Positions 1 to 64,000 of a stretch of 64,000 bases of DNA are shown one piece after another. The notes under the pieces were generated by a model. That model was given only the letters and a program-made list of their open reading frames with translations. It ran no database searches and was not told where the DNA came from. The position numbers were made by a program, and so were the translations under genes. Every line of letters begins with the position of its first letter. Position 1 is the stretch's first letter. Location: assembly GCA_016283935.1 (NCBI GenBank), contig JAEENX010000013.1, positions 97,759 to 161,758 of the forward strand, given 5' to 3'. The stretch comes from Bacilli bacterium. Lineage in GTDB: Bacteria > Bacillota_I > Bacilli_A > RF39 > UBA660.

Positions 1-728
1 TTTTTTATTTAATACATCTAAAGAAACTACTTTACCTTCTCCATCAGATGTTTTAACAATTTCACCCATTTTAGGCAAACATTTTCTATGTTCTGTATAA
101 ACATCATCTTCATAAGATAAACAGCATAATAATCTTCCACATAATCCATTTATTTTTGAAGGATTAAGAGCTATGTTTTGATTCTTAGCCATATTAATAG
201 AAATAGAATCAACACCATTTAAGAAACCAGAACAACATAAAGCCCTTCCACATGGACCTAGTCCACCAACTTCTTTTGCTTTATCTCTTACTCCCATTTG
301 ATGCAATTCAATTCTTGTTTTATATTTAGAAGCTAATTCTTTAACTAAATCTCTAAAATCTATTCTTTCATCAGCAACGAAATTAAAAGTTAATTGTTTT
401 TTATCTAATGTATAAGAAGCATCAACAATTCTCATATCTAAATTTAATTCCATGGCTTTCTTTTTAGCAAAATCTAAAGCTTCTTTAGATTGTCTTAAAT
501 TTTTTTCATAGTCTTTTTCATCTTTATCTGAAGCTAATCTTAATACAGGTTTCATTTTATCAATATTAATATTTTTAGTATTTTCAACATCAATATCAAC
601 TACTTTTCCATATTGAGTACCTTTTTCAGTTTCTACGATAACATGATCATTATTATTTAATTCTAAATTGTCGTATTTAAACAAATAGGATTTTGATGAT
701 GTTTTAAATTTAATTGCACATACTTTCA
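1..728 (-). CDS. PSP1/YaaT(RicT)-like protein. The 3' part is partial because the gene runs off the window start.
   Basis: Reverse-strand translation from ATG at 726-728 gives MKVCAIKFKT...GLGPCGRALCCSGFLNG...LCGRLLCC. The GxCGRxLCC motif is typical of the PSP1 C-terminal domain. Position downstream of holB is as in Bacillus (holB-yaaT). Confidence 0.7.
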
Positions 729-732
729 TATA

Positions 733-1677
733 TTACACCCACTTTATAAATAATTTATTAATGCTCATATCTCTAATACTATTTTTATTTAAATCTGATA
801 TTATTTCATCAATCAACAATATTCTCTTAGATAAAATAGAAATATCATTAACTGAAATTGAATCTAATACCTGATTAGAAAACTCTAAATTATTATAATA
901 ATTATATACTATATTTTCAAATTTAATTGTATAAATTCTCTTTAATAGTTTAAAAATAAATAATATTTCATTTCTTTCTTTTTTTGAAAGATTTTTACTA
1001 TTAGTAATTAACTCATATGATTTCAAATGTTCTAAGTCATAAACTAATTTCATAGTTTGATCAAAATATTTTTCATATTCTTTATCAGTAATATCAAGTA
1101 AACTTAAAATATTATCAGTTCCATATCTAAAATTATATATTTCACATCGTGAAACAATAGTAGATATCATTTTATCAAATGAATCAGTTATAAAGAATCC
1201 AATAATATTAGGATTTGGTTCTTCAAGAAACTTTAATAATTTATTAGCTGCATTTCTATTTAATTTATCTGCTTCGAAAACAATATATATTTGATATTTA
1301 GATACTAAAGGAGTTGTTCTAAATAAATTAACTAAACCATCAATTTGTTTTGTTGTGATTTCAGTCTTTAAAGTATCCAATTTTTTACTTTTTGTAGATA
1401 CTTCTATATCTCTAATTTTTTCATCTTCTTTATCATCTTTATCTAAACGTCTTAATACTAATAAATCAGGATTATTATTATTTTTAATTAAATTACAAAT
1501 TTTGCAAGTACAATGTTCATCTCCATCAACTTCACATTCTATTTGTCTTGCAATATCAATAACATCAGTTAAACAATCATTTATATTATTTGTTTCAATT
1601 AAAAAAGCATGGGAATTATTATTCTCATGAAATGAATTCAAAATAGTTTCCTTAGCTTTTTTACTTTCCATAAACAC
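733..1677 (-). CDS. holB: DNA polymerase III delta' subunit (HolB)
   Basis: 314-aa ORF with AAA+ clamp-loader-like N-terminus (HAFLIE) and Cys cluster (CTCKICNL). Synteny recR-holB-yaaT. The start may be the internal Met (MESKK) at 1671. Confidence 0.7.
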   Translation of the reverse strand: MFMESKKAKETILNSFHENNNSHAFLIETNNINDCLTDVIDIARQIECEVDGDEHCTCKICNLIKNNNNPDLLVLRRLDKDDKEDEKIRDIEVSTKSKKLDTLKTEITTKQIDGLVNLFRTTPLVSKYQIYIVFEADKLNRNAANKLLKFLEEPNPNIIGFFITDSFDKMISTIVSRCEIYNFRYGTDNILSLLDITDKEYEKYFDQTMKLVYDLEHLKSYELITNSKNLSKKERNEILFIFKLLKRIYTIKFENIVYNYYNNLEFSNQVLDSISVNDISILSKRILLIDEIISDLNKNSIRDMSINKLFIKWV

Positions 1678-2277
1678 CTATATTTCTTTTCTATCTACTA
1701 ATGCTCTATCTAATGTTAATGAATCAATATAATCTATATCAACACCAATTGGTATTCCATAAGATAGTCTTGAAACTTTAATATTTTTCTTTTCAAATAT
1801 TTTCTTTATATATAATGTAGTTGTTTCACCTTCTATTGTAGGTTTAAGTGCAATAATAATTTCTGCATCATCATTGTTTTTACCTATTCTATCAACTAAC
1901 CCACTTATATTAATATCTTCAGGATATATTCCATCAATTGGACTTATCAATCCATTCAATACATGATATTTACCATTAAATGTTCCAGTCTTTTCAAACA
2001 TGAAAACTGATTTATAGTCTTCAACAACACATATCAAATTATCATTTCTATTTTTATCAGAACATATATTACAAATATCTTTATCAGTTAAATGTCCACA
2101 TATACGACATGTTTTAATATTTTCTTTAACTTCTTTAACACTTTTTGAAAAATCTTCTATTTCCTTCTCATCTAAATCTAATAAAGAAAGAGCATATCTT
2201 TCAGCACTCTTTTCACCTACACCAGGTAATTTTTTAAAAGAGTTAATCGCGTCTTCTAAACTCTTTGGATATAACAT
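1678..2277 (-). CDS. recR: Recombination protein RecR
   Basis: HhH N-terminus (LPGVGEKSAERYA), C4 zinc finger (CRICGHL..CNIC) and Toprim. The ORF-track start 2292 is a GTG that overlaps ybaB. The ATG at 2275-2277 (MLYPKS...) matches RecR N-termini. Confidence 0.9.
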   Translation of the reverse strand: MLYPKSLEDAINSFKKLPGVGEKSAERYALSLLDLDEKEIEDFSKSVKEVKENIKTCRICGHLTDKDICNICSDKNRNDNLICVVEDYKSVFMFEKTGTFNGKYHVLNGLISPIDGIYPEDINISGLVDRIGKNNDDAEIIIALKPTIEGETTTLYIKKIFEKKNIKVSRLSYGIPIGVDIDYIDSLTLDRALVDRKEI

Positions 2278-2278
2278 A

Positions 2279-2575
2279 TTAGAATAAACCACCTAATTGT
2301 TTTCCGTACATACCCATTTTAGAATCAATATCTTTATCAATTTTACTTATTGCATCATTTAAAGCAATAGCAATCATATCTTCTAAAATTTCGATATCTT
2401 CAGCATCTAATTGCTTATTTTTTATTGTTACTTTCTTCACTGATTTATCTCCCATTAAAACAACATCAACAAATTCTGAAGTACCAGTATATTCAGACTT
2501 ATATATTTCTTCTTGTTTCTTTTGCATATCTTTTTGCATTCTTTGAGCTTGTTGCATTAAAGCATTCATATTCAT
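2279..2575 (-). CDS. ybaB: Nucleoid-associated protein YbaB/EbfC
   Basis: 98 aa. MNALMQQAQRMQ...KKVTIKNKQLDAEDIEILEDMI is typical of the YbaB family. Conserved dnaX-ybaB-recR order. Confidence 0.85.
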   Translation of the reverse strand: MNMNALMQQAQRMQKDMQKKQEEIYKSEYTGTSEFVDVVLMGDKSVKKVTIKNKQLDAEDIEILEDMIAIALNDAISKIDKDIDSKMGMYGKQLGGLF

Positions 2576-2591
2576 AAAAATCTACTCTCCT

Positions 2592-4166
2592 CTATTTAAC
2601 TTCTATTTTATCATCAAATAAACTTTCAGCTAATGAAACTGTATCAGCAGTTTCATTAACATACTTGTCTTCCTTCATGATTTTGTATACTTTATCTTTA
2701 TCAAAATTACTTAAAAGATCTTTCCAGTCTTTTTCAGTAATAAATATTAATTTATATTTAGTATTGTTTATTTCATTAAATTTATTTTCAATTTCATATA
2801 ATTTGTTATTACCTACTAATTTAACAGATTCGGATTTTGAAACTAATAGGATATTATTATCAGAAGCAACTTGAACCATTGTCTTCCCAACTAACAAATT
2901 AAACTCTTTAAGTTTCATATTATTAATTTCATCCATAAATTTAATCCATAAATCATGGCATGTTTGTTTGTAGTCTTTAGAAGCATTAACAAACGAATTG
3001 TTTATTCTAATATTAATAAATTCTTCACACATATTATAATGAGTATTTTTATCTATATATTGTTTTACATCTACTTGACACTTATCATCGATTATTTCCC
3101 GGGAAATAATTTGAGATATTTCGCGACTACTAAGTTTAGTTTCATCATCATTAATAAATGATATAAGTTCTAATTCTAGCATTAAGAAACCATTAGATGA
3201 ATAATTCAATTTACCAGATATATCATTTAATGATTCAATAAGTTTCTTTATTTGATTAAATGCTTGTGTTGATAAATTTCTTTTCTTCATATCAACTGCT
3301 TTATCTATATAACAATCCAACATTTTGTTGATAAGTATTTTTATATCAATACCTGTTAACTTTATATTGTTTAAACTATTAACAAGAGTATCAATATCAT
3401 TATGCAGTATATTGTTATATAGTTCATTAATCTCATCAGTTGTTACAGTACCATAATTGTTTTTGATTACATCAATATCAATTTTGTCAGAAGCTTTTGA
3501 TAGTTGATCTAAAATACTTAAAGCATCTCTCATACCGCCATCAGACAAATAAGATATTTCTTCTAAAGCTTCATCAGAAGCTTTAATTCCTTCAGACTTA
3601 CATACTTTCTTTAAATTATCCACTATTCTATTTCTATCTATTCGTCTAAAATCCAAACGTTGACATCTAGATAAAACTGTAATTGGAACATTTTGTACAT
3701 CTGTAGTTGCTAATATAAATACAACATATTCAGGAGGTTCTTCTAGAACCTTTAGAAAAGCATTCCATGCACTTTTTGAAAGCATATGTACTTCATCCAT
3801 AATATAAACTTTATATTTCATAAATGAAGGTGCAATCATAACCTCTTCTATAATATTTCTAATATTATCTACACCAGTATTAGAAGCAGCATCAATTTCT
3901 ACTATATCAGGAGAACTATTAAAGTTTTGGCATGCAGCACATTCACCGCAAGGAATTCCATCTTTCGGATTTTCACAATTAATAGTCTTAGCAAAAATTC
4001 TTGCACTACTTGTTTTACCTGTACCACGAGGCCCTGTAAATAAATAAGTATGAGCTAACTTATTTTCTATTACAGAATTTTTTAATAGTCTAACGATATG
4101 ATCTTGCCCCATTAATTCATCAAAATTACTAGGTCTATATTTTCTATATAAAACTTGATAGTCCAT
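2592..4166 (-). CDS. dnaX: DNA polymerase III subunit gamma/tau (DnaX)
   Basis: N-terminal YRKYRP..F.E..GQ, Walker A GPRGTGKTS, zinc module CGECAAC, SRC motif (LSRCQRL). Confidence 0.9.
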   Translation of the reverse strand: MDYQVLYRKYRPSNFDELMGQDHIVRLLKNSVIENKLAHTYLFTGPRGTGKTSSARIFAKTINCENPKDGIPCGECAACQNFNSSPDIVEIDAASNTGVDNIRNIIEEVMIAPSFMKYKVYIMDEVHMLSKSAWNAFLKVLEEPPEYVVFILATTDVQNVPITVLSRCQRLDFRRIDRNRIVDNLKKVCKSEGIKASDEALEEISYLSDGGMRDALSILDQLSKASDKIDIDVIKNNYGTVTTDEINELYNNILHNDIDTLVNSLNNIKLTGIDIKILINKMLDCYIDKAVDMKKRNLSTQAFNQIKKLIESLNDISGKLNYSSNGFLMLELELISFINDDETKLSSREISQIISREIIDDKCQVDVKQYIDKNTHYNMCEEFINIRINNSFVNASKDYKQTCHDLWIKFMDEINNMKLKEFNLLVGKTMVQVASDNNILLVSKSESVKLVGNNKLYEIENKFNEINNTKYKLIFITEKDWKDLLSNFDKDKVYKIMKEDKYVNETADTVSLAESLFDDKIEVK

Positions 4167-4241
4167 ACATATTCACCTAGATAAATTATAACATAATACC
4201 GCATATTTATGTACTCTTTTGCATAAAAAAAGATGATAAAA

Positions 4242-4655
4242 TCATCTTACATTTTCTTTAAAAAAAGTACTAAGCATGTTTTTATATGTTTCACGTGAAA
4301 CATCATCTTCAACTTGATTAATAATAGTAGAATTATATTTGTTTTTATTATCTCTTTCTAATAAAAAATATATATTATCTACCCTACTTGCTTTAGCAAC
4401 TTCTAGGCACATATCACATGGATATAAGCTAACATAAAGATCACATCCATCTAATCTCCAATCATTTAGATTCTTTTCAGCTTCTCTAATAGCTATTATT
4501 TCAGCATGATTAGTTACATCCGGTGTATTTAATCTATCATTATGTCCCCTACCTATAATTTTATTATTTTTAACCACTATAGCTCCTATTGGAATGTCTT
4601 TATTATCATAAGATATTTGTGCTTCTTTTATTATTTCCTCTATATATTCATTCAT
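4242..4655 (-). CDS. tadA: tRNA-specific adenosine deaminase TadA
   Basis: CDA-fold motifs HAEIIAIREA and PCDMC. The ORF-track start (4733) would read through the SRP RNA gene. The ATG at 4653-4655 (MNEYIEE) has a GAGGT RBS and gives a 137-aa protein. Confidence 0.85.
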   Translation of the reverse strand: MNEYIEEIIKEAQISYDNKDIPIGAIVVKNNKIIGRGHNDRLNTPDVTNHAEIIAIREAEKNLNDWRLDGCDLYVSLYPCDMCLEVAKASRVDNIYFLLERDNKNKYNSTIINQVEDDVSRETYKNMLSTFFKENVR

Positions 4656-4672
4656 AATTACCTCAATAAAAA

Positions 4673-4749
4673 AAATGCGCACACGATTAGTGAATGTTAT
4701 GGCTGCTGTGTTCCCACTCTGACCAGGTTCCAATATAACCGTTGCGCAA
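4673..4749 (-). ncRNA. ffs: Signal recognition particle RNA. This is the minimal 4.5S/scRNA type of about 77 nt.
   Basis: Minus-strand sequence UGCGCAACGGUUAUAUUGGAACCUGGUCAGAGUGGGAACACAGCAGCCAUAACAUUCACUAAUCGUGUGCGCA followed by U8. It contains the domain IV signature UGGUCAG...GGAA tetraloop...AGCAGCC, closed by a GCGCA/UGCGC terminal stem. Location between tadA and dnaX matches scr placement in Firmicutes. Confidence 0.8.
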
Positions 4750-4752
4750 AAA

Positions 4753-4781
4753 TATTATAACATATCCTATAAATTAATCAA
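4753..4781 (-). promoter_or_regulatory. Putative sigma-A promoter of ffs
   Basis: On the minus strand, TTGATT (plus 4776-4781), a 16-nt spacer, then TATAAT (plus 4753-4758), ending about 6 nt before the SRP RNA 5' stem. Confidence 0.4.
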
Positions 4782-4803
4782 ATAATTAATTTTCATAGTA
4801 TAA

Positions 4804-5192
4804 ATGTTTCACGTGAAACATAAGAAGTAATAAATATTTAAATTAAGGATAAATAATATGTAAATAATTAGATTTAAAAATAATAAATATATATCATAAA
4901 CAAATATTAATGTTTCACGTGAAACATTATAAAAATATAAATATTAAAAAAGAAAATAATAGGTCACTTTTCAAAATATAAAAGAGCATTAATTATCAAA
5001 AATAATTCAGTTTAAATGTATAAAATAGGGAAAATCAATAAAAAAATGTTTCATGTGAAACATTACAAAAATATAAATATAAAAAACAAAGTAATAGGGT
5101 ACTTTTTTTGAAATAAAAAGCATTAAATATCAAATGAACCAGCTTAAAAGTAAAGAATAGGGAATTGATAAAAGATGTTTCACGTGAAACAT
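4804..5192. repeat. Array of a perfect 18-bp palindrome inside diverged tandem units of about 105-135 bp
   Basis: ATGTTTCACGTGAAACAT at 4804-4821, 4910-4927 and 5175-5192; a CATGTG variant at 5046-5063. The AT-rich units 4928-5045 and 5064-5174 are about 75% identical. A fifth copy lies at 4286-4303 inside the tadA 3' end. Confidence 0.75.
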
Positions 5193-5218
5193 AAAAAAAG
5201 AAGCTATTAAGCTTCTTC
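5193..5218 (-). terminator. Rho-independent terminator of gyrA. The stop codon sits in the loop.
   Basis: Minus strand GAAGAAGC-UUAAUA-GCUUCUUU followed by UUUUUUU. Confidence 0.55.
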
Positions 5219-7840
5219 TTTATTTTCATTTACAATTTTGTCAAATGAAGTAGGGGACTCATTAGAATTTTCTGATGTTGATAACTCAGAATCTTCTTCA
5301 TCATCTTTGCTTGTTAAAGAAATTGTTGAAACATATTGATCTTCTTTAAGATTAATTAATCTTACACCTTGAGTTACACGTCCTAATTGAGAAATAGATT
5401 CAACTGTAATTCTAATAATCATACCAGATTCAGTAATAATTAATAAATCTAAATCATCAGTAACATTTTTGAATGCTACCATTGGACCGTTCTTTTCAGT
5501 AATATTAATTGCTGTTACTCCTTTAGATCCACGCTTAGTTAATCTATATTCTGATAATTTAGTTTTCTTTCCATAACCATTCTTAGTTACTATTAAGATA
5601 TTATCATCATCATGAGCTACATCCATACCTAAGCATTCAGCTCCATCAAGGTTAATACCTTTAACACCTGACGCAGTTCTACCCATAGGTCTTACATCAT
5701 TTTCGTTAAATACAACCATTCTACCAGCAGATGAACCTAAACAAACGTTATATGTACCATCTGTTAATAAAACATCTATTAATTCATCATTATCTTTTAA
5801 TGTAATAGCAATCTTACCAGTTTTTCTTATATTATCAAATTCTTCAATTGGAGTTTTCTTAATTAAACCTTGTTTAGTTGCAAAGATTAAGAATCTAGCA
5901 TCGTTATCACGAGAAACTCTAATAACTGAACTTATTTTTTCATCTTTTTCTAATTGAAGTAGGTTAATAATAGGTAATCCTTTAGATTGTCTACTATATT
6001 CAGGAATTTCATAACCTTTTATACGATATGTTCTTCCTTTATTAGTAAAGAACATAATATGATCATGAGTTGAAGCATTAATCAAGAATTTAACGTAGTC
6101 TTCTTCGTTAGTTGACATACCTTTTACACCAACGCCACCTCTGTGTTGAGTTCTATATGTATCAGTAGTTAATCTCTTGATATAACCCTTATCAGTTAAT
6201 GAAATCATAATATTTTGTTCTGGTATTAATGATTCATCTTCAATGAAATCAATAGCTGTCATATCAATGTTAGTACGTCTTTCATCACCGTATTTACGTT
6301 TGATTTCAAGCATTTCATCTTTAATAATACCTAATACTCTTGATTCATTAGCTAAGATATCATGATAATCAGCAATCTTTTCAGCTAATTCTTTTAATTC
6401 ATTTTCAATTGCATCTCTTTCTAATCCAGTTAACTTACCTAATCTCATATTTAAGATATCAGTTGCTTGGATATCGCTTAATGCAAATCTAGACATTAAT
6501 TCAGCTTTAGCAATTTCTTCAGTAGCACTATTTCTAATAATATGTACAACTTCATCAATATGATCTAAAGCAATACGTCTACCTTCTAAAATATGAACTC
6601 TATCTTCAGCTTTGCCTAATATATATTTAGTTCTTCTAATAATAACTTCTTTTTGATAATCAATATATTTAGAAATAATTGATTTCAATCCTAAAGTACG
6701 AGGAACACCATTATCAAGCATTAATAAGATAATTCCATAATTTTTTTGGAAATCTGTATGTTTATATAAATTATTTAAAATAACTTGAGCATTTGCATCT
6801 CTTTTTAATGTAATAGTGATTTTAACACCATTTTTTAAATCTGTATGATAATCAGATATACCATCTAATACTTTTGAATGAACAAGTTCTGCAACTTTAT
6901 TCTTTAATTCTAATGTATTTGTTCCATATGGAACTTCAGTAATAACAATTTGTTGTTTATTATTTTCTTCTATAATTTCAGCTCTAGATCTGATAGTAAT
7001 AGAACCTCTACCAGTTTCGTAAGCTTCAATAATACCTTTATTACCTAATATAACACCGCCAGTAGGGAAGTCAGGACCTTTAATATATTCCATTAATCCT
7101 CTAGTATCAATTTCAGGATTATCAATATATGCAACACATCCATCAATAACTTCACCTAAATTATGAGGTGGAATATTAGTTGCCATACCAACCGCAATAC
7201 CCATAGTACCATTTACTAAAATGTTAGGGAAGCGGGAAGGTAATACAGATGGTTCTTTCTTAGTAAAATCGAAGTTATCATCCATATTTACTGTATCTTT
7301 ATCTATATCTCTTAACATTTCAAGAGATAATTTAGATAATCTTGATTCAGTATAACGCATGGCTGCTGCGCCATCACCTTCGATATTACCAAAGTTACCA
7401 TGGCCATCAACCATTAAATATCTTTGGTTAAAATCTTGTGCCATTCTAACCATTGCTTCATAAATTGAACTATCACCATGTGGATGGTAATTACCCATAA
7501 CGTAACCAACTGTTGTAGCTGATTTTCTATGAGGTTTATCAGGATATAAACCAGATTCATTCATTGCCCATAAAATACGTCTATTAACAGGTTTTAAACC
7601 ATCTCTTAAGTCTGGTAAAGCTCTAGCAGTAATAACAGACATAGAATATTCTAAGAATGAAGTACCAACTTCATCTACAATGTTATTTTCTTCTAATGAA
7701 TCTCTTTCATGGAAATATCCATTAAATTCACTATTATGAATATCTAATGCATTATTTTCTTCATTGTTGATATCTGTTTGGTTTTCAACAGTTTCTTCTA
7801 CTTCTTCAGTAGTTTCAATATTCTTATTTTCTTCTTCCAC
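5207..7840 (-). CDS. gyrA: DNA gyrase subunit A
   Basis: [17 protein letters not shown], active-site region and C-terminal beta-pinwheel repeats. The N-terminus is unusually acidic and the C-terminal tail is Glu/Asp/Ser-rich. The true start within the first ~45 codons is uncertain. Confidence 0.9.
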
Positions 7841-7854
7841 TTTAAAAACCTCCC

Positions 7855-9780
7855 TTAAATATCTAAGTTAATATTACCGTATCCAGCATTTTCTACTATA
7901 AATTCACGTCTAGGTTCAACTTCGTCACCCATAAGTTTTTCAAATATAGCATCTGCTGCAACACAGTCATTAACTGTAATCTTTCTTAATACTCTTTGAT
8001 TAATATCCATTGTTGTTTCGTATAATTCCTCAGCATCCATTTCACCAAGACCTTTCATACGAGCAACTTCAAATTTAGTTTTAGGATCTAAATTATTAAT
8101 ATAATCATCTTTTTCTTTATCATTTAGTACATATTTACGAGTTTTACCATGCATTATTCTAAATAATGGTGGTTGAGCTGCATAAACATGACCAGCTTCT
8201 ACAATTGGTCTAAAGAATCTATAGAATAGGGTAAGTAATAATACTCTAATATGAGATCCATCGACATCGGCATCGGTCATGATTATTATTTTATGATATC
8301 TTAATTTTTCCAAATCAAATTCATCACCAATACCAGTACCAAATGCAGTAATAATTGTTCTAATTTCTTCATTTGATAATGCTCTATCTAATCTAGCTTT
8401 TTCTACATTTAAGATTTTACCTCTTAAAGGAAGAATTGCTTGAGTCATCGAATCTCTACCTTTTTTAGCAGATCCACCAGCACTATCTCCTTCGACTATA
8501 AATATTTCAGATTCAGTTGGATCTTTAGATTTACAATCAGATAACTTACCAAAGAATGAAGTTTGTCCAATTTCACTCTTACGAGTAATTTCTCTAGCTT
8601 TCTTAGCTGCATTTCTAGCTCTACAAGCTAACATTGCTTTTTGAACTATAGCTTTAGCTTCTTCTGGATTTTCTAATAAGAATCTTTCAAATCCTTGACT
8701 AAATACATCAGATGCAAGTTTTCTTACTTCTGAGTTTCCTAATCTACCTTTTGTTTGTCCTTCAAATTGTGGGTTAGGGTGCTTACAAGAAATAATCATT
8801 GTTAAACCTTCTTTAACGTCGTCTCCTGTAAGATTATCATCTTTTTCCTTTAGAATACCGTTCTTTTGTGCATATTTATTAATACAAGCAGTTAAAGCTC
8901 TTCTAACTCCTTCTTCATGTGTTCCACCATCATGAGTATTAATATTATTAACGAATGAATAAATATTATCATTATATGAAGTATTATATTGCATTGCTAC
9001 TTCAAACATAACGTTATCTTCTTCACCTTCAAAATAAATAATATCTTCATGAATTGGAGTTTTTCCTTGATTAATAAATTTTACGTATTCTTTAATACCA
9101 CCTTCATATAAGAAATGATCACCAGTAGTATCTTCTTCATCTCTATCATCTCTAAGATTAATAGCTAAACCTTTATTTAAGAAAGCTAACTCTCTTATTC
9201 TAGTTTTTAATGTTTCATAATCATAGATTTCAGAATCAAAAATGTCTCCATCTGGTTTAAATGTTACAGTAGTACCACTTCTATCGTCTTCATAAGTACC
9301 AATTTCTTTTAATGGTTCTACGGTATGTCCACCGTTTTCAAAACGAATAGAGTAGATTTTACCATTTTTATATACTTTAACTTCTACCCATTTAGATAGT
9401 GCGTTAACTACAGATGCACCTACACCATGTAATCCACCAGATACTTTATATCCTCCACCACCAAATTTTCCACCAGCATGTAATACAGTATAAACTGTTT
9501 CAACTGTAGATATACCTGTTTTAGGATGGATATCAACTGGAATACCACGACCATCATCTTTAACAGTTATACTATTGTCTTTATTAATTATTACATCAAT
9601 ATTATGACAATAACCAGCTAAAGCTTCATCTATCGCATTATCAACAATTTCCCATACTAAATGATGTAATCCTTTTAAATCAGTAGTACCAATGTACATA
9701 CCAGGTCTTTTTCTAACAGCCTCTAATCCTTCAAGTACTTGAATGTCGGATGCGTCATAATGTTCAATATTTTCAGCCAT
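7855..9780 (-). CDS. gyrB: DNA gyrase subunit B
   Basis: GHKL ATPase ([15 protein letters not shown]), Toprim ([14 protein letters not shown]) and the [12 protein letters not shown] motif. Confidence 0.95.
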
Positions 9781-9781
9781 A

Positions 9782-10879
9782 TTAATTCTCCTTTACCTCA
9801 ACCACACCATCTTTTACAACAAATATTTTTGAATCATTAGTTATTTTCTTACTTAATTTGTTTAATTCTGTTGTAGTTATGAATGTTTGAATATCATTAT
9901 CTATGAATTTTAATATATTATTTATTTTAGTTTTATCTAATTCACTAAATAAATCATCTAATATTAAAATAGGTATAATGTTCTTCTTATCTTTAAATAT
10001 CTCTATCTCAGCCATTTTTAAGGCTATTACAGCGTTTTTTTGTTCTCCTTCGGATCCGAAGTCCTTTAAAGGCTTTTCATCCAATATGAACTCAAAATCG
10101 TCTCTGTGAATACCAATATTAGTAACACCACTTGTAATATCTCTATTTTTATTCTTTTTATATAACTTTTCTATATCTTCTTTAGTTTTGTTTAAAAAAT
10201 CTGACTTATAAACAATTTTTAAATTATCCAAACCTGTAATCTTCTTATAATTATTAGTAATATATTTAGATATTTCTTCAATAAAATCATTTCTATATTC
10301 GTATATTTTTATACCATATTCAATTAATTTAGAAGTTATAATATCCAAATAATCTTGAGAAGCATTACCATTTAAATATAAAGTTTTTAAATAAGAATTT
10401 CTTTGTTTTAGTAATTTATTATATAAAGTTGTTATTTTTAAATATTCATTACTAAATTGAGATAGTTCAATATTTATCAATTTTCTTCTAGTATTTGGAG
10501 TATCTTTAACTAACTTAAGATCATCTAAAGTAAATAAAACAATATTTATATTTGATAAATAATCAACCAATTTAGGTATTTTTTTCTTATTTATCCATAC
10601 TTTTTTATTTTCATCTTTAGAAATAACAATTTTATAATCAATTTTATAATCATCAACTACAGTTCCTTCTACTTTGCAATTATCTTCATCAAATTTAATA
10701 ATTACATCATCTTTAGAACCTCTGAAAGACTTAGTTAAGGCTAATACATATATAGCTTCTACTATATTTGTTTTACCCATACCATTTTTTCCAATGATGA
10801 TATTTTTAGAAGGATTAAAATCCAAAACAAGTTTTTTGTAGTTACGAAAATTATTTATCTTTAAACTCGTAATTTTCAT
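9782..10879 (-). CDS. recF: DNA replication and repair protein RecF
   Basis: Walker [15 protein letters not shown] and the SMC-like signature/Walker B ([12 protein letters not shown]). Conserved position next to gyrB. Confidence 0.9.
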
Positions 10880-10988
10880 TTTTGCCCCCTAATTTTGATT
10901 TTAAGCAATTTTTATATGTTTTAGGTACTCCTATACCACAATATAATTATATCACAAAATAAGTGCCAAAAAAAGAAAAAAAGGCTTT

Positions 10989-11438
10989 TTAGGCCTCTTT
11001 TTTTCTTAATAAAAACTCAAATCTACTAGCTTTTAATATTTGATTCTTTAATGACCAAATTGATTCTTTAAAATCTATTTTATTTCCATTTGTTAATTCT
11101 ATAACAGAACAATTATTTTTATCATTAGAATATATATTATTTATAGATTTTAAATTCAACCATGATACATTATTTACTCTAGGAGAACAAGTAGGGAAGA
11201 ATACTATATTATTCTTACTTTTAACTAAAATAGGAGTTTTATACATATTTCCAGTCATATTTCTATAATAATTAACCCTAATATCATATGAACTACCATC
11301 TATTTCACAATTATACTTAATAATATTATTTGGTTTATTGTTGATAACTATCATTTTATCAACTTCATATACTACTGAATTTTTATTACCCATAGGTAAT
11401 ATAGCCAATGTATTATCAGTAATATTATACTTATTCAT
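10989..11438 (-). CDS. ComK-family protein (putative competence transcription factor)
   Basis: 149 aa with ...AILP..., ...IDGSSYDIR..., KTPILV and IVFFPTCSPR...W. These parallel the ComK hallmarks as I recall them: VLP, FFGSSY, KPPIMV and IFLFPTLSS..W. Assigned from memory of ComK only. Confidence 0.55.
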   Translation of the reverse strand: MNKYNITDNTLAILPMGNKNSVVYEVDKMIVINNKPNNIIKYNCEIDGSSYDIRVNYYRNMTGNMYKTPILVKSKNNIVFFPTCSPRVNNVSWLNLKSINNIYSNDKNNCSVIELTNGNKIDFKESIWSLKNQILKASRFEFLLRKKEA

Positions 11439-11518
11439 AATTTCACCTCCTTGAGAGGTACATTAGCATATGAAAAAGTACAAAAAAGTACATTTTAGTA
11501 AAAAAAAAACATTTTTAA

Positions 11519-12640
11519 TTAAAATGTCTTTATAGGTAATATTAATTGTACTAATGAATCATCTGAAGCTGACATAACTACAATTGGTTTAGAATCTGTA
11601 TTCATATATATAATAATATCTTCATCTTCGAATGATCTTAATACATCAATCATATATTTAGCTGAGAAACTAATACTAATTTCTTCACTATTATTTTTAG
11701 TTATAGAAACTTTATCAGTTCCTGCTCCAATTTGAGTAGCTAAAGAACTTAATACTATTTCTTTTTCGTTAACATCCATCTTAATAATATTTTTATCTTT
11801 AGATTGACCAATTAATGCAACACGATTAATTGAAGCATAGTAATTATTTAAGTTAACATTAACAATATGTTCAAAATCTACTGGAATAAATGATGATGTA
11901 TTAGGATAAGAACCTTCTAATAAATTAGATTGGAATAAAATATTTTCATATTTAAATAATATTTTCTTATCAAATATATGCATTTCTACATTTTTAGATT
12001 CATCAGATATTATTTTTTCTAATTCTCCAATATTAGAAGCAGGTATTACTATATCAACAACTTCATCATATGGTTTATCTAATGTAACAGTCTTTTTAGC
12101 TAATCTATATGAGTCTGTAGCAGTACATTCTAATATATTTCCATTAACTTTAATATTAATACCCATTAATAAAGGTCTAGATTCTTGAACAGATACAGCA
12201 AAGATAGTTTGTTTAATCATTTTCTTTAATGTTTCTGCTTTAATATCTATATGAGTTTTATTATCAGACATATCAATATCTGGATAATCTAAACTATTTA
12301 AACAATTTAAGTTAAATTCACATTCTCCAGATTTAATATTAATTCTTAAACCATCATCAACTTCAAATTTAATAATATCTTCTGGCATATTCTTAATAAT
12401 GTCTAATAAAGACTTATTACTAACAATAATAGATCCTACTGTATCAATACTTTCAATTTTTTCTTTATCAATAAAAGCTTTAATAGTTAAATTACTATCA
12501 CTAGCTGTTAAACTTAATCCTTTGCTATCTAATTCAAATTTAATTCCATTTAATATATTAATAATATTTTTTGGAGATATAGCTTTACTTACATATTGTA
12601 ATTGTTCTAATATTACATTTTTATTTATAGAAAATTTCAT
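11519..12640 (-). CDS. dnaN: DNA polymerase III beta sliding clamp
   Basis: 373 aa, three-domain clamp. N-terminus MKFSINKNVILEQLQYVSKAI. Position immediately downstream of dnaA. Confidence 0.9.
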   Translation of the reverse strand: MKFSINKNVILEQLQYVSKAISPKNIINILNGIKFELDSKGLSLTASDSNLTIKAFIDKEKIESIDTVGSIIVSNKSLLDIIKNMPEDIIKFEVDDGLRINIKSGECEFNLNCLNSLDYPDIDMSDNKTHIDIKAETLKKMIKQTIFAVSVQESRPLLMGINIKVNGNILECTATDSYRLAKKTVTLDKPYDEVVDIVIPASNIGELEKIISDESKNVEMHIFDKKILFKYENILFQSNLLEGSYPNTSSFIPVDFEHIVNVNLNNYYASINRVALIGQSKDKNIIKMDVNEKEIVLSSLATQIGAGTDKVSITKNNSEEISISFSAKYMIDVLRSFEDEDIIIYMNTDSKPIVVMSASDDSLVQLILPIKTF

Positions 12641-12715
12641 ATTTCATTCCTTCTTTCTTTTTATTTAAATATATTATTATTATTTATAGGGTTTATAAAG
12701 TTGAAAACTATTAAA

Positions 12716-12724
12716 TTATCCACA
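12716..12724 (+). promoter_or_regulatory. Consensus DnaA box (TTATCCACA) in the dnaA-dnaN intergenic region
   Basis: Exact 9-mer at 12716-12724 within an AT-rich spacer. Confidence 0.55.
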
Positions 12725-12791
12725 ATTACGTATGTTTTTAATAATTTTTATTAATTATAATTGTTAATAATTAGTAAGTTTTTAACAACTT

Positions 12792-14201
12792 TTAAATCTT
12801 ATCTTTAATTTCTTTAATTTCATTCTTTAATTGTTCTGAAGTTTTTAGGTCTTCAGTAATTTTTTCTCTAGCATGTATAACAGTAGCATGGTCTCTATTA
12901 AAACTTAATCCTATTCTTTCTACTGTTTCATCAGTAGTCATAGTACATAAATATATAGCAACTTGTCTAGCTTTATTAATTTCAGCTTTTCTTTTCTTAG
13001 ATTTTAATGTATCAACAGTAACATTATAGTAGTCTGCAACGGCTTTCTTTATCTTTTCAATACTATTTTCAGTGTAATTATTATTATCTATATCATCTTT
13101 TAAGTACTGTTGAGCAAATGCTAGATCTACCACTTCTGGTTGATACATCATAATCATTACATACAATCTATTAATAATACCTTCTAGATGTCTAACATCT
13201 GATTGGCTATTATTAGCAATATATTCTAATACTTCAGGCTTTATTCTATTGGCAGTTTCATGTCCTGCCATCTTATTATTAAGTATTTTAAGTTTTAGAA
13301 CAAAGTCTGGTGGGGATATTTGAGCTGTCATTCCCCAAGCAAAACGTGTTTTTAATCTATCCTCGAACTTTTGTAAGTCATCAGGACTTGTATCTGAACT
13401 AATAATTATTTGTTTTTGGAAGTTTCTAAATGCTTCAAATGTATTAAAGAACTCTTCCTGAGTCTTATCTGCAGATGCTAAGAATTGAATATCATCAATT
13501 ATTAATACATCTTTATCATAATATTTTCGTTTAAATGCTTCTAATAATGTTGTATTAGTGTTTTTATTTGAAAATATTTCTTGATAATCCTCTTTAAATT
13601 GTTTTGAACTAATATATAAAACTCTTTTATTATATTTTCTTTTAATTTCGTTACCTATAGCATGCATTAAATGTGTTTTACCTAAACCACTTTTACCATA
13701 AAGGAATAATGGATTATATAAAACACCAGGTTTATCAGCTACTGCCTTAGCACAAGTGTAAGCTATACCATTTTGTTCACCAACTACGAAATTCTCAAAA
13801 GTATAATTTGGATTCAAATTATCATTATAATCTGGAAAAACCTCATCTACTACGTTCATAATTGGTTGGTTTTCAACAATATTAGTAGATTCTAAAGGAA
13901 GTTGACTCATATAAGTATTATCTTCTTCCTTCTTCTTTGGTAATTCTAGTTCAGTTTGAGAAATTACTAATTCATATAAGTAATCTTTTTTAGTAACTTC
14001 TTTAATTTTTTCACTTATTAGATCGTCAAAATGATTTAATAAATGATTTTTCATAAATTCATTTTTTACTTGTATTTTAAAAGTATTATTATTATCTATA
14101 TCTACAAGGGTAGTATCTTTAAAGTATATATTATAAATCATTGTTGAAACTGATGACTCAATTCTAGATAGAATTTGAGCCCATAACTCATTGTTGTTCA
14201 T
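12792..14201 (-). CDS. dnaA: Chromosomal replication initiator DnaA
   Basis: AAA+ Walker A GKSGLGKTHL and the C-terminal DnaA-box-binding HTH (ETVERIGLSFNRDHATVIHA). The likely start is the MNNNELWAQIL Met at 14199-14201, not the upstream M of the ORF track. Confidence 0.9.
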   Translation of the reverse strand: MNNNELWAQILSRIESSVSTMIYNIYFKDTTLVDIDNNNTFKIQVKNEFMKNHLLNHFDDLISEKIKEVTKKDYLYELVISQTELELPKKKEEDNTYMSQLPLESTNIVENQPIMNVVDEVFPDYNDNLNPNYTFENFVVGEQNGIAYTCAKAVADKPGVLYNPLFLYGKSGLGKTHLMHAIGNEIKRKYNKRVLYISSKQFKEDYQEIFSNKNTNTTLLEAFKRKYYDKDVLIIDDIQFLASADKTQEEFFNTFEAFRNFQKQIIISSDTSPDDLQKFEDRLKTRFAWGMTAQISPPDFVLKLKILNNKMAGHETANRIKPEVLEYIANNSQSDVRHLEGIINRLYVMIMMYQPEVVDLAFAQQYLKDDIDNNNYTENSIEKIKKAVADYYNVTVDTLKSKKRKAEINKARQVAIYLCTMTTDETVERIGLSFNRDHATVIHAREKITEDLKTSEQLKNEIKEIKDKI

Positions 14202-14231
14202 ACTTCTCACCGCCCTGTTTTTATAAATCAA

Positions 14232-14520
14232 TTTTTATCTTCACTAACAAACTAAGTTTAAAACAAACATGTTAATAAAGTAAATAATAATTTTTCAATA
14301 TTAAGTTTTAAACCAGTTTTCAACATAGTTTTCCACAGTGTCAGGACCTATAATAACGCACTTTTTTATAGTTTTCAACATATTTCAACAAATTGTGTTT
14401 AAACATATTAACTATTTAACATTTTAGTTTTCAACTATTAACGTTGAAAAGTTTATAATGCGAAATTTAACGTTTTTTCCTTATTTTTAGTTGACTTAGT
14501 TTTTTTTATATAATATAATA
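14232..14520. promoter_or_regulatory. oriC-like region with a cluster of degenerate DnaA boxes. It also holds the rpmH promoter (TTGACT-17-TATAAT near 14489-14517).
   Basis: TTTTCCACA at 14329-14337. GTTTTCAAC-type repeats at 14316-14325, 14371-14380, 14381-14390 and 14427-14436, with inverted GTTGAAAAG at 14442-14451. AT-rich spacers. Confidence 0.6.
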
Positions 14521-14555
14521 GCGTTGCTAATGAGATGCGGAGGTAGGTGAAAACT

Positions 14556-14678
14556 ATGAAAAGAACATTTCAACCAAATAATCGTAAAAAAGCTAAGAAA
14601 CATGGATTCTTTGCAAGAAAAAATTCAAAAATACTAAAAACTAGAAGAGCAAAAGGAAGAAAAGTACTTTCTAAATAG
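14556..14678 (+). CDS. rpmH: 50S ribosomal protein L34
   Basis: [40 protein letters not shown] (40 aa). The ORF track missed it, presumably for size. Confidence 0.9.
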
Positions 14679-14681
14679 ATT

Positions 14682-14706
14682 AAGTCACGGATATGTGACT
14701 TTTTTT
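14682..14706 (+). terminator. Hairpin plus T-run between rpmH and rnpA (partial terminator/attenuator)
   Basis: AGTCACGGATATGTGACT followed by TTTTTTT. Confidence 0.5.
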
Positions 14707-14730
14707 ATATGATAAGAAGGGAGCTGTAAT

Positions 14731-15051
14731 ATGAAAAAATATGAAATAGTTAAAGAACATAAAGATTTTGATGATGTATTACATACTGGATCATGCAAAA
14801 AATGTTTATATGTATATATATATAATAAGGATAACAATTTAAGTATTTCTAGATTCGGTATTGCAGCGGGTAAAAAGATAGGTAATGCTGTTACTAGAAA
14901 CAAAATGAAAAGAAGATACAGAATGATTATTAACAATAATAAAAACCTATTTAAAAAAGGAAAAGATTATATTATAATAGTGAAAGGAAGCGCCGTGAAT
15001 GCTTCATATGAACAATTAAATAAAGATATTGTTAAATCATTAAGTGAATAG
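14731..15051 (+). CDS. rnpA: Ribonuclease P protein component
   Basis: 106 aa, basic, with RNR-like motif (AVTRNKMKRRYR). Conserved rpmH-rnpA-yidC order. Confidence 0.9.
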   Translation: MKKYEIVKEHKDFDDVLHTGSCKKCLYVYIYNKDNNLSISRFGIAAGKKIGNAVTRNKMKRRYRMIINNNKNLFKKGKDYIIIVKGSAVNASYEQLNKDIVKSLSE

Positions 15052-15060
15052 GTGAGTTAC

Positions 15061-15999
15061 ATGAAAAAGAAAATAGTTATAGTAATAGCACTTATTTTGG
15101 TATTAATGACAGGTTGTACTAAAACAATGGTAGGAGAAGACAAAAAGAGAATTGAAAATACAACTACAGGACAAGCTCTTACTTCAAATATTATTTGTAG
15201 ACCAGAAACTGAAAGTTTATATAACCAATATTTAGCTAATGAAAAATATATGGAAATTAAACTTGAAGATTTACCAAAATGTAGTGAAATGAGTATTTAT
15301 GAAAATAAATCATATAATGGTTTATGGGTAGCAATTTTTGTTAGACCACTTGCTTGGTTAATTATTCAATTAGGTAAAGTAATGGGTCCTTATGGATATG
15401 GTATATCTGTAATGTTAGTTGGATTAATGATAAGAATTGTATTATTACCATTTACTATTAAAACTACTAAACAACAAAAGAATATGCAAAAGATTCAACC
15501 TGAAATGCAAAAGATTGAAGCTAAGTATTCTGGTAGAACAGATCAAGAATCAATGATGATGAAATCACAAGAAACTATGGCATTATATCAAAAGTACAAA
15601 GTTAATCCATTAAGTAGTTGTTTAATAACATTTATTCAAATGCCTTTATTCTTTGCTTTCTTGGAAGCAATTAATAGAGTTCCAGCAATATTTGAAAATG
15701 ATTTCCTAGTATATCAATTAGGAACAACTCCATTATATGGAATAACAAATGGAAATTATTGGTATATATTACTAATAGTATTAATATTGTTGTTCACATT
15801 CTTAACATTTAAGAATAGTATGAGTTCAATGAGTGGTAACTCAGAACAACAAAAACAAACAAAGTATATGATGATGTTTATGGTTGTCTTCATTGGTATT
15901 GCATCAGTTCAATTACCATCAGCAATTGCTTTATATTGGATTGTTACAAATGCCTTTGCAGTAGTGCAAACATTTATCATGAAGAAAGTAGGTAAGTAA
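15061..15999 (+). CDS. yidC: Membrane protein insertase YidC/OxaA (lipoprotein type)
   Basis: Lipobox LMTGC and the conserved 60-kDa inner-membrane-protein core (multi-TM). ATG at 15061 with AGGTGAG RBS. Confidence 0.85.
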   Translation: MKKKIVIVIALILVLMTGCTKTMVGEDKKRIENTTTGQALTSNIICRPETESLYNQYLANEKYMEIKLEDLPKCSEMSIYENKSYNGLWVAIFVRPLAWLIIQLGKVMGPYGYGISVMLVGLMIRIVLLPFTIKTTKQQKNMQKIQPEMQKIEAKYSGRTDQESMMMKSQETMALYQKYKVNPLSSCLITFIQMPLFFAFLEAINRVPAIFENDFLVYQLGTTPLYGITNGNYWYILLIVLILLFTFLTFKNSMSSMSGNSEQQKQTKYMMMFMVVFIGIASVQLPSAIALYWIVTNAFAVVQTFIMKKVGK

Positions 16000-16000
16000 C

Positions 16001-16612
16001 ATGGAAGAACGTATTTATGAAGGTAAAGAACAAAAAGAACTATTAGAAAAAGCATTAGAAGAATTAAACTTAACTGAAAATGATGTAATGTATTATTTTT
16101 CTAAAGAAAAAACTGGTCTTTTAAAGAAAGAAGTTATTAAATTACATTTATTTGAAGTAAAAGATGTTGCTGAATTTATTAAAGAATTCTTAACTCAAAC
16201 AACTAAAGATATGGAATTAGATGTTCAATTTGAATCATCTATAAGAGATAAACAAATATCTATTAAAATGTATTCAGATAATAATAGTATTTTAATTGGA
16301 CATGAAGGAAAAACTTTAAAAGCTTTAACTCATGTTATTAAACAAGTTGTTTATAATAAAGTTGGTGAATATCCATACTTATTATTAGATGTTGAAAATT
16401 ATAAAGAAAAACAAGAAAAATATTTAATTAGATTGGCTAAGAATATAGCTAAAGAAGTAGGACATACTAAAGTTGAAGCTGAACTTGAAGATATGAATTC
16501 TTATGAAAGAAGAATTATTCATAATGCTTTAACAGATAATAAATATGTTTATACTGAATCTACTGGTGTTGAACCACATAGACATATTGTTATAAAACCA
16601 AAAGAACAATAA
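16001..16612 (+). CDS. jag: Jag/KhpB-like RNA-binding protein (KH + R3H)
   Basis: 203 aa with C-terminal R3H-like ERRIIHNALTDNKYVYTESTG. Conserved position after yidC. Confidence 0.8.
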   Translation: MEERIYEGKEQKELLEKALEELNLTENDVMYYFSKEKTGLLKKEVIKLHLFEVKDVAEFIKEFLTQTTKDMELDVQFESSIRDKQISIKMYSDNNSILIGHEGKTLKALTHVIKQVVYNKVGEYPYLLLDVENYKEKQEKYLIRLAKNIAKEVGHTKVEAELEDMNSYERRIIHNALTDNKYVYTESTGVEPHRHIVIKPKEQ

Positions 16613-16688
16613 AAATTGTTCTTTTTTTATTTGTATTTTCATATATATATAAAATGTGCTATAATACCTCGAGGAAAGGGGTATTACC

Positions 16689-18044
16689 ATGAATGAAAAT
16701 ATATGTGCAATATCTACAGCTTTAGGCGTAGGTGCTATTTCAATTGTAAGAGCATCTGGTCCTGAAGTTATTGAAATAACAAATAAGATATTTAAGGGTA
16801 AAGATTTAACCAAAGTAGATTCTCATACTATTAACTATGGTCATATAGTAGATCATGATGAAGTAATTGATGAAGTACTTGTTTCAATCATGAAAGCCCC
16901 TAAAACTTTTACTATGGAAGATGTAGTTGAAATTAACTCTCATGGAGGAATATCAACTACTAATAAAATATTAGAATTATTATTAGAAAATGGATGTAGA
17001 TTAGCAGATCCTGGAGAATTTACTAAGAAAGCATTCTTAAATGGAAGAATAGACTTAGTAGAAGCTGAAGGTATAAATGATTTAATTGTATCTCAAACAG
17101 ATTCTCAAAGAAAATTTGCTATGAATAGATTAAATGGTAATTTATCTAGATTAATTAAAGATATGAGAAAAGATATCATGGAATTAGAAGGTAAATTAGA
17201 AGTAGCATTTGATTATCCAGATGAAATAGAAGATGAAGAAGAATTAACATATAATGAATTAAAAGATACTATGTTAGCTATTAAATCTAAATTAACTAAA
17301 TTAGTTAATTCATATAAAAATGCTTCTATTATAAAAGATGGTATAAATGTATCTATAGTTGGTAAACCAAATGTAGGTAAATCATCAATTTTAAATCATT
17401 TATTAGATGAAGATAAAGCAATAGTTACCGATATTGCTGGAACTACTAGAGATATAGTAGAAGGAACTTTAAGTTTAAATGGTATTAAATTAAACTTAAC
17501 AGATACAGCTGGTATACGTGAAACTGAAGATTTAGTTGAATCTATAGGTGTTAAAAAAAGTTTAGATATTATATCTAATTCTGATTTAGTTATATTTGTT
17601 TTAAATAATAATGAACCTATTACAACTGAAGAATTAGATTTAATAAAGAATACAACTGTTAATAAAATAGTATTTATTAACAAAACAGATTTAGAATCTA
17701 AAATAGATTATAATTTATTAAAAGATATAGATACCATAAAAGGTAATACAAAAAATGCAAATGGATTAGATAATTTAAAAGATAGAATTATTGAAATGTT
17801 CAATTTAGAACAAATTAATTCATCTGATTTTAACTATATTTCAAACGCTAGAGAATTAGCATTAGTTAAGAAAGCCGAAAATGTAGTAAGTGAATCAATT
17901 AATAATTTAAATGCAACACTTCCTTTTGAAATTGTTGCAGATGATTTAAGAATTTCATATGTAGCACTTGGTGAAATAATTGGTGAAACATATGAAGAAG
18001 ATATATTAGATGAAATATTCTCAAAATTTTGTGTAGGAAAGTAG
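16689..18044 (+). CDS. mnmE: tRNA modification GTPase MnmE
   Basis: G-domain GKPNVGKSS, DTAG, NKTD and the C-terminal CxGK-type end (FCVGK). Confidence 0.9.
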   Translation: MNENICAISTALGVGAISIVRASGPEVIEITNKIFKGKDLTKVDSHTINYGHIVDHDEVIDEVLVSIMKAPKTFTMEDVVEINSHGGISTTNKILELLLENGCRLADPGEFTKKAFLNGRIDLVEAEGINDLIVSQTDSQRKFAMNRLNGNLSRLIKDMRKDIMELEGKLEVAFDYPDEIEDEEELTYNELKDTMLAIKSKLTKLVNSYKNASIIKDGINVSIVGKPNVGKSSILNHLLDEDKAIVTDIAGTTRDIVEGTLSLNGIKLNLTDTAGIRETEDLVESIGVKKSLDIISNSDLVIFVLNNNEPITTEELDLIKNTTVNKIVFINKTDLESKIDYNLLKDIDTIKGNTKNANGLDNLKDRIIEMFNLEQINSSDFNYISNARELALVKKAENVVSESINNLNATLPFEIVADDLRISYVALGEIIGETYEEDILDEIFSKFCVGK

Positions 18045-18051
18045 GATACAT

Positions 18052-18840
18052 ATGGAATTTAAATTAACATCTAATAAATTCATGAATATAGAGAGTAATG
18101 AAGTTAATAATAAATTAAAAGAATTATATGAACTATGTTTGAATGAATCATTAAAAGGTAATAAAGTTGCATTTTATTATGAAAATCTTAATAATGATAT
18201 ATTTTCATATAATCAAGATATATGTTTTTATGCTGCAAGTTCTATAAAAATACTTGTATGTACAATGATATTAAGATTAGCTGATGAAAATAAGATTGAT
18301 TTAAATAAAGATATATTAGTAACTATGGCTGATTTAAAACAAGATACAGGAGTTATTAAATATCAAAAAGAAGATACTTATTATTCAATAAAGAAATTAA
18401 TAGAATTATGTATTATGGAAAGTGATAATACTGCATATTTAAAATTAGTAGATTTAGTAGATAGAGATTCACTTGAAGAATATGGTAAATCCTTAGGTGC
18501 ATTACATACAATGGAAGGAAAAGACAATTTTGGATTAATAAATTGTTCAGATATGATAATTTATTGGAAAGATGTAATGAACTATTTAAAAAATGGAAAA
18601 TATGCAGATGATTACAAACATTATTTATTATATCCATCTGTTAAATTTATAAATAGAGATAATTTTATAAAAAAATATGGTTCATGGGATATTGCATATC
18701 ATGAGGCTGGATATATGGATGTTGAAAATCCTTATTATTTAATTGTATTAACTCAATTAAATAAAATGGATTATAAAGAAGAATTTATAAATAAAGTTGC
18801 AAATATATTAGATGAAATAAACAATATAATAGGAAAGTAA
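18052..18840 (+). CDS. Class-A beta-lactamase-fold serine hydrolase. It has no signal peptide, so it is probably cytoplasmic.
   Basis: SxxK (AASSIK), SDN (ESDNTAY) and a KTG-like KYG motif in the expected order and spacing. Confidence 0.5.
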   Translation: MEFKLTSNKFMNIESNEVNNKLKELYELCLNESLKGNKVAFYYENLNNDIFSYNQDICFYAASSIKILVCTMILRLADENKIDLNKDILVTMADLKQDTGVIKYQKEDTYYSIKKLIELCIMESDNTAYLKLVDLVDRDSLEEYGKSLGALHTMEGKDNFGLINCSDMIIYWKDVMNYLKNGKYADDYKHYLLYPSVKFINRDNFIKKYGSWDIAYHEAGYMDVENPYYLIVLTQLNKMDYKEEFINKVANILDEINNIIGK

Positions 18841-18841
18841 G

Positions 18842-20710
18842 ATGATTAACATGAAATATGATGTTATTGTTGTAGGTGGAGGACACGCAGGATGTGAAGC
18901 TGCTAATGCTTCTGCAAAACAAGGTTTAAAAGTAGCATTAATTACATCAAATATTAATAATATTGCTGATATGCCATGTAATCCATCAATAGGTGGAACA
19001 GCTAAAGGAATAGTAGTAAGAGAAATTGATGCATTAGGTGGATTAATGGGACGTGTTGCAGACATTTCTCATTTACAAATAAAAATGCTTAATTCAGGTA
19101 AAGGTCCTGCAGTTGCATCTTTAAGAGCTCAAGGTGATAAAGTTACATATCCAAAGAATATGTTAAAAGAATTAAAATCCATTGAAACTCTAGATATTAT
19201 AGAAGCAATGATTGAAGATATTATTGTAGAAGATAATACTATTAAAGGTGTAATAACAGCAGATGGTACTAAATATGAATGTACATGTTTAGTATTAACA
19301 ACAGGTACATACCTAAAATCAAAAATCTTAGTTGGTTCTACACACAAGTTTGAAGGACCTCATGGAGAAGAATCATCTAAACATTTATCAGATAAATTAA
19401 GAGAACATGGATTAGAAATAATAAGATTAAAAACTGGTACACCACAAAGAATTGATCCTAATACAGTAGATTATTCTAAGTTATCAATTGAAGAAGGAGA
19501 TAAAACTCCTTGGACATTCTCTTTTGATTTAGAACCTCAATATGATGTTAATAAACAAAGAGTTTGTTATTTAGTATATACAAATGAAAATACTCATAAG
19601 ATTATCATGGATAATCTTGATAAATCAGCTATGTATGGTGGATATGCAGAAGGAATTGGACCTAGATATTGTCCATCTATTGAAGATAAAGTTGTTAGAT
19701 TTAAAGATAAAGAAAGACATCAATTATTTTTAGAACCAGAATCAGATTATTATCCGGATTTATACTTACAAGGTTTTAGTACATCTATGCCAATTGATGT
19801 TCAAGAAAAGATGGTTCATTCATTAGTTGGATTAGAAAATGCAAAAATATTAAAATATGCATATGCAATTGAATATGATGCAATTAATCCATTACAAATG
19901 TTACCATCAGAAGAAAATAAGATAATTCATAACTTATATACTGCAGGTCAAATAAACGGTACTTCAGGATATGAAGAAGCTGCAGGACAAGGTTTAATTG
20001 CTGGTATAAATGCAGGTTTAAGATGTAAGGGTAAAGATCCATTAATCTTAAAGAGAAATGAATCTTATATAGGAGTATTATTAGATGATTTAGTTACTAA
20101 AGGAACTAAAGAACCATATAGATTACTTACTTCTAGAGCTGAATATAGATTAATCTTAAGACATGACAATGCTGATCTTCGTTTAAGAGAGTATGGATAT
20201 CAAGTTGGTATTGTTACAGAAGAACAACATAATAGATTATTAAAGAAGATTGATGATATAAAAAATTTAACTGAAGATTTAAAAAATATTAGAATTACAG
20301 TTAAAAATGAATCTGATTCTATAAAAGAATCAATCGGCGATTTAACTAAAGGAGAATCTTTATACAATTTATTAAAGAGACCAGAAATAAAAATAGATCA
20401 ATTAAAAGAATATATTGAAAAAGACTATTCAAATGAAGTATATGGTATTGTTGAAATTCAAGTTAAATATGAAGGATATATAGCTAAAACATATAAAGAA
20501 GTAGAAAAAATGTTAAAGCTTGAAGAAAAACAAATACCTGAAGATATAGACTATGATAAAGTTAAAAATATAGCATCAGAAGCTAAACAAAAACTTAAAG
20601 ATGTTAGACCACTTACACTTGCACAAGCATCACGTATAAGTGGAGTTAATCCAGTAGATATATCTGTATTATCAATATATTTAAAGAAAGAATACGGAAA
20701 GGATAAGTAG
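18842..20710 (+). CDS. mnmG: tRNA uridine 5-carboxymethylaminomethyl modification enzyme MnmG (GidA)
   Basis: FAD-binding N-terminus DVIVVGGGHAGCEAA. 622 aa. The start may be the ATG at 18851. Confidence 0.9.
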   Translation: MINMKYDVIVVGGGHAGCEAANASAKQGLKVALITSNINNIADMPCNPSIGGTAKGIVVREIDALGGLMGRVADISHLQIKMLNSGKGPAVASLRAQGDKVTYPKNMLKELKSIETLDIIEAMIEDIIVEDNTIKGVITADGTKYECTCLVLTTGTYLKSKILVGSTHKFEGPHGEESSKHLSDKLREHGLEIIRLKTGTPQRIDPNTVDYSKLSIEEGDKTPWTFSFDLEPQYDVNKQRVCYLVYTNENTHKIIMDNLDKSAMYGGYAEGIGPRYCPSIEDKVVRFKDKERHQLFLEPESDYYPDLYLQGFSTSMPIDVQEKMVHSLVGLENAKILKYAYAIEYDAINPLQMLPSEENKIIHNLYTAGQINGTSGYEEAAGQGLIAGINAGLRCKGKDPLILKRNESYIGVLLDDLVTKGTKEPYRLLTSRAEYRLILRHDNADLRLREYGYQVGIVTEEQHNRLLKKIDDIKNLTEDLKNIRITVKNESDSIKESIGDLTKGESLYNLLKRPEIKIDQLKEYIEKDYSNEVYGIVEIQVKYEGYIAKTYKEVEKMLKLEEKQIPEDIDYDKVKNIASEAKQKLKDVRPLTLAQASRISGVNPVDISVLSIYLKKEYGKDK

Positions 20711-20711
20711 T

Positions 20712-21413
20712 ATGAATATAGAAGAATTTATTAAAGCATGTAATGAATTAAATATATCATTAGACGATAAAACATTATCTAATTTAAATATATATAAAGA
20801 ATATTTACAAGAATATAATGCTCATACTAATTTAACTACTATTACAGAAGATGAAGAAATATATTTAAAACATTTCTATGATTCTTTAACAATAGTTAAA
20901 GCAATAGATTTAAATAAAGTATCTAGTCTTTTAGATGTAGGAACAGGTGCTGGATTTCCAGGAATGGTATTAAAAATTGTATTTCCACATTTAAATGTAA
21001 CTTTAATAGATTCTAATAATAAAAAGACTACATTCTTATCAAATTTAAAAGAAAAGATTGGATTAAATAATTTAACTATAATAAATGAAAGATCTGAAGA
21101 CTATGCTCATAAACATATAGATGAATATGATGTAGTTACTTCAAGAGCAGTAGCTAATTTAAGAGTATTAACTGAACTATGTTTACCAATGGTTAAAGTA
21201 GGAGGTAAATTTATACCTTTAAAAGCTACAGTTGAAGAAGAAATCAAAGAAGCTGATAAAATTATTAGTGTATTAAATGGTAAGTTATCAAAAAAAATAA
21301 CTTTTAATCTTCCTAAAGAAGATTCATTAAGAAATATATTAGTAATAGATAAATTAAAAAGTAATCCTAAAGGATATCCAAGAAATTATGGTAAAATAAA
21401 AAAAGGTAACTAG
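20712..21413 (+). CDS. rsmG: 16S rRNA (guanine527-N7)-methyltransferase RsmG
   Basis: SAM-binding LDVGTGAGFPG. Conserved mnmG-rsmG pair. Confidence 0.9.
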   Translation: MNIEEFIKACNELNISLDDKTLSNLNIYKEYLQEYNAHTNLTTITEDEEIYLKHFYDSLTIVKAIDLNKVSSLLDVGTGAGFPGMVLKIVFPHLNVTLIDSNNKKTTFLSNLKEKIGLNNLTIINERSEDYAHKHIDEYDVVTSRAVANLRVLTELCLPMVKVGGKFIPLKATVEEEIKEADKIISVLNGKLSKKITFNLPKEDSLRNILVIDKLKSNPKGYPRNYGKIKKGN

Positions 21414-21463
21414 TAATAGTTATTTTTTTTATGTATACTTATAATAGAATATAGGAGTTTAAT

Positions 21464-22006
21464 ATGGAAAATAAATATTTGCCTGAACAAGAAAAGACTG
21501 CAAAACCGGTTGAAAAACATTATAAAGAATTGGAATCTGTTTCTACTAGTTCATTAATAGAAAATTTTATAAATAATAGTGATGAAGAAGATATAAAAAG
21601 AATTAATGAAAAAGTTGAAGCAGAAATCAAAGAAGTTAATTCAAAACAAAATAATGAAACCGAAAATGATAGTTCAGTATCACAAGATAATAAGATTTCA
21701 TCAACAGATAATAGTATATTAACAGTAAATATCTTGTTTTTTATTCTTACAATTATATCTTTAATTGTACAAACATTTAATAATAATCCAATTGTTCTAG
21801 CAGTATCAGGAATATTGTTACTTTCACTTGTGGTTTCTTCTATTATTACAGCATGTACTTGTACAAACCAATCATATAAAACTATAGGAATGATTATTAC
21901 ATTATTATGTCTTATATTTTTCATATACTTTTGTGCAGTAATAATAGGTCATATGGTAGGTGAATTTTTGTCTGGATGTGGAAGTATGTTACGTGGATGT
22001 GAATAG
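21464..22006 (+). CDS. Hypothetical membrane protein (acidic/Ser-rich N-terminus, C-terminal TM helices, Cys-rich end)
   Basis: ORF with hydrophobic C-terminal half. No recognisable family. Confidence 0.4.
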   Translation: MENKYLPEQEKTAKPVEKHYKELESVSTSSLIENFINNSDEEDIKRINEKVEAEIKEVNSKQNNETENDSSVSQDNKISSTDNSILTVNILFFILTIISLIVQTFNNNPIVLAVSGILLLSLVVSSIITACTCTNQSYKTIGMIITLLCLIFFIYFCAVIIGHMVGEFLSGCGSMLRGCE

Positions 22007-22014
22007 GTGATTAT

Positions 22015-22701
22015 ATGATAATAAATAAAATTAATTTTCCAATATATGGAATAATGATAGTATCTTCTATATTAGCTGGAATGATATATATACTATTAAA
22101 TATAAAAAATCTTATAAAAAAAGATAGAAGACTATTATTATATTTTATATTGGTATTTCCATTTACTATTATATTTGGAATATATTTTACTATGATTACA
22201 TCAGGTGATTTTAGTCTAACTAGAATTGGATTATCATCATATGGTGGATTAATAGGATTAATTCTTTCAGCAATTATATTTAATTTTATAGTTCCAAATA
22301 ATAATAAAATATTAAAATATACAATTATATCTTTACCATTGATATATGGAATATCAAAATTAGGATGTTTTTTTGCAGGATGTTGTTATGGTATTCCTTA
22401 TAATGGTCCATTAAATGTTTCATATCCATTCAATGATGTTTATAATGTATTACCGATACAATTAATTGAAACTGTTACATTTATAATTGCATTTATAATT
22501 TTAAATAAGTATAAAAATAATAGTAATATTATTTATATAACTATTGTAGTAGGAGCAGTTTTAAAAGGATTGCTAGATTTTTTTAGAGATTCTCATATTA
22601 ATCAAATAATATCAGCAAACCAAATATTTTCCATTTTATTAATAGTATTAGTATGTGTAATATTTATTGTAAATAAAAAGAAAAAAATAAAAAGAAACTA
22701 A
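22015..22701 (+). CDS. Prolipoprotein diacylglyceryl transferase (Lgt)-family protein. It is short, at 228 aa.
   Basis: Multi-TM. IGLSSYGGLIGLILSAIIF and KLGCFFAGCCYG correspond to Lgt motifs (..HGGLIG.. and ..GRWGNF.N.E..G) as recalled. Confidence 0.5.
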   Translation: MIINKINFPIYGIMIVSSILAGMIYILLNIKNLIKKDRRLLLYFILVFPFTIIFGIYFTMITSGDFSLTRIGLSSYGGLIGLILSAIIFNFIVPNNNKILKYTIISLPLIYGISKLGCFFAGCCYGIPYNGPLNVSYPFNDVYNVLPIQLIETVTFIIAFIILNKYKNNSNIIYITIVVGAVLKGLLDFFRDSHINQIISANQIFSILLIVLVCVIFIVNKKKKIKRN

Positions 22702-22739
22702 AAAAGTTTCTTTTTTATTTTATACTATAATTGGTGAGA

Positions 22740-23207
22740 TATATGAAATACTGTAAGAATTGTGGCAAAGAATTACAAGAAAAGAACAACTTTTGTACTT
22801 TATGTGGTACTCCAGTATCTGAAAATGCAACAACTATAAAACCAAATAATGTTGTCTTAGAAACTGTTGAAGACAAAAAGAAAGGTAATGTATTTGGAAT
22901 AATAGCATTAATATTACATTTTGGAACTCCTTTTCTTACATCATTATTAAGTCCTATTATGAATACAATAGAAAAAAGTAATTATAGTGCTATATCTGGT
23001 ATTGTAGCAAGTCTAATAGGAGTTGGATATTTATCTTCTTGGGTTATCATGATAGTAGGTAGAGTGAAATATCCTAAGAATGTATTATGTAAGGTAACAA
23101 TGTGGATATTTATTATTACAGCTATCATGGAAGTAGTTGGATTAATATTAATCATGGCTTTCTGTTATATTACTTGTACTAATATGGACTTCTCAGGTTG
23201 TTATTAA
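22740..23207 (+). CDS. Zinc-ribbon membrane protein, hypothetical
   Basis: N-terminal CKNCG..(x)..CTLCG zinc ribbon, then 3-4 TM helices. Confidence 0.45.
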   Translation, partial: YMKYCKNCGKELQEKNNFCTLCGTPVSENATTIKPNNVVLETVEDKKKGNVFGIIALILHFGTPFLTSLLSPIMNTIEKSNYSAISGIVASLIGVGYLSSWVIMIVGRVKYPKNVLCKVTMWIFIITAIMEVVGLILIMAFCYITCTNMDFSGCY

Positions 23208-23301
23208 AATAGATAAGATATTAGAAAACTCTAATATCTTTTTATATTGAAAAAAAAGCCACATAAATATATAATTATATATAGAATAGGAGAGGGTTAT
23301 C

Positions 23302-24447
23302 ATGAAGATGGAAGCACAAATAAGAATGATTCCAGTAGATCAAATTATCCCAAATAGATTTCAACCAAGACTAGAATTTGATCAAGAAGCTTTAAATACA
23401 TTAGCTAATTCCATCAAACAACATGGTATTATCCAACCTTTAGTACTTAGAAGAGTAGCAGATAAATATGAAATAATAGCAGGTGAAAGAAGATTTAAAG
23501 CATCTCAAATGTGTGGAATGATGCAAGTTCCAGCAATTATAACTGACTTAGATGATAATGAATCTGCAGAAGTTGCTATCATTGAAAATACACAAAGAAG
23601 AGAATTATCTGCAATTGAAGAAGCACAAAGTTATAAAAAATTATTAGATAGAAAATACTTAACACAAGAACAATTAGCTCAAAGATTAGGAACTTCTCAA
23701 TCTAACATAGCTAATAAGATTAGATTATTACAATTAGATAAAGCTGTACAAGAAGCTTTAATGAAAAATCAAATTTCTGAAAGACATGCTAGATCATTAC
23801 TAAGAGTACAAGATCCTAAGAAACAAGTTGAATTATTAAATAGAGTAATTCAAGAAAGAATAAAAGTAAGAGATTTAGAAAAAGAAATAGATAAAATATT
23901 AGGATTATATGATAATCAAAAAGCTGCAGTAGGTGGAATTAACATTGGTAAGGGTGATATAGATATTGAAACTCTTACTCAAACAGCTCAAGATATAACT
24001 CCTACATATGCAACTGATATTCCTATATATCAACATCAAACTAATAAAGAAGAAAAGAAACCAAAAAATAATACATTATTTGGTAATAAATTAGAAGATG
24101 AAGCAGCAAATATGGATTCATCTCTAGGATTTGGATTTAATCCATTCCAAACTCAAGCAGTAAATGGAGTTGGAGTTGGAGATGACTATGATCTTCTTGA
24201 ACTTGAAGATAATGATGATTCAGAAGAAACACAAGATGATACTCCTACACAAACTCCAACTGTTGTTAAACAAGTAGTACAAGATGAAAAATATGAAACA
24301 GCAGATGATGTAATAGCTGGAATAAAGAGAATCATGGATGCTTGTAAAGAATGCAATTTGGTAGTTTCTTCAGAAGAATTTAACTTTGATGAAGAATATC
24401 AATTTGTTATTAGAATACCAAGAGATGAAGAAGATACTAAGAAATAG
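23302..24447 (+). CDS. parB: ParB/Spo0J (or Noc) family partition protein. No ParA is adjacent.
   Basis: ParB box IIAGERRFKAS and an HTH (LTQEQLAQRLGTSQSNIANKIRLL). Long acidic C-terminal extension. Confidence 0.8.
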   Translation: MKMEAQIRMIPVDQIIPNRFQPRLEFDQEALNTLANSIKQHGIIQPLVLRRVADKYEIIAGERRFKASQMCGMMQVPAIITDLDDNESAEVAIIENTQRRELSAIEEAQSYKKLLDRKYLTQEQLAQRLGTSQSNIANKIRLLQLDKAVQEALMKNQISERHARSLLRVQDPKKQVELLNRVIQERIKVRDLEKEIDKILGLYDNQKAAVGGINIGKGDIDIETLTQTAQDITPTYATDIPIYQHQTNKEEKKPKNNTLFGNKLEDEAANMDSSLGFGFNPFQTQAVNGVGVGDDYDLLELEDNDDSEETQDDTPTQTPTVVKQVVQDEKYETADDVIAGIKRIMDACKECNLVVSSEEFNFDEEYQFVIRIPRDEEDTKK

Positions 24448-24499
24448 TATCTTTTTTTATGAAATATGCTATAATACCGACGAGAAAGGACTTAGTTAT

Positions 24500-24832
24500 A
24501 TGAAATCACTTACATTTAAATTATATTCAAATAATAAATTAGAAATAGATGAAACATCTAATTATTTTATTAAAGATGATATATTAAATTTTAAGATAGA
24601 TAAAGATACCTATAAATTAGACTTAATAACAAATAATTTAGTTAAAACTAATCATGAATATACTATTGATATAAATATAGCTAAAAAGCTTGTTTTAATA
24701 GCTTTAAATGGGTATACATTTGAAATGAATATAATTAATCATTCTGTTAAGAAAGATGGTAATAATATTGAAATAGAATATACCTATGAAGGTGAGGAAA
24801 TAACTAATAATAAAATAATAATAAATTATTAA
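24500..24832 (+). CDS. Small hypothetical protein, possibly a DUF1934/YwiB-like beta-barrel
   Basis: 111 aa from the ATG at 24500. TGCTATAAT extended -10 and RBS upstream. The DUF1934 assignment is weak. Confidence 0.35.
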   Translation: MKSLTFKLYSNNKLEIDETSNYFIKDDILNFKIDKDTYKLDLITNNLVKTNHEYTIDINIAKKLVLIALNGYTFEMNIINHSVKKDGNNIEIEYTYEGEEITNNKIIINY

Positions 24833-24911
24833 TAAAAAAATCATTGACAACGTATGATTATATGCTAAAATTATGTTGTTTTTAGTGAAATTTAAATTGG
24901 AGGAAGATTAT

Positions 24912-25367
24912 ATGGCAAAATTAAGCTTAACTAGTGAACAACTTGAAACTATGTCTTATGGAGACGTAGCAGCTTATGTATTAGAACAAAAAGGAAAAAA
25001 ACAAAAAATCCAAGATTTATTTAAAGAAGTAATTAGATTAATGAATTTACCAGAAAGTGATTTCGAAAATCATATCGCAGATTTCTTTCAATTATTATCA
25101 ACAGATATGAGATTTACTATGGTAGAAAAAGGATACTGGGATTTAAAAGTTAATCAAAAACATAAAGTAATTGTTGCATCAGATGATGAAGAAGATGAAG
25201 AAGAATTAGAAGTTGAAGAAAATGAAGAAGAATTAACAGACGAAGAAGATGATTCTGAAATCAACTATGATGATGACGATTTAGATGATGATCCTGAGGA
25301 AGATGATTTTAAAGATTTAGTTATAATTGATGACTCAGATGAAAATGGTTCAAATCAAGAAATATAG
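24912..25367 (+). CDS. rpoE: DNA-directed RNA polymerase delta subunit (RpoE)
   Basis: N-terminal HARE-HTH-like domain (MSYGDVAAYVLEQKGKKQKIQDLFKEV...MRFTMVEKGYWDLK). The C-terminal poly-acidic tail (DEEDEEELEVEENEEE...DDDDLDDDPEEDD) is diagnostic of Firmicutes delta. Confidence 0.7.
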   Translation: MAKLSLTSEQLETMSYGDVAAYVLEQKGKKQKIQDLFKEVIRLMNLPESDFENHIADFFQLLSTDMRFTMVEKGYWDLKVNQKHKVIVASDDEEDEEELEVEENEEELTDEEDDSEINYDDDDLDDDPEEDDFKDLVIIDDSDENGSNQEI

Positions 25368-25404
25368 CTAATATCTATTAAAACAATAGATGGAGGTTAT
25401 AAAA

Positions 25405-26469
25405 ATGATAGAAAGATTAGAAATAATAGAAAAAAGATATAATGAAATAGTAGAAGAATTAAGTAATCCTGAAACATTATCAGACTATAATATAATGATG
25501 AAACTTAATAAAGAAAAAGCATCAATTGAAGAAACTGTTAATGCTTATCATGATTTAAAGAAAACTACTGAAGATATAGAAGAATTAAAAGAAATGATTA
25601 AAGATCCTGAAATGGGTGAAATGGCCAAACTTGAATTAGAAGAAGCTCAAAATCATTTAGAAGAATTAAATAAAAAGATTGAAGTATTATTAATTCCTAA
25701 AGATGAAAATGATGGTAAAGATATCATCATGGAAATAAGAGGAGCTGCCGGTGGAGATGAAGCTAATATCTTTGCAGGTGATTTATATAGAATGTATACT
25801 CAATATGCTATGAAACAAGGTTGGAAAATTGAAGTAATCAATGAAGAACCCGGAACTGCAGGAGGATATTCTCAAATTGAATTCTATGTTAAAGGTGATA
25901 ATGTTTATTCTAAATTAAAATATGAATCAGGAGCACATAGAGTACAAAGAGTACCTGTAACTGAATCAAATGGTAGAATTCAAACTTCTACAGCAACAGT
26001 TGCTGTTATGCCAGAAGCAGAAGATATTGATTTTGAATTACCAATGGATGAAATTAGAGTAGATATTACTAGAGCTTCAGGAAATGGTGGACAAGGTGTT
26101 AATACAACTGACTCAGCTGTTAGATTAACTCACATACCTACAGGTATAATTGTTTACCAACAAACTGAAAGATCTCAATTAAGAAATAAAGAAAAAGCAT
26201 TCCAAATCATGAAAACTAGATTATATGACTTAAAATTAAGAGAAAAAGAAGAAAAAGAAGGTGCTGAAAGAAGAAGTAAAATCGGTACTGGAGATAGATC
26301 TGAAAAAATAAGAACATATAATTATCCTCAAAACAGAGTAACTGATCATAGAATTGGATTCTCAGTAATGCAATTAGATAGAGTTATGAATGGCGATTTA
26401 GATGCTATTATAGAAGCATTAATTACAGAAGATCAAAGAAGAAAGTTAGCAGATGAACAAACCATCTAA
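25405..26469 (+). CDS. prfA: Peptide chain release factor 1
   Basis: GGQ motif ([16 protein letters not shown]) and a PxT-type region. RBS GGAGGT before the ATG at 25405. Confidence 0.9.
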
Positions 26470-27193
26470 AGTAACTGATTTAGATTGGATACTATTAACT
26501 GAAAAATATAAAGACAAAAAATTAGAAAAAGTAGTTAAACTAATCGAAAAAGATTATCCAATTCAATATTTAATAGGTAATGTAGACTTCTATGGATATG
26601 AAATATTTGTTAAAAAAGGTGTATTAATACCTAGATTTGAAACAGAAGGATTATTAGAAGAAACTATTAAACTATTAAAAGATGAAAACATGGATGATAT
26701 ATCAGTTCTAGATATAGGCACAGGAACAGGATGTATTCCTGTAGTACTAAAAAAAGAATTACCTAACTTAGAAATAACATCTATAGATGTTAATGGAAAA
26801 GCAATTAAATTAGCTAAATTAAATGCTTCTAATTATAATGCTACAATTAATTTTATTAAGAAAAATATATTCCATTATAAACCAATTAATAAATATTCAT
26901 TAATAATTTCAAATCCACCATATGTTTCGAAAGATGAACCAGTTGGACCTGAAATAAAATATGAACCTAAGAATGCAATATTTGCTGATCATGAAGGTTT
27001 AAAATATTATGAATATATTATTAAGAATGCAAAAAAATGGACTACAGATAAGAATATATTAGCTTTTGAAATAGGATGTGGACAAGGCAAATATTTAAAA
27101 CAATATGCTAAAGCATATTATCCTAAATCAAAGGTCATAATTAAGAAAGATTTATCACAAAGAGATAGATATTTATTTATTATCAATAAATAA
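26453..27193 (+). CDS. prmC: Release factor glutamine methyltransferase PrmC (HemK)
   Basis: NPPY motif (ISNPPYV), SAM-binding [10 protein letters not shown]. Overlaps prfA, as is typical. Confidence 0.85.
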
Positions 27194-27270
27194 TCATTAG
27201 GAACCTAATGATTATTTTTATTTATATATTATATAAATATGATATAATATATTAGGGGAGTAGATGAAAA

Positions 27271-28695
27271 TTGAATAAGATTACACTTGATGAGTTGAGC
27301 ACCGTTACTCCAATATTAGCTTTAAATAATTTGGAACGCGAAACTGAATTTGATTATTTTAGAATTGTTTCGATTGCAAAAACAAAATATGAAGAATATG
27401 CAAAAAATCCATTGTATTTTATTACATATGCAAAAGAAGAAGAAATTCAAGATGGATGGTATACAAAACCTGTTGATTTAAGACCTTATGTTAACAAAAT
27501 CATTAAGGATCATCCTAATTATACATTTGTAGTAGATCAAACAATGGTTGATTATTTGGAATATTCACCAACTGATAAATTAATTTTAGTTGAAGATATC
27601 CATACAACAATAGATGATTTATTTAATTATTTTAAAAATAAATCACATGCTAAAACTGTAGCAGTAACTGGTTCAGTTGGTAAAACAACGTGTGTTGGAT
27701 TAATTGAATCAATATTAAAACAAGATAAAAGAGTAATGCGTATTTATTCTAAAAGAATAACACCATTAGTATTAAAAGCAAATATTATTAATTTATTAAA
27801 TGATGATATAGATTATATAGTTACTGAAAATAGTATCTATTATCATGATCATGTAAAAATACTTGCTGATTTATTAAAACCAGAAATTGCTGCAATATTA
27901 AATATTGAATCATCACATTTAGGTGTAGATGGTTTAAAAACAATTGATGATATATGTAGATTTAAATCAGCTATATTTCAATATGCTAAACAAGGATATA
28001 TCATTGAAGGAGATCCTTATTTAGATAGGTTACATATGGAAGATGGAGAATTAAAATATGATGATGAATCTATTTTATATAATCCAGAATTACAATTAGA
28101 TAGAATTGATTTATCTGAAACAACAGTTGAAGATGAAAAATTTAATATAGAAAATGAAATAGTTGTTAATCCATTTATGTTATCCACATTATCTAAAAAG
28201 CAATTCTTAACTGCTTATAAAATTGGAAAACATATAGGTATATCAAACGAACATATTCAAAATGGTATGAATTCATATCAACCAGTTGAAAATAGATTAC
28301 AAACTGAATATATAAGTGGAAAAAGAATTATATTTGATGGAGATATAACTACATTTGAGAGAATCAAAGAATTATCTGATAATATGTACAAAAATAAATA
28401 TTTAGTATTAAGAAAAGTTGGAAGTGCAGAAAATACATTTAGAATAGCAGACATAAAACAACATTTTAATAAATATGTTAAAGTATTTATATTTGATGAT
28501 GTAGAATATTTAGATGAATTAAAAGATGAACCAAATGTTGAAATAGTTAGTGATCATTCATTTATGAATGATATAGATGGAACTGTTATATATCATTATT
28601 CAGGATATTATCGTGTATGGGATCAATATAAAGAAGAAAATCTTAGCATATATGATAAAGAAAAATATCCAATTATGAAGGTGAAGAAAATATGA
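27271..28695 (+). CDS. Mur ligase family protein (MurF-like; specific activity unassigned)
   Basis: P-loop VAVTGSVGKTT of Mur ligases. TTG start with AGGGGAG RBS. Confidence 0.5.
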   Translation: MNKITLDELSTVTPILALNNLERETEFDYFRIVSIAKTKYEEYAKNPLYFITYAKEEEIQDGWYTKPVDLRPYVNKIIKDHPNYTFVVDQTMVDYLEYSPTDKLILVEDIHTTIDDLFNYFKNKSHAKTVAVTGSVGKTTCVGLIESILKQDKRVMRIYSKRITPLVLKANIINLLNDDIDYIVTENSIYYHDHVKILADLLKPEIAAILNIESSHLGVDGLKTIDDICRFKSAIFQYAKQGYIIEGDPYLDRLHMEDGELKYDDESILYNPELQLDRIDLSETTVEDEKFNIENEIVVNPFMLSTLSKKQFLTAYKIGKHIGISNEHIQNGMNSYQPVENRLQTEYISGKRIIFDGDITTFERIKELSDNMYKNKYLVLRKVGSAENTFRIADIKQHFNKYVKVFIFDDVEYLDELKDEPNVEIVSDHSFMNDIDGTVIYHYSGYYRVWDQYKEENLSIYDKEKYPIMKVKKI

Positions 28696-29396
28696 AAAAG
28701 AAAATATTATTATTACATGGATGGAATTGGAAAAATTATACATCTTTAACTGAATCAAAAGATGTATGGAATAATAGAAAAGAATTTGTAGATAAATTAT
28801 CTGAAAAATATGATGTTTATAAATTAACTTTCCCAGGTTTTTGTGGTGAACCAGAACCTGAAAGAGCATGGGAATTATCTGATTTTGCTAATTATGTTAA
28901 AGAATATTTAGATAAAAATAACATTAAACCAGATTATATTTTAGGATATTCTTTTGGTGGAGCAGTAGCAATTGAATATAATTTATTGTTTGATAATAGT
29001 CAAAAACTATTATTAGTTTCACCAGCAATAACTAGAAATAAAGAAAAATCTAAACATATTATTCAAACACCAAAGTTTATGCAACCATTAAGAAATAGAT
29101 TAAGAGATTTCTATCTAGTTCATATTATTAAAAATAATTATATGATAAATGGTACAAAATTTTTAAATGAAACATATCAAAATATAGTTAGAGTTGAATT
29201 ATTAGATGAATTAGAGAAGATTGATCCGAAGAACATTAAAATTATATATGGTTCAATTGATAAACAAGTTAATCCATCATATGTAATTAATAATATTAAT
29301 CCTAAATTTAAAGATAGTATTAAAGTCATTGAAGGCGGTACACATGATATTGCAAATACAAATGCAGATGACATAATATCAATAATAAGTAAATAA
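28692..29396 (+). CDS. Alpha/beta hydrolase (esterase-like)
   Basis: Nucleophile elbow GYSFGG. Downstream Asp/His candidates (GGTHDIAN). Confidence 0.5.
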   Translation: MKKKILLLHGWNWKNYTSLTESKDVWNNRKEFVDKLSEKYDVYKLTFPGFCGEPEPERAWELSDFANYVKEYLDKNNIKPDYILGYSFGGAVAIEYNLLFDNSQKLLLVSPAITRNKEKSKHIIQTPKFMQPLRNRLRDFYLVHIIKNNYMINGTKFLNETYQNIVRVELLDELEKIDPKNIKIIYGSIDKQVNPSYVINNINPKFKDSIKVIEGGTHDIANTNADDIISIISK

Positions 29397-29455
29397 GGTA
29401 AGAAATTACCTTATTTTTTTATTTAAATGATATAATATAGCTAGAAGGTGATTAT

Positions 29456-30709
29456 GTGAAAAAACTTATAATTAAAGGTGGAAGGGAACTCTCTGGTGAA
29501 ATTCATATTGGAGGAGCTAAGAATTCGATAGTTGCTCTTATACCAGCATCTATCTTAACATCTGGTAAATGTGTTATAAAAAATGTACCAGATATTTCAG
29601 ATGTACATGCATTAATTGAAATAATGAATGAATTAGGATCCAAAGTTAATTATCATGATGAAATCATGGAAATTGATAATAGCCAGGTAAAAAATACTTT
29701 AATAGCTGAGGAATATACAAACAAATTAAGAGCCTCATATTATTTCATGGCTTCTTTATTAGGAAAATATAAAAAAGCAGATATATCATATCCAGGTGGA
29801 TGTATAATTGGATCTAGACCAATTGATTTTACTTTAAATTCGTTTGAAAAAATGGGGGTTTCAATTAAGGAAACTCACGGACATTATAGTATGAAAGCTA
29901 AAAAACTTGAAGGAACTGAAATATTCTTTGATGTACCTTCAGTAGGAGCTACAATTAATTGTATGATAACTGGTGTTCTTGCAAAAGGAACTACTAGAAT
30001 ATTAAATGCTGCAAGAGAACCAGAAATTGTAAATGTTGCTGATTTTTTAATTAGCATGGGAGCTAAAATAAAAGGAGCAGGTACAGGAACAATAGAAGTA
30101 ACAGGTGTTGAATCTTTAGGAGATGGAGAAGTAACTGTTATACCAGATAGAATTGAAGCTGGTACATATGTAATAATTGGAGCACTTCTAGGTAAAAATC
30201 TAAAAGTATCTGGAATTGTAGAAGAACACATCAAATCTTTATTATATAAATTAAAAGAAGCAGGAGCTAATTATAAAATTGTTGGAAACTCAGTAGTTTT
30301 AAACAAGTCAAAACATTTAAAAGCAATTAATGTTAAAACTACAGTATACCCAGGATTCCCAACAGACTTAGGACAACCTATGAGTACATTCCTAACTCAA
30401 TGTGAAGGTGAATCTATATTTGAAGAAACAATCTATGAAAATAGATTAAGACATATTCCTCATTTAGTATCAATGGGAGCTCATATTAATACTTTTGATA
30501 AGAAAGCAGTAATAACTGGTGCTACTAAATTACATGGTACTAGAGTTAAAGCAACAGATCTTAGAGCAGGTGCTTCTATGTTAGTTGCAGGTTTAATTGC
30601 AGATAGAGTAACATCAATTTCGAATATAGAGCATTTATTAAGAGGATACGAAAGAATTGTAGATAAATTAAATGGAGTAGGAGCATCTATTCAATTTACA
30701 GATAATTAA
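29456..30709 (+). CDS. murA: UDP-N-acetylglucosamine 1-carboxyvinyltransferase
   Basis: N-terminus (M)KKLIIKGGRELSGEIHIGGAKNS and the EPSP-synthase fold. GTG start. Confidence 0.9.
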   Translation: MKKLIIKGGRELSGEIHIGGAKNSIVALIPASILTSGKCVIKNVPDISDVHALIEIMNELGSKVNYHDEIMEIDNSQVKNTLIAEEYTNKLRASYYFMASLLGKYKKADISYPGGCIIGSRPIDFTLNSFEKMGVSIKETHGHYSMKAKKLEGTEIFFDVPSVGATINCMITGVLAKGTTRILNAAREPEIVNVADFLISMGAKIKGAGTGTIEVTGVESLGDGEVTVIPDRIEAGTYVIIGALLGKNLKVSGIVEEHIKSLLYKLKEAGANYKIVGNSVVLNKSKHLKAINVKTTVYPGFPTDLGQPMSTFLTQCEGESIFEETIYENRLRHIPHLVSMGAHINTFDKKAVITGATKLHGTRVKATDLRAGASMLVAGLIADRVTSISNIEHLLRGYERIVDKLNGVGASIQFTDN

Positions 30710-30803
30710 TATAATTTACTTGATTTTTATTGGTATTTTCGTTATACTAATCAAGTAATTATTTCTAAGGCATGAATATGTCTTGGCGAAAGGAGAAAAT
30801 TAA

Positions 30804-31004
30804 ATGAAAAAGAATTTACATCCTGAACAAGTAGAATGTACTTTTAAATGTGCATGTGGAGCTACTTTCAAAGCAATGAGTAACAAAGAAGAACAACAAT
30901 TAGAAGTTTGTTCTGAATGTCATCCATTCTATACTGGAGCTCAAGGAAAGAAGAAAAAAACAGGTTCTATCGAAAAATTTAATAAGAAATACGGACTTGA
31001 ATAA
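30804..31004 (+). CDS. rpmE: 50S ribosomal protein L31
   Basis: MKKNLHPEQVECTFKCACGATF... with a CxxC..CxxC-like zinc ribbon (CSECHPFYTG). Confidence 0.9.
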   Translation: MKKNLHPEQVECTFKCACGATFKAMSNKEEQQLEVCSECHPFYTGAQGKKKKTGSIEKFNKKYGLE

Positions 31005-31104
31005 TATAAGTAAGAGGAAACTCTTACTTTTTATTTGTAAACTTATATCATTAAATAATAATTAATTTATATATAATGATATAATACATATAAGGGTGGT
31101 AACT

Positions 31105-32097
31105 ATGAAATTAAGTTATATATTTAAAAGAATAGTATCAATGAACTATAAAAACATGTTTAAAACTATGAACATGGTTCATGATATTAATCATAAAAAT
31201 AGAATTGGTATTTTCTTTGATTGGGCATCATGTGCTAGAAAATATGGAGCAGGATATGTTGATTATTATCAATTTAGAATGTTTGATATGAATGACGATG
31301 AAAGAAAAACAATTATTACTCGTGGTATTAATAATGACATCGTTAAAAGATTCAATGATAAATCTAAAATAAATATATTTGAAGATAAGGCTTTATTTAA
31401 TAAATTATTTGATAAGTATTTAAATAGAGAATGGATATATCTTAAAGATGCATCTAAAGATGATTTTAAAAAGTTTTTAAAAGGTAAAAAAGAAGTAGTA
31501 GTAAAACCATTAGATTTATCATGTGGTAAAGGTGTAGACAAAATTAAAGTACCTAAAGATACCGATAAGCTATATGACCAATTAATGGAATCAGGACAAA
31601 CATTAGTAGAAGATGTTGCTGAACAACATCATTTATTAAACGAATTATATCCTCATTCAGTTAATACATTAAGAATAGTAACATTAAATAAAAAAGTAGT
31701 TACTGCTTATTTAAGAATTGGAAATCATGGTAATGTTGTAGATAACTTTAACCATGGTGGAATGGTAACAGCTATAGATGTTGAAACAGGAATGATTAAT
31801 TATCCAGCGATAGATAAAGATACAAATGTATTTGAAGAACATCCAGAAACTAAAGTTAAAATAGTAGGAATCAAAATTCCTATGTGGGATAAAGTAAAAA
31901 AATTATGTATTGATGCATGTGATGTAGTACCTGAAGTTGGATATATTGCATGGGATGTCTGTTTAGGAGAAAAAGTTCCTTGTTTAATTGAAGGAAATGA
32001 TTTCCCTGGACATGATTTATATGAACTTCCAGTACATAAAAAAGATAGATATGGATTACTTCCAAGATTTGAAGAAGCTATGAAGGAGGATAAATAA
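31105..32097 (+). CDS. ATP-grasp family protein (sugar-transfer-associated / alpha-L-glutamate-ligase-like)
   Basis: ATP-grasp-like core (VVKPLDLSCGKGV, ...EGNDFPG...). Assignment by fold resemblance only. Confidence 0.5.
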   Translation: MKLSYIFKRIVSMNYKNMFKTMNMVHDINHKNRIGIFFDWASCARKYGAGYVDYYQFRMFDMNDDERKTIITRGINNDIVKRFNDKSKINIFEDKALFNKLFDKYLNREWIYLKDASKDDFKKFLKGKKEVVVKPLDLSCGKGVDKIKVPKDTDKLYDQLMESGQTLVEDVAEQHHLLNELYPHSVNTLRIVTLNKKVVTAYLRIGNHGNVVDNFNHGGMVTAIDVETGMINYPAIDKDTNVFEEHPETKVKIVGIKIPMWDKVKKLCIDACDVVPEVGYIAWDVCLGEKVPCLIEGNDFPGHDLYELPVHKKDRYGLLPRFEEAMKEDK

Positions 32098-32098
32098 T

Positions 32099-32536
32099 AT
32101 GAGAGTAGCTATAGCAACAGACCATAATGGTGTAGAACAAAAATCAGAATTAATATTTTTCTTAGGAACTAAAGGAATAGAAGTAGTAGATATGTCTAAA
32201 GACAATAATCCTACTGATGATTATCCTGATTTTGCATTAAGAGTAGCAAATGCAGTTTCTAATAATGAAGTAGATTTAGGTATTCTAATGTGTGGAACAG
32301 GAATAGGTATGTCTATTGCTGCTAATAAAGTTAAAGGTGTAAGATGTGCTAAAGTATCTTCAGAAGAAGAAGCATTCTTAGCTAGACAACATAACAATGC
32401 TAATATTATTGCATTATCATATAAAGCTCCATTAGATGATTTAAAGATAATGATTGATAAATTTGTAACAACAGAATTTTCAAATGATGAAAGACATATA
32501 AGAAGAATTAATAAGATAAGTGAGATAGAAAAATAA
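32099..32536 (+). CDS. rpiB: Ribose-5-phosphate isomerase B (RpiB/LacAB family)
   Basis: MRVAIATDHNG... and GILMCGTGIGMSIAANKVKGVRCA. Confidence 0.85.
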   Translation: MRVAIATDHNGVEQKSELIFFLGTKGIEVVDMSKDNNPTDDYPDFALRVANAVSNNEVDLGILMCGTGIGMSIAANKVKGVRCAKVSSEEEAFLARQHNNANIIALSYKAPLDDLKIMIDKFVTTEFSNDERHIRRINKISEIEK

Positions 32537-32733
32537 TGATTGAATTAATTATATATGCAATTTGCTTATTATCCTCAGTATTTGCTGTAAGTGGAATAAA
32601 CTTTGAAAAAATAATATATAAAGGTGCTATATGGCAAACAAGATTACTTGTATTATTAATTACATTTACTCTTACTGTTGGATCAGCAAACTTATTTATA
32701 TTCTTTATAAATTATATAAAAAATGCAATATAA
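32536..32733 (+). CDS. Small 2-TM membrane protein, hypothetical
   Basis: 65-aa hydrophobic ORF overlapping the rpiB stop (ATGA). Confidence 0.3.
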   Translation: MIELIIYAICLLSSVFAVSGINFEKIIYKGAIWQTRLLVLLITFTLTVGSANLFIFFINYIKNAI

Positions 32734-32763
32734 AAGAGAGACTAAACAGTCTCTCTTTTATTA
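32733..32763 (+). terminator. Rho-independent terminator of the rpiB operon
   Basis: AGAGAGACTAAACAGTCTCTCT followed by TTTTATT. Confidence 0.55.
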
Positions 32764-32777
32764 ATCATTTCATATCT

Positions 32778-32876
32778 AAAAAAAATAGAAGCCGGCCCCC
32801 TGAGACCAGCTTCAAAGAATAAAAAGGGGTTGGCTAGTGTGATACTAGCACCAATTCGCCTGTAAGTGAATTGGTA
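32778..32876 (-). ncRNA. Candidate small RNA of about 100 nt. It has its own promoter and terminator, and is C-rich (RsaE/RoxS-like CCCC motif).
   Basis: Minus strand: TTGACA-17-TAGTAT promoter (plus 32883-32911). Two hairpins follow (CCAATTC..GAATTGG, GCTAGT..ACTAGC). Then single-stranded CCAACCCCUUUUUAUUCUUUGAAG. Then a strong terminator hairpin GAAGCUGGUCUCAGGGGGCCGGCUUC plus U8. Confidence 0.4.
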
Positions 32877-33074
32877 AGATATATACTAATCGAAAGGGGT
32901 ATATTTGTCAACTAAAATATATCGATTTTTAGGTATTTTTCATAATTTTTTTACCAGGGTATAACCTCAGGTTATATCCTATAATTTAAATATAATTTCA
33001 AGTTATAAATGAGGTATTTTTTAGTATTTTATAGATTATAAATGTTATAATAAAAATATGAAAGGAGCATATAT

Positions 33075-35075
33075 ATGGAACTAATAAATATAAAAGGAAT
33101 TGGACCTAAAACATTAGAATTATTAAATAAAGTTAATATATATACAATTGACGATTTAGTTAGATATTATCCATATAGATATAATATTTATACTCCTTCA
33201 AATATTCTTGATGCTTCTTCAGATGATACTATTGTAGTAACTGGAACTGTTACATCAAATGCAAATGTATTTTATATTAGAAGAGGTTTTAATAGATTAA
33301 CCTTTACTTTTGAAACAAATAATATAAATATTAAAGTAGTTATATTTAATCGTGATTTTTATAAAAGACTTATTACTATAGGAAAGACTATATCTTTAAT
33401 TGGAAAATATGATAAATTAAAAAATAATTTTGTATGTGCAGATATTAAATTTAAACCCATATTAAAAACAGAAGTTGAACCTGTTTATCATATGGTATCT
33501 GGATTATCTAAGGCTACATTAATTAAATCTATAGATGTTGCTGTTAATAATTCTTATATAAACGAAATAGTGCCAAGTAATATTTCATCTAAATATGAAT
33601 TAATGAATACCATAGATGCTATCAAAGAAATACATCATCCATCAGATTCAAAAAGATTAAAAGATGCAACTATCAAATTGAAATATGAAGAATTATTTGA
33701 ATTTATGTTTAAAATTAATTTAATAAAATATAAGAATCAAATATTCGATGATTTTGTTGTAAAAGATATATCAGAAGAAATGATAAAGAAAGTATTATCA
33801 TATGTTCCTTTTGATTTAACTGAAGACCAATTGTCTACGTTTAATGATATCATATCTGACTTTAAAGGTATTAAAAGAATGAACAGATTAATATTAGGTG
33901 ATGTTGGATCAGGAAAAACAATTGTATCTTTCCTTTCTATCCTACTAAATCATGAATGTGGATATCAAAGTGCATTATTAGCACCAACTGAAGTATTAGC
34001 TGAACAACATTATAAAAACTTTATGGATTTATTTAAAAAATTAAACTTAAATGTTGCATTATTAGTTGGTTCAGTATCAAAAAAAGATAAAGAAGATATC
34101 TATAAGAGATTAGAAGATGGTTCTATAGATGTTTTAATTGGTACACATGCAATTCTAGAAGATAAAGTGGTTTTTAATAACTTAGGTTTAGTTATTACAG
34201 ATGAACAACACAGATTTGGGGTTAACCAAAGAAATGCACTAAAAAATAAAGGTATGTTTGTAGATGTATTATATATGTCAGCAACACCAATACCTAGAAC
34301 ATATGCATTAACAATATATGGAGATATGGATATATCCATGATTAAACAAAAACCATCTGGTAGAAAAGATATAATAACTGAACAATATAAGTTCAATGAT
34401 ATAAAGACAGTAATGGATTCGATAGAATCACAAATAAAAGAAGGTCATCAAGTATATGTAATAGCGCCATTAATAGAAAATGATGATGAAGAAACTAATG
34501 AATTAAATGATTTAAAAAAGATAAAAGAAATATTATTACAATACTTACCTAAAGAAACAAAAATAGATATTTTACATGGTAAAATGAAAAATGTTGATAA
34601 AGATTCAGTAATGAACAATTTCAAAGATGGTAATTCAGATATTCTATTATCTACAACTGTTGTTGAAGTTGGTGTTGATGTTAAAAACGCTACCGTAATT
34701 ACAATATTCAATGCTGAGAGATTTGGTCTTGCAACTCTTCACCAATTAAGAGGTAGAGTTGGAAGAAACTCTCTACAATCATATTGCTATTTATTATCTG
34801 ATAAAGATTCAGATAGATTAAAAGTACTATGTGAATCAAATGATGGTTTCTATATATCTGAAAAAGATTTTGAATTAAGAGGTTCAGGCGACTTATTTGG
34901 AGTAAGACAATCTGGTGATATGGTATTTAAAATTGCCAATTTACAAACGGATTATAAGATTTTATTACAATGTAAGAAAGATACTGATGTATTTATTAAA
35001 GAAAATATAGAAAATGACTTTGCTAATTATAAATATTATAGTAATATATTACATTGTCTTATGGAAAACAATTAA
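33075..35075 (+). CDS. recG: ATP-dependent DNA helicase RecG
   Basis: Helicase motif I GDVGSGKT, II TDEQHRFG, VI QLRGRVGR. N-terminal wedge domain. Confidence 0.9.
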   Translation: MELINIKGIGPKTLELLNKVNIYTIDDLVRYYPYRYNIYTPSNILDASSDDTIVVTGTVTSNANVFYIRRGFNRLTFTFETNNINIKVVIFNRDFYKRLITIGKTISLIGKYDKLKNNFVCADIKFKPILKTEVEPVYHMVSGLSKATLIKSIDVAVNNSYINEIVPSNISSKYELMNTIDAIKEIHHPSDSKRLKDATIKLKYEELFEFMFKINLIKYKNQIFDDFVVKDISEEMIKKVLSYVPFDLTEDQLSTFNDIISDFKGIKRMNRLILGDVGSGKTIVSFLSILLNHECGYQSALLAPTEVLAEQHYKNFMDLFKKLNLNVALLVGSVSKKDKEDIYKRLEDGSIDVLIGTHAILEDKVVFNNLGLVITDEQHRFGVNQRNALKNKGMFVDVLYMSATPIPRTYALTIYGDMDISMIKQKPSGRKDIITEQYKFNDIKTVMDSIESQIKEGHQVYVIAPLIENDDEETNELNDLKKIKEILLQYLPKETKIDILHGKMKNVDKDSVMNNFKDGNSDILLSTTVVEVGVDVKNATVITIFNAERFGLATLHQLRGRVGRNSLQSYCYLLSDKDSDRLKVLCESNDGFYISEKDFELRGSGDLFGVRQSGDMVFKIANLQTDYKILLQCKKDTDVFIKENIENDFANYKYYSNILHCLMENN

Positions 35076-35172
35076 TTCTAAGCATTTGGTTTATTTTAAT
35101 TGTGTTAATAAGGCTACACTTATCAACAACAATTTATGTTGATGTGATATTATTGAATAGAAGGGTGAAAAT

Positions 35173-36555
35173 ATGAAAGTAACAGGAGTAAAAAAAATAG
35201 CACAAAAAGAATTTGTTAAATTATTAGCAGCAGGATTAGGAGCTGCAATTACTTACTATTCTGTTTTTGGTGGAGCATTAGCAATTGATTCTAAAGAAGA
35301 AGCAGATGCAATAAAAAGGATTAATCCAAAAGCATATGAAGCAATGTTTGATTCTGCAACAGCAGAATACTACAATACTAATCCAAAGAGAATGGAAGAT
35401 AAAAACTTATTAAAGAAAATAGATGCTTTTTTAAAAGGAAATGTAGATTATAGCAAATGTACTTCTATTGAAATAGATTTATTCCATTTTGAATTAGCTG
35501 ATGTATTAGAAGAATGTCCTAATTTAAAAACTATTAAAATTAGAAATGCAAGTATGTTAGATGATGAAAGCATTAGATTATTAAATGAATCAAAAGTACA
35601 ACATGTTGATCTATTATTTGATTACAATGAATTATCAGCTGAATTTGATAACACATTTGATATGTCTAGAATAAATAAAGATTATACTATTTATAATATG
35701 AACTTAGAAGATGATGCTTCTAGAGTATTATTCTATGATTACTTAGTTAACTATGATGAATCTAAAGTAATGGAAACAGATCATATTAAAATAATGAGAA
35801 AACAAATAGATGAAATCTATAATGATATCAATCAAAAAGATGGTACCAATGATCAAATAAAAGCATTTAATATTGCAGCTTATTTGATTGAACACTTAAA
35901 TTATTCTACAGTTAAAGATAATCTTAAAGATGAAAAGATAGATCCTAATTACTATCATCATCCAGTTAATACAGTTGATATCAGTAATGATAAAACTTAT
36001 GATCTAGATGAAAATATTGAAAGATATTATGCTAAGTTATTCACAGTGTTAGCTAAGAAAGCTGGTTTATCTGTAAGAACAGTTTCTGTATATGATAAGA
36101 ATGAAGAAACTAATCTTACAATGAACTTAGTTAAATATAATGATGAACAATTCTATTTATTAGATATACCTAAGATTAGATCTATAAGTTCATCTAGAGA
36201 TTTATTTGCTCATTATAATGCAACTGGTGATTCAATTGAGAGAAATAACTTCAGAAAAGAAGTTATGCCATATTTGTTAGTAGAAAGTAATATTGTAAAT
36301 AACTTTGATTTCAATTACAGAGCTACTTATCATTTCTTCCCATTACCAATTACAATAAAATATCAAGAAGAAATGAAAGAAAAAGCAGCTGAAGCACAAA
36401 GAGATGATGTTAAAGATCAACTTGGTAATACACTTAAGTATTCTAGCTTATTTGGATTTATAGTTGGTGATTTATTTGCAGCAACTAAGCAAAAGATGGA
36501 TGAATACGAAGAAGAAAAGGAAGAAGAAGATCAAAAGAAACTTCGTTTAGTATAA
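35173..36555 (+). CDS. Hypothetical protein with N-terminal signal/anchor and a possible LRR-like segment
   Basis: 460-aa ORF. N-terminal hydrophobic stretch. CPNLKTIKIRNASMLDDESIRLLNES resembles LRR. Confidence 0.35.
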   Translation: MKVTGVKKIAQKEFVKLLAAGLGAAITYYSVFGGALAIDSKEEADAIKRINPKAYEAMFDSATAEYYNTNPKRMEDKNLLKKIDAFLKGNVDYSKCTSIEIDLFHFELADVLEECPNLKTIKIRNASMLDDESIRLLNESKVQHVDLLFDYNELSAEFDNTFDMSRINKDYTIYNMNLEDDASRVLFYDYLVNYDESKVMETDHIKIMRKQIDEIYNDINQKDGTNDQIKAFNIAAYLIEHLNYSTVKDNLKDEKIDPNYYHHPVNTVDISNDKTYDLDENIERYYAKLFTVLAKKAGLSVRTVSVYDKNEETNLTMNLVKYNDEQFYLLDIPKIRSISSSRDLFAHYNATGDSIERNNFRKEVMPYLLVESNIVNNFDFNYRATYHFFPLPITIKYQEEMKEKAAEAQRDDVKDQLGNTLKYSSLFGFIVGDLFAATKQKMDEYEEEKEEEDQKKLRLV

Positions 36556-36556
36556 T

Positions 36557-36587
36557 AAAAAAACTAGCTTTAAACGCTAGTTTTTTT
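36557..36587. terminator. Bidirectional terminator between convergent genes
   Basis: CTAGCTTTAAACGCTAG flanked by A-run and T-run. Confidence 0.5.
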
Positions 36588-37722
36588 CATGCCATATAAC
36601 TTTACTCTTTTTAGTTTTAACTTCTGTTTTAAACTTCACTAGTAATGGTATAGCTATTATTGTTAATACTACATATAACATTACTTTAACATCATTAACA
36701 AAGAATAATAATATTGCTACAGTTATTACTCTAAATATATTTTGAGTACATTCATATAATAGATTAAAATTGTGAAATTCATAATTTTTTGATAACAATA
36801 ATAATTCTTTATTAAATGATTGTTCATACATTTTAGTTGCTAAACCACTTATAAATGTAATTATAAATAATAGAATTCCATATGTATTAATTTGTAATAT
36901 TTTAAATATAAGTAAGAATACAATACTAAATTTTAGATAATTCTTATCTTTATTAATTAATAAACCATATAAATAAACACATATTATAGTAGCTAATTGA
37001 GCTAATAAGTTTATTATTCCTACAGCAGTATATGTATTTTTAACATATATTACTATATATAGTGGTAATAAGAATGTTATTACATTTTGTAATTCGTAAC
37101 ATCCTATAGAAATAATACTAGATATATGTGTAACTCTTATGGTTTCAACTAAATCAATTTTAGTCTTATTTATTTCATATTCAAAATCCATTTTATAGAC
37201 GCAATATAATCCTACTAATAATAGCATAATTGATATATATGTTATTACATGTATAGAAACAAATTCTAATAATAATGAGCCAACATAAGAACTTAATAAT
37301 AATGCTAATTGATTTAATATAGATACCCAAGAATAATCTTTAGAAGTATTATTCTTATCAATTACTTGGAAAGTATAATATCTTCTAGACATCCAATATG
37401 CTCTTCTATAAAGAGCATATAAAAATGCTAGTAATATTAAATACCATATTTTTATTTTTACATAATTAAGAACTATCTGTACAAGTATAAAAGCTATTAT
37501 ACCAATTACAGTTAATATCTTATTAGAATGTCTTTTAGCTATATATATACATGGAAAAGATAGTATAAAAGAAAATATATTAACAAACAAATAATAGAAT
37601 ATGATATTATTTAAATCAAATCCTGCTTTAAATAATATAGTACCAATGAAAAGTTCTATAAGATTTCTTGCAAATGTTGATAAGAATACATATCTATTAA
37701 ACATCTTTCTATTCTTTTCCAT
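36577..37722 (-). CDS. Polytopic integral membrane protein (10-12 TM), function unknown
   Basis: ORF rich in hydrophobic helices. The likely start is the ATG at 37720-37722 (MEKNRK) with AGGTG RBS. Confidence 0.5.
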   Translation of the reverse strand: MEKNRKMFNRYVFLSTFARNLIELFIGTILFKAGFDLNNIIFYYLFVNIFSFILSFPCIYIAKRHSNKILTVIGIIAFILVQIVLNYVKIKIWYLILLAFLYALYRRAYWMSRRYYTFQVIDKNNTSKDYSWVSILNQLALLLSSYVGSLLLEFVSIHVITYISIMLLLVGLYCVYKMDFEYEINKTKIDLVETIRVTHISSIISIGCYELQNVITFLLPLYIVIYVKNTYTAVGIINLLAQLATIICVYLYGLLINKDKNYLKFSIVFLLIFKILQINTYGILLFIITFISGLATKMYEQSFNKELLLLSKNYEFHNFNLLYECTQNIFRVITVAILLFFVNDVKVMLYVVLTIIAIPLLVKFKTEVKTKKSKVIWHEKN

Positions 37723-37743
37723 ATTATTCACCTATTATCAATT

Positions 37744-37859
37744 ATATCATTCTAAATAAAAAAAGTGGACCTCTTTCGAGGTCCTTCAGGGGGTTTTGGT
37801 TGATATACTCTAACACTAAGTAAAAATCGTTAGAGATATCGGCAAGTTTTCCTTGCCTA
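37744..37859 (-). ncRNA. Candidate sRNA or terminator-containing 5' leader of about 115 nt upstream of the membrane-protein gene. It carries a CCCCC motif.
   Basis: Minus strand: TTGATT-17-TAATAT promoter (plus 37866-37894). Hairpins GGCAAG-GAAAA-CUUGCC and CUCUAAC..GUUAGAG follow. Then CAACCAAAACCCCCUGAA. Then terminator GGACCUCGAAAGAGGUCC plus ACUUUUUUUAUUU, ending about 20 nt before the downstream gene's RBS. Confidence 0.35.
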
Positions 37860-37924
37860 GTATAATATTACAGGAAATAGGGATAAAAATCAATAATAAT
37901 TACTTAATATGTATATAAGGTATA

Positions 37925-37956
37925 CACTTAATATTTGATATATAAAATATTAAGTG
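37925..37956. promoter_or_regulatory. Perfect 12-bp-arm inverted repeat (operator-like) upstream of the DUF3883 gene
   Basis: CACTTAATATTT-gatatata-AAATATTAAGTG, about 35 bp upstream of the 37990 start. Confidence 0.4.
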
Positions 37957-37989
37957 ATATTATATATAACCAAGTAAAGGGGAGTTTAT

Positions 37990-38967
37990 ATGTATCATGC
38001 ATATAATGTTGTTCACTTCTTAAATGGTGAAGGATATCAAAAGAGCACTATTATAGAAGATATAAAAAGAACATTTGAAGATTATAGAGCAGGTAAAGGT
38101 AATGATGCTATTTATCAATTCATTTCATCATTTAATAATTATCTAGTAAACAAAACACAAGAATGTTTGAATTTTGCTAACATAATGATGACAGATTGTT
38201 ATCCTAATGAATATCATCAATTATTAGAATACTTTTATATGCCATTCAAAAATTCATCAAATCCAATGGCAGATAAAGCAATATTAGAAGAATATTTTGA
38301 AATAGAAGATTTGAGATTAGATCAAGCGGTTATGATTCTTATAGGAGATAATTATCGTTTCTTATATAATGATAATCAATCTTTTTTAGATAGAATAAAT
38401 TTCTTCTTTAATTATGAACAAATATCATTTGAAGATATTGGAACTAAAGCAAGAGTAGGATGGTTCGAAAGAATGCCTTCTAATCCAAATGAAATTATTT
38501 TAGAATTTAATGAAACTATCCAAAATCCAAATGACCCTAATCAAACTAAAAAAGTAGGTAACTATGGAGAATTAATGTTCTATAATTATTTAACTTCAAT
38601 TGCAAATGAAAATATGCAAGTTATATGGGTATCCAGAGACATAGGTGATGGATTTGGTTATGATATAGCCGTATATGATCAATCAATTAATAAAATAACT
38701 TTATATGAAGTAAAGACAACAACTAAAGAAGAATATTTTAATGATACTACATTAAATGAATATGAATCTAGAATATGTAATTTAACTAAATCATATCCAG
38801 ATACTGATTTCCATATAATAAAAATATTGTTAGGAAATCAAATTAAAATGATTGATATTAATGATAAAACTGAAACAGTTTCAAATATAGCTAATCCTTC
38901 TGAGGGATTTAAAGTATTAAAGAAGTCAGATAAATTTATAAATTCTTATATGGCAATTAAAGAATAA
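37990..38967 (+). CDS. DUF3883-domain protein. The C-terminal domain is restriction-endonuclease-like (PD-(D/E)xK-related).
   Basis: C-terminal ...VGNYGELMFYNYL...VIWVSRDIGDGFGYDIAVYD...ITLYEVKTTT matches the DUF3883 signature (G.GE..V...L ... WVS....GYDI ... IEVKTT). The N-terminal ~190 aa is unassigned. Confidence 0.55.
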   Translation: MYHAYNVVHFLNGEGYQKSTIIEDIKRTFEDYRAGKGNDAIYQFISSFNNYLVNKTQECLNFANIMMTDCYPNEYHQLLEYFYMPFKNSSNPMADKAILEEYFEIEDLRLDQAVMILIGDNYRFLYNDNQSFLDRINFFFNYEQISFEDIGTKARVGWFERMPSNPNEIILEFNETIQNPNDPNQTKKVGNYGELMFYNYLTSIANENMQVIWVSRDIGDGFGYDIAVYDQSINKITLYEVKTTTKEEYFNDTTLNEYESRICNLTKSYPDTDFHIIKILLGNQIKMIDINDKTETVSNIANPSEGFKVLKKSDKFINSYMAIKE

Positions 38968-38983
38968 AAAACTAGGTTTTAAC

Positions 38984-39817
38984 CTAGTTTTTATTTGTTA
39001 AATTTAATGATTTAAGTGTTTCATCATGAAACACATCAAATAAAGTGATTTGTTTATATTCTTCTTGAGTATTAGCAATAAAAGTTTCTTCTATTTTTTT
39101 CTTTTCTTCTTCATTTTTGATATTTAAGATAGATTCTTTATACTCTTTAAGTGCTTTAGCAATATTTTCTGGATTTTCTGGATATAATCTTTCTATATTT
39201 TCTAATGAATTTGCCATACTCTTTAATTTATATGTAGTTGGTATATATCTACCTGATTTAATTGAAATATAATTTATAAGTAAATTTCTTAATTGAGTAT
39301 AATTAGATAATTGTTCCATGAATATATGTAGATTATCTGATCTATTCGATTTAATATTTTTTCCTATTATTGAATCTTTAGAAAAAGCAATATTTCTTTG
39401 ATTCATATTTAATTTTCTTAATACTAGATTAATAAATCTCTCGATTCTTTGTTTATCATTATCATCTAAAGATTTATCATGATAATAATTAAATTGTCTT
39501 TCATCAACTAACTCTCTAAATAAATCTACAACCTCATTTATATCAGGAGTTTCTTTATATATCTCAATTGGTTTAAAAATTTTAATGCCTTTAGCATATG
39601 GATATTTTCCAATATAGTTATGTACATTAAATTTTGTTAATGGATTACAATCTTCTAATGCATCCCTTAGATTAGTTCCTAATTCTATAGTAGCCTCATC
39701 AAAATCAGAAATATCTCTTACATTTTTTACATATGTTCCATTATATGGAACATATATTGCAGATGATTCTACATTGTTTCCATTTATGAAATAATAGTTA
39801 TCATTTTTGTTTGCCAT
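38984..39817 (-). CDS. Hypothetical protein, convergent partner of the DUF3883 gene
   Basis: 277-280-aa ORF with no recognisable motif. Confidence 0.35.
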   Translation of the reverse strand: MANKNDNYYFINGNNVESSAIYVPYNGTYVKNVRDISDFDEATIELGTNLRDALEDCNPLTKFNVHNYIGKYPYAKGIKIFKPIEIYKETPDINEVVDLFRELVDERQFNYYHDKSLDDNDKQRIERFINLVLRKLNMNQRNIAFSKDSIIGKNIKSNRSDNLHIFMEQLSNYTQLRNLLINYISIKSGRYIPTTYKLKSMANSLENIERLYPENPENIAKALKEYKESILNIKNEEEKKKIEETFIANTQEEYKQITLFDVFHDETLKSLNLTNKN

Positions 39818-39992
39818 ATAAACCACTCACTTATTGAATTTATTATAGTAGATAAAAGATAAGTAATCAATTAGATTTTTCATATAAAAAAATGTATGTT
39901 ATAACAAGCTTGAGTTTTAGGAGTAGGTTTATAGAAAAAGAAAAACATCATAAATTAAACAAAATAAAAAGATAACAATTTGTTATCTTTTT

Positions 39993-40667
39993 TTATTTTA
40001 TAGTTGGAGGAACAACTTTTGTGCATAAATTATTATTTAATGAATAACCACTTTCACATACATATGCTTTTTTATGTAATGGTAAACATTTATATTGTTC
40101 AGGAGTACCCATAAATCCTAATATATGTATTTCACCAGAATTACTTGGACATCCATCTTCAGGTCTATCAAATGTTTCATTTAAATTAACACAATATGTA
40201 TCTCTAGGAATTTCCTCACTTGAATAATCAGTAGTACCTTCAGGACATGCATATGTAGCTTTTTTAGTGGAAATACATTGTAAGTTGTTCAAAATATAAC
40301 CATCTGGGCAAGTATATTGTTTTGGCAATGTTGTTTCAGTAGTTGTTGAATTTTGTGTTTTAATAGTTGAAGTGTTTGTTACCTTAGAAGTGGTTTTAGT
40401 TGTTGTACTTGCACCACCACCATGATCACCACCTCCAGGATTATTCTCATTAATAACACCTGTTGATGTTGTATTTGATGTTGTAATATTTTCTGCTGTA
40501 AGTGTAGTTGTTAAAGTAGTCATATTATTATTGATTTTTCCTTTTGATGCCAATATTAATATAATTATTGTTACAATAGACAATATTATAAATACAAGTG
40601 ATATCATTAAAATTATTTTAGTTTTATCTTTTTTCATTTGATCATCTTCTTTAGAATATAATATCAA
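39993..40667 (-). CDS. Membrane-anchored Thr-rich surface protein with repeated C-x-[DE]-G-Y-x-L-N-N-x-x-C modules
   Basis: N-terminal TM anchor, a long Thr/Ser/Asn-rich linker with a GGGDHGGG run, then Cys-containing modules (CPDGYILNNLQC, CESGYSLNNNLC). Confidence 0.45.
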   Translation of the reverse strand: MILYSKEDDQMKKDKTKIILMISLVFIILSIVTIIILILASKGKINNNMTTLTTTLTAENITTSNTTSTGVINENNPGGGDHGGGASTTTKTTSKVTNTSTIKTQNSTTTETTLPKQYTCPDGYILNNLQCISTKKATYACPEGTTDYSSEEIPRDTYCVNLNETFDRPEDGCPSNSGEIHILGFMGTPEQYKCLPLHKKAYVCESGYSLNNNLCTKVVPPTIK

Positions 40668-40737
40668 ATAATTATTATATTAATAAATAATAGTTGTTGT
40701 TTTATTAATTGTTTTACATTTAAAAAGAACTAGTTAT

Positions 40738-42294
40738 CTAGTTCTTTTTAATTTCTATTATAGATTCTTTCCAAACAGGATTACTTTCAACATTTAGTAA
40801 ATCAGTAATTGTACTAGCTAAATTTGCTAACCCAAAGTCACCTTGTTTGAAATTAATATTATCTATATTGTTACCATATATAATAAATGGAACAGGATTA
40901 GTTGTATGTGAAGTTTTTACTGCACCTTTATCATCAATCATTTCTTCAGCATTTCCATGATCAGCTAAAACTATTAATATTGAATTAGTTTCATCTACAG
41001 CATTCATAATTCTTCCAATGTTATAATCTACAGCTTCCATTGCTTTAACTGTAGCATCGTAATTTCCTGTGTGTCCTACCATATCACCATTTGGGAAATT
41101 ACATCTTAAGAATTGATATTTATTAGATTTAATTGCATCAATAAATCTGTCAGTTATTTCATTTGCTTTCATTGCTGGAGCTTGATCAAATGGAATAACA
41201 TCTGAATCAACTTTATCATATGTTTCTAATGCATCATTAAATTTATCGATTTTATTTCCGTTCCAGAAATATGTTACATGACCATATTTTTGAGTTTCAG
41301 AAACTGCATATTCATTTATGTTATATTTAATTAATTGTTCAGTTAATGTATTAGTTATATGTGGTGGCTCTGTTATAAAATGTTTTGGTATTTGTACTTC
41401 TGAATCATATTGTAACATTCCTGCATAATAAACATTAGGTACTCTAACTCTATCAAATTTATCAAAGTTTTCTTCATCGAAAGCTCTAGATATTTCAATA
41501 GCTCTATCTCCTCTGAAGTTAAAGAAGATAACTGAATCATGATCTTCAATAGTTCCATTTGTATTATCTATAATAAATGGATTTAAATATTGATCTATTA
41601 TATCTAGATTTTCATTTCTATCTGTAGTAATAGCTTCTGTAGCTGAATTAAACTTTCTACCTTCTCCTAAAACATGAGTATGCCATCCTTTTTCAACCAT
41701 ACTCCAATCAGCTTCATATCTATCCATTGTAATGTTCATTCTTCCACCACCGGAAACAATTCTTCCGTAGAATGAATCATCGTTTAGTTCTTTTAATTTG
41801 TTTTCTAGGATATCAACATATTCTAATGCACTTGTTTTAGGTACGTCTCTTCCATCTAGTAGTATATGAACACAAACATCTTTTATTCCATCTTTTTTAG
41901 CGTTCTCTATCATTTTTAATAAATGGTTAATATGAGAGTGAACTCCACCGTCAGATAATAAACCTATGAAATGTAATTTATTATCCTTTGCATATTCAAT
42001 TGCTTCTTTCCAAGTATTACCTTCGAATAATACACCGGATTCTATAGCATCATTTACTAATTTTGCTCCTTGAGAATAAATTTGCCCACATCCCATTGCA
42101 TTATGTCCTACTTCTGAATTTCCCATATCTTCATCACTTGGTAATCCTACATAAGTACCATGTGCATGAATTGCAATTGAATTACTCATTATTTTATCTA
42201 AGTTTGGGGTGTTTGCATTTTTAAATGCGTTTCCCTCAACTTTATCAGTTAATCCTACACCATCCATGATGGCTAATACAACTTGTCTATTCAT
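40738..42294 (-). CDS. gpmI: 2,3-bisphosphoglycerate-independent phosphoglycerate mutase
   Basis: 518 aa. N-terminus VLAIMDGVGL, metal-binding and Ser-phosphotransfer regions (DGRDVP, ADHGNAEEM). Confidence 0.9.
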   Translation of the reverse strand: MNRQVVLAIMDGVGLTDKVEGNAFKNANTPNLDKIMSNSIAIHAHGTYVGLPSDEDMGNSEVGHNAMGCGQIYSQGAKLVNDAIESGVLFEGNTWKEAIEYAKDNKLHFIGLLSDGGVHSHINHLLKMIENAKKDGIKDVCVHILLDGRDVPKTSALEYVDILENKLKELNDDSFYGRIVSGGGRMNITMDRYEADWSMVEKGWHTHVLGEGRKFNSATEAITTDRNENLDIIDQYLNPFIIDNTNGTIEDHDSVIFFNFRGDRAIEISRAFDEENFDKFDRVRVPNVYYAGMLQYDSEVQIPKHFITEPPHITNTLTEQLIKYNINEYAVSETQKYGHVTYFWNGNKIDKFNDALETYDKVDSDVIPFDQAPAMKANEITDRFIDAIKSNKYQFLRCNFPNGDMVGHTGNYDATVKAMEAVDYNIGRIMNAVDETNSILIVLADHGNAEEMIDDKGAVKTSHTTNPVPFIIYGNNIDNINFKQGDFGLANLASTITDLLNVESNPVWKESIIEIKKN

Positions 42295-42386
42295 TTATTA
42301 TCACCTATAAAAATTATAACATAAATAAATTGTATCTAATCCTTATATGAGTTTTGATTTACACAAAAAAAGAAGGATAACCTTCT

Positions 42387-42932
42387 TTAATTCATTAATT
42401 TATTTAAATATTCAAGCATTTCATCTTTTGTATATTTTTTATTACCTTTTAACCAATCAATACCTACATTAACGATTGCTCCCATATAATATGAAGTAAA
42501 TATATCATCTGGAACATCTTTATCATTATTTCTAATTCTACTATTAACATCTTCTTGGATAGTATTATATATCATATCCATAATAATACTATTTCTATTA
42601 TTAGTTAAAATAGCTTTATAAATATCTTCTTTTCCTTCTACATGATTTAAGAATACTTCAATTAAGTTTAAATAATAGTCTTTTAATGATACATTTTGAT
42701 CTATAGTTTTTAATTCTTGAGTAAATGATTCTTTTAAATCATTTATAAATGACATAAATAATTCATATTTATCATTAAAGTGTGCATAGAATGTCGATCT
42801 ATTAACTAATGCCTTATAACATATATCTGAAACTTTTATTTCTTCAAATGAATGTTCTTTTAAAAGATTAACTAATGCATCATATAAAACCATGTTTGTT
42901 TTTATAATTCTTAAATCTACTTTTTTATCCAT
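42387..42932 (-). CDS. TetR-family transcriptional regulator
   Basis: N-terminal HTH (RIIKTNMVLYDALVNLLKEHSFEEIKVSDICYKALVNRSTFYAHF). The true start is MDKKV at 42930-42932 with AGGTGAT RBS. The ORF-track N-terminal extension reads through the promoter. Confidence 0.75.
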   Translation of the reverse strand: MDKKVDLRIIKTNMVLYDALVNLLKEHSFEEIKVSDICYKALVNRSTFYAHFNDKYELFMSFINDLKESFTQELKTIDQNVSLKDYYLNLIEVFLNHVEGKEDIYKAILTNNRNSIIMDMIYNTIQEDVNSRIRNNDKDVPDDIFTSYYMGAIVNVGIDWLKGNKKYTKDEMLEYLNKLMN

Positions 42933-42984
42933 ATTCATCACCTGTGTACATACACTATATATTATATGTGTACATTTGTAAAGA

Positions 42985-43040
42985 TATACAACAAAATGTT
43001 GCATATTTATACATACATAATAAACAAAGTGTTGTTTATT
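42985..43040. promoter_or_regulatory. Divergent promoter region with two palindromic operator candidates
   Basis: CAACAAAATGTTG (42989-43001) and AAACAAAGTGTTGTTT (43022-43037), between the tetR-like gene and the MMPL transporter gene. Confidence 0.4.
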
Positions 43041-43115
43041 AATACATAATAGCAAATATATGTCTTAAATAATACAAAATAATAGATAAAATGTAATACA
43101 TGAAGGAGAGATAAT

Positions 43116-45176
43116 ATGAAAAAAATTTCAGGATTTATTAGTAATCATAGTTTATTAATAGTTATAGTATCAGTTCTTTTATTGATTCCTGCTCTTATTG
43201 GTTATATTCATACAAAAATCAATTATGATATTCTTGTATATTTACCTAAAGACATAGAAACAATACAAGGACAAAATATTTTAACTGATGATTTTAAAAC
43301 TGGTGCTTTTTCATTTGTGTTTGTTGAAAACAATAAAGCAGTTGATGTTTTAAAATTAGAAAAAGAAGTAAAAAATATAAAAGGAGTAAACAAAGTATTT
43401 AGTTTATATGATGTAACAGGTACAACAATTCCTATTGGAATGATACCAGATGAATTAAAAGACAAACTAGTAAAAGGCAATTCAACACTTATGTTAGTTA
43501 CTTTTGAAACATCAACATCAGATGAAACAACAATTGAAGCTTTAAGAGAATTAAGAAAGTTATGTAATGATCCAGGTAGAGTATCAGGTATGACAGCAAT
43601 GGTTCTAGATACAATGGAATTATCAGATAAAGAAATAACTGCATATGTTGTTATAGCTGTAGCGTTATGTTTAATAGTATTAATATTTGCTACAGATTCA
43701 TATATGGTTCCAGTATTCCTATTGGGAAATATAGGAATGGCTATTCTATATAATATGGGATCAAATTATTTCTTAGGAAATATATCTTATATTACTAAAG
43801 CAATAACTGCAGTATTACAATTAGGTGTTACAACAGACTTTAGTATTTTCTTATATCATAAATATGAAACAGAAAAAATAAAAGAAAATGATAAGAAGAA
43901 AGCAATGGCAAATGCTATTGCAGCAACATTTAAATCAGTAATTGGTTCATCACTTACTACTATTGCTGGTTTCTTAGCATTATGCTCAATGGATTTAACA
44001 TTAGGTAAAGACATTGGAATAGTAATGGCTAAAGGTGTATTATTTGGATTATTATGTGTAGTAATAATATTCCCATCATTATTATTAGTATTTGATAAAT
44101 TAATAGAAAAAACAAAACATAAAAATTTCTTGCCTAAGTTTGATAAATTAACAAATTTAATTATCAAAGGAAGATATGTAATACTAATAATTTTTATTTT
44201 ATTATTATTCCCAGCTTTATATGGAAATAAAAATGTTCAAGTTTATTATAAACTTGATAAATCGCTTCCAGCTGATCTAGGAAGTAGTATTGCTAATTCA
44301 AGATTAAAAGATGAATATAATATAGTATCACCAGAAATGGTATTACTTGATAAAAATATAAAGAAAGATCAAATAGATAAATTAGTTAAAGAATTAGAAA
44401 ATGTAGAAGGTATTGATTTAGTATTATCACCTAATACATTAACTAATATGCCAATTAGCATGTTACCAGATGACTTAGAAGAAATCATGGAAAATGATAA
44501 ATATCAATTAATAATTATTAATTCAACTTATGAAGTTGCATCTGATGAATTAAATAATCAAGTTGGTATAGTAAATGAAATAGTAAAGAAATATGATGAT
44601 AAAGCAATATTAGCTGGTGAAGGTCCTCTTATGAAAGACTTAACAGTAATTGCAGATCATGATTTTAAAATGGTTAATTATGCTTCAATAGCAGTAATAT
44701 TTATTCTAATGTTAATTGTATTAAAATCATTTGGATTACCAATTATATTAATAACTACAATTGAATTTGCTATCTTTGTAAATATGGCATGTGCATATTT
44801 TACAGGAACTACATTACCATTTATAGCATCTATAGTTGTTGGTACTATCCAATTAGGAGCAACAATTGATTATGCAATTTTAATGAGTACAAAATATTTA
44901 GAAGAAAGAACTAAGTTTAAAGATAAACATAAAGCAATGAAAGAAACTTTAATGGCAACTGTACCATCAATATTTATTTCAGCATTATGTTTCTTTGGTG
45001 CAACATTTGGAGTATCAGCATATTCAAAAATTGACATGATTGGTGCTATATGTACATTATTATCAAGAGGTGCAATTATATCAATGATTGTTGTAGTATT
45101 TATATTACCAACATTATTACTATTATTAGATAAATTTATATTAAAGACCACAAAAGGTATGAAGGGAGTTTTATAA
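43116..45176 (+). CDS. MMPL/RND-superfamily membrane transporter
   Basis: 686 aa, two blocks of about 6 TM helices each with large extracytoplasmic loops (MMPL architecture). Confidence 0.7.
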   Translation: MKKISGFISNHSLLIVIVSVLLLIPALIGYIHTKINYDILVYLPKDIETIQGQNILTDDFKTGAFSFVFVENNKAVDVLKLEKEVKNIKGVNKVFSLYDVTGTTIPIGMIPDELKDKLVKGNSTLMLVTFETSTSDETTIEALRELRKLCNDPGRVSGMTAMVLDTMELSDKEITAYVVIAVALCLIVLIFATDSYMVPVFLLGNIGMAILYNMGSNYFLGNISYITKAITAVLQLGVTTDFSIFLYHKYETEKIKENDKKKAMANAIAATFKSVIGSSLTTIAGFLALCSMDLTLGKDIGIVMAKGVLFGLLCVVIIFPSLLLVFDKLIEKTKHKNFLPKFDKLTNLIIKGRYVILIIFILLLFPALYGNKNVQVYYKLDKSLPADLGSSIANSRLKDEYNIVSPEMVLLDKNIKKDQIDKLVKELENVEGIDLVLSPNTLTNMPISMLPDDLEEIMENDKYQLIIINSTYEVASDELNNQVGIVNEIVKKYDDKAILAGEGPLMKDLTVIADHDFKMVNYASIAVIFILMLIVLKSFGLPIILITTIEFAIFVNMACAYFTGTTLPFIASIVVGTIQLGATIDYAILMSTKYLEERTKFKDKHKAMKETLMATVPSIFISALCFFGATFGVSAYSKIDMIGAICTLLSRGAIISMIVVVFILPTLLLLLDKFILKTTKGMKGVL

Positions 45177-45177
45177 A

Positions 45178-46860
45178 ATGAAAAATAATAGAATATTAAA
45201 AAGTTTATTAGCTGTAACTATTGCTATGTATCCATTAACAACATTTGCAGCAACTAAAAAAGAAACAGTATTTACAAATTTAAATACAGATGGATCAATT
45301 GTTGATGCAACTGTAACAAATTATATTTGTCCTGCTTCTTTAGAAAAATATGAAGATCAAACAAGATTAAATGAAATAGTTAATTTAAATGGATCTGAAA
45401 CATTTACCCAAGATGGAACTAAGATTACTTGGAAAGTTGATGGGAAAGATATTTATTATCAAGGAAGTACTGATGAAGAACAACCAATTAATATTGGTAT
45501 AAAATATTATTTAGATGGTAAAGAATTATCAGCTGATGAAATCAGAGGAAAATCTGGTAATATCAAAATTAAGATTAGTCTAAAAAACAAAATGAAAAAT
45601 AGAGTTAAAGTAAATGGAAAATATGAAACTCTATATACTCCATTTGTAGTAATGGCTGGAACTATAATTGATGCAGATAACAATTCAAATATTACAGCTA
45701 CAAATGGTAGAGTAGTTAATACAGGTAACAAAAATATAGTTGCATCAATTGCCTCTCCAGGATTATATGAAAGTATTAATTTATCTAAGTTATCTAATTT
45801 AGATGATATTGAATTTTCATTTGATACTACTAATTTCAAAATGGATAATATCTATATCATTGCTACTCCTAAATTATTAGAAGAAAAAGATGTAAAAGTA
45901 TTTAGAGATTTAGATAAAGTAACTGATAGTATTAAAACATTACAAGATAGTATGAATCAAATTCAAGATGGCTCAACTCAATTAAAAAATGGTACAAGTG
46001 ATTTATTAGATGGAGTTAATTTAATTAGCTCTAAATTACCAACTGAAGAATCTAATAAAGCTAATGAAGCTAAATTAAATTATCTAAAAAATCAAAATGA
46101 ATCTACAATTACTAAATTAACAGAAGCTAACAAAGGATTAGATACACAAGTTATAGAAGTTGAAGGAAAAATTACTTATACTGAACAACAACTTAATATT
46201 GTTAAAACTAAAAAATCAGTCGTAGATGATAAAGTAAAAGATGCTAAAGATGCATATGATTTATATTCATCTAAATTAACTTCTTTAAAATCAATTCCAG
46301 CATCAGTAGATGATGCTACAATAGCATATTTAACAAAAGGTGAAATTACTTCTAAATTACAATTAACTACAACAATTAAGACTTTAGAAACTACAGTACC
46401 TTTACTAAAGAATCAATATGATGCATTAGTTGGTACACAATCTGCATTAAAAGGAACAGTTGATTCATTAGAAGGAACACTTACATTATTAAAACAAACT
46501 AAGTCTTCATTACAAACTTCAATTGAAGCAAATAAAGGTTTAATCCAATTAATAGGTGGAAATAATCAAGTTGTTAATTCATCATTAAATACAATTGATT
46601 CAATGAGAACTTTATCAGGAGCAATGAATCAATTAAATGGTGGAATTCAAAAATTAAATAATGGTGCTACATCATTAAATAATGGTATTACTAAATTTAA
46701 TAAAGAAGGAATTAATAAATTATCTACTTATTCAGTTAAAGTAAATAGTTATAGTTCAAAAGCAGAAGCATTAGTAAACTTAAGTAAAAACTACAAAGGA
46801 TATGCATCAAATAATGCTACTGAAACAATCTTTGTTAATAAAGTACAATCTATAAAATAA
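45178..46860 (+). CDS. Secreted protein with LxxG-type heptad repeats (YhgE/Pip-related?)
   Basis: Signal peptide (MKNNRILKSLLAVTIAMYPLTTFAA). Repeated ...L.NG.. segments (QLKNGTSDLLDGVNLI, LNGGIQKLNNGATSLNNGITKFN). Confidence 0.45.
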   Translation: MKNNRILKSLLAVTIAMYPLTTFAATKKETVFTNLNTDGSIVDATVTNYICPASLEKYEDQTRLNEIVNLNGSETFTQDGTKITWKVDGKDIYYQGSTDEEQPINIGIKYYLDGKELSADEIRGKSGNIKIKISLKNKMKNRVKVNGKYETLYTPFVVMAGTIIDADNNSNITATNGRVVNTGNKNIVASIASPGLYESINLSKLSNLDDIEFSFDTTNFKMDNIYIIATPKLLEEKDVKVFRDLDKVTDSIKTLQDSMNQIQDGSTQLKNGTSDLLDGVNLISSKLPTEESNKANEAKLNYLKNQNESTITKLTEANKGLDTQVIEVEGKITYTEQQLNIVKTKKSVVDDKVKDAKDAYDLYSSKLTSLKSIPASVDDATIAYLTKGEITSKLQLTTTIKTLETTVPLLKNQYDALVGTQSALKGTVDSLEGTLTLLKQTKSSLQTSIEANKGLIQLIGGNNQVVNSSLNTIDSMRTLSGAMNQLNGGIQKLNNGATSLNNGITKFNKEGINKLSTYSVKVNSYSSKAEALVNLSKNYKGYASNNATETIFVNKVQSIK

Positions 46861-46901
46861 GACATAAAAAAAGATGAGTAATTCTCATCTTTTTTATTTA
46901 G

Positions 46902-47437
46902 CTATTTTTTTACTGAAAAAATTCCGTTTGGATCAACTTTAGCATTAGAATCATATTTAGCTGAACCAAATGCTAAAATTGGGAAACCAATAACAGGTAA
47001 TAAAGTCATTAACACTGCAAATCCAGCAGACTTACCAAATTTCTTAGCTATACCATAACAATAGTTGAATGATACTAAACATAGTCCAATACCAAATACT
47101 ATTGAGTTCCATTTACTATCAACTAAAGCAGTTAATCCTGCAAAAATTAAGAACCAGTACCAAGCTAAACCAGCAATTCTTGTTTCAACCCAAGAATTAT
47201 ATAATGGAATAAGAGCTTTCCACCAATCCTCTCCTGCTTTCTTAAAGATTTTGCAATTTGCAACAATCATTAACACGCATATAGCAGTAACAATTAAAAA
47301 GGCAAAAATTGCTAAAACAATAAGGACAGCACTAGCACCATCTAACCACTTGAAAAAATCAGTTTCATTAGTAGTTGTAGTGTAATTAAATGGGTTAACC
47401 TTAGTTGTAGTAGTCTTTAAAAATAGATCTAACATAA
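46902..47437 (-). CDS. Hypothetical 4-5 TM membrane protein
   Basis: Hydrophobic ORF. Probable GTG start at 47435-47437 after an AAAGGAG RBS. Confidence 0.4.
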
Positions 47438-47517
47438 TCACATAAACTCCTTTCAAACTTAATATATAATGAAAAACTTTAATAATCAATAAAAAAATGA
47501 GGAATAATCCTCATTTT

Positions 47518-48237
47518 TTATGCTTTTTTCTTTTTAGTACAAAGTATAATTAAAGCTATAATAACTATTACTAAAAGTGCAGCAATACCACATAATATAT
47601 AAATATTAGTCATGTTATATATTTCAAATTCAAAATTAATATCGGATGTGGTATTTTTTGTTAAATCCCAAGTATAAGTTGTACCATCAACTTTAGTAGC
47701 ATTATTTGATTTTGCATTACTTGGTAATTTAACTGTGAAATTTAAATCCATAGCTTTAAGATATTCACTCATATCTAACCCATCTGATGATGAACTATCA
47801 CTTGTTTCGAATTTATAAACAGCTTTATAAGTATTTTTTAGGAAGCCTTTTTTTATTACAAAGAAATGATTATTATCGCTGTTTTCGTTTAACATATCTG
47901 ATAGTTTAACTTCAAATTCTTCTTCTTTACTTGCATCATCAATGTTCTTGATTGAATAAGTTAATTCAACACCATTATATTTATCATCTTTATATTCGCT
48001 GACTTTATATCCTTTTTTCTCTAGTTCTGCTTTTTGTTCTTTACTTATTGTTTCAGTAGAATTAGTAGATACATCTTCTTCAGCCAAATCACCAAACGAT
48101 GAAGTATCAAGTGCATAGATAATTTTTAAATCCATGGATTTGTCTTTTTTTATTTCCATAGTAGCGTTATATTTAACACAACCAGTCATTAAAAATAATA
48201 CAGTTACTATTGAAAATAACAATTTAAACTTTTTCAT
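47518..48237 (-). CDS. Lipoprotein with C-terminal TM anchor, hypothetical
   Basis: Lipobox FLMTGC. C-terminal hydrophobic helix then KKKKA. Confidence 0.5.
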   Translation of the reverse strand: MKKFKLLFSIVTVLFLMTGCVKYNATMEIKKDKSMDLKIIYALDTSSFGDLAEEDVSTNSTETISKEQKAELEKKGYKVSEYKDDKYNGVELTYSIKNIDDASKEEEFEVKLSDMLNENSDNNHFFVIKKGFLKNTYKAVYKFETSDSSSSDGLDMSEYLKAMDLNFTVKLPSNAKSNNATKVDGTTYTWDLTKNTTSDINFEFEIYNMTNIYILCGIAALLVIVIIALIILCTKKKKA

Positions 48238-48346
48238 ATAAACTCAAACTCCTTTCCACTCATAATATATCATTATTTTTATATTTCATAAATAAAAATC
48301 ATTTAAATTAGATATAAAATATTTTATAATTAAATAAGGTGATAGT

Positions 48347-50113
48347 ATGGAACTTATAGATATTTATCGTTCTATAAAAAATCCATTAGATGAACCTGGA
48401 TTCATTGATTTATTAATTGATAAATATGGTGAATCTAAGGAACGTGTAATGGATTTATATACATTACTTATCAAAACAGCAAAGAAAGAAAATGTTGGAA
48501 GATTATACGAAGCCGACAAAGATAAATTCTATGCTGGTCTTTTTAATGCATGGAAAAATAATGTAGTTTCATTATCACGTCAAAGATTTGAAGATTTAAA
48601 ATCCCATGGTTTCATGGATGATAGTTTTATAAAATTAAGAAATTATTTATTAAAAGTTCCTAATGTAAAAACAGAAGCTGAAGCTAGGAAAATTTTACAT
48701 GGTTCATATACTGATAAAGAATTAAAAGATGCATTTGAAAAATATGCCTGGGATAAAGATGGACATTATTCTTCATGGGAATATTTATCATCATCCACAA
48801 TATCAGCATATAGAACAAATTCATTTAATATAGAACATAGATTTTATTTAAATGCTGATCCACTTGATATTTTAAAATTATCAATGATATATATAAAAAA
48901 ATGTGAACAAAGAAATATGCCATATGAATTTAAATTTGCTAAAACTGGTGGCAGAGATGACACTATAGTTATATATACAAATACTAAATATATATTAGAT
49001 ACTCTTTCTATTATTAATGAAATAAAAAAAGAATATCCAGAGATATATGAAAGATTTAGTACTCCACCTTTATTAACTGGTAAAATTGATAATAAGGTAG
49101 GATATGGCTCCGAACCTGTAAGATATAATCGAAAGAAATCATATTCAAGTATTAGAGTACAAAAAATAGATGAAGCTATAACTGAAGAGTTAAAAAACTG
49201 GATAAAAGATAATTATTTTAGATTAATAACATTTAGAAATAATACTATACATATTCATGAATATCTATCAGTATTATTAGCTGAAAAAATACTTAAAGAA
49301 ATGAAAGCATCATATTTTTATAATTCAGATCATGAAAAAAAATTAGCTAAAAAAGAGAATAGACCTTATGATAAAAAAGTTGTTATGGAAAATTTAGGCT
49401 ATTCAGAAGAAGATTTAAATGATCCTAAATTTAAAAATTATTTATATCAAATAATTCTAAGAAATTTATCAGAAGATTTCATTAAAATATTAAATAAAGA
49501 ATCAAATGAAACTGAAATAGAAATTGATTTAAGACATAAGAAAAAATATGTTATACAAACATATAAAATTAAATCTATAATTGAATCTATAGCTCCTATG
49601 ATTAATAAAAAAGATCCTGAATTTAAGGAAAGAGTAAAAAATGCAATAATGAGAAAGTTTGAAGAAGTTGGAATTGATTCTAAAAATATTGCATTTGATA
49701 AAGATGTAGTTGAAAAATTTAAATCAACACCAACTCCTGAAATCCATAAACCTATTGTTAAAAATGTAGAAAAACCAATAGAAAAGCCAATGAGAAAAAC
49801 TGAACAAAAGCCAATGAAGGTTGTTGCAGTTGAATCTACAAGTGTTATGAAACTAAAGGAATCTCCTTTCTTACATACTACTTATATTCCTTCACAAAAA
49901 CTAGTAGGTAAGTTGGAAGAATTATTGGATTATGAACCTAATAAGGTTTTACCATTTATATATGAGAATATGAATGCTATAAGATTATTATTTCCAATAT
50001 TGATGAGAAAAAATAAAGAATTAGCTGATCAATTTATTGATTCAAATATAAATGATTATCCAGAATTACAAAATATATATGATGAAGCATTAAAAAGAAT
50101 AAGAGGAATATAA
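48347..50113 (+). CDS. Hypothetical 588-aa protein
   Basis: Long ORF with strong RBS. No family recognised. Confidence 0.4.
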   Translation: MELIDIYRSIKNPLDEPGFIDLLIDKYGESKERVMDLYTLLIKTAKKENVGRLYEADKDKFYAGLFNAWKNNVVSLSRQRFEDLKSHGFMDDSFIKLRNYLLKVPNVKTEAEARKILHGSYTDKELKDAFEKYAWDKDGHYSSWEYLSSSTISAYRTNSFNIEHRFYLNADPLDILKLSMIYIKKCEQRNMPYEFKFAKTGGRDDTIVIYTNTKYILDTLSIINEIKKEYPEIYERFSTPPLLTGKIDNKVGYGSEPVRYNRKKSYSSIRVQKIDEAITEELKNWIKDNYFRLITFRNNTIHIHEYLSVLLAEKILKEMKASYFYNSDHEKKLAKKENRPYDKKVVMENLGYSEEDLNDPKFKNYLYQIILRNLSEDFIKILNKESNETEIEIDLRHKKKYVIQTYKIKSIIESIAPMINKKDPEFKERVKNAIMRKFEEVGIDSKNIAFDKDVVEKFKSTPTPEIHKPIVKNVEKPIEKPMRKTEQKPMKVVAVESTSVMKLKESPFLHTTYIPSQKLVGKLEELLDYEPNKVLPFIYENMNAIRLLFPILMRKNKELADQFIDSNINDYPELQNIYDEALKRIRGI

Positions 50114-50128
50114 TAAGGAGTTGATAAT

Positions 50129-51568
50129 ATGAAATTAATTTCAATGATATGCCCTGGATGTGGAGCAACTGTTGAAGTTGATGAATATTCAAAATCATTT
50201 TATTGTAAGTATTGTAATGTTACGACAATAATTGAAAAAGATTCTTATAATACTAATTATAATGATGAATCAATTCAAAAAGCAGAAATGTTTATAAGCA
50301 AGCATCAAAACTATAAAGAAGCAAAAAGTAAATATGAATATGTTAATCAGGTTGATCCAAATGATCCTAGAGCAGTTCTTGGTTTGTTAAGATGTGCAAC
50401 AAGAGACTTACAAGAAAAACTTTATGTTGAAGTTGAAGGTGAAACACCTATTTGGTTACCAGGAATGGAAGAAAGAGTCAAAAGCATTTTTAGCAAATAT
50501 GAACAAATTGAAAAAAAGCAAGAAGCATTAAGATATGCAAGAAGTGTATATGAAAAATATCTAGAACAAAATAGACAAGAATATGAGACACTTAAGGAAA
50601 AGTATCCTGAAGAAAAAGTAGAAGAATATAATAATTATGATTCTACTATAAAAGCAGAAAATAAAATAATATCATCAGAAGATATTAAAAATATAGTGGA
50701 TGAAATGAATTCTTTGATTATCAAGTATAATAAAATAGATGAAGCATTAAAGAAGAAAAACGAATTCTTTGATTATAAAGAAAAAGAAAACCCATTTAAT
50801 GATAGTAAATGCAAATTATCATTCCATGTTAATATGCATGATAATACAGAATCCGATATAGATAATTATGATCAGTTCATGGAAATATATACTAATAGAT
50901 TATCTGAGATAAAAAGTATATGGATTAAATTTACATTCAATTATAGTGTTGTATACCCAGGCAAAGAAGTACAATATATTTATCAAGACATAGATTTGAA
51001 TGTGTATGAAGATAGAATTAAGATAGAAACCAAAATTAATTCAACAGATCATAGATTGGATTATTTATATAATATGATTAGACAAATGGTTTTAAATGCT
51101 CCTGAAAGATATGATGCAATAATAAAGAAAAGAACATTTATTATGTCTAAAGTAGGATTAGCATATGGATTAATCCCAAGTATTTTATTATGTTTGCTTT
51201 CATGTGCATCTGAGTCTATTAGATTAGTTTATATGACAACGTATGTATTATTTCCAATTGCTACTATAATGTTAGGATTTGCAATAGGTATAACAGTATC
51301 TTTCTTTATAATGGGTAAATTATATGCAACGCTTATTCCTGAAAAGAAATATGCTGGATACGATAAAAAATATGGAAGCGTATATACTGATAATGTTGAA
51401 GATTATATAAATACTAGTGAAGTATTGATAGGGAAAAATATTAATAATAAAAATAAAAGAGATAAAATAAAATCAATGTATGAACAAAGTAGTAAACTAA
51501 TTTTAATTGAATTAGCAATAGTAGCTATAATTTCTATTGTATTAATAGGATTAGGATACTCTTTATAA
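50129..51568 (+). CDS. Zinc-ribbon / coiled-coil protein with C-terminal TM helices, hypothetical
   Basis: N-terminal CPGCG...CKYCN zinc ribbon, TPR-like/coiled-coil middle, hydrophobic C-terminus. Confidence 0.4.
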   Translation: MKLISMICPGCGATVEVDEYSKSFYCKYCNVTTIIEKDSYNTNYNDESIQKAEMFISKHQNYKEAKSKYEYVNQVDPNDPRAVLGLLRCATRDLQEKLYVEVEGETPIWLPGMEERVKSIFSKYEQIEKKQEALRYARSVYEKYLEQNRQEYETLKEKYPEEKVEEYNNYDSTIKAENKIISSEDIKNIVDEMNSLIIKYNKIDEALKKKNEFFDYKEKENPFNDSKCKLSFHVNMHDNTESDIDNYDQFMEIYTNRLSEIKSIWIKFTFNYSVVYPGKEVQYIYQDIDLNVYEDRIKIETKINSTDHRLDYLYNMIRQMVLNAPERYDAIIKKRTFIMSKVGLAYGLIPSILLCLLSCASESIRLVYMTTYVLFPIATIMLGFAIGITVSFFIMGKLYATLIPEKKYAGYDKKYGSVYTDNVEDYINTSEVLIGKNINNKNKRDKIKSMYEQSSKLILIELAIVAIISIVLIGLGYSL

Positions 51569-51581
51569 AAGAGGTATAAAA

Positions 51582-51827
51582 ATGAGAAGAATAGTATGTT
51601 TATTTGTAATAGTTCTTATTTGTTTAATTGGTATGGATGTTGTAAAAACAGTTAATAACAACAACGAATTATATGACCAATTAAGACAAAAAGAATTAAG
51701 AGATGAAAAGAATATAGAACAAAAAGAAAAAGAATTATCAGACGTTATTGATGAAAATGAAACAAAAGTAGAAGAATATGAAAGGTATGAAAAATGGAAC
51801 AAGGAAATTCAAAATACTATGCAATAG
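51582..51827 (+). CDS. Small TM + coiled-coil protein, hypothetical
   Basis: 81-aa ORF, N-terminal TM helix, charged coiled-coil tail. Confidence 0.3.
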   Translation: MRRIVCLFVIVLICLIGMDVVKTVNNNNELYDQLRQKELRDEKNIEQKEKELSDVIDENETKVEEYERYEKWNKEIQNTMQ

Positions 51828-52666
51828 TATTAGTAATATTTAGCATACTTGCATCATTAATAATGTCTCTAGATTTAAAAATGAAATATGAAAATAAACT
51901 ATTACGCAAAGAAATAAATAATAATATACTATTAAACAACAATATTAAAACATTAGAAAACAGAATAAATGAATATAGTAATATAGATGATTCTATTAAT
52001 ACTATAAAGGAAGAATATTTTTCTAATATCAGAAAGCTTGAAGAACAAATTCAAGAAGGAAAGTCAGATGCAAAGATTGCATATCTTACATTTGATGACG
52101 GTCCATATCAATTAACATATCAAGTATTAGATATTCTAAAAGAAAAAGATGTAAAAGGAACTTTCTTTGTACTAGGTAAAGATGCCGAAGATAGATATAA
52201 AAGAATTGTTGATGAAGGACATACATTAGCAAATCATACTATGTATCATAATATAGGAAAAGGATTATATAAATCTACAGATTCATTCATGAGTCAAGTA
52301 AATCAATTAGAAGATTATTTATATAATATAACAGGATATAAAACTAACTTAGTTAGATTTCCAGGTGGATCTGAAACAGCTAATACATATCATGTAAGAG
52401 ATTCAATTATAGAACAACTACATGATAAAGAATATAAATATGTTGATTGGACTTGTGAAACTGGAGATGGATCTGATAAAAGACTAGCTCAAAAATCAGA
52501 ATGGAATTGGTATAAGGATACATGTAAGGATCAAAAAATAATGGTTCTATTAATGCATGATTATAATGCAGGTACTGTTAAAATATTACCTGATATAATT
52601 GATGATTTAAAAAATCAAGGATATTTAATATTACCTTTATCAAATAAATCAGTAATGGCAAAATAG
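51794..52666 (+). CDS. Polysaccharide deacetylase (NodB-homology domain), membrane-anchored
   Basis: N-terminal TM. NodB motifs TFDDGP and HTLANHTMYH. Confidence 0.7.
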   Translation: MEQGNSKYYAIVLVIFSILASLIMSLDLKMKYENKLLRKEINNNILLNNNIKTLENRINEYSNIDDSINTIKEEYFSNIRKLEEQIQEGKSDAKIAYLTFDDGPYQLTYQVLDILKEKDVKGTFFVLGKDAEDRYKRIVDEGHTLANHTMYHNIGKGLYKSTDSFMSQVNQLEDYLYNITGYKTNLVRFPGGSETANTYHVRDSIIEQLHDKEYKYVDWTCETGDGSDKRLAQKSEWNWYKDTCKDQKIMVLLMHDYNAGTVKILPDIIDDLKNQGYLILPLSNKSVMAK

Positions 52667-52760
52667 AAAGTATTTACATACTTTCTTTTTTTTATGTAAA
52701 CATATCTTATAGTTTAAAAATAAATTGTTGATAAATGCTATAATATAAACAGGTGATAAT

Positions 52761-53663
52761 ATGAGTTTAGTAGAAGTAAAAAATCTAAACAAAAAATTTG
52801 GAAAGAAACAAGTTTTACATGATGTAAATTTTGTAATAGATGAAGGTGAAATACTTGGTTTCATTGGACCTAATGGAGCAGGTAAAACCACAACCATTAA
52901 ATTAATGTTGGGATTACAATCAATAACATCAGGATCCGTAACAATAGATGGATATGATATTGTTACAGACTTTGAAAAAGCAATTAAAGGAGTAGGAGCA
53001 ATAGTTGAATCTCCAGATTTATATATGTATTTAACTGGTAGACAAAACCTACAATTAATTGCTAATTATTATAAAGGTATTACAAAGGAAAGAATTGACG
53101 AAGTAATAAATATTATAGGATTAGGAAAAAGAATTGATGATAAAGTATCTAAATATTCATTAGGTATGAGACAAAGACTAGGAATAGGAGCATCAATATT
53201 ACATAATCCTAAAGTATTAATTTTAGATGAACCTACAAATGGATTAGATCCTGAAGGAATAAAGGATGTAAGAGAGTTATTGGTTAAACTAGCTAAAAAA
53301 GAAAAGATGGCAATTTTAATTTCATCGCATAACTTATCCGAATTAGACAACTTTGTTACAACTGCATGTATTATTCAAAATGGCCATGTAGTATCAAATT
53401 CTTCAGTTAAAAATTTAAAGAAATATGATTCATCAAGATATAAGATATTCTTAGATAAAACAAAAGGAATTAGTAAACATATAAAACAAGAACACAATGT
53501 TATAAGTGATTATCTTATTGAAGTATTCATTGAAGATGATGATGTATCTGATTTATTATTAGAACTTCTAAATAATAAATATAAAGTAAGACAAGTAATA
53601 AAAGAAGAAATGTCTCTTGAAGATGCATTTATTAAAATGACTGGAGGTAATACAATTGATTAA
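52761..53663 (+). CDS. ABC transporter ATP-binding protein
   Basis: Walker A GPNGAGKTT, signature LSLGMRQRLG, Walker B ILDEPTNGLD. Confidence 0.85.
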   Translation: MSLVEVKNLNKKFGKKQVLHDVNFVIDEGEILGFIGPNGAGKTTTIKLMLGLQSITSGSVTIDGYDIVTDFEKAIKGVGAIVESPDLYMYLTGRQNLQLIANYYKGITKERIDEVINIIGLGKRIDDKVSKYSLGMRQRLGIGASILHNPKVLILDEPTNGLDPEGIKDVRELLVKLAKKEKMAILISSHNLSELDNFVTTACIIQNGHVVSNSSVKNLKKYDSSRYKIFLDKTKGISKHIKQEHNVISDYLIEVFIEDDDVSDLLLELLNNKYKVRQVIKEEMSLEDAFIKMTGGNTID

Positions 53664-55074
53664 GCTTATTAAAAATGAATTATTTAAAATATTTCATAAA
53701 AAAGGTATATATATAGTATTCGGAGTATCTATAGTAGTAACAGGATTATTAACATGGTTAAATAATATGGATTTAAGAATCATGTCATATAATATGAATA
53801 TTGAAAACTACGAAAGTATGATTAAAGAATACGAAACTGAAAACATTGAGATTGATGAACATTATGTTGATTCAAAAGCATGGTTAGAAACATTAAAAAT
53901 AATTAATAATAATAATAAGAATATGACATATTATTCTCCTGAATATTATTTTATTATAAATGAAATTCAACCATTATATGTATCATATTTTTCTAATATA
54001 TATTTATATAATGAACCAGAAACTGCGGAACTTTTAAAGCTAAAAATTGATCAAAAAGTGTTAGATTTAGATAATTTTGACTGGAAAAAACAAATTAATG
54101 AAGAACTAGAAGAAGCTAAACATAATGAATGTGAAAATGATGAAACATGTAAAAAGGTAACAAATGAACAAATATATTTATTAAATTATAGATTAGAAAA
54201 TAATATACCTTATACTTTTAAAGATTCATCAGAATTTATAAATAATTATTTAACACAATACACATCATATTTAACTTTAGAAAAAGATGAATCAAAAATA
54301 AAAACTAGAAATGAATTATTACAAAAAAGAAAAATAGAATATAGTGTTCAAACAAGCAAATATAAATTAGATAATAGATTGATACAAGATGATTATAAAA
54401 ATACAGATGCCCAATTTGAATTTATAGATTCAATTAGTACAGTATCAATATTTGTTGTTGTTTGTATTGTACTTGTATCAAGTTCTGTAATAGCAGATGA
54501 ATTTAATAAAGGAACAATTAAACAATTATTAGTTAAACCATTTACTAGAAGTAAGATAGTTGTTTCAAAAATAATTGCTATATTATTAACTATAATGTTA
54601 TTTGTATTATTAGTATCTATAGGACAATGTATTGTTCTAGGAATATTAAATGGAACACTTAAAACAATATTTGATCCAGTTGTTATGTATAGTTATAATT
54701 CTCATTCAGTTATATGTACTAATACATTATTTACTGGCTTATTAAAGTTTGCATGTATTTTACCAGAAATTATAATATTAGTATTAATAACTGTATTAAT
54801 ATCAGTATTATTTACTAACAATGGTGTATCAACAGCTGTAGGAATTGTTACATACGCAGCAGCAGGAATATTAGAAATGTATGTAGATGCAAAACCAGTT
54901 ATCTCATATTTACCATTTGTTAACTGGGATCTAAATGCATACTTATTTGGAGGAATAACAGATTCAAAATATTTAGTTTTATCTAAAGCTATATATATAT
55001 GTGTTTCTACAATAATATTATTGCTAATCGGTATATTATTATTCTTTAAACATAAAGATATTAAAAACCAATAG
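53656..55074 (+). CDS. ABC-2 family permease with a large extracellular loop
   Basis: Translationally coupled to the ATPase. N-terminal TM, a loop of about 200 aa, then about 5 C-terminal TM helices. Confidence 0.55.
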   Translation: MIKLIKNELFKIFHKKGIYIVFGVSIVVTGLLTWLNNMDLRIMSYNMNIENYESMIKEYETENIEIDEHYVDSKAWLETLKIINNNNKNMTYYSPEYYFIINEIQPLYVSYFSNIYLYNEPETAELLKLKIDQKVLDLDNFDWKKQINEELEEAKHNECENDETCKKVTNEQIYLLNYRLENNIPYTFKDSSEFINNYLTQYTSYLTLEKDESKIKTRNELLQKRKIEYSVQTSKYKLDNRLIQDDYKNTDAQFEFIDSISTVSIFVVVCIVLVSSSVIADEFNKGTIKQLLVKPFTRSKIVVSKIIAILLTIMLFVLLVSIGQCIVLGILNGTLKTIFDPVVMYSYNSHSVICTNTLFTGLLKFACILPEIIILVLITVLISVLFTNNGVSTAVGIVTYAAAGILEMYVDAKPVISYLPFVNWDLNAYLFGGITDSKYLVLSKAIYICVSTIILLLIGILLFFKHKDIKNQ

Positions 55075-55185
55075 AGAATAGAAGTAATTCTATTCTTTTT
55101 TTATTTATATTTACAATACATTTATAAAATACTTGTTTTTATTTATATAAAATATTAAAATAAGTGAAGCAAATGGGGTTTTAAT

Positions 55186-57030
55186 ATGCTAGAAAGAATT
55201 AATAAAGTAAATGATATAAAAAAGTTATCATTACAAGAGAAAAATGAACTTGCAAGTGATATTAGAAAATATATTATAGATATTACATCTAAAAATGGGG
55301 GACATCTTGCTTCTAATTTAGGAGTAGTTGAATTAACTATTGCATTAGAAAGTGTATTTGATGTTACTAAAGATAATATAATATGGGATGTAGGACATCA
55401 ATCTTATACTCATAAAATATTAACTGGAAGAAAAGAACAATTAAAAACTTTAAGAAAATATAAAGGATTATCTGGTTTCCCTAAAACTGAAGAATCAGAA
55501 ACTGATACTTTTAATACAGGACATTCTAGTACTTCTATATCTGCAGCATTAGGAATTGCAACAGCTAGAGATTTAAAACATAAAAAGCAAAATGTTATAG
55601 CAGTAATTGGAGATGGAGCACTTACAGGTGGTATGGCTTTAGAAGCTTTAAATCATCTAGGTTCATCAAAGACTAGAATGATTGTTATTCTTAATGATAA
55701 TGAAATGTCTATTTCAGAAAATGTTGGAGGAATGAATGATCTTCTTACAGACTTAAGAACAAGAAAAAATTATAGATCTATAAATGATAAAATTAGAAAA
55801 GCTGTAGAAAAGATCCCAGTACTTGGAAAAATTATTACTAAGATAGTAGTTGGAATAAAAAATATAATTAAGCAAATGTTTGTTAAAGGAATGTATTTTG
55901 AAGAAATAGGAATAAGATATGTTGGACCAGTAGATGGACATAATATAGAGGATCTTGAAACTTTATTAAGCAAAGTTAAAGAATTAGATGGTCCAACTTT
56001 AGTACATGTTTTAACTACTAAAGGTAAAGGATATGAACCAGCAGAATCAACACCTTCTAAATATCATGGCGTATCACCATTTGAAATTGAAACAGGTGCA
56101 TCTCTTTCTAAAAAGAAAGATGATTATTCAAAAGTGTTCGGAGAAAAGTTAATTAGTTTAGCTTCTAAAAATAAAAACATAGTCGCTATAACTGCAGCGA
56201 TGTCTGAAGGAACTGGATTAAGTAAGTTTAAAGAAAAATATCCTGATAGATTATTTGATGTAGGTATTGCAGAACAACATGCATTAACATTTGCCGCAGG
56301 ATTAGCTAAATCAGGAATGATACCTTTTGTTTCAATATATTCATCATTCTATCAAAGAGGATATGATCAAGTAATCCATGATATATGCGCACAAAATTTA
56401 CCAGTAATTATGTGTGTTGACCGTGCTGGCTTAGTTGGAGCGGATGGAGAAACTCATCAAGGTGTATTTGATATGGCGTTCTTTAAAATTGTTCCAAATA
56501 TAATAATCATGGCACCTAAAGATTTTAAAGAATTAGAAATGATGATGGAATTTGCTATTTCATTAAATAAACCAGTTGTTATTAGATATCCAAGAGGTGG
56601 AGAAGATTTATCTTTTGCTAAACATACTCCAATTAAAGTTGGAAAAGCAGAATTATTAGAAACAGGAAACGATTATTCGGTTATAACAATAGGTTCTAAA
56701 GTATCAACTGGAAAAAATGTTGTTGATAAATTAAAAGATATGAACAAGACTTGTGATTTAATAAATGTAAGATTCTTAAAACCATTAGATAAAAAATTAA
56801 TATTAGAATCTATTAATAAGACAAAAAGAGTAATAGTTATTGAAGATGGAACTATTATTGGTGGTTTATCATCATCAATTAAAGAGCTTATTTCAGATAA
56901 CAATATTACTATTAAGTATGCTAAATATTACTCATATCCAGATGAATTTATTAAACATGGATCAATTGATGAATTAAACAGACAATATAAGGTGGATGTT
57001 GATTCAATTATTAAAGATATTAAGAGATAG
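55186..57030 (+). CDS. dxs: 1-deoxy-D-xylulose-5-phosphate synthase
   Basis: TPP-binding GDGALTGGMALEALNH and the transketolase-like domains. 614 aa. Confidence 0.9.
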   Translation: MLERINKVNDIKKLSLQEKNELASDIRKYIIDITSKNGGHLASNLGVVELTIALESVFDVTKDNIIWDVGHQSYTHKILTGRKEQLKTLRKYKGLSGFPKTEESETDTFNTGHSSTSISAALGIATARDLKHKKQNVIAVIGDGALTGGMALEALNHLGSSKTRMIVILNDNEMSISENVGGMNDLLTDLRTRKNYRSINDKIRKAVEKIPVLGKIITKIVVGIKNIIKQMFVKGMYFEEIGIRYVGPVDGHNIEDLETLLSKVKELDGPTLVHVLTTKGKGYEPAESTPSKYHGVSPFEIETGASLSKKKDDYSKVFGEKLISLASKNKNIVAITAAMSEGTGLSKFKEKYPDRLFDVGIAEQHALTFAAGLAKSGMIPFVSIYSSFYQRGYDQVIHDICAQNLPVIMCVDRAGLVGADGETHQGVFDMAFFKIVPNIIIMAPKDFKELEMMMEFAISLNKPVVIRYPRGGEDLSFAKHTPIKVGKAELLETGNDYSVITIGSKVSTGKNVVDKLKDMNKTCDLINVRFLKPLDKKLILESINKTKRVIVIEDGTIIGGLSSSIKELISDNNITIKYAKYYSYPDEFIKHGSIDELNRQYKVDVDSIIKDIKR

Positions 57031-57107
57031 TCGTTGACTATCTCTTTTACGTAAAAATGTTGTAAAATCAATGATTTAGTGCTATAGTAAGCCCATGGAG
57101 GGTTTAT

Positions 57108-57815
57108 ATGAAGGTTTTTGTAAATTGTCTAACTCTATCCAGAATTATTGGTACACTTATTTTACCTATATTTTTTAACTATTGTAACCCAGTAGTTACA
57201 TTGGTTTCTGTTGCGATACTTTTATTAACAGATTTCTTTGATGGCCTACTAGCAAGGAAGTTTAAAGTACAGTCTTTGTTTGGCCAAGTCGCTGACCAAG
57301 TAGCTGATAAAGTATTTGGAATGGTCATGCTTTTAATAGTAGCAAGTTATTATAATATATATTATTTTATATTCGGACTTGAAGCTGCAATTGCTTTAGT
57401 AAATTTAATTGCAGCAATAAGAGGTGCAACAACATTATCAAGTTTCTTAGGAAAATTTAAAACTTGGTTAACTTCAATGTGTATTTTAGTTGGTGTATTT
57501 GGCTATTTCCAAGATCAATTTAATGTAAGAATTTTAGAAAAAGTATTAAATACATATATACATAATGAAGAGATGATATTAGTTGTATCTATTTCAATAA
57601 CTGTTGGATGTCAATTAACAGTATTAGTAGATTATACAAGACATATATTAAAAGAGTTATCAATTAAAAAACCTAAAATAACATATAAACTTAAAGAAAA
57701 AGATAAATTAAAGAGAGTATTATTCGATACTTCGTATTATAATAGATATAAAGATGAACCATTATCTAAGTTATTCTTAGATCATGGATATAAAATAGAT
57801 AAAGAGGGATTATAA
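57108..57815 (+). CDS. CDP-alcohol phosphatidyltransferase family protein (PgsA-like)
   Basis: Signature DFFDGLLARKFKVQSLFGQVADQVADKV (D..DG..AR...G...D...D). Confidence 0.65.
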   Translation: MKVFVNCLTLSRIIGTLILPIFFNYCNPVVTLVSVAILLLTDFFDGLLARKFKVQSLFGQVADQVADKVFGMVMLLIVASYYNIYYFIFGLEAAIALVNLIAAIRGATTLSSFLGKFKTWLTSMCILVGVFGYFQDQFNVRILEKVLNTYIHNEEMILVVSISITVGCQLTVLVDYTRHILKELSIKKPKITYKLKEKDKLKRVLFDTSYYNRYKDEPLSKLFLDHGYKIDKEGL

Positions 57816-57816
57816 T

Positions 57817-58365
57817 ATGCCAAGAGCAAAAAAAGAAGAAGTTAAAGAAGAAAAGAAAACAACTAAATCTACTAAAAAAACAGAAGTAGATAGTTTAGAA
57901 AAAGCATTTGAAGAATTTAATAATTATATTAATTTAGATTTTTCTAAAATTACAACTTCTTTAGTAAAAGATATTAAAGCTAATGAAGAATCAAGAAATA
58001 TAAAAGTTGCACGCGCAATTGACTTTATTAAAAAAGTAGAATTAACTTGCCGTGGTTATTATATGGATGGCAATCAATTTGCATTAGCAGCTATTAATCT
58101 TCATTTAAAAAGAATGAATGATATATTAGAAGTATATGAATTTTTATATACTCAAATTTATGATGTAGAAATCAAAAAAATAATATTAAATAATATTATA
58201 TTTGTTATTCAAGATATGTTAACTCCAAGAAAATATGAAGTATTAAATTCATTTGGAAAAACATATGAACAATTTGTAATTGATTTTAGAATAGCATCTG
58301 AATTAGTTAATAAATCAAATTATTATACTAATCAATTAAATAATTTAATTTATTATAGACAATAA
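57817..58365 (+). CDS. Hypothetical protein (182 aa, Lys-rich N-terminus)
   Basis: ORF translationally coupled to the upstream gene. No recognisable motif. Confidence 0.35.
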   Translation: MPRAKKEEVKEEKKTTKSTKKTEVDSLEKAFEEFNNYINLDFSKITTSLVKDIKANEESRNIKVARAIDFIKKVELTCRGYYMDGNQFALAAINLHLKRMNDILEVYEFLYTQIYDVEIKKIILNNIIFVIQDMLTPRKYEVLNSFGKTYEQFVIDFRIASELVNKSNYYTNQLNNLIYYRQ

Positions 58366-58447
58366 AAGGAACACTTATGCGTTCCTTTTTAATTTGCAAA
58401 TAACAATATATTATATTATTATATAAAACCAAGAAAAGAGGGTTTAT

Positions 58448-59239
58448 ATGTTGAGTTTGATGGAATATGGATTAGGTAAAATGTTAATAGGAATAAGTGA
58501 ATTTGGAGATTTTTTATCTGAATTTACTTTTGATACTTTGGAAGATGAACCTGAATTAAAATATGATGAAGAAGAGTTAAATGTTCAAAATGTTGATGAT
58601 AATCAATATAATAAAATCGATTATTTAACTACATTTGATAAATGTTTTTCTGAATCCTCTAAATCAGAAGGCATTAAATATTATGTTTTAGATAAAATAA
58701 AATCATATAATTGTAATTCAAATGATATATCTGGAGTTATTCAAGATGATATAGAACATATAATATCAATTGAAATACATGATGATAAAACTATAGAATC
58801 ATCATGTACATGTGATGAACATAATTGTAAACATATATATGCTATATTATTAAAGTATGTAGATACTGAAATTAATAAGAATTATAAAATATATTATTTA
58901 TTTAAAACTAAATATTTACTAAAACAATTTAGAAATTTATATAATAAAATAGTAACTAAAGTAAACCTAAAAGATAATATAGACTTACATATGAAAATTA
59001 GAATATATGATAAATTAATTGATAGTTATTTAGAAAGAAAACCTTCTTTTGATTTATATAATGAGATAGAAGGTCATTACAATAATTTAAAAGATATATT
59101 GGTTAAAATAGATAAAGATTTGTATAATAAAATAATAATTGATATTGAATTTATAGATCATGACGTTTGTTCTGAAATCTATAAAGAATTAGTCAATGAA
59201 GAATATATTGAAGATTTTTCTATAGATAGTCTTAATTAA
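58448..59239 (+). CDS. SWIM zinc-finger domain protein
   Basis: CxC...CxH signature SSCTCDEHNCKHIYAIL. Confidence 0.5.
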   Translation: MLSLMEYGLGKMLIGISEFGDFLSEFTFDTLEDEPELKYDEEELNVQNVDDNQYNKIDYLTTFDKCFSESSKSEGIKYYVLDKIKSYNCNSNDISGVIQDDIEHIISIEIHDDKTIESSCTCDEHNCKHIYAILLKYVDTEINKNYKIYYLFKTKYLLKQFRNLYNKIVTKVNLKDNIDLHMKIRIYDKLIDSYLERKPSFDLYNEIEGHYNNLKDILVKIDKDLYNKIIIDIEFIDHDVCSEIYKELVNEEYIEDFSIDSLN

Positions 59240-59317
59240 TGTAAACATAAAGATATTATTAACTAATAATATCTTTTTATTTGTTATAATATTATTAGGA
59301 TAAAAAGGAATGATAAT

Positions 59318-59881
59318 ATGCCAACAACATTAATAAACTCAATATATATAATAGTATCAATTTTATCTATATTCTTATATATAATGTCAGTTCAATTTAA
59401 AGATAAAAAGAATATATTAATTACTCAAATATTTGCATCTATATGTTATTTAATTATATATATTATAAAAGGTGCATGGGCAGGAGTAAGTATAGAAGTA
59501 TTAGAAGAATCAAAAGATGTTATTTTTATAGAATATGAAAAAAGAAATAAAAAAATACCATTTATAATATTAACTTTATTTATAATTTTATTATTTGTTT
59601 TTACATTTATATTCTATGATGGACCTGGATCATTATTACCATTGATTATAAATATTATTTTATTTGTATCTACATATTTCAAAAATCCAAAATGGATTAG
59701 ATATGTCATGGTATTATGTGGATTCTTATGGGGATGCTATAATATATATGTAGGTGCACATATTATATTAATTGGAAATGTATTAGAAATAGTATCTGCA
59801 ATTATATCTATTGCAAGATTTAAAGAAGTAGATAATAAACCAGTTAAAAAGAGAAGAAAGAAGAAAACAGCTAAAAAATAG
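59318..59881 (+). CDS. Hypothetical membrane protein
   Basis: Multi-TM ORF with basic C-terminal tail (KKRRKKKTAKK). Confidence 0.35.
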   Translation: MPTTLINSIYIIVSILSIFLYIMSVQFKDKKNILITQIFASICYLIIYIIKGAWAGVSIEVLEESKDVIFIEYEKRNKKIPFIILTLFIILLFVFTFIFYDGPGSLLPLIINIILFVSTYFKNPKWIRYVMVLCGFLWGCYNIYVGAHIILIGNVLEIVSAIISIARFKEVDNKPVKKRRKKKTAKK

Positions 59882-59971
59882 CTGTTTTTTTACATAATAT
59901 CACGTAAATGATTGAATAATTTTAATACTCAATATTATATAAGTGATAAAATAAAAATGAGGTAATATGGT

Positions 59972-60568
59972 ATGAAAAAGAAAATAGCATTAATTTTAAA
60001 TTATTTGTTAATCATCTTTGAAGTATTAGGTTTTATAATTGCATATAAAACTGGTGAAGAATTAACACCAGCATTATATACAGTAGATAGTAACTTAATA
60101 TGTTTACTTGCATCAATTATGTATGTTATTTATTACTACCGTGGAAAAGCATCAAATAAAATAATTAATATATTTAGATTTACAACAACACTTAATTTAT
60201 CATTAACATTCTTTGTTACATTATTTATCTTATCAAATGAATTTGGATTATATGAAATGATGATAAAAAATGAATTTATATTTTTCCATACATTATGTCC
60301 TATAATATCATTTGTAAGTTATTTATTCTTTGAAAAATATAGAACTACTAAAAATGATATTATGTTTAAAGGTACAATATTTACTATATTATATTCAGTT
60401 GTTGTTTATTCATTAAACATTTTAAAAGTTTTAAATGGTCCATATACATTCTTAAAAGTATATGAACAACCTATAGCGCAAACTATTATAACATTCATAG
60501 GTATTAGTATTTCACTAGCACTATTAACATTTACATTATTTGAAGCAAAAAAGAAGATAAAGATATAA
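59972..60568 (+). CDS. Hypothetical membrane protein
   Basis: Multi-TM ORF. Confidence 0.35.
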   Translation: MKKKIALILNYLLIIFEVLGFIIAYKTGEELTPALYTVDSNLICLLASIMYVIYYYRGKASNKIINIFRFTTTLNLSLTFFVTLFILSNEFGLYEMMIKNEFIFFHTLCPIISFVSYLFFEKYRTTKNDIMFKGTIFTILYSVVVYSLNILKVLNGPYTFLKVYEQPIAQTIITFIGISISLALLTFTLFEAKKKIKI

Positions 60569-60642
60569 CTTTACAAGTTATATTTTTTTATGTGTTGATA
60601 TACGAACTAGTGTTTGGTATACTAAACATATGGAGGTATAAA

Positions 60643-62139
60643 ATGAAAACATATATGTGTATTGATTTAAAAAGTTTTTATGCCTCAGTAGAATGTGTTG
60701 AAAGAGGATTGAATCCATTAGATACTAATTTAGTTGTTGCTGATTCATCAAGAACTGAAAAAACTATTTGTTTAGCAGTAACTCCTAGTTTAAAACAATA
60801 TGGACTTTCAGGTAGATCAAGATTGTATGAAGTTGTTCAAAAAGTTAAAGAAATTAACAAAGACAGATTAAAAATATGTAAAAGATTCAATGGCAAATCA
60901 TATTCAGATGCTATTTTAAAAAGTGATAATAGTAAAGAATTAGATTATATAATAGCAACACCTCGTATGAGATTATATATGAAATATTCGACAGATATAT
61001 ACAATATATATTTAAAATATATTTCAAGAGATGATATATATGTATATTCTATTGATGAAGTATTTATAGATGTAACACATTATCTAGACTATTATAAAAT
61101 GAGTGCTAGAGAACTAGTTACAAAAATGATTAAAGATGTATACGAAACAACAGGTATTACAGCAACAGCAGGAATTGGAACAAATATGTATTTAGCTAAG
61201 GTTGCAATGGATATAGTTGCTAAACACGCAGATGCTAATGAATTTGGTGTAAGATTAGCAGAACTAGATGAACAATCATATAGAAATATTTTGTGGACTC
61301 ATAAACCTATAACTGATTTCTGGAGAGTTGGAAGAGGTTATGCGAAGCGATTAGAAGAACACAATATGTATACTATGGGAGATATTGCAGAATGTTCTCA
61401 TTATAATGAGGATCTTTTATATAAATTATTTGGAATAAATGCAGAAACATTAATAGACCATGCATGGGGATATGATGATACTAACTTAGATGATATAAAA
61501 AAATACAAACCTTCATTCAATAGTATTTCATCAGGTCAAGTTCTTCATAGACCATACAATTATAAAGAAACAAAATTAATAATAAGAGAAATGGCAGATT
61601 TATTATCACTTGATTTAGTTGATAAATGTTTAGTAACTGATCAAATTGTATTAGATATAGGATACGATGTTATTAATTTAACAGATCCTAAAATTAAAAG
61701 AATATATGATGGAGAAATTACAACAGATGTATATGGAAGACCAATTCCTAAACATGCACATGGAACTATTAACATAGACCATAAAACAAGTAGTACGAAA
61801 ATATTAACGGATAAGATATTAGAGTTATATGATCGTATTATAGATTTTAGATTATATGTTAGAAGAATAAACATATGTGCTAATAAGGTAGTAAATGAAG
61901 AGTTGACCAAAGATGATGAACCAAAAGTTCAACAATTTGATTTATTCACAGATTACGAATCTTTAAATAAAAAGATCAAAGAAGAACGAAAAAAAGAAAT
62001 TAAAGAAAGAGAATTACAACATGCTTTACTAGATATTAAAAAGAAATATGGTAAGAATGCTATATTAAAAGGCATGAATCTAGAAGAAGCTGCTACAACA
62101 ATACAAAGAAATGAAGGAGTAGGAGGCCATAAAGGATGA
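60643..62139 (+). CDS. Y-family (UmuC/DinB-like) error-prone DNA polymerase
   Basis: N-terminus MKTYMCIDLKSFYASVE (UmuC/DinB signature) after GGAGGT RBS. Palm, fingers and little-finger size. Confidence 0.8.
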   Translation: MKTYMCIDLKSFYASVECVERGLNPLDTNLVVADSSRTEKTICLAVTPSLKQYGLSGRSRLYEVVQKVKEINKDRLKICKRFNGKSYSDAILKSDNSKELDYIIATPRMRLYMKYSTDIYNIYLKYISRDDIYVYSIDEVFIDVTHYLDYYKMSARELVTKMIKDVYETTGITATAGIGTNMYLAKVAMDIVAKHADANEFGVRLAELDEQSYRNILWTHKPITDFWRVGRGYAKRLEEHNMYTMGDIAECSHYNEDLLYKLFGINAETLIDHAWGYDDTNLDDIKKYKPSFNSISSGQVLHRPYNYKETKLIIREMADLLSLDLVDKCLVTDQIVLDIGYDVINLTDPKIKRIYDGEITTDVYGRPIPKHAHGTINIDHKTSSTKILTDKILELYDRIIDFRLYVRRINICANKVVNEELTKDDEPKVQQFDLFTDYESLNKKIKEERKKEIKERELQHALLDIKKKYGKNAILKGMNLEEAATTIQRNEGVGGHKG

Positions 62140-62567
62140 ATGCACAACTTAAATACTCAGATATTATTAACTTGCCACATCATGTTTCCTCTAAACATCC
62201 TCATTTATCTAGAGAACAAAAAGCAGCACAATTCGCTCCATTTGCAGCATTAACAGGATTTGAAGATGATATATCTGAAACAGCAAGATTAACAGATAAA
62301 AGAATTGAAATAGATGATGGACTAAAAGAAATAATTTCTAATAAGTTAAATCTGATAAAATTAAATATAAAAAATAAACCTATTGTAATAATAACTTACT
62401 TTATTAATGATTTAAAAAAATCAGGTGGTAAATATATTGATATAGAAGGAATGGTTAAAAAAATAAATTTATTTGATAATTATTTATTATTAAATGATAA
62501 TACTAAAGTCCCAATCAAGGATATAATTGACATAAAATCAGAGATATTTAAGGATATAAATTATTAA
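62136..62567 (+). CDS. YolD-like protein (UmuD-functional analogue partner of the Y-family polymerase)
   Basis: 143-aa ORF overlapping the polymerase stop (ATGA). Typical polymerase-YolD gene pair as in Bacillus uvrX-yolD / yqjW-yqzH. Confidence 0.55.
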   Translation: MNAQLKYSDIINLPHHVSSKHPHLSREQKAAQFAPFAALTGFEDDISETARLTDKRIEIDDGLKEIISNKLNLIKLNIKNKPIVIITYFINDLKKSGGKYIDIEGMVKKINLFDNYLLLNDNTKVPIKDIIDIKSEIFKDINY

Positions 62568-62618
62568 TTGCTTTAAAATTAATTGAAAAAATGGTATATT
62601 ATTAATAGGGTGGATAAT

Positions 62619-63455
62619 ATGAATCTAAAAGTTGTATTAAAAGATTATATAGATTTTTTAGAGTCAAGAGGAGTACATTTTCCTTCTAAATATAATTATA
62701 GAATGAATGAAGAAATGTACGAAAGAATGAAATTGATTCTAGATGATGTAGATTATGACTTTATTATGGATATAATAGATGATTATTATAAAGATTTAAA
62801 AAATAAAATAAAAGCAACATCTACAGAAAAGGTATGTATAAAATTTGCTAATAGAATTGTAGTAGGTACAATTGAAAAAATTAATTATACAGGCGACAAA
62901 GAAATTGAATCTATTGATTTTAGAGATAAGAAAAATGAATTAGTAAATATTAAATTTGATTTAATTTATAGTGTTGAAAAACCTAGAACTGCTAGAGAAG
63001 TAAAAAAAGCTAAAGAAGTAGTAGAATCTCCAACAATTGAACTTCCAATTAAAGCTATTAAGAATAAAACTAAATATGAAGAATTAATTGAACCAGATTT
63101 AATGTCTACAAGACAAATTAAAATAATAGATAGACCTGAATATATTGGTGATGACAAACCTTCATTAAGTGAAATTATATTTAGTAAAGGTACATTAATT
63201 GCTATTATTTGTATTGGACTTGCAGCAGGAGCAATCATGACTATTAATCATAGTATTGCTGTAACTACTAATAAGAATAAAGAAGAAGTTGTTTGTATTG
63301 ATGGGTATACTAATATAAATGGTGAATGTATTAAAACAAATACAGTAACTAACGAAGAACAAAAAACTACTGTAGCTACAACAACAACTACAACAAAAGC
63401 AGTTGTTAATAACTCATTAGTTGAAGTTATAAATTCATTTAAAAAAGAAGATTAA
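62619..63455 (+). CDS. Thr-rich membrane-anchored protein with a C-x-DGY-x-N-x-x-C module. Paralog class of the 39993..40667 gene.
   Basis: C-terminal TM helix, then VVCIDGYTNINGECIKT, then a Thr-rich tail. ATG at 62619 after GGGTGG RBS. Confidence 0.4.
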   Translation: MNLKVVLKDYIDFLESRGVHFPSKYNYRMNEEMYERMKLILDDVDYDFIMDIIDDYYKDLKNKIKATSTEKVCIKFANRIVVGTIEKINYTGDKEIESIDFRDKKNELVNIKFDLIYSVEKPRTAREVKKAKEVVESPTIELPIKAIKNKTKYEELIEPDLMSTRQIKIIDRPEYIGDDKPSLSEIIFSKGTLIAIICIGLAAGAIMTINHSIAVTTNKNKEEVVCIDGYTNINGECIKTNTVTNEEQKTTVATTTTTTKAVVNNSLVEVINSFKKED

Positions 63456-63506
63456 TATCTTCTTTTTTTATATATATTTTTATATATATTTGCTATAATG
63501 TTTTAA

Positions 63507-64000
<494 letters not shown>

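What the first reader, a model, noticed from the sequence alone, without database searches (positions are those of the whole stretch)
37744..37894. Second promoter/terminator-delimited C-rich RNA (about 115 nt), directly upstream of a polytopic membrane-protein gene. It could be an sRNA or a riboswitch-like attenuator leader.
A minus-strand TTGATT-17-TAATAT promoter is followed by two hairpins, a CAACCAAAACCCCCUGAA segment (CCCCCU is complementary to SD-like AGGGGG), and a perfect terminator (GGACCUCGAAAGAGGUCC plus U7). It ends about 20 nt before the RBS of the 36577..37722 membrane-protein gene, which has its own -10. The layout fits either an independent sRNA or a cis-acting terminator/antiterminator leader. 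It matches no riboswitch class I can recall (not fluoride, preQ1, guanidine or ZTP).
Basis: seen in the sequence. Interest (0 to 1): 0.5.

Follow-up and report, generated by a model that had tools for sequence, protein, structure and literature searches.

The report
Conserved C-rich small RNA gene
The flagged stretch is a real, free-standing gene for a small RNA of about 100 bases, found in hundreds of uncultured gut and rumen bacteria; it most likely silences genes by pairing with G-rich ribosome-binding sites, and it is not a switch for the membrane-protein gene next to it.

Summary
On the minus strand there is a promoter (37893-37865), two hairpins, an unpaired AUCAACCAAAACCCCCUGAA segment, and a terminator (37784-37767) followed by U7. 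The RNA is about 101 nt, not 115.

It is not a leader for the MFS gene. At least 119 metagenome contigs carry the same architecture in many gene contexts. In 78 of the loci fetched (about 130) it lies near recG: directly after it in 59 and convergent with it in 19. Four of four loci chosen only through RecG also carry it, with the 20-nt segment unchanged. P2 and the terminator covary (12/12 pairs), and the promoter position is conserved. No Rfam 15 family matches.

Best reading: a new family of the known kind of Firmicute base-pairing sRNA with a C-rich seed (RoxS/RsaE-like in mechanism, but not a member). The top candidate target is the recF ribosome-binding site (UUAGGGGG), which is conserved in 5/5 genomes.

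A second conserved sRNA lies upstream of recG. It carries a complementary UCAGGGGG terminator apex in 34/43 copies.

The DNA encoding CCCCCUGAAG also serves as the attachment core for integrase-bearing mobilizable elements.

The targets are inferred, not shown.

The parts
37888..37893 (-). -35 hexamer TTGATT of the sRNA promoter
   Evidence: Sequence. In homologues the same position holds TTGACA (44), TTGACT (22) or TTGATT (8) of 90 distinct copies, with a 17-nt spacer in 84/90.
37865..37870 (-). -10 hexamer TAATAT. The inferred transcription start is at about 37858/37857.
   Evidence: Sequence. In homologues a -10 (TATAAT, TATTAT, TATCAT, TAATAT...) mostly ends 4-7 nt before P1. The start site is inferred, not mapped.
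37841..37857 (-). Hairpin P1 (GGCAAG-GAAAA-CUUGCC)
   Evidence: MFE fold. A 5-18 bp hairpin is present at this position in all 90 distinct full copies, with 48 different base sequences, e.g. GCGUGA/UCACGC, GUGUGA/UCACAC, UGACAU/AUGUCA.
37802..37840 (-). Hairpin P2 (GAUAUCUCUAAC ... GUUAGAG-U-AUAUC), with the family core CUCUUACG...GUGAGAG
   Evidence: MFE fold. Six of six modelled pairs show compensatory changes, and 93.7% of cells are paired. RNAalifold agrees.
37785..37804 (-). Invariant segment AUCAACCAAAACCCCCUGAA. Positions 37801-37785 are unpaired and are the proposed seed.
   Evidence: Unpaired in the MFE and centroid folds. The opening energy is 0.1-0.5 kcal/mol. The segment is identical in 4/4 loci chosen only through RecG and in every copy retrieved.
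37767..37784 (-). Intrinsic terminator stem-loop GGACCUC-GAAA-GAGGUCC
   Evidence: Terminator scan. Six of six pairs covary and 99.4% of cells are paired across the family. The sequence is interchangeable between genomes.
37758..37764 (-). U7 tract, the inferred 3' end of the sRNA
   Evidence: Sequence. A T-run follows the hairpin in every family member.
37783..37793 (-). CCCCCUGAAGG. In other genomes the DNA encoding this is the crossover core (att) for integrase-bearing mobilizable elements. It is unoccupied in the window.
   Evidence: The direct repeats flanking insertions in L065, L076, L108 and L127 share only CCCCCTGAAG(G). Integrase, Mob_Pre and AAA_25 genes lie next to the sRNA 3' end.
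32778..32876 (-). Second conserved small RNA ('sRNA-A'), divergent from recG. Its terminator apex UCAGGGGG (32803-32796) is complementary to CCCCCUGA of the finding. It is a possible partner, by inference.
   Evidence: Sequence. The family is seen in 43 loci, with a YCAGGGG(G) apex in 34. The 8-bp duplex is -17.3 kcal/mol, net about -8 to -12 after opening. It is not in Rfam: RsaE scores 22.6 bits against a gathering score of 79.
10880..10897 (-). recF ribosome-binding region AAAAUUAGGGGGCAAAAA upstream of the AUG at 10879. This is the candidate target of the seed, by inference.
   Evidence: It is the best of 86 start regions in the window, at -14.9 kcal/mol. The G5 Shine-Dalgarno sequence is conserved in 4/4 RecF-homologue loci, at -15.4 to -16.5. 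Net energy is -11.7 to -12.3 after opening. G5 upstream of start codons is rare, 17/597.
37741..37749 (-). Extended -10 (TGaTATAAT) of the downstream MFS gene. This is context and is not part of the sRNA.
   Evidence: Sequence. It is absent in L002, L010 and L078, where the MFS RBS follows the U-tract directly.

Best explanation
The element is a free-standing gene for a non-coding small RNA of about 101 nt. It belongs to a previously uncatalogued family that is widespread in uncultured, AT-rich gut, rumen and digester Bacilli. Their MAGs are labelled 'Bacilli bacterium' or 'Erysipelotrichales bacterium'.

A sigma-70-type promoter starts transcription at the base of hairpin P1. Hairpins P1 and P2 provide structure and stability. 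An intrinsic terminator ends the RNA.

The invariant, fully unpaired stretch AACCAAAACCCCCUGAA between P2 and the terminator is the working part. I infer that it base-pairs with G-rich sequences in other RNAs. [quoted passage not shown]

The best candidate target found is the recF ribosome-binding site (UUAGGGGGY). A second possible partner is the UCAGGGGG apex of the terminator of the neighbouring sRNA-A.

Separately, the DNA encoding CCCCCUGAAG is used as the attachment core by tyrosine-integrase mobilizable elements. These elements supply a replacement terminator when they integrate.

Shown here: the gene anatomy, family, covariation, synteny, independence from the MFS gene and use as an att site. 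Inferred: expression, pairing mechanism and targets.
For: **Anatomy and stability**
- establish the features and the fold.

**Family**
- All 90 distinct full copies fold as P1 + P2 + unpaired linker + terminator.
- A covariance-model search scores the window copy at 76.5 bits, E = 5e-15.

**Covariation**
- 96.6% of cells are paired against 74% in shuffles.
- 12/12 pairs have changes on both sides.
- Slid controls reach at most 56%.

**Promoter**
- Its position is conserved.

**Independence from the MFS gene**
-.

**Synteny with recG**
- 59 loci have the sRNA directly after recG on the same strand, and 19 have it convergent.
- 4/4 RecG-anchored loci (L127-L130, about 63-67% RecG identity) carry it with AUCAACCAAAACCCCCUGAA intact but different terminators.

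**Seed accessibility**
- Opening energy is 0.1-0.5 kcal/mol.

**Candidate target**
- The recF RBS is the top hit in the window.
- Its G5 Shine-Dalgarno sequence is conserved in 5/5 genomes.
- G5 upstream of start codons is rare, 17/597.
- Net interaction energy is -11.7 to -12.3 kcal/mol.

**Established precedent**
- C-rich single-stranded regions of RoxS, RsaE and FsrA pair with Shine-Dalgarno sequences (PMC6158497, PMC8216469).

**No conserved reading frame**
- The P2-to-seed spacing differs by 1 nt between copies, which shifts the frame (seen directly).
Against: - No expression data exist. The transcription start and 3' end are inferred.
- Target prediction has little power. In the window, 8 start regions reach <=-11 kcal/mol against a mean of 5.3 for shuffled seeds, and the best shuffled energies (mean -14.0) approach the recF value.
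- Any G5 Shine-Dalgarno sequence will automatically look complementary to a C5 run.
- The whole recF leader is well conserved, so conservation of its Shine-Dalgarno sequence need not reflect sRNA pairing.
- No conserved target was found among genes flanking recG.
- Twenty invariant nucleotides is longer than most seeds. This could point to a protein or other ligand instead.
- The exact-match retrieval biases apparent invariance. Only 4 unbiased loci plus the MFS-anchored ones test it.
Confidence: 0.6

Rival explanations
1. It is a cis-acting leader, either a riboswitch or a terminator/antiterminator attenuator. Ligand- or signal-dependent read-through of its terminator would control the downstream MFS transporter gene.
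For: - It lies directly upstream of the MFS gene, on the same strand.
- In the close relatives L002, L010, L078 and L053, the MFS RBS follows the U-tract within a few nt and no separate promoter fits. There the MFS gene may depend on read-through from the sRNA promoter.
Against: - More distant MFS orthologues lack it upstream (L001, L003). In L001 it lies after the MFS gene.
- More than 100 other copies precede unrelated genes, integrases or nothing.
- It is linked to recG, not to MFS.
- The terminator arm sequences are swapped freely and can be element-borne, so no conserved antiterminator pairing is possible.
- No Rfam riboswitch or leader matches.
- In the window the MFS gene has its own extended -10.
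Confidence: 0.03
2. Its main role is as one half of an sRNA-sRNA pair. Its C-rich segment would pair with the UCAGGGGG apex of the terminator of sRNA-A on the other side of recG, so that one RNA titrates or destabilises the other. This would be sponge-like, as with RosA-RoxS or RsaI-RsaE.
For: - The apex motif YCAGGGG(G) is conserved in 34 of 43 body-anchored sRNA-A copies, while the lower stem varies.
- There is a perfect 8-bp complement (CCCCCUGA/UCAGGGGG) of -17.3 kcal/mol, net -8 to -12 kcal/mol after opening.
- It was the dominant recurrent complementary site in about 1.1 Mb of held DNA.
- The two genes flank recG in the same genomes.
- There is precedent in PMC8216469.
Against: - A whole clade (L014, L039, L057, L061, L067, L085, L121) and L015 have sRNA-A with a UUCG or other loop and no G-run. 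They still keep the finding's segment unchanged.
- In sRNA-A the G-run is partly buried in the hairpin, with an opening cost of 5.5-9.4 kcal/mol.
- Full-length duplex predictions are no better than shuffles.
- No covariation is possible because both motifs are invariant.
- The G-run could instead pair with sRNA-A's own ACCCCU.
Confidence: 0.15
3. It acts through a protein or other non-RNA partner. The long invariant unpaired segment would be a binding site, for example for a KH-type or other RNA chaperone, a ribonuclease or the ribosome, rather than an antisense seed.
For: - Twenty invariant nucleotides is longer than needed for seed pairing, and no statistically enriched target set was found.
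- The P2 stem sequence (CUCUUACG...GUGAGAG) is also more conserved than pairing alone requires.
Against: - There is no positive evidence for any protein partner.
- The GGA at the terminator base is not conserved in unbiased copies, which argues against a CsrA-type site.
- RoxS and RsaE are likewise almost identical across families yet act by pairing (PMC6158497).
- The unpaired C-run between hairpins is the classic layout of a Firmicute antisense seed.
Confidence: 0.12
4. It is not a host gene at all. It would be a sequence spread and kept uniform by mobile elements, either an attachment-site remnant or an element-borne RNA.
For: - The 3' part (CCCCCUGAAGG plus terminator) is duplicated at the far end of inserted elements and is element-supplied.
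- Integrase, relaxase and Fic genes often lie next to it.
- The same GGAGCCGAAAGGCUCC terminator recurs in diverged copies.
Against: - The 5' two-thirds (promoter, P1, P2, AUCAACCAAAA) is never part of the repeats. It diverges with the host and covaries.
- The position next to the core gene recG is conserved.
- The window copy has no integrase nearby.
- Only one hit was found in the viral contig collection.
Confidence: 0.03

Closest known systems
RoxS / RsaE (Rfam RF01820), the C-rich-region sRNA of Bacillaceae and Staphylococcaceae
   Same: - Size of about 100 nt.
- Own sigma-A-type promoter and intrinsic terminator.
- Hairpins flank an unpaired C-run complementary to G-rich Shine-Dalgarno sequences.
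- Near-invariant sequence across genera apart from the terminator (PMC6158497).
   Different: - No match to RF01820.
- A single C5 run instead of two to four duplicated C-rich motifs.
- Different hairpin layout and different sequence (AACCAAAACCCCCUGAA against the ACCCCUUUGUUU type, the latter recalled from memory).
- Different host lineage and genomic position (next to recG).
- Regulators are unknown.
Other Firmicute C/CU-rich seed sRNAs: FsrA, CsfG (B. subtilis), LhrC family (Listeria), csRNAs (Streptococcus)
   Same: The working principle is the same: unpaired C-rich stretches in loops or linkers that occlude ribosome-binding sites (PMC8216469; LhrC and csRNA from general knowledge).
   Different: - No Rfam hit to any of them at E<=10.
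- The promoter looks like a housekeeping sigma-70 type, not sigma-F/G (CsfG), and has no visible Fur box (FsrA). These points come from inspecting and were not formally tested.
RosA-RoxS and RsaI-RsaE sRNA-sRNA (sponge) pairs
   Same: A G-rich stretch in one stand-alone sRNA is complementary to the C-rich region of another (PMC8216469). Here the UCAGGGGG apex of sRNA-A faces CCCCCUGA of the finding.
   Different: - The G-run here sits in a terminator apex, not in a single-stranded region.
- It is missing in one clade.
- sRNA-A also carries its own C-rich region.
- No experimental support exists.
RNA genes used as integration sites: tRNA, tmRNA, ffs (4.5S), and the enterobacterial sRNA genes ryeB and ryeE
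   Same: Tyrosine integrases insert at the 3' part of a conserved, hairpin-containing RNA gene and restore its 3' end (PMC3603311; PMC12540744). Here integrase-bearing elements flanked by CCCCCTGAAG(G) repeats follow the sRNA.
   Different: - The crossover core lies in the functional unpaired seed rather than in a stem.
- The elements are small mobilizable elements (integrase + Mob_Pre + AAA_25).
- The host RNA is a previously undescribed sRNA.
FopS (Rfam RF04319, Bacteroidetes)
   Same: This was the only Rfam model to align at all, at 23.9 bits and E = 0.15.
   Different: It scores far below the gathering score of 56. The alignment rests on the generic terminator and U-tract, and the phylum is different. 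It is a chance match.

Membership tests
RsaE/RoxS (RF01820) | Scores at or above the family's covariance-model gathering score (79 bits) | tested here: not met
   No RF01820 hit on 37650-38000 even at E<=10. There was none at gathering score in the window or in 9 related loci.
RsaE/RoxS (RF01820) | Two or more duplicated C-rich motifs (CRR1-4; two identical 10-nt repeats) | tested here: not met
   There is a single C5 run in the transcript. Family copies also have one. The definition is taken from PMC6158497.
RsaE/RoxS (RF01820) | C-rich motif is single-stranded and complementary to Shine-Dalgarno-like G-rich sequences | tested here: met
   It is unpaired in the MFE and centroid folds. The opening energy is 0.1-0.5 kcal/mol. 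It is complementary to the recF Shine-Dalgarno sequence UUAGGGGG.
RsaE/RoxS (RF01820) | Control by Rex / ResDE-SrrAB and a regulon of central-metabolism mRNAs | not testable with these tools
   There are no expression data and no whole genome for regulon prediction.
Trans-acting base-pairing sRNA (functional class) | Independent transcription unit with its own promoter and intrinsic terminator, conserved irrespective of neighbouring genes | tested here: met
   Promoter position is conserved in 72/90 copies. The terminator covaries. Downstream genes vary.
Trans-acting base-pairing sRNA (functional class) | Conserved accessible seed with conserved complementarity in target mRNAs | tested here: inconclusive
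   The seed is invariant and accessible. One candidate, the recF RBS, is conserved in 5/5 genomes. There is no statistical enrichment in the window and no genome-wide test.
Trans-acting base-pairing sRNA (functional class) | Detectable discrete transcript | not testable with these tools
   No transcriptome data were available.
Riboswitch / transcription-attenuation leader | Stable association with the regulated downstream gene family | tested here: not met
   MFS orthologues in L001 and L003 lack it upstream. Most copies follow recG and precede unrelated genes.
Riboswitch / transcription-attenuation leader | Conserved alternative (antiterminator) pairing that competes with the terminator | tested here: not met
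   Terminator arms differ between copies with identical upstream sequence and can be supplied by mobile elements. The invariant segment stays unpaired in all folds.
Riboswitch / transcription-attenuation leader | Match to a described riboswitch or leader class | tested here: not met
   Rfam 15 gave nothing, at either the gathering or the E<=10 threshold.
RNA genes serving as attB for tyrosine integrases | Integrase gene adjacent to the 3' end of the RNA gene | tested here: met
   A Phage_integrase + Arm-DNA-bind_4 protein lies on the opposite strand in 18 loci. In 10 of them it begins 104-195 nt after the start of the search 20-mer in the sRNA. This is not the case in the window itself.
RNA genes serving as attB for tyrosine integrases | Direct repeat of the RNA gene's 3' portion at the far end of the insert | tested here: met
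   Partial 3' copies lie 0.9-12.4 kb downstream in L009, L026, L034, L047, L065, L076, L108, L115 and L127. The shared core is CCCCCTGAAG(G).
FopS (RF04319) | Score at or above the gathering score (56 bits) | tested here: not met
   It scores 23.9 bits, E = 0.15, and the alignment is driven by the terminator.

The most novel reading that the evidence does not exclude
recG is bracketed by a conserved two-sRNA module. The finding (C-rich seed) and sRNA-A (C-rich region plus a complementary G-rich terminator apex) would talk to each other and together set the translation of recombination-mediator genes such as recF through their unusual G5 Shine-Dalgarno sequences. The DNA that encodes the seed doubles as the landing pad for mobilizable elements, which rewrite the sRNA's terminator on arrival. 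This would be a small-RNA layer of DNA-repair and recombination control in a large uncultured branch of gut Bacilli, physically coupled to horizontal gene transfer.
Probability: 0.15. Interest if true: 0.7.

Novelty: new member of a known kind. Interest (0 to 1): 0.5.

Why it matters
Almost nothing is known about RNA regulators in the uncultured AT-rich gut and rumen Bacilli labelled 'Erysipelotrichales' or 'Bacilli bacterium'. This finding gives a well-defined and very widespread sRNA family:
- more than 119 contigs from human gut, rumen, digesters and other environmental samples;
- a clear structure;
- a 20-nt invariant accessible segment;
- a fixed genomic address next to recG;
- a testable target (the recF ribosome-binding site);
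- a possible partner sRNA.

It also adds a case in which mobile elements integrate into the seed-encoding part of an sRNA gene and replace its terminator. That is useful for annotating integration sites and element boundaries in metagenome-assembled genomes. The family, and sRNA-A, could be submitted to Rfam.

Tried and rejected
- **Rfam.** I scanned the whole window at gathering score, the locus at E<=10 and 9 related loci. There were no real matches. FopS and SNORD11 are chance hits.
- **BLAST of the 3' part against 50,697 phage records**. It returned only generic terminator look-alikes in enterobacterial phages and was uninformative.
- **Full-text search for the sequence string**. Nothing was found.
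- **MAFFT alignments A1 and A2.** These could not align P1, so model R1 contains only P2 and the terminator. P1 was assessed by per-sequence folding instead.
- **Full-length duplex prediction between the two sRNAs**. It was no better than shuffles. I rejected it as a test and replaced it with a site-specific duplex plus opening-energy calculation.
- **Search for conserved targets among orthologous genes around recG in 51 loci**. None were found.
- **Enrichment of complementary start regions in the window against shuffled seeds**. It was not significant.
- **CsrA-type GGA site at the terminator base.** Rejected because it is not conserved in unbiased copies.
- **Small-peptide coding.** Rejected because the frame through the conserved segment shifts between copies.
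- **An odd hairpin + GCAGGCCCCCUGAAG + terminator element in L031 and L088**. I first considered it a paralogue. I now interpret it as an att-repeat remnant of the variant with the AGAGAGC terminator.
Full report
**Observation**

- -35 TTGATT at 37893-37888, a 17-nt spacer, and -10 TAATAT at 37870-37865;
- hairpin P1, GGCAAG-GAAAA-CUUGCC (37857-37841);
- a long hairpin P2, GAUAUCUCUAAC...GUUAGAG-U-AUAUC (37840-37802);
- an unpaired stretch AACCAAAACCCCCUGAA (37801-37785);
- a perfect 7-bp GC-rich hairpin GGACCUC-GAAA-GAGGUCC (37784-37767);
- AC plus U7 (37764-37758).

The RNA folds at -36.1 kcal/mol against -18.4 +/- 3.2 for dinucleotide shuffles (z = -5.5), and the C-rich stretch is unpaired in both the MFE and centroid structures. 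The terminator scan lists the hairpin; it found 3 sites in 3.5 kb against 0.4 expected.

The promoter hexamers are not significant on their own in this 25% GC sequence. The transcript would be about 101 nt rather than 115. The downstream ORF 36577-37722 is an MFS_1 transporter, with its own extended -10 (TGaTATAAT, 37749-37741) and RBS (AGGUGA, 37733-37728).

**Not a known RNA family**

- Rfam 15 finds only the SRP RNA in the window at gathering score.
- At E<=10 the locus gives a sub-threshold FopS alignment resting on the terminator (23.9 against 56 bits) and a snoRNA chance hit.
- Nine related loci also give no match over this RNA or its neighbour.
- A full-text search for the sequence returned nothing.

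**Not tied to the membrane-protein gene**

Three relatives of the MFS protein were found in genome collections.
- The closest (84% identity, L002) has the element upstream.
- The 75% and 70% relatives (L001, L003) do not.
- In L001 the element lies just downstream of the MFS gene instead.

**A large family**

They come from human gut, rumen, digesters and other environmental samples. All share the layout: a TTGACA-type -35, a 17-nt spacer, a -10, P1, P2, the unpaired segment, and a terminator with a U-tract. P1 and P2 differ widely in sequence.

Of 90 distinct full copies:
- 72 have a promoter match of >=9/12;
- 84 have a 17-nt spacer;
- the -10 mostly ends 4-7 nt before P1;
- P1 is a 5-18 bp hairpin in every copy, with 48 different base sequences.

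A covariance model (P2 + terminator) scores the window copy at 76.5 bits, E = 5e-15. On the model alignment, 96.6% of cells are paired (shuffles 74%), all 12 pairs have changes on both sides, and slid controls reach at most 56%. RNAalifold on an independent MAFFT alignment agrees: 13 of 15 pairs have compensatory changes, including P1 pairs.

No reading frame is conserved through the invariant segment, because the P2-to-segment spacing varies by one nucleotide.

**Genomic address**

I clustered the flanking ORFs. One cluster was a protein of about 665 aa, shown to be RecG by Pfam domains. It lies next to the RNA in 78 loci:
- in 59 loci the RNA sits on the same strand, with recG ending a few tens of nt before the RNA's promoter;
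- in 19 loci, including the window, it is convergent and 0.2-3 kb away.

The exact-match retrieval makes the 20-mer invariant by construction. I therefore fetched four loci through RecG homologues alone (63-67% identity; L127-L130). All four carry the RNA (60-72 bits). In all four, AUCAACCAAAACCCCCUGAA is unchanged, while P1, P2 and the terminator differ.

In L130 the RNA precedes a cation-efflux gene, with the NOV_C and MFS genes nearby as in the window.

The relatives are MAGs labelled 'Bacilli bacterium' or 'Erysipelotrichales bacterium'. They encode SpoIIR, SpoIID and ComK. The window itself matches rumen metagenome assemblies.

**Integration site**

Many copies are followed by short tandem repeats (for example TAGGTACCCAAATAGGTACCCA) and, on the opposite strand, a tyrosine integrase.

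An integrase cluster (Phage_integrase + Arm-DNA-bind_4) is present in 18 loci. In 10 of them it begins 104-195 nt after the start of the search 20-mer in the sRNA. It is often accompanied by a Mob_Pre relaxase and an AAA_25/DnaB-like protein, which are the makings of integrative mobilizable elements. Fic-domain genes are also common there.

The model search found partial 3' copies 0.9-12.4 kb downstream in nine loci. In L065, L076, L108 and L127 the full and partial copies share only CCCCCTGAAG(G) and have different terminators. The crossover therefore lies in the DNA encoding the C-run, and the element supplies the terminator of the resident gene.

This explains why the same GGAGCCGAAAGGCUCC terminator recurs in diverged copies, and why a 3'-only remnant exists (L017).

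The 5' two-thirds of the gene is never part of the repeats. It covaries and stays next to recG, so the RNA is a host gene that elements target. The same happens with tRNA, tmRNA, ffs and some enterobacterial sRNA genes (PMC3603311; PMC12540744).

**How it probably works**

The layout is that of the Firmicute C-rich-region sRNAs (RoxS/RsaE, FsrA, CsfG): structured ends and a fully accessible C-rich linker (opening energy 0.1-0.5 kcal/mol). Their C-runs pair with G-rich Shine-Dalgarno sequences (PMC6158497, PMC8216469). By inference, this RNA does the same.

Among 86 start regions in the window, the best complement is the recF ribosome-binding site, AAAAUUAGGGGGCAAAAAUG at -14.9 kcal/mol. It is the only G5 Shine-Dalgarno sequence in the window.

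I fetched four RecF-homologue loci (64-89% identity). All keep UUAGGGGGU or UAAGGGGGUU before the start codon, with duplexes of -15.4 to -16.5 kcal/mol, or -11.7 to -12.3 net after opening. G5 within 20 nt of a start codon is rare, 17 of 597.

Caveats:
- Shuffled seeds reach similar best energies in the window.
- The whole recF leader is conserved.
- No conserved target emerged among recG-neighbouring genes.

recF is therefore a candidate, not a result.

**A possible partner RNA**

I scanned all held DNA for complements of the segment. The dominant recurrent site was the terminator apex of a second small RNA. This 'sRNA-A' lies at window 32876-32778 on the minus strand and is divergent from recG.

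It is a very conserved family: ACCAAUUC...GAAUUGG, GCUAGUAUCACACUAGC, CCAACCCCUUUUUAUUCUUU, then a terminator. I found it in 43 loci when anchoring on its body. Of these, 34 have YCAGGGG(G) at the terminator apex while the lower stem varies. Rfam gives only a sub-threshold RsaE alignment, 22.6 against 79 bits.

UCAGGGGG is a perfect 8-bp complement of CCCCCUGA, at -17.3 kcal/mol and net -8 to -12. This resembles the RosA-RoxS and RsaI-RsaE pairs.

Against this idea:
- One clade of sRNA-A has a UUCG loop and no G-run, yet keeps the finding's segment unchanged.
- The apex is partly base-paired.
- Full-length duplex prediction is uninformative.

I rate this a secondary hypothesis.

**Verdict**

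The riboswitch/attenuator reading is not supported. In a few close relatives (L002-type) the MFS RBS abuts the U-tract, so that gene may depend on read-through there.

The element is an independent, conserved sRNA gene: a new family of a known kind. It has a concrete but unproven target hypothesis (recF), a possible partner sRNA, and a demonstrated second life as an integration site.

Noticed in passing
window 32778-32876 (minus strand); promoter TTGACA 32911-32906 and TAGTAT 32888-32883: A second promoter- and terminator-delimited small RNA ('sRNA-A'), divergent from recG. It was found in 43 loci and its body is nearly invariant (GCUAGUAUCACACUAGCCAACCCCUUUUUAUUCUUU). In 34 of 43 copies the terminator apex is YCAGGGG(G). 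It is not in Rfam: RsaE scores 22.6 bits against a gathering score of 79.
   Followed up: partly
window 10880-10960 (minus strand); L131-L134 positions about 320-400: The recF 5' leader is strongly conserved across genomes: an extended -10 (TGTGATATAAT), a small hairpin (GGUAUAGGUGUACC) and an unusual G5 Shine-Dalgarno sequence. In the four relatives a ComK-domain gene lies directly upstream of recF.
   Followed up: partly
L065 2463-12554; L108 153-12562; L076 1682-8525; L127 12156-17367; also L028, L049, L058, L059, L080, L085, L093, L102, L111, L123: Integrative mobilizable elements of about 5-12 kb (tyrosine integrase with an arm-binding domain, Mob_Pre relaxase, AAA_25/DnaB-like protein) are inserted at the 3' end of the sRNA gene. 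Tandem arm-type repeats such as TAGGTACCCAAATAGGTACCCA lie next to the junction.
   Followed up: partly
L009 about 1800-2700; L121 about 4600-5650; 24 loci in all: Two families of Fic/DOC-domain proteins are encoded directly downstream of the sRNA, on the same strand, in 12 loci each. In L009, L026 and L115 the Fic gene sits between the sRNA and a partial 3' copy 1.3 kb away, so it is a minimal inserted cassette.
   Followed up: no
L014 (minus) 2603; L039 6739; L057 (minus) 1751: A conserved protein of about 555 aa with unknown function has the ribosome-binding region ACGGGGGUUUUAAAAUG. This gives 9 bp of complementarity to AAAACCCCC of the finding (-16 kcal/mol). It occurs in the clade whose sRNA-A lacks the G-rich apex.
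   Followed up: no
window 32957-32979: A hairpin, GGGTATAACCTCAGGTTATATCC, lies in the long (about 160 nt) AT-rich stretch between the sRNA-A promoter and the recG start. It may be part of a recG leader. It remains unexplained.
   Followed up: no
window 38967-38992: A perfect 11-bp palindromic hairpin (AAAAACTAGGTT-TTAA-CCTAGTTTTT) lies between two convergent genes: the NOV_C-domain protein (37990-38967) and a 280-aa protein with no Pfam match. It scores as a terminator on both strands.
   Followed up: no
window 4668-4753 (minus strand): Bacterial small SRP RNA (55.3 bits). This is the only Rfam family detected in the window. The window also holds recF, gyrB and gyrA (about 7840-10879, minus strand), so it lies near the replication-origin gene cluster.
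   Followed up: no
L122 840-880: Immediately after the sRNA terminator there is an inverted partial copy of the conserved segment (CCTTCAGGGGGTTTTGAGTG). It is possibly a remnant of an element inserted in the opposite orientation.
   Followed up: no
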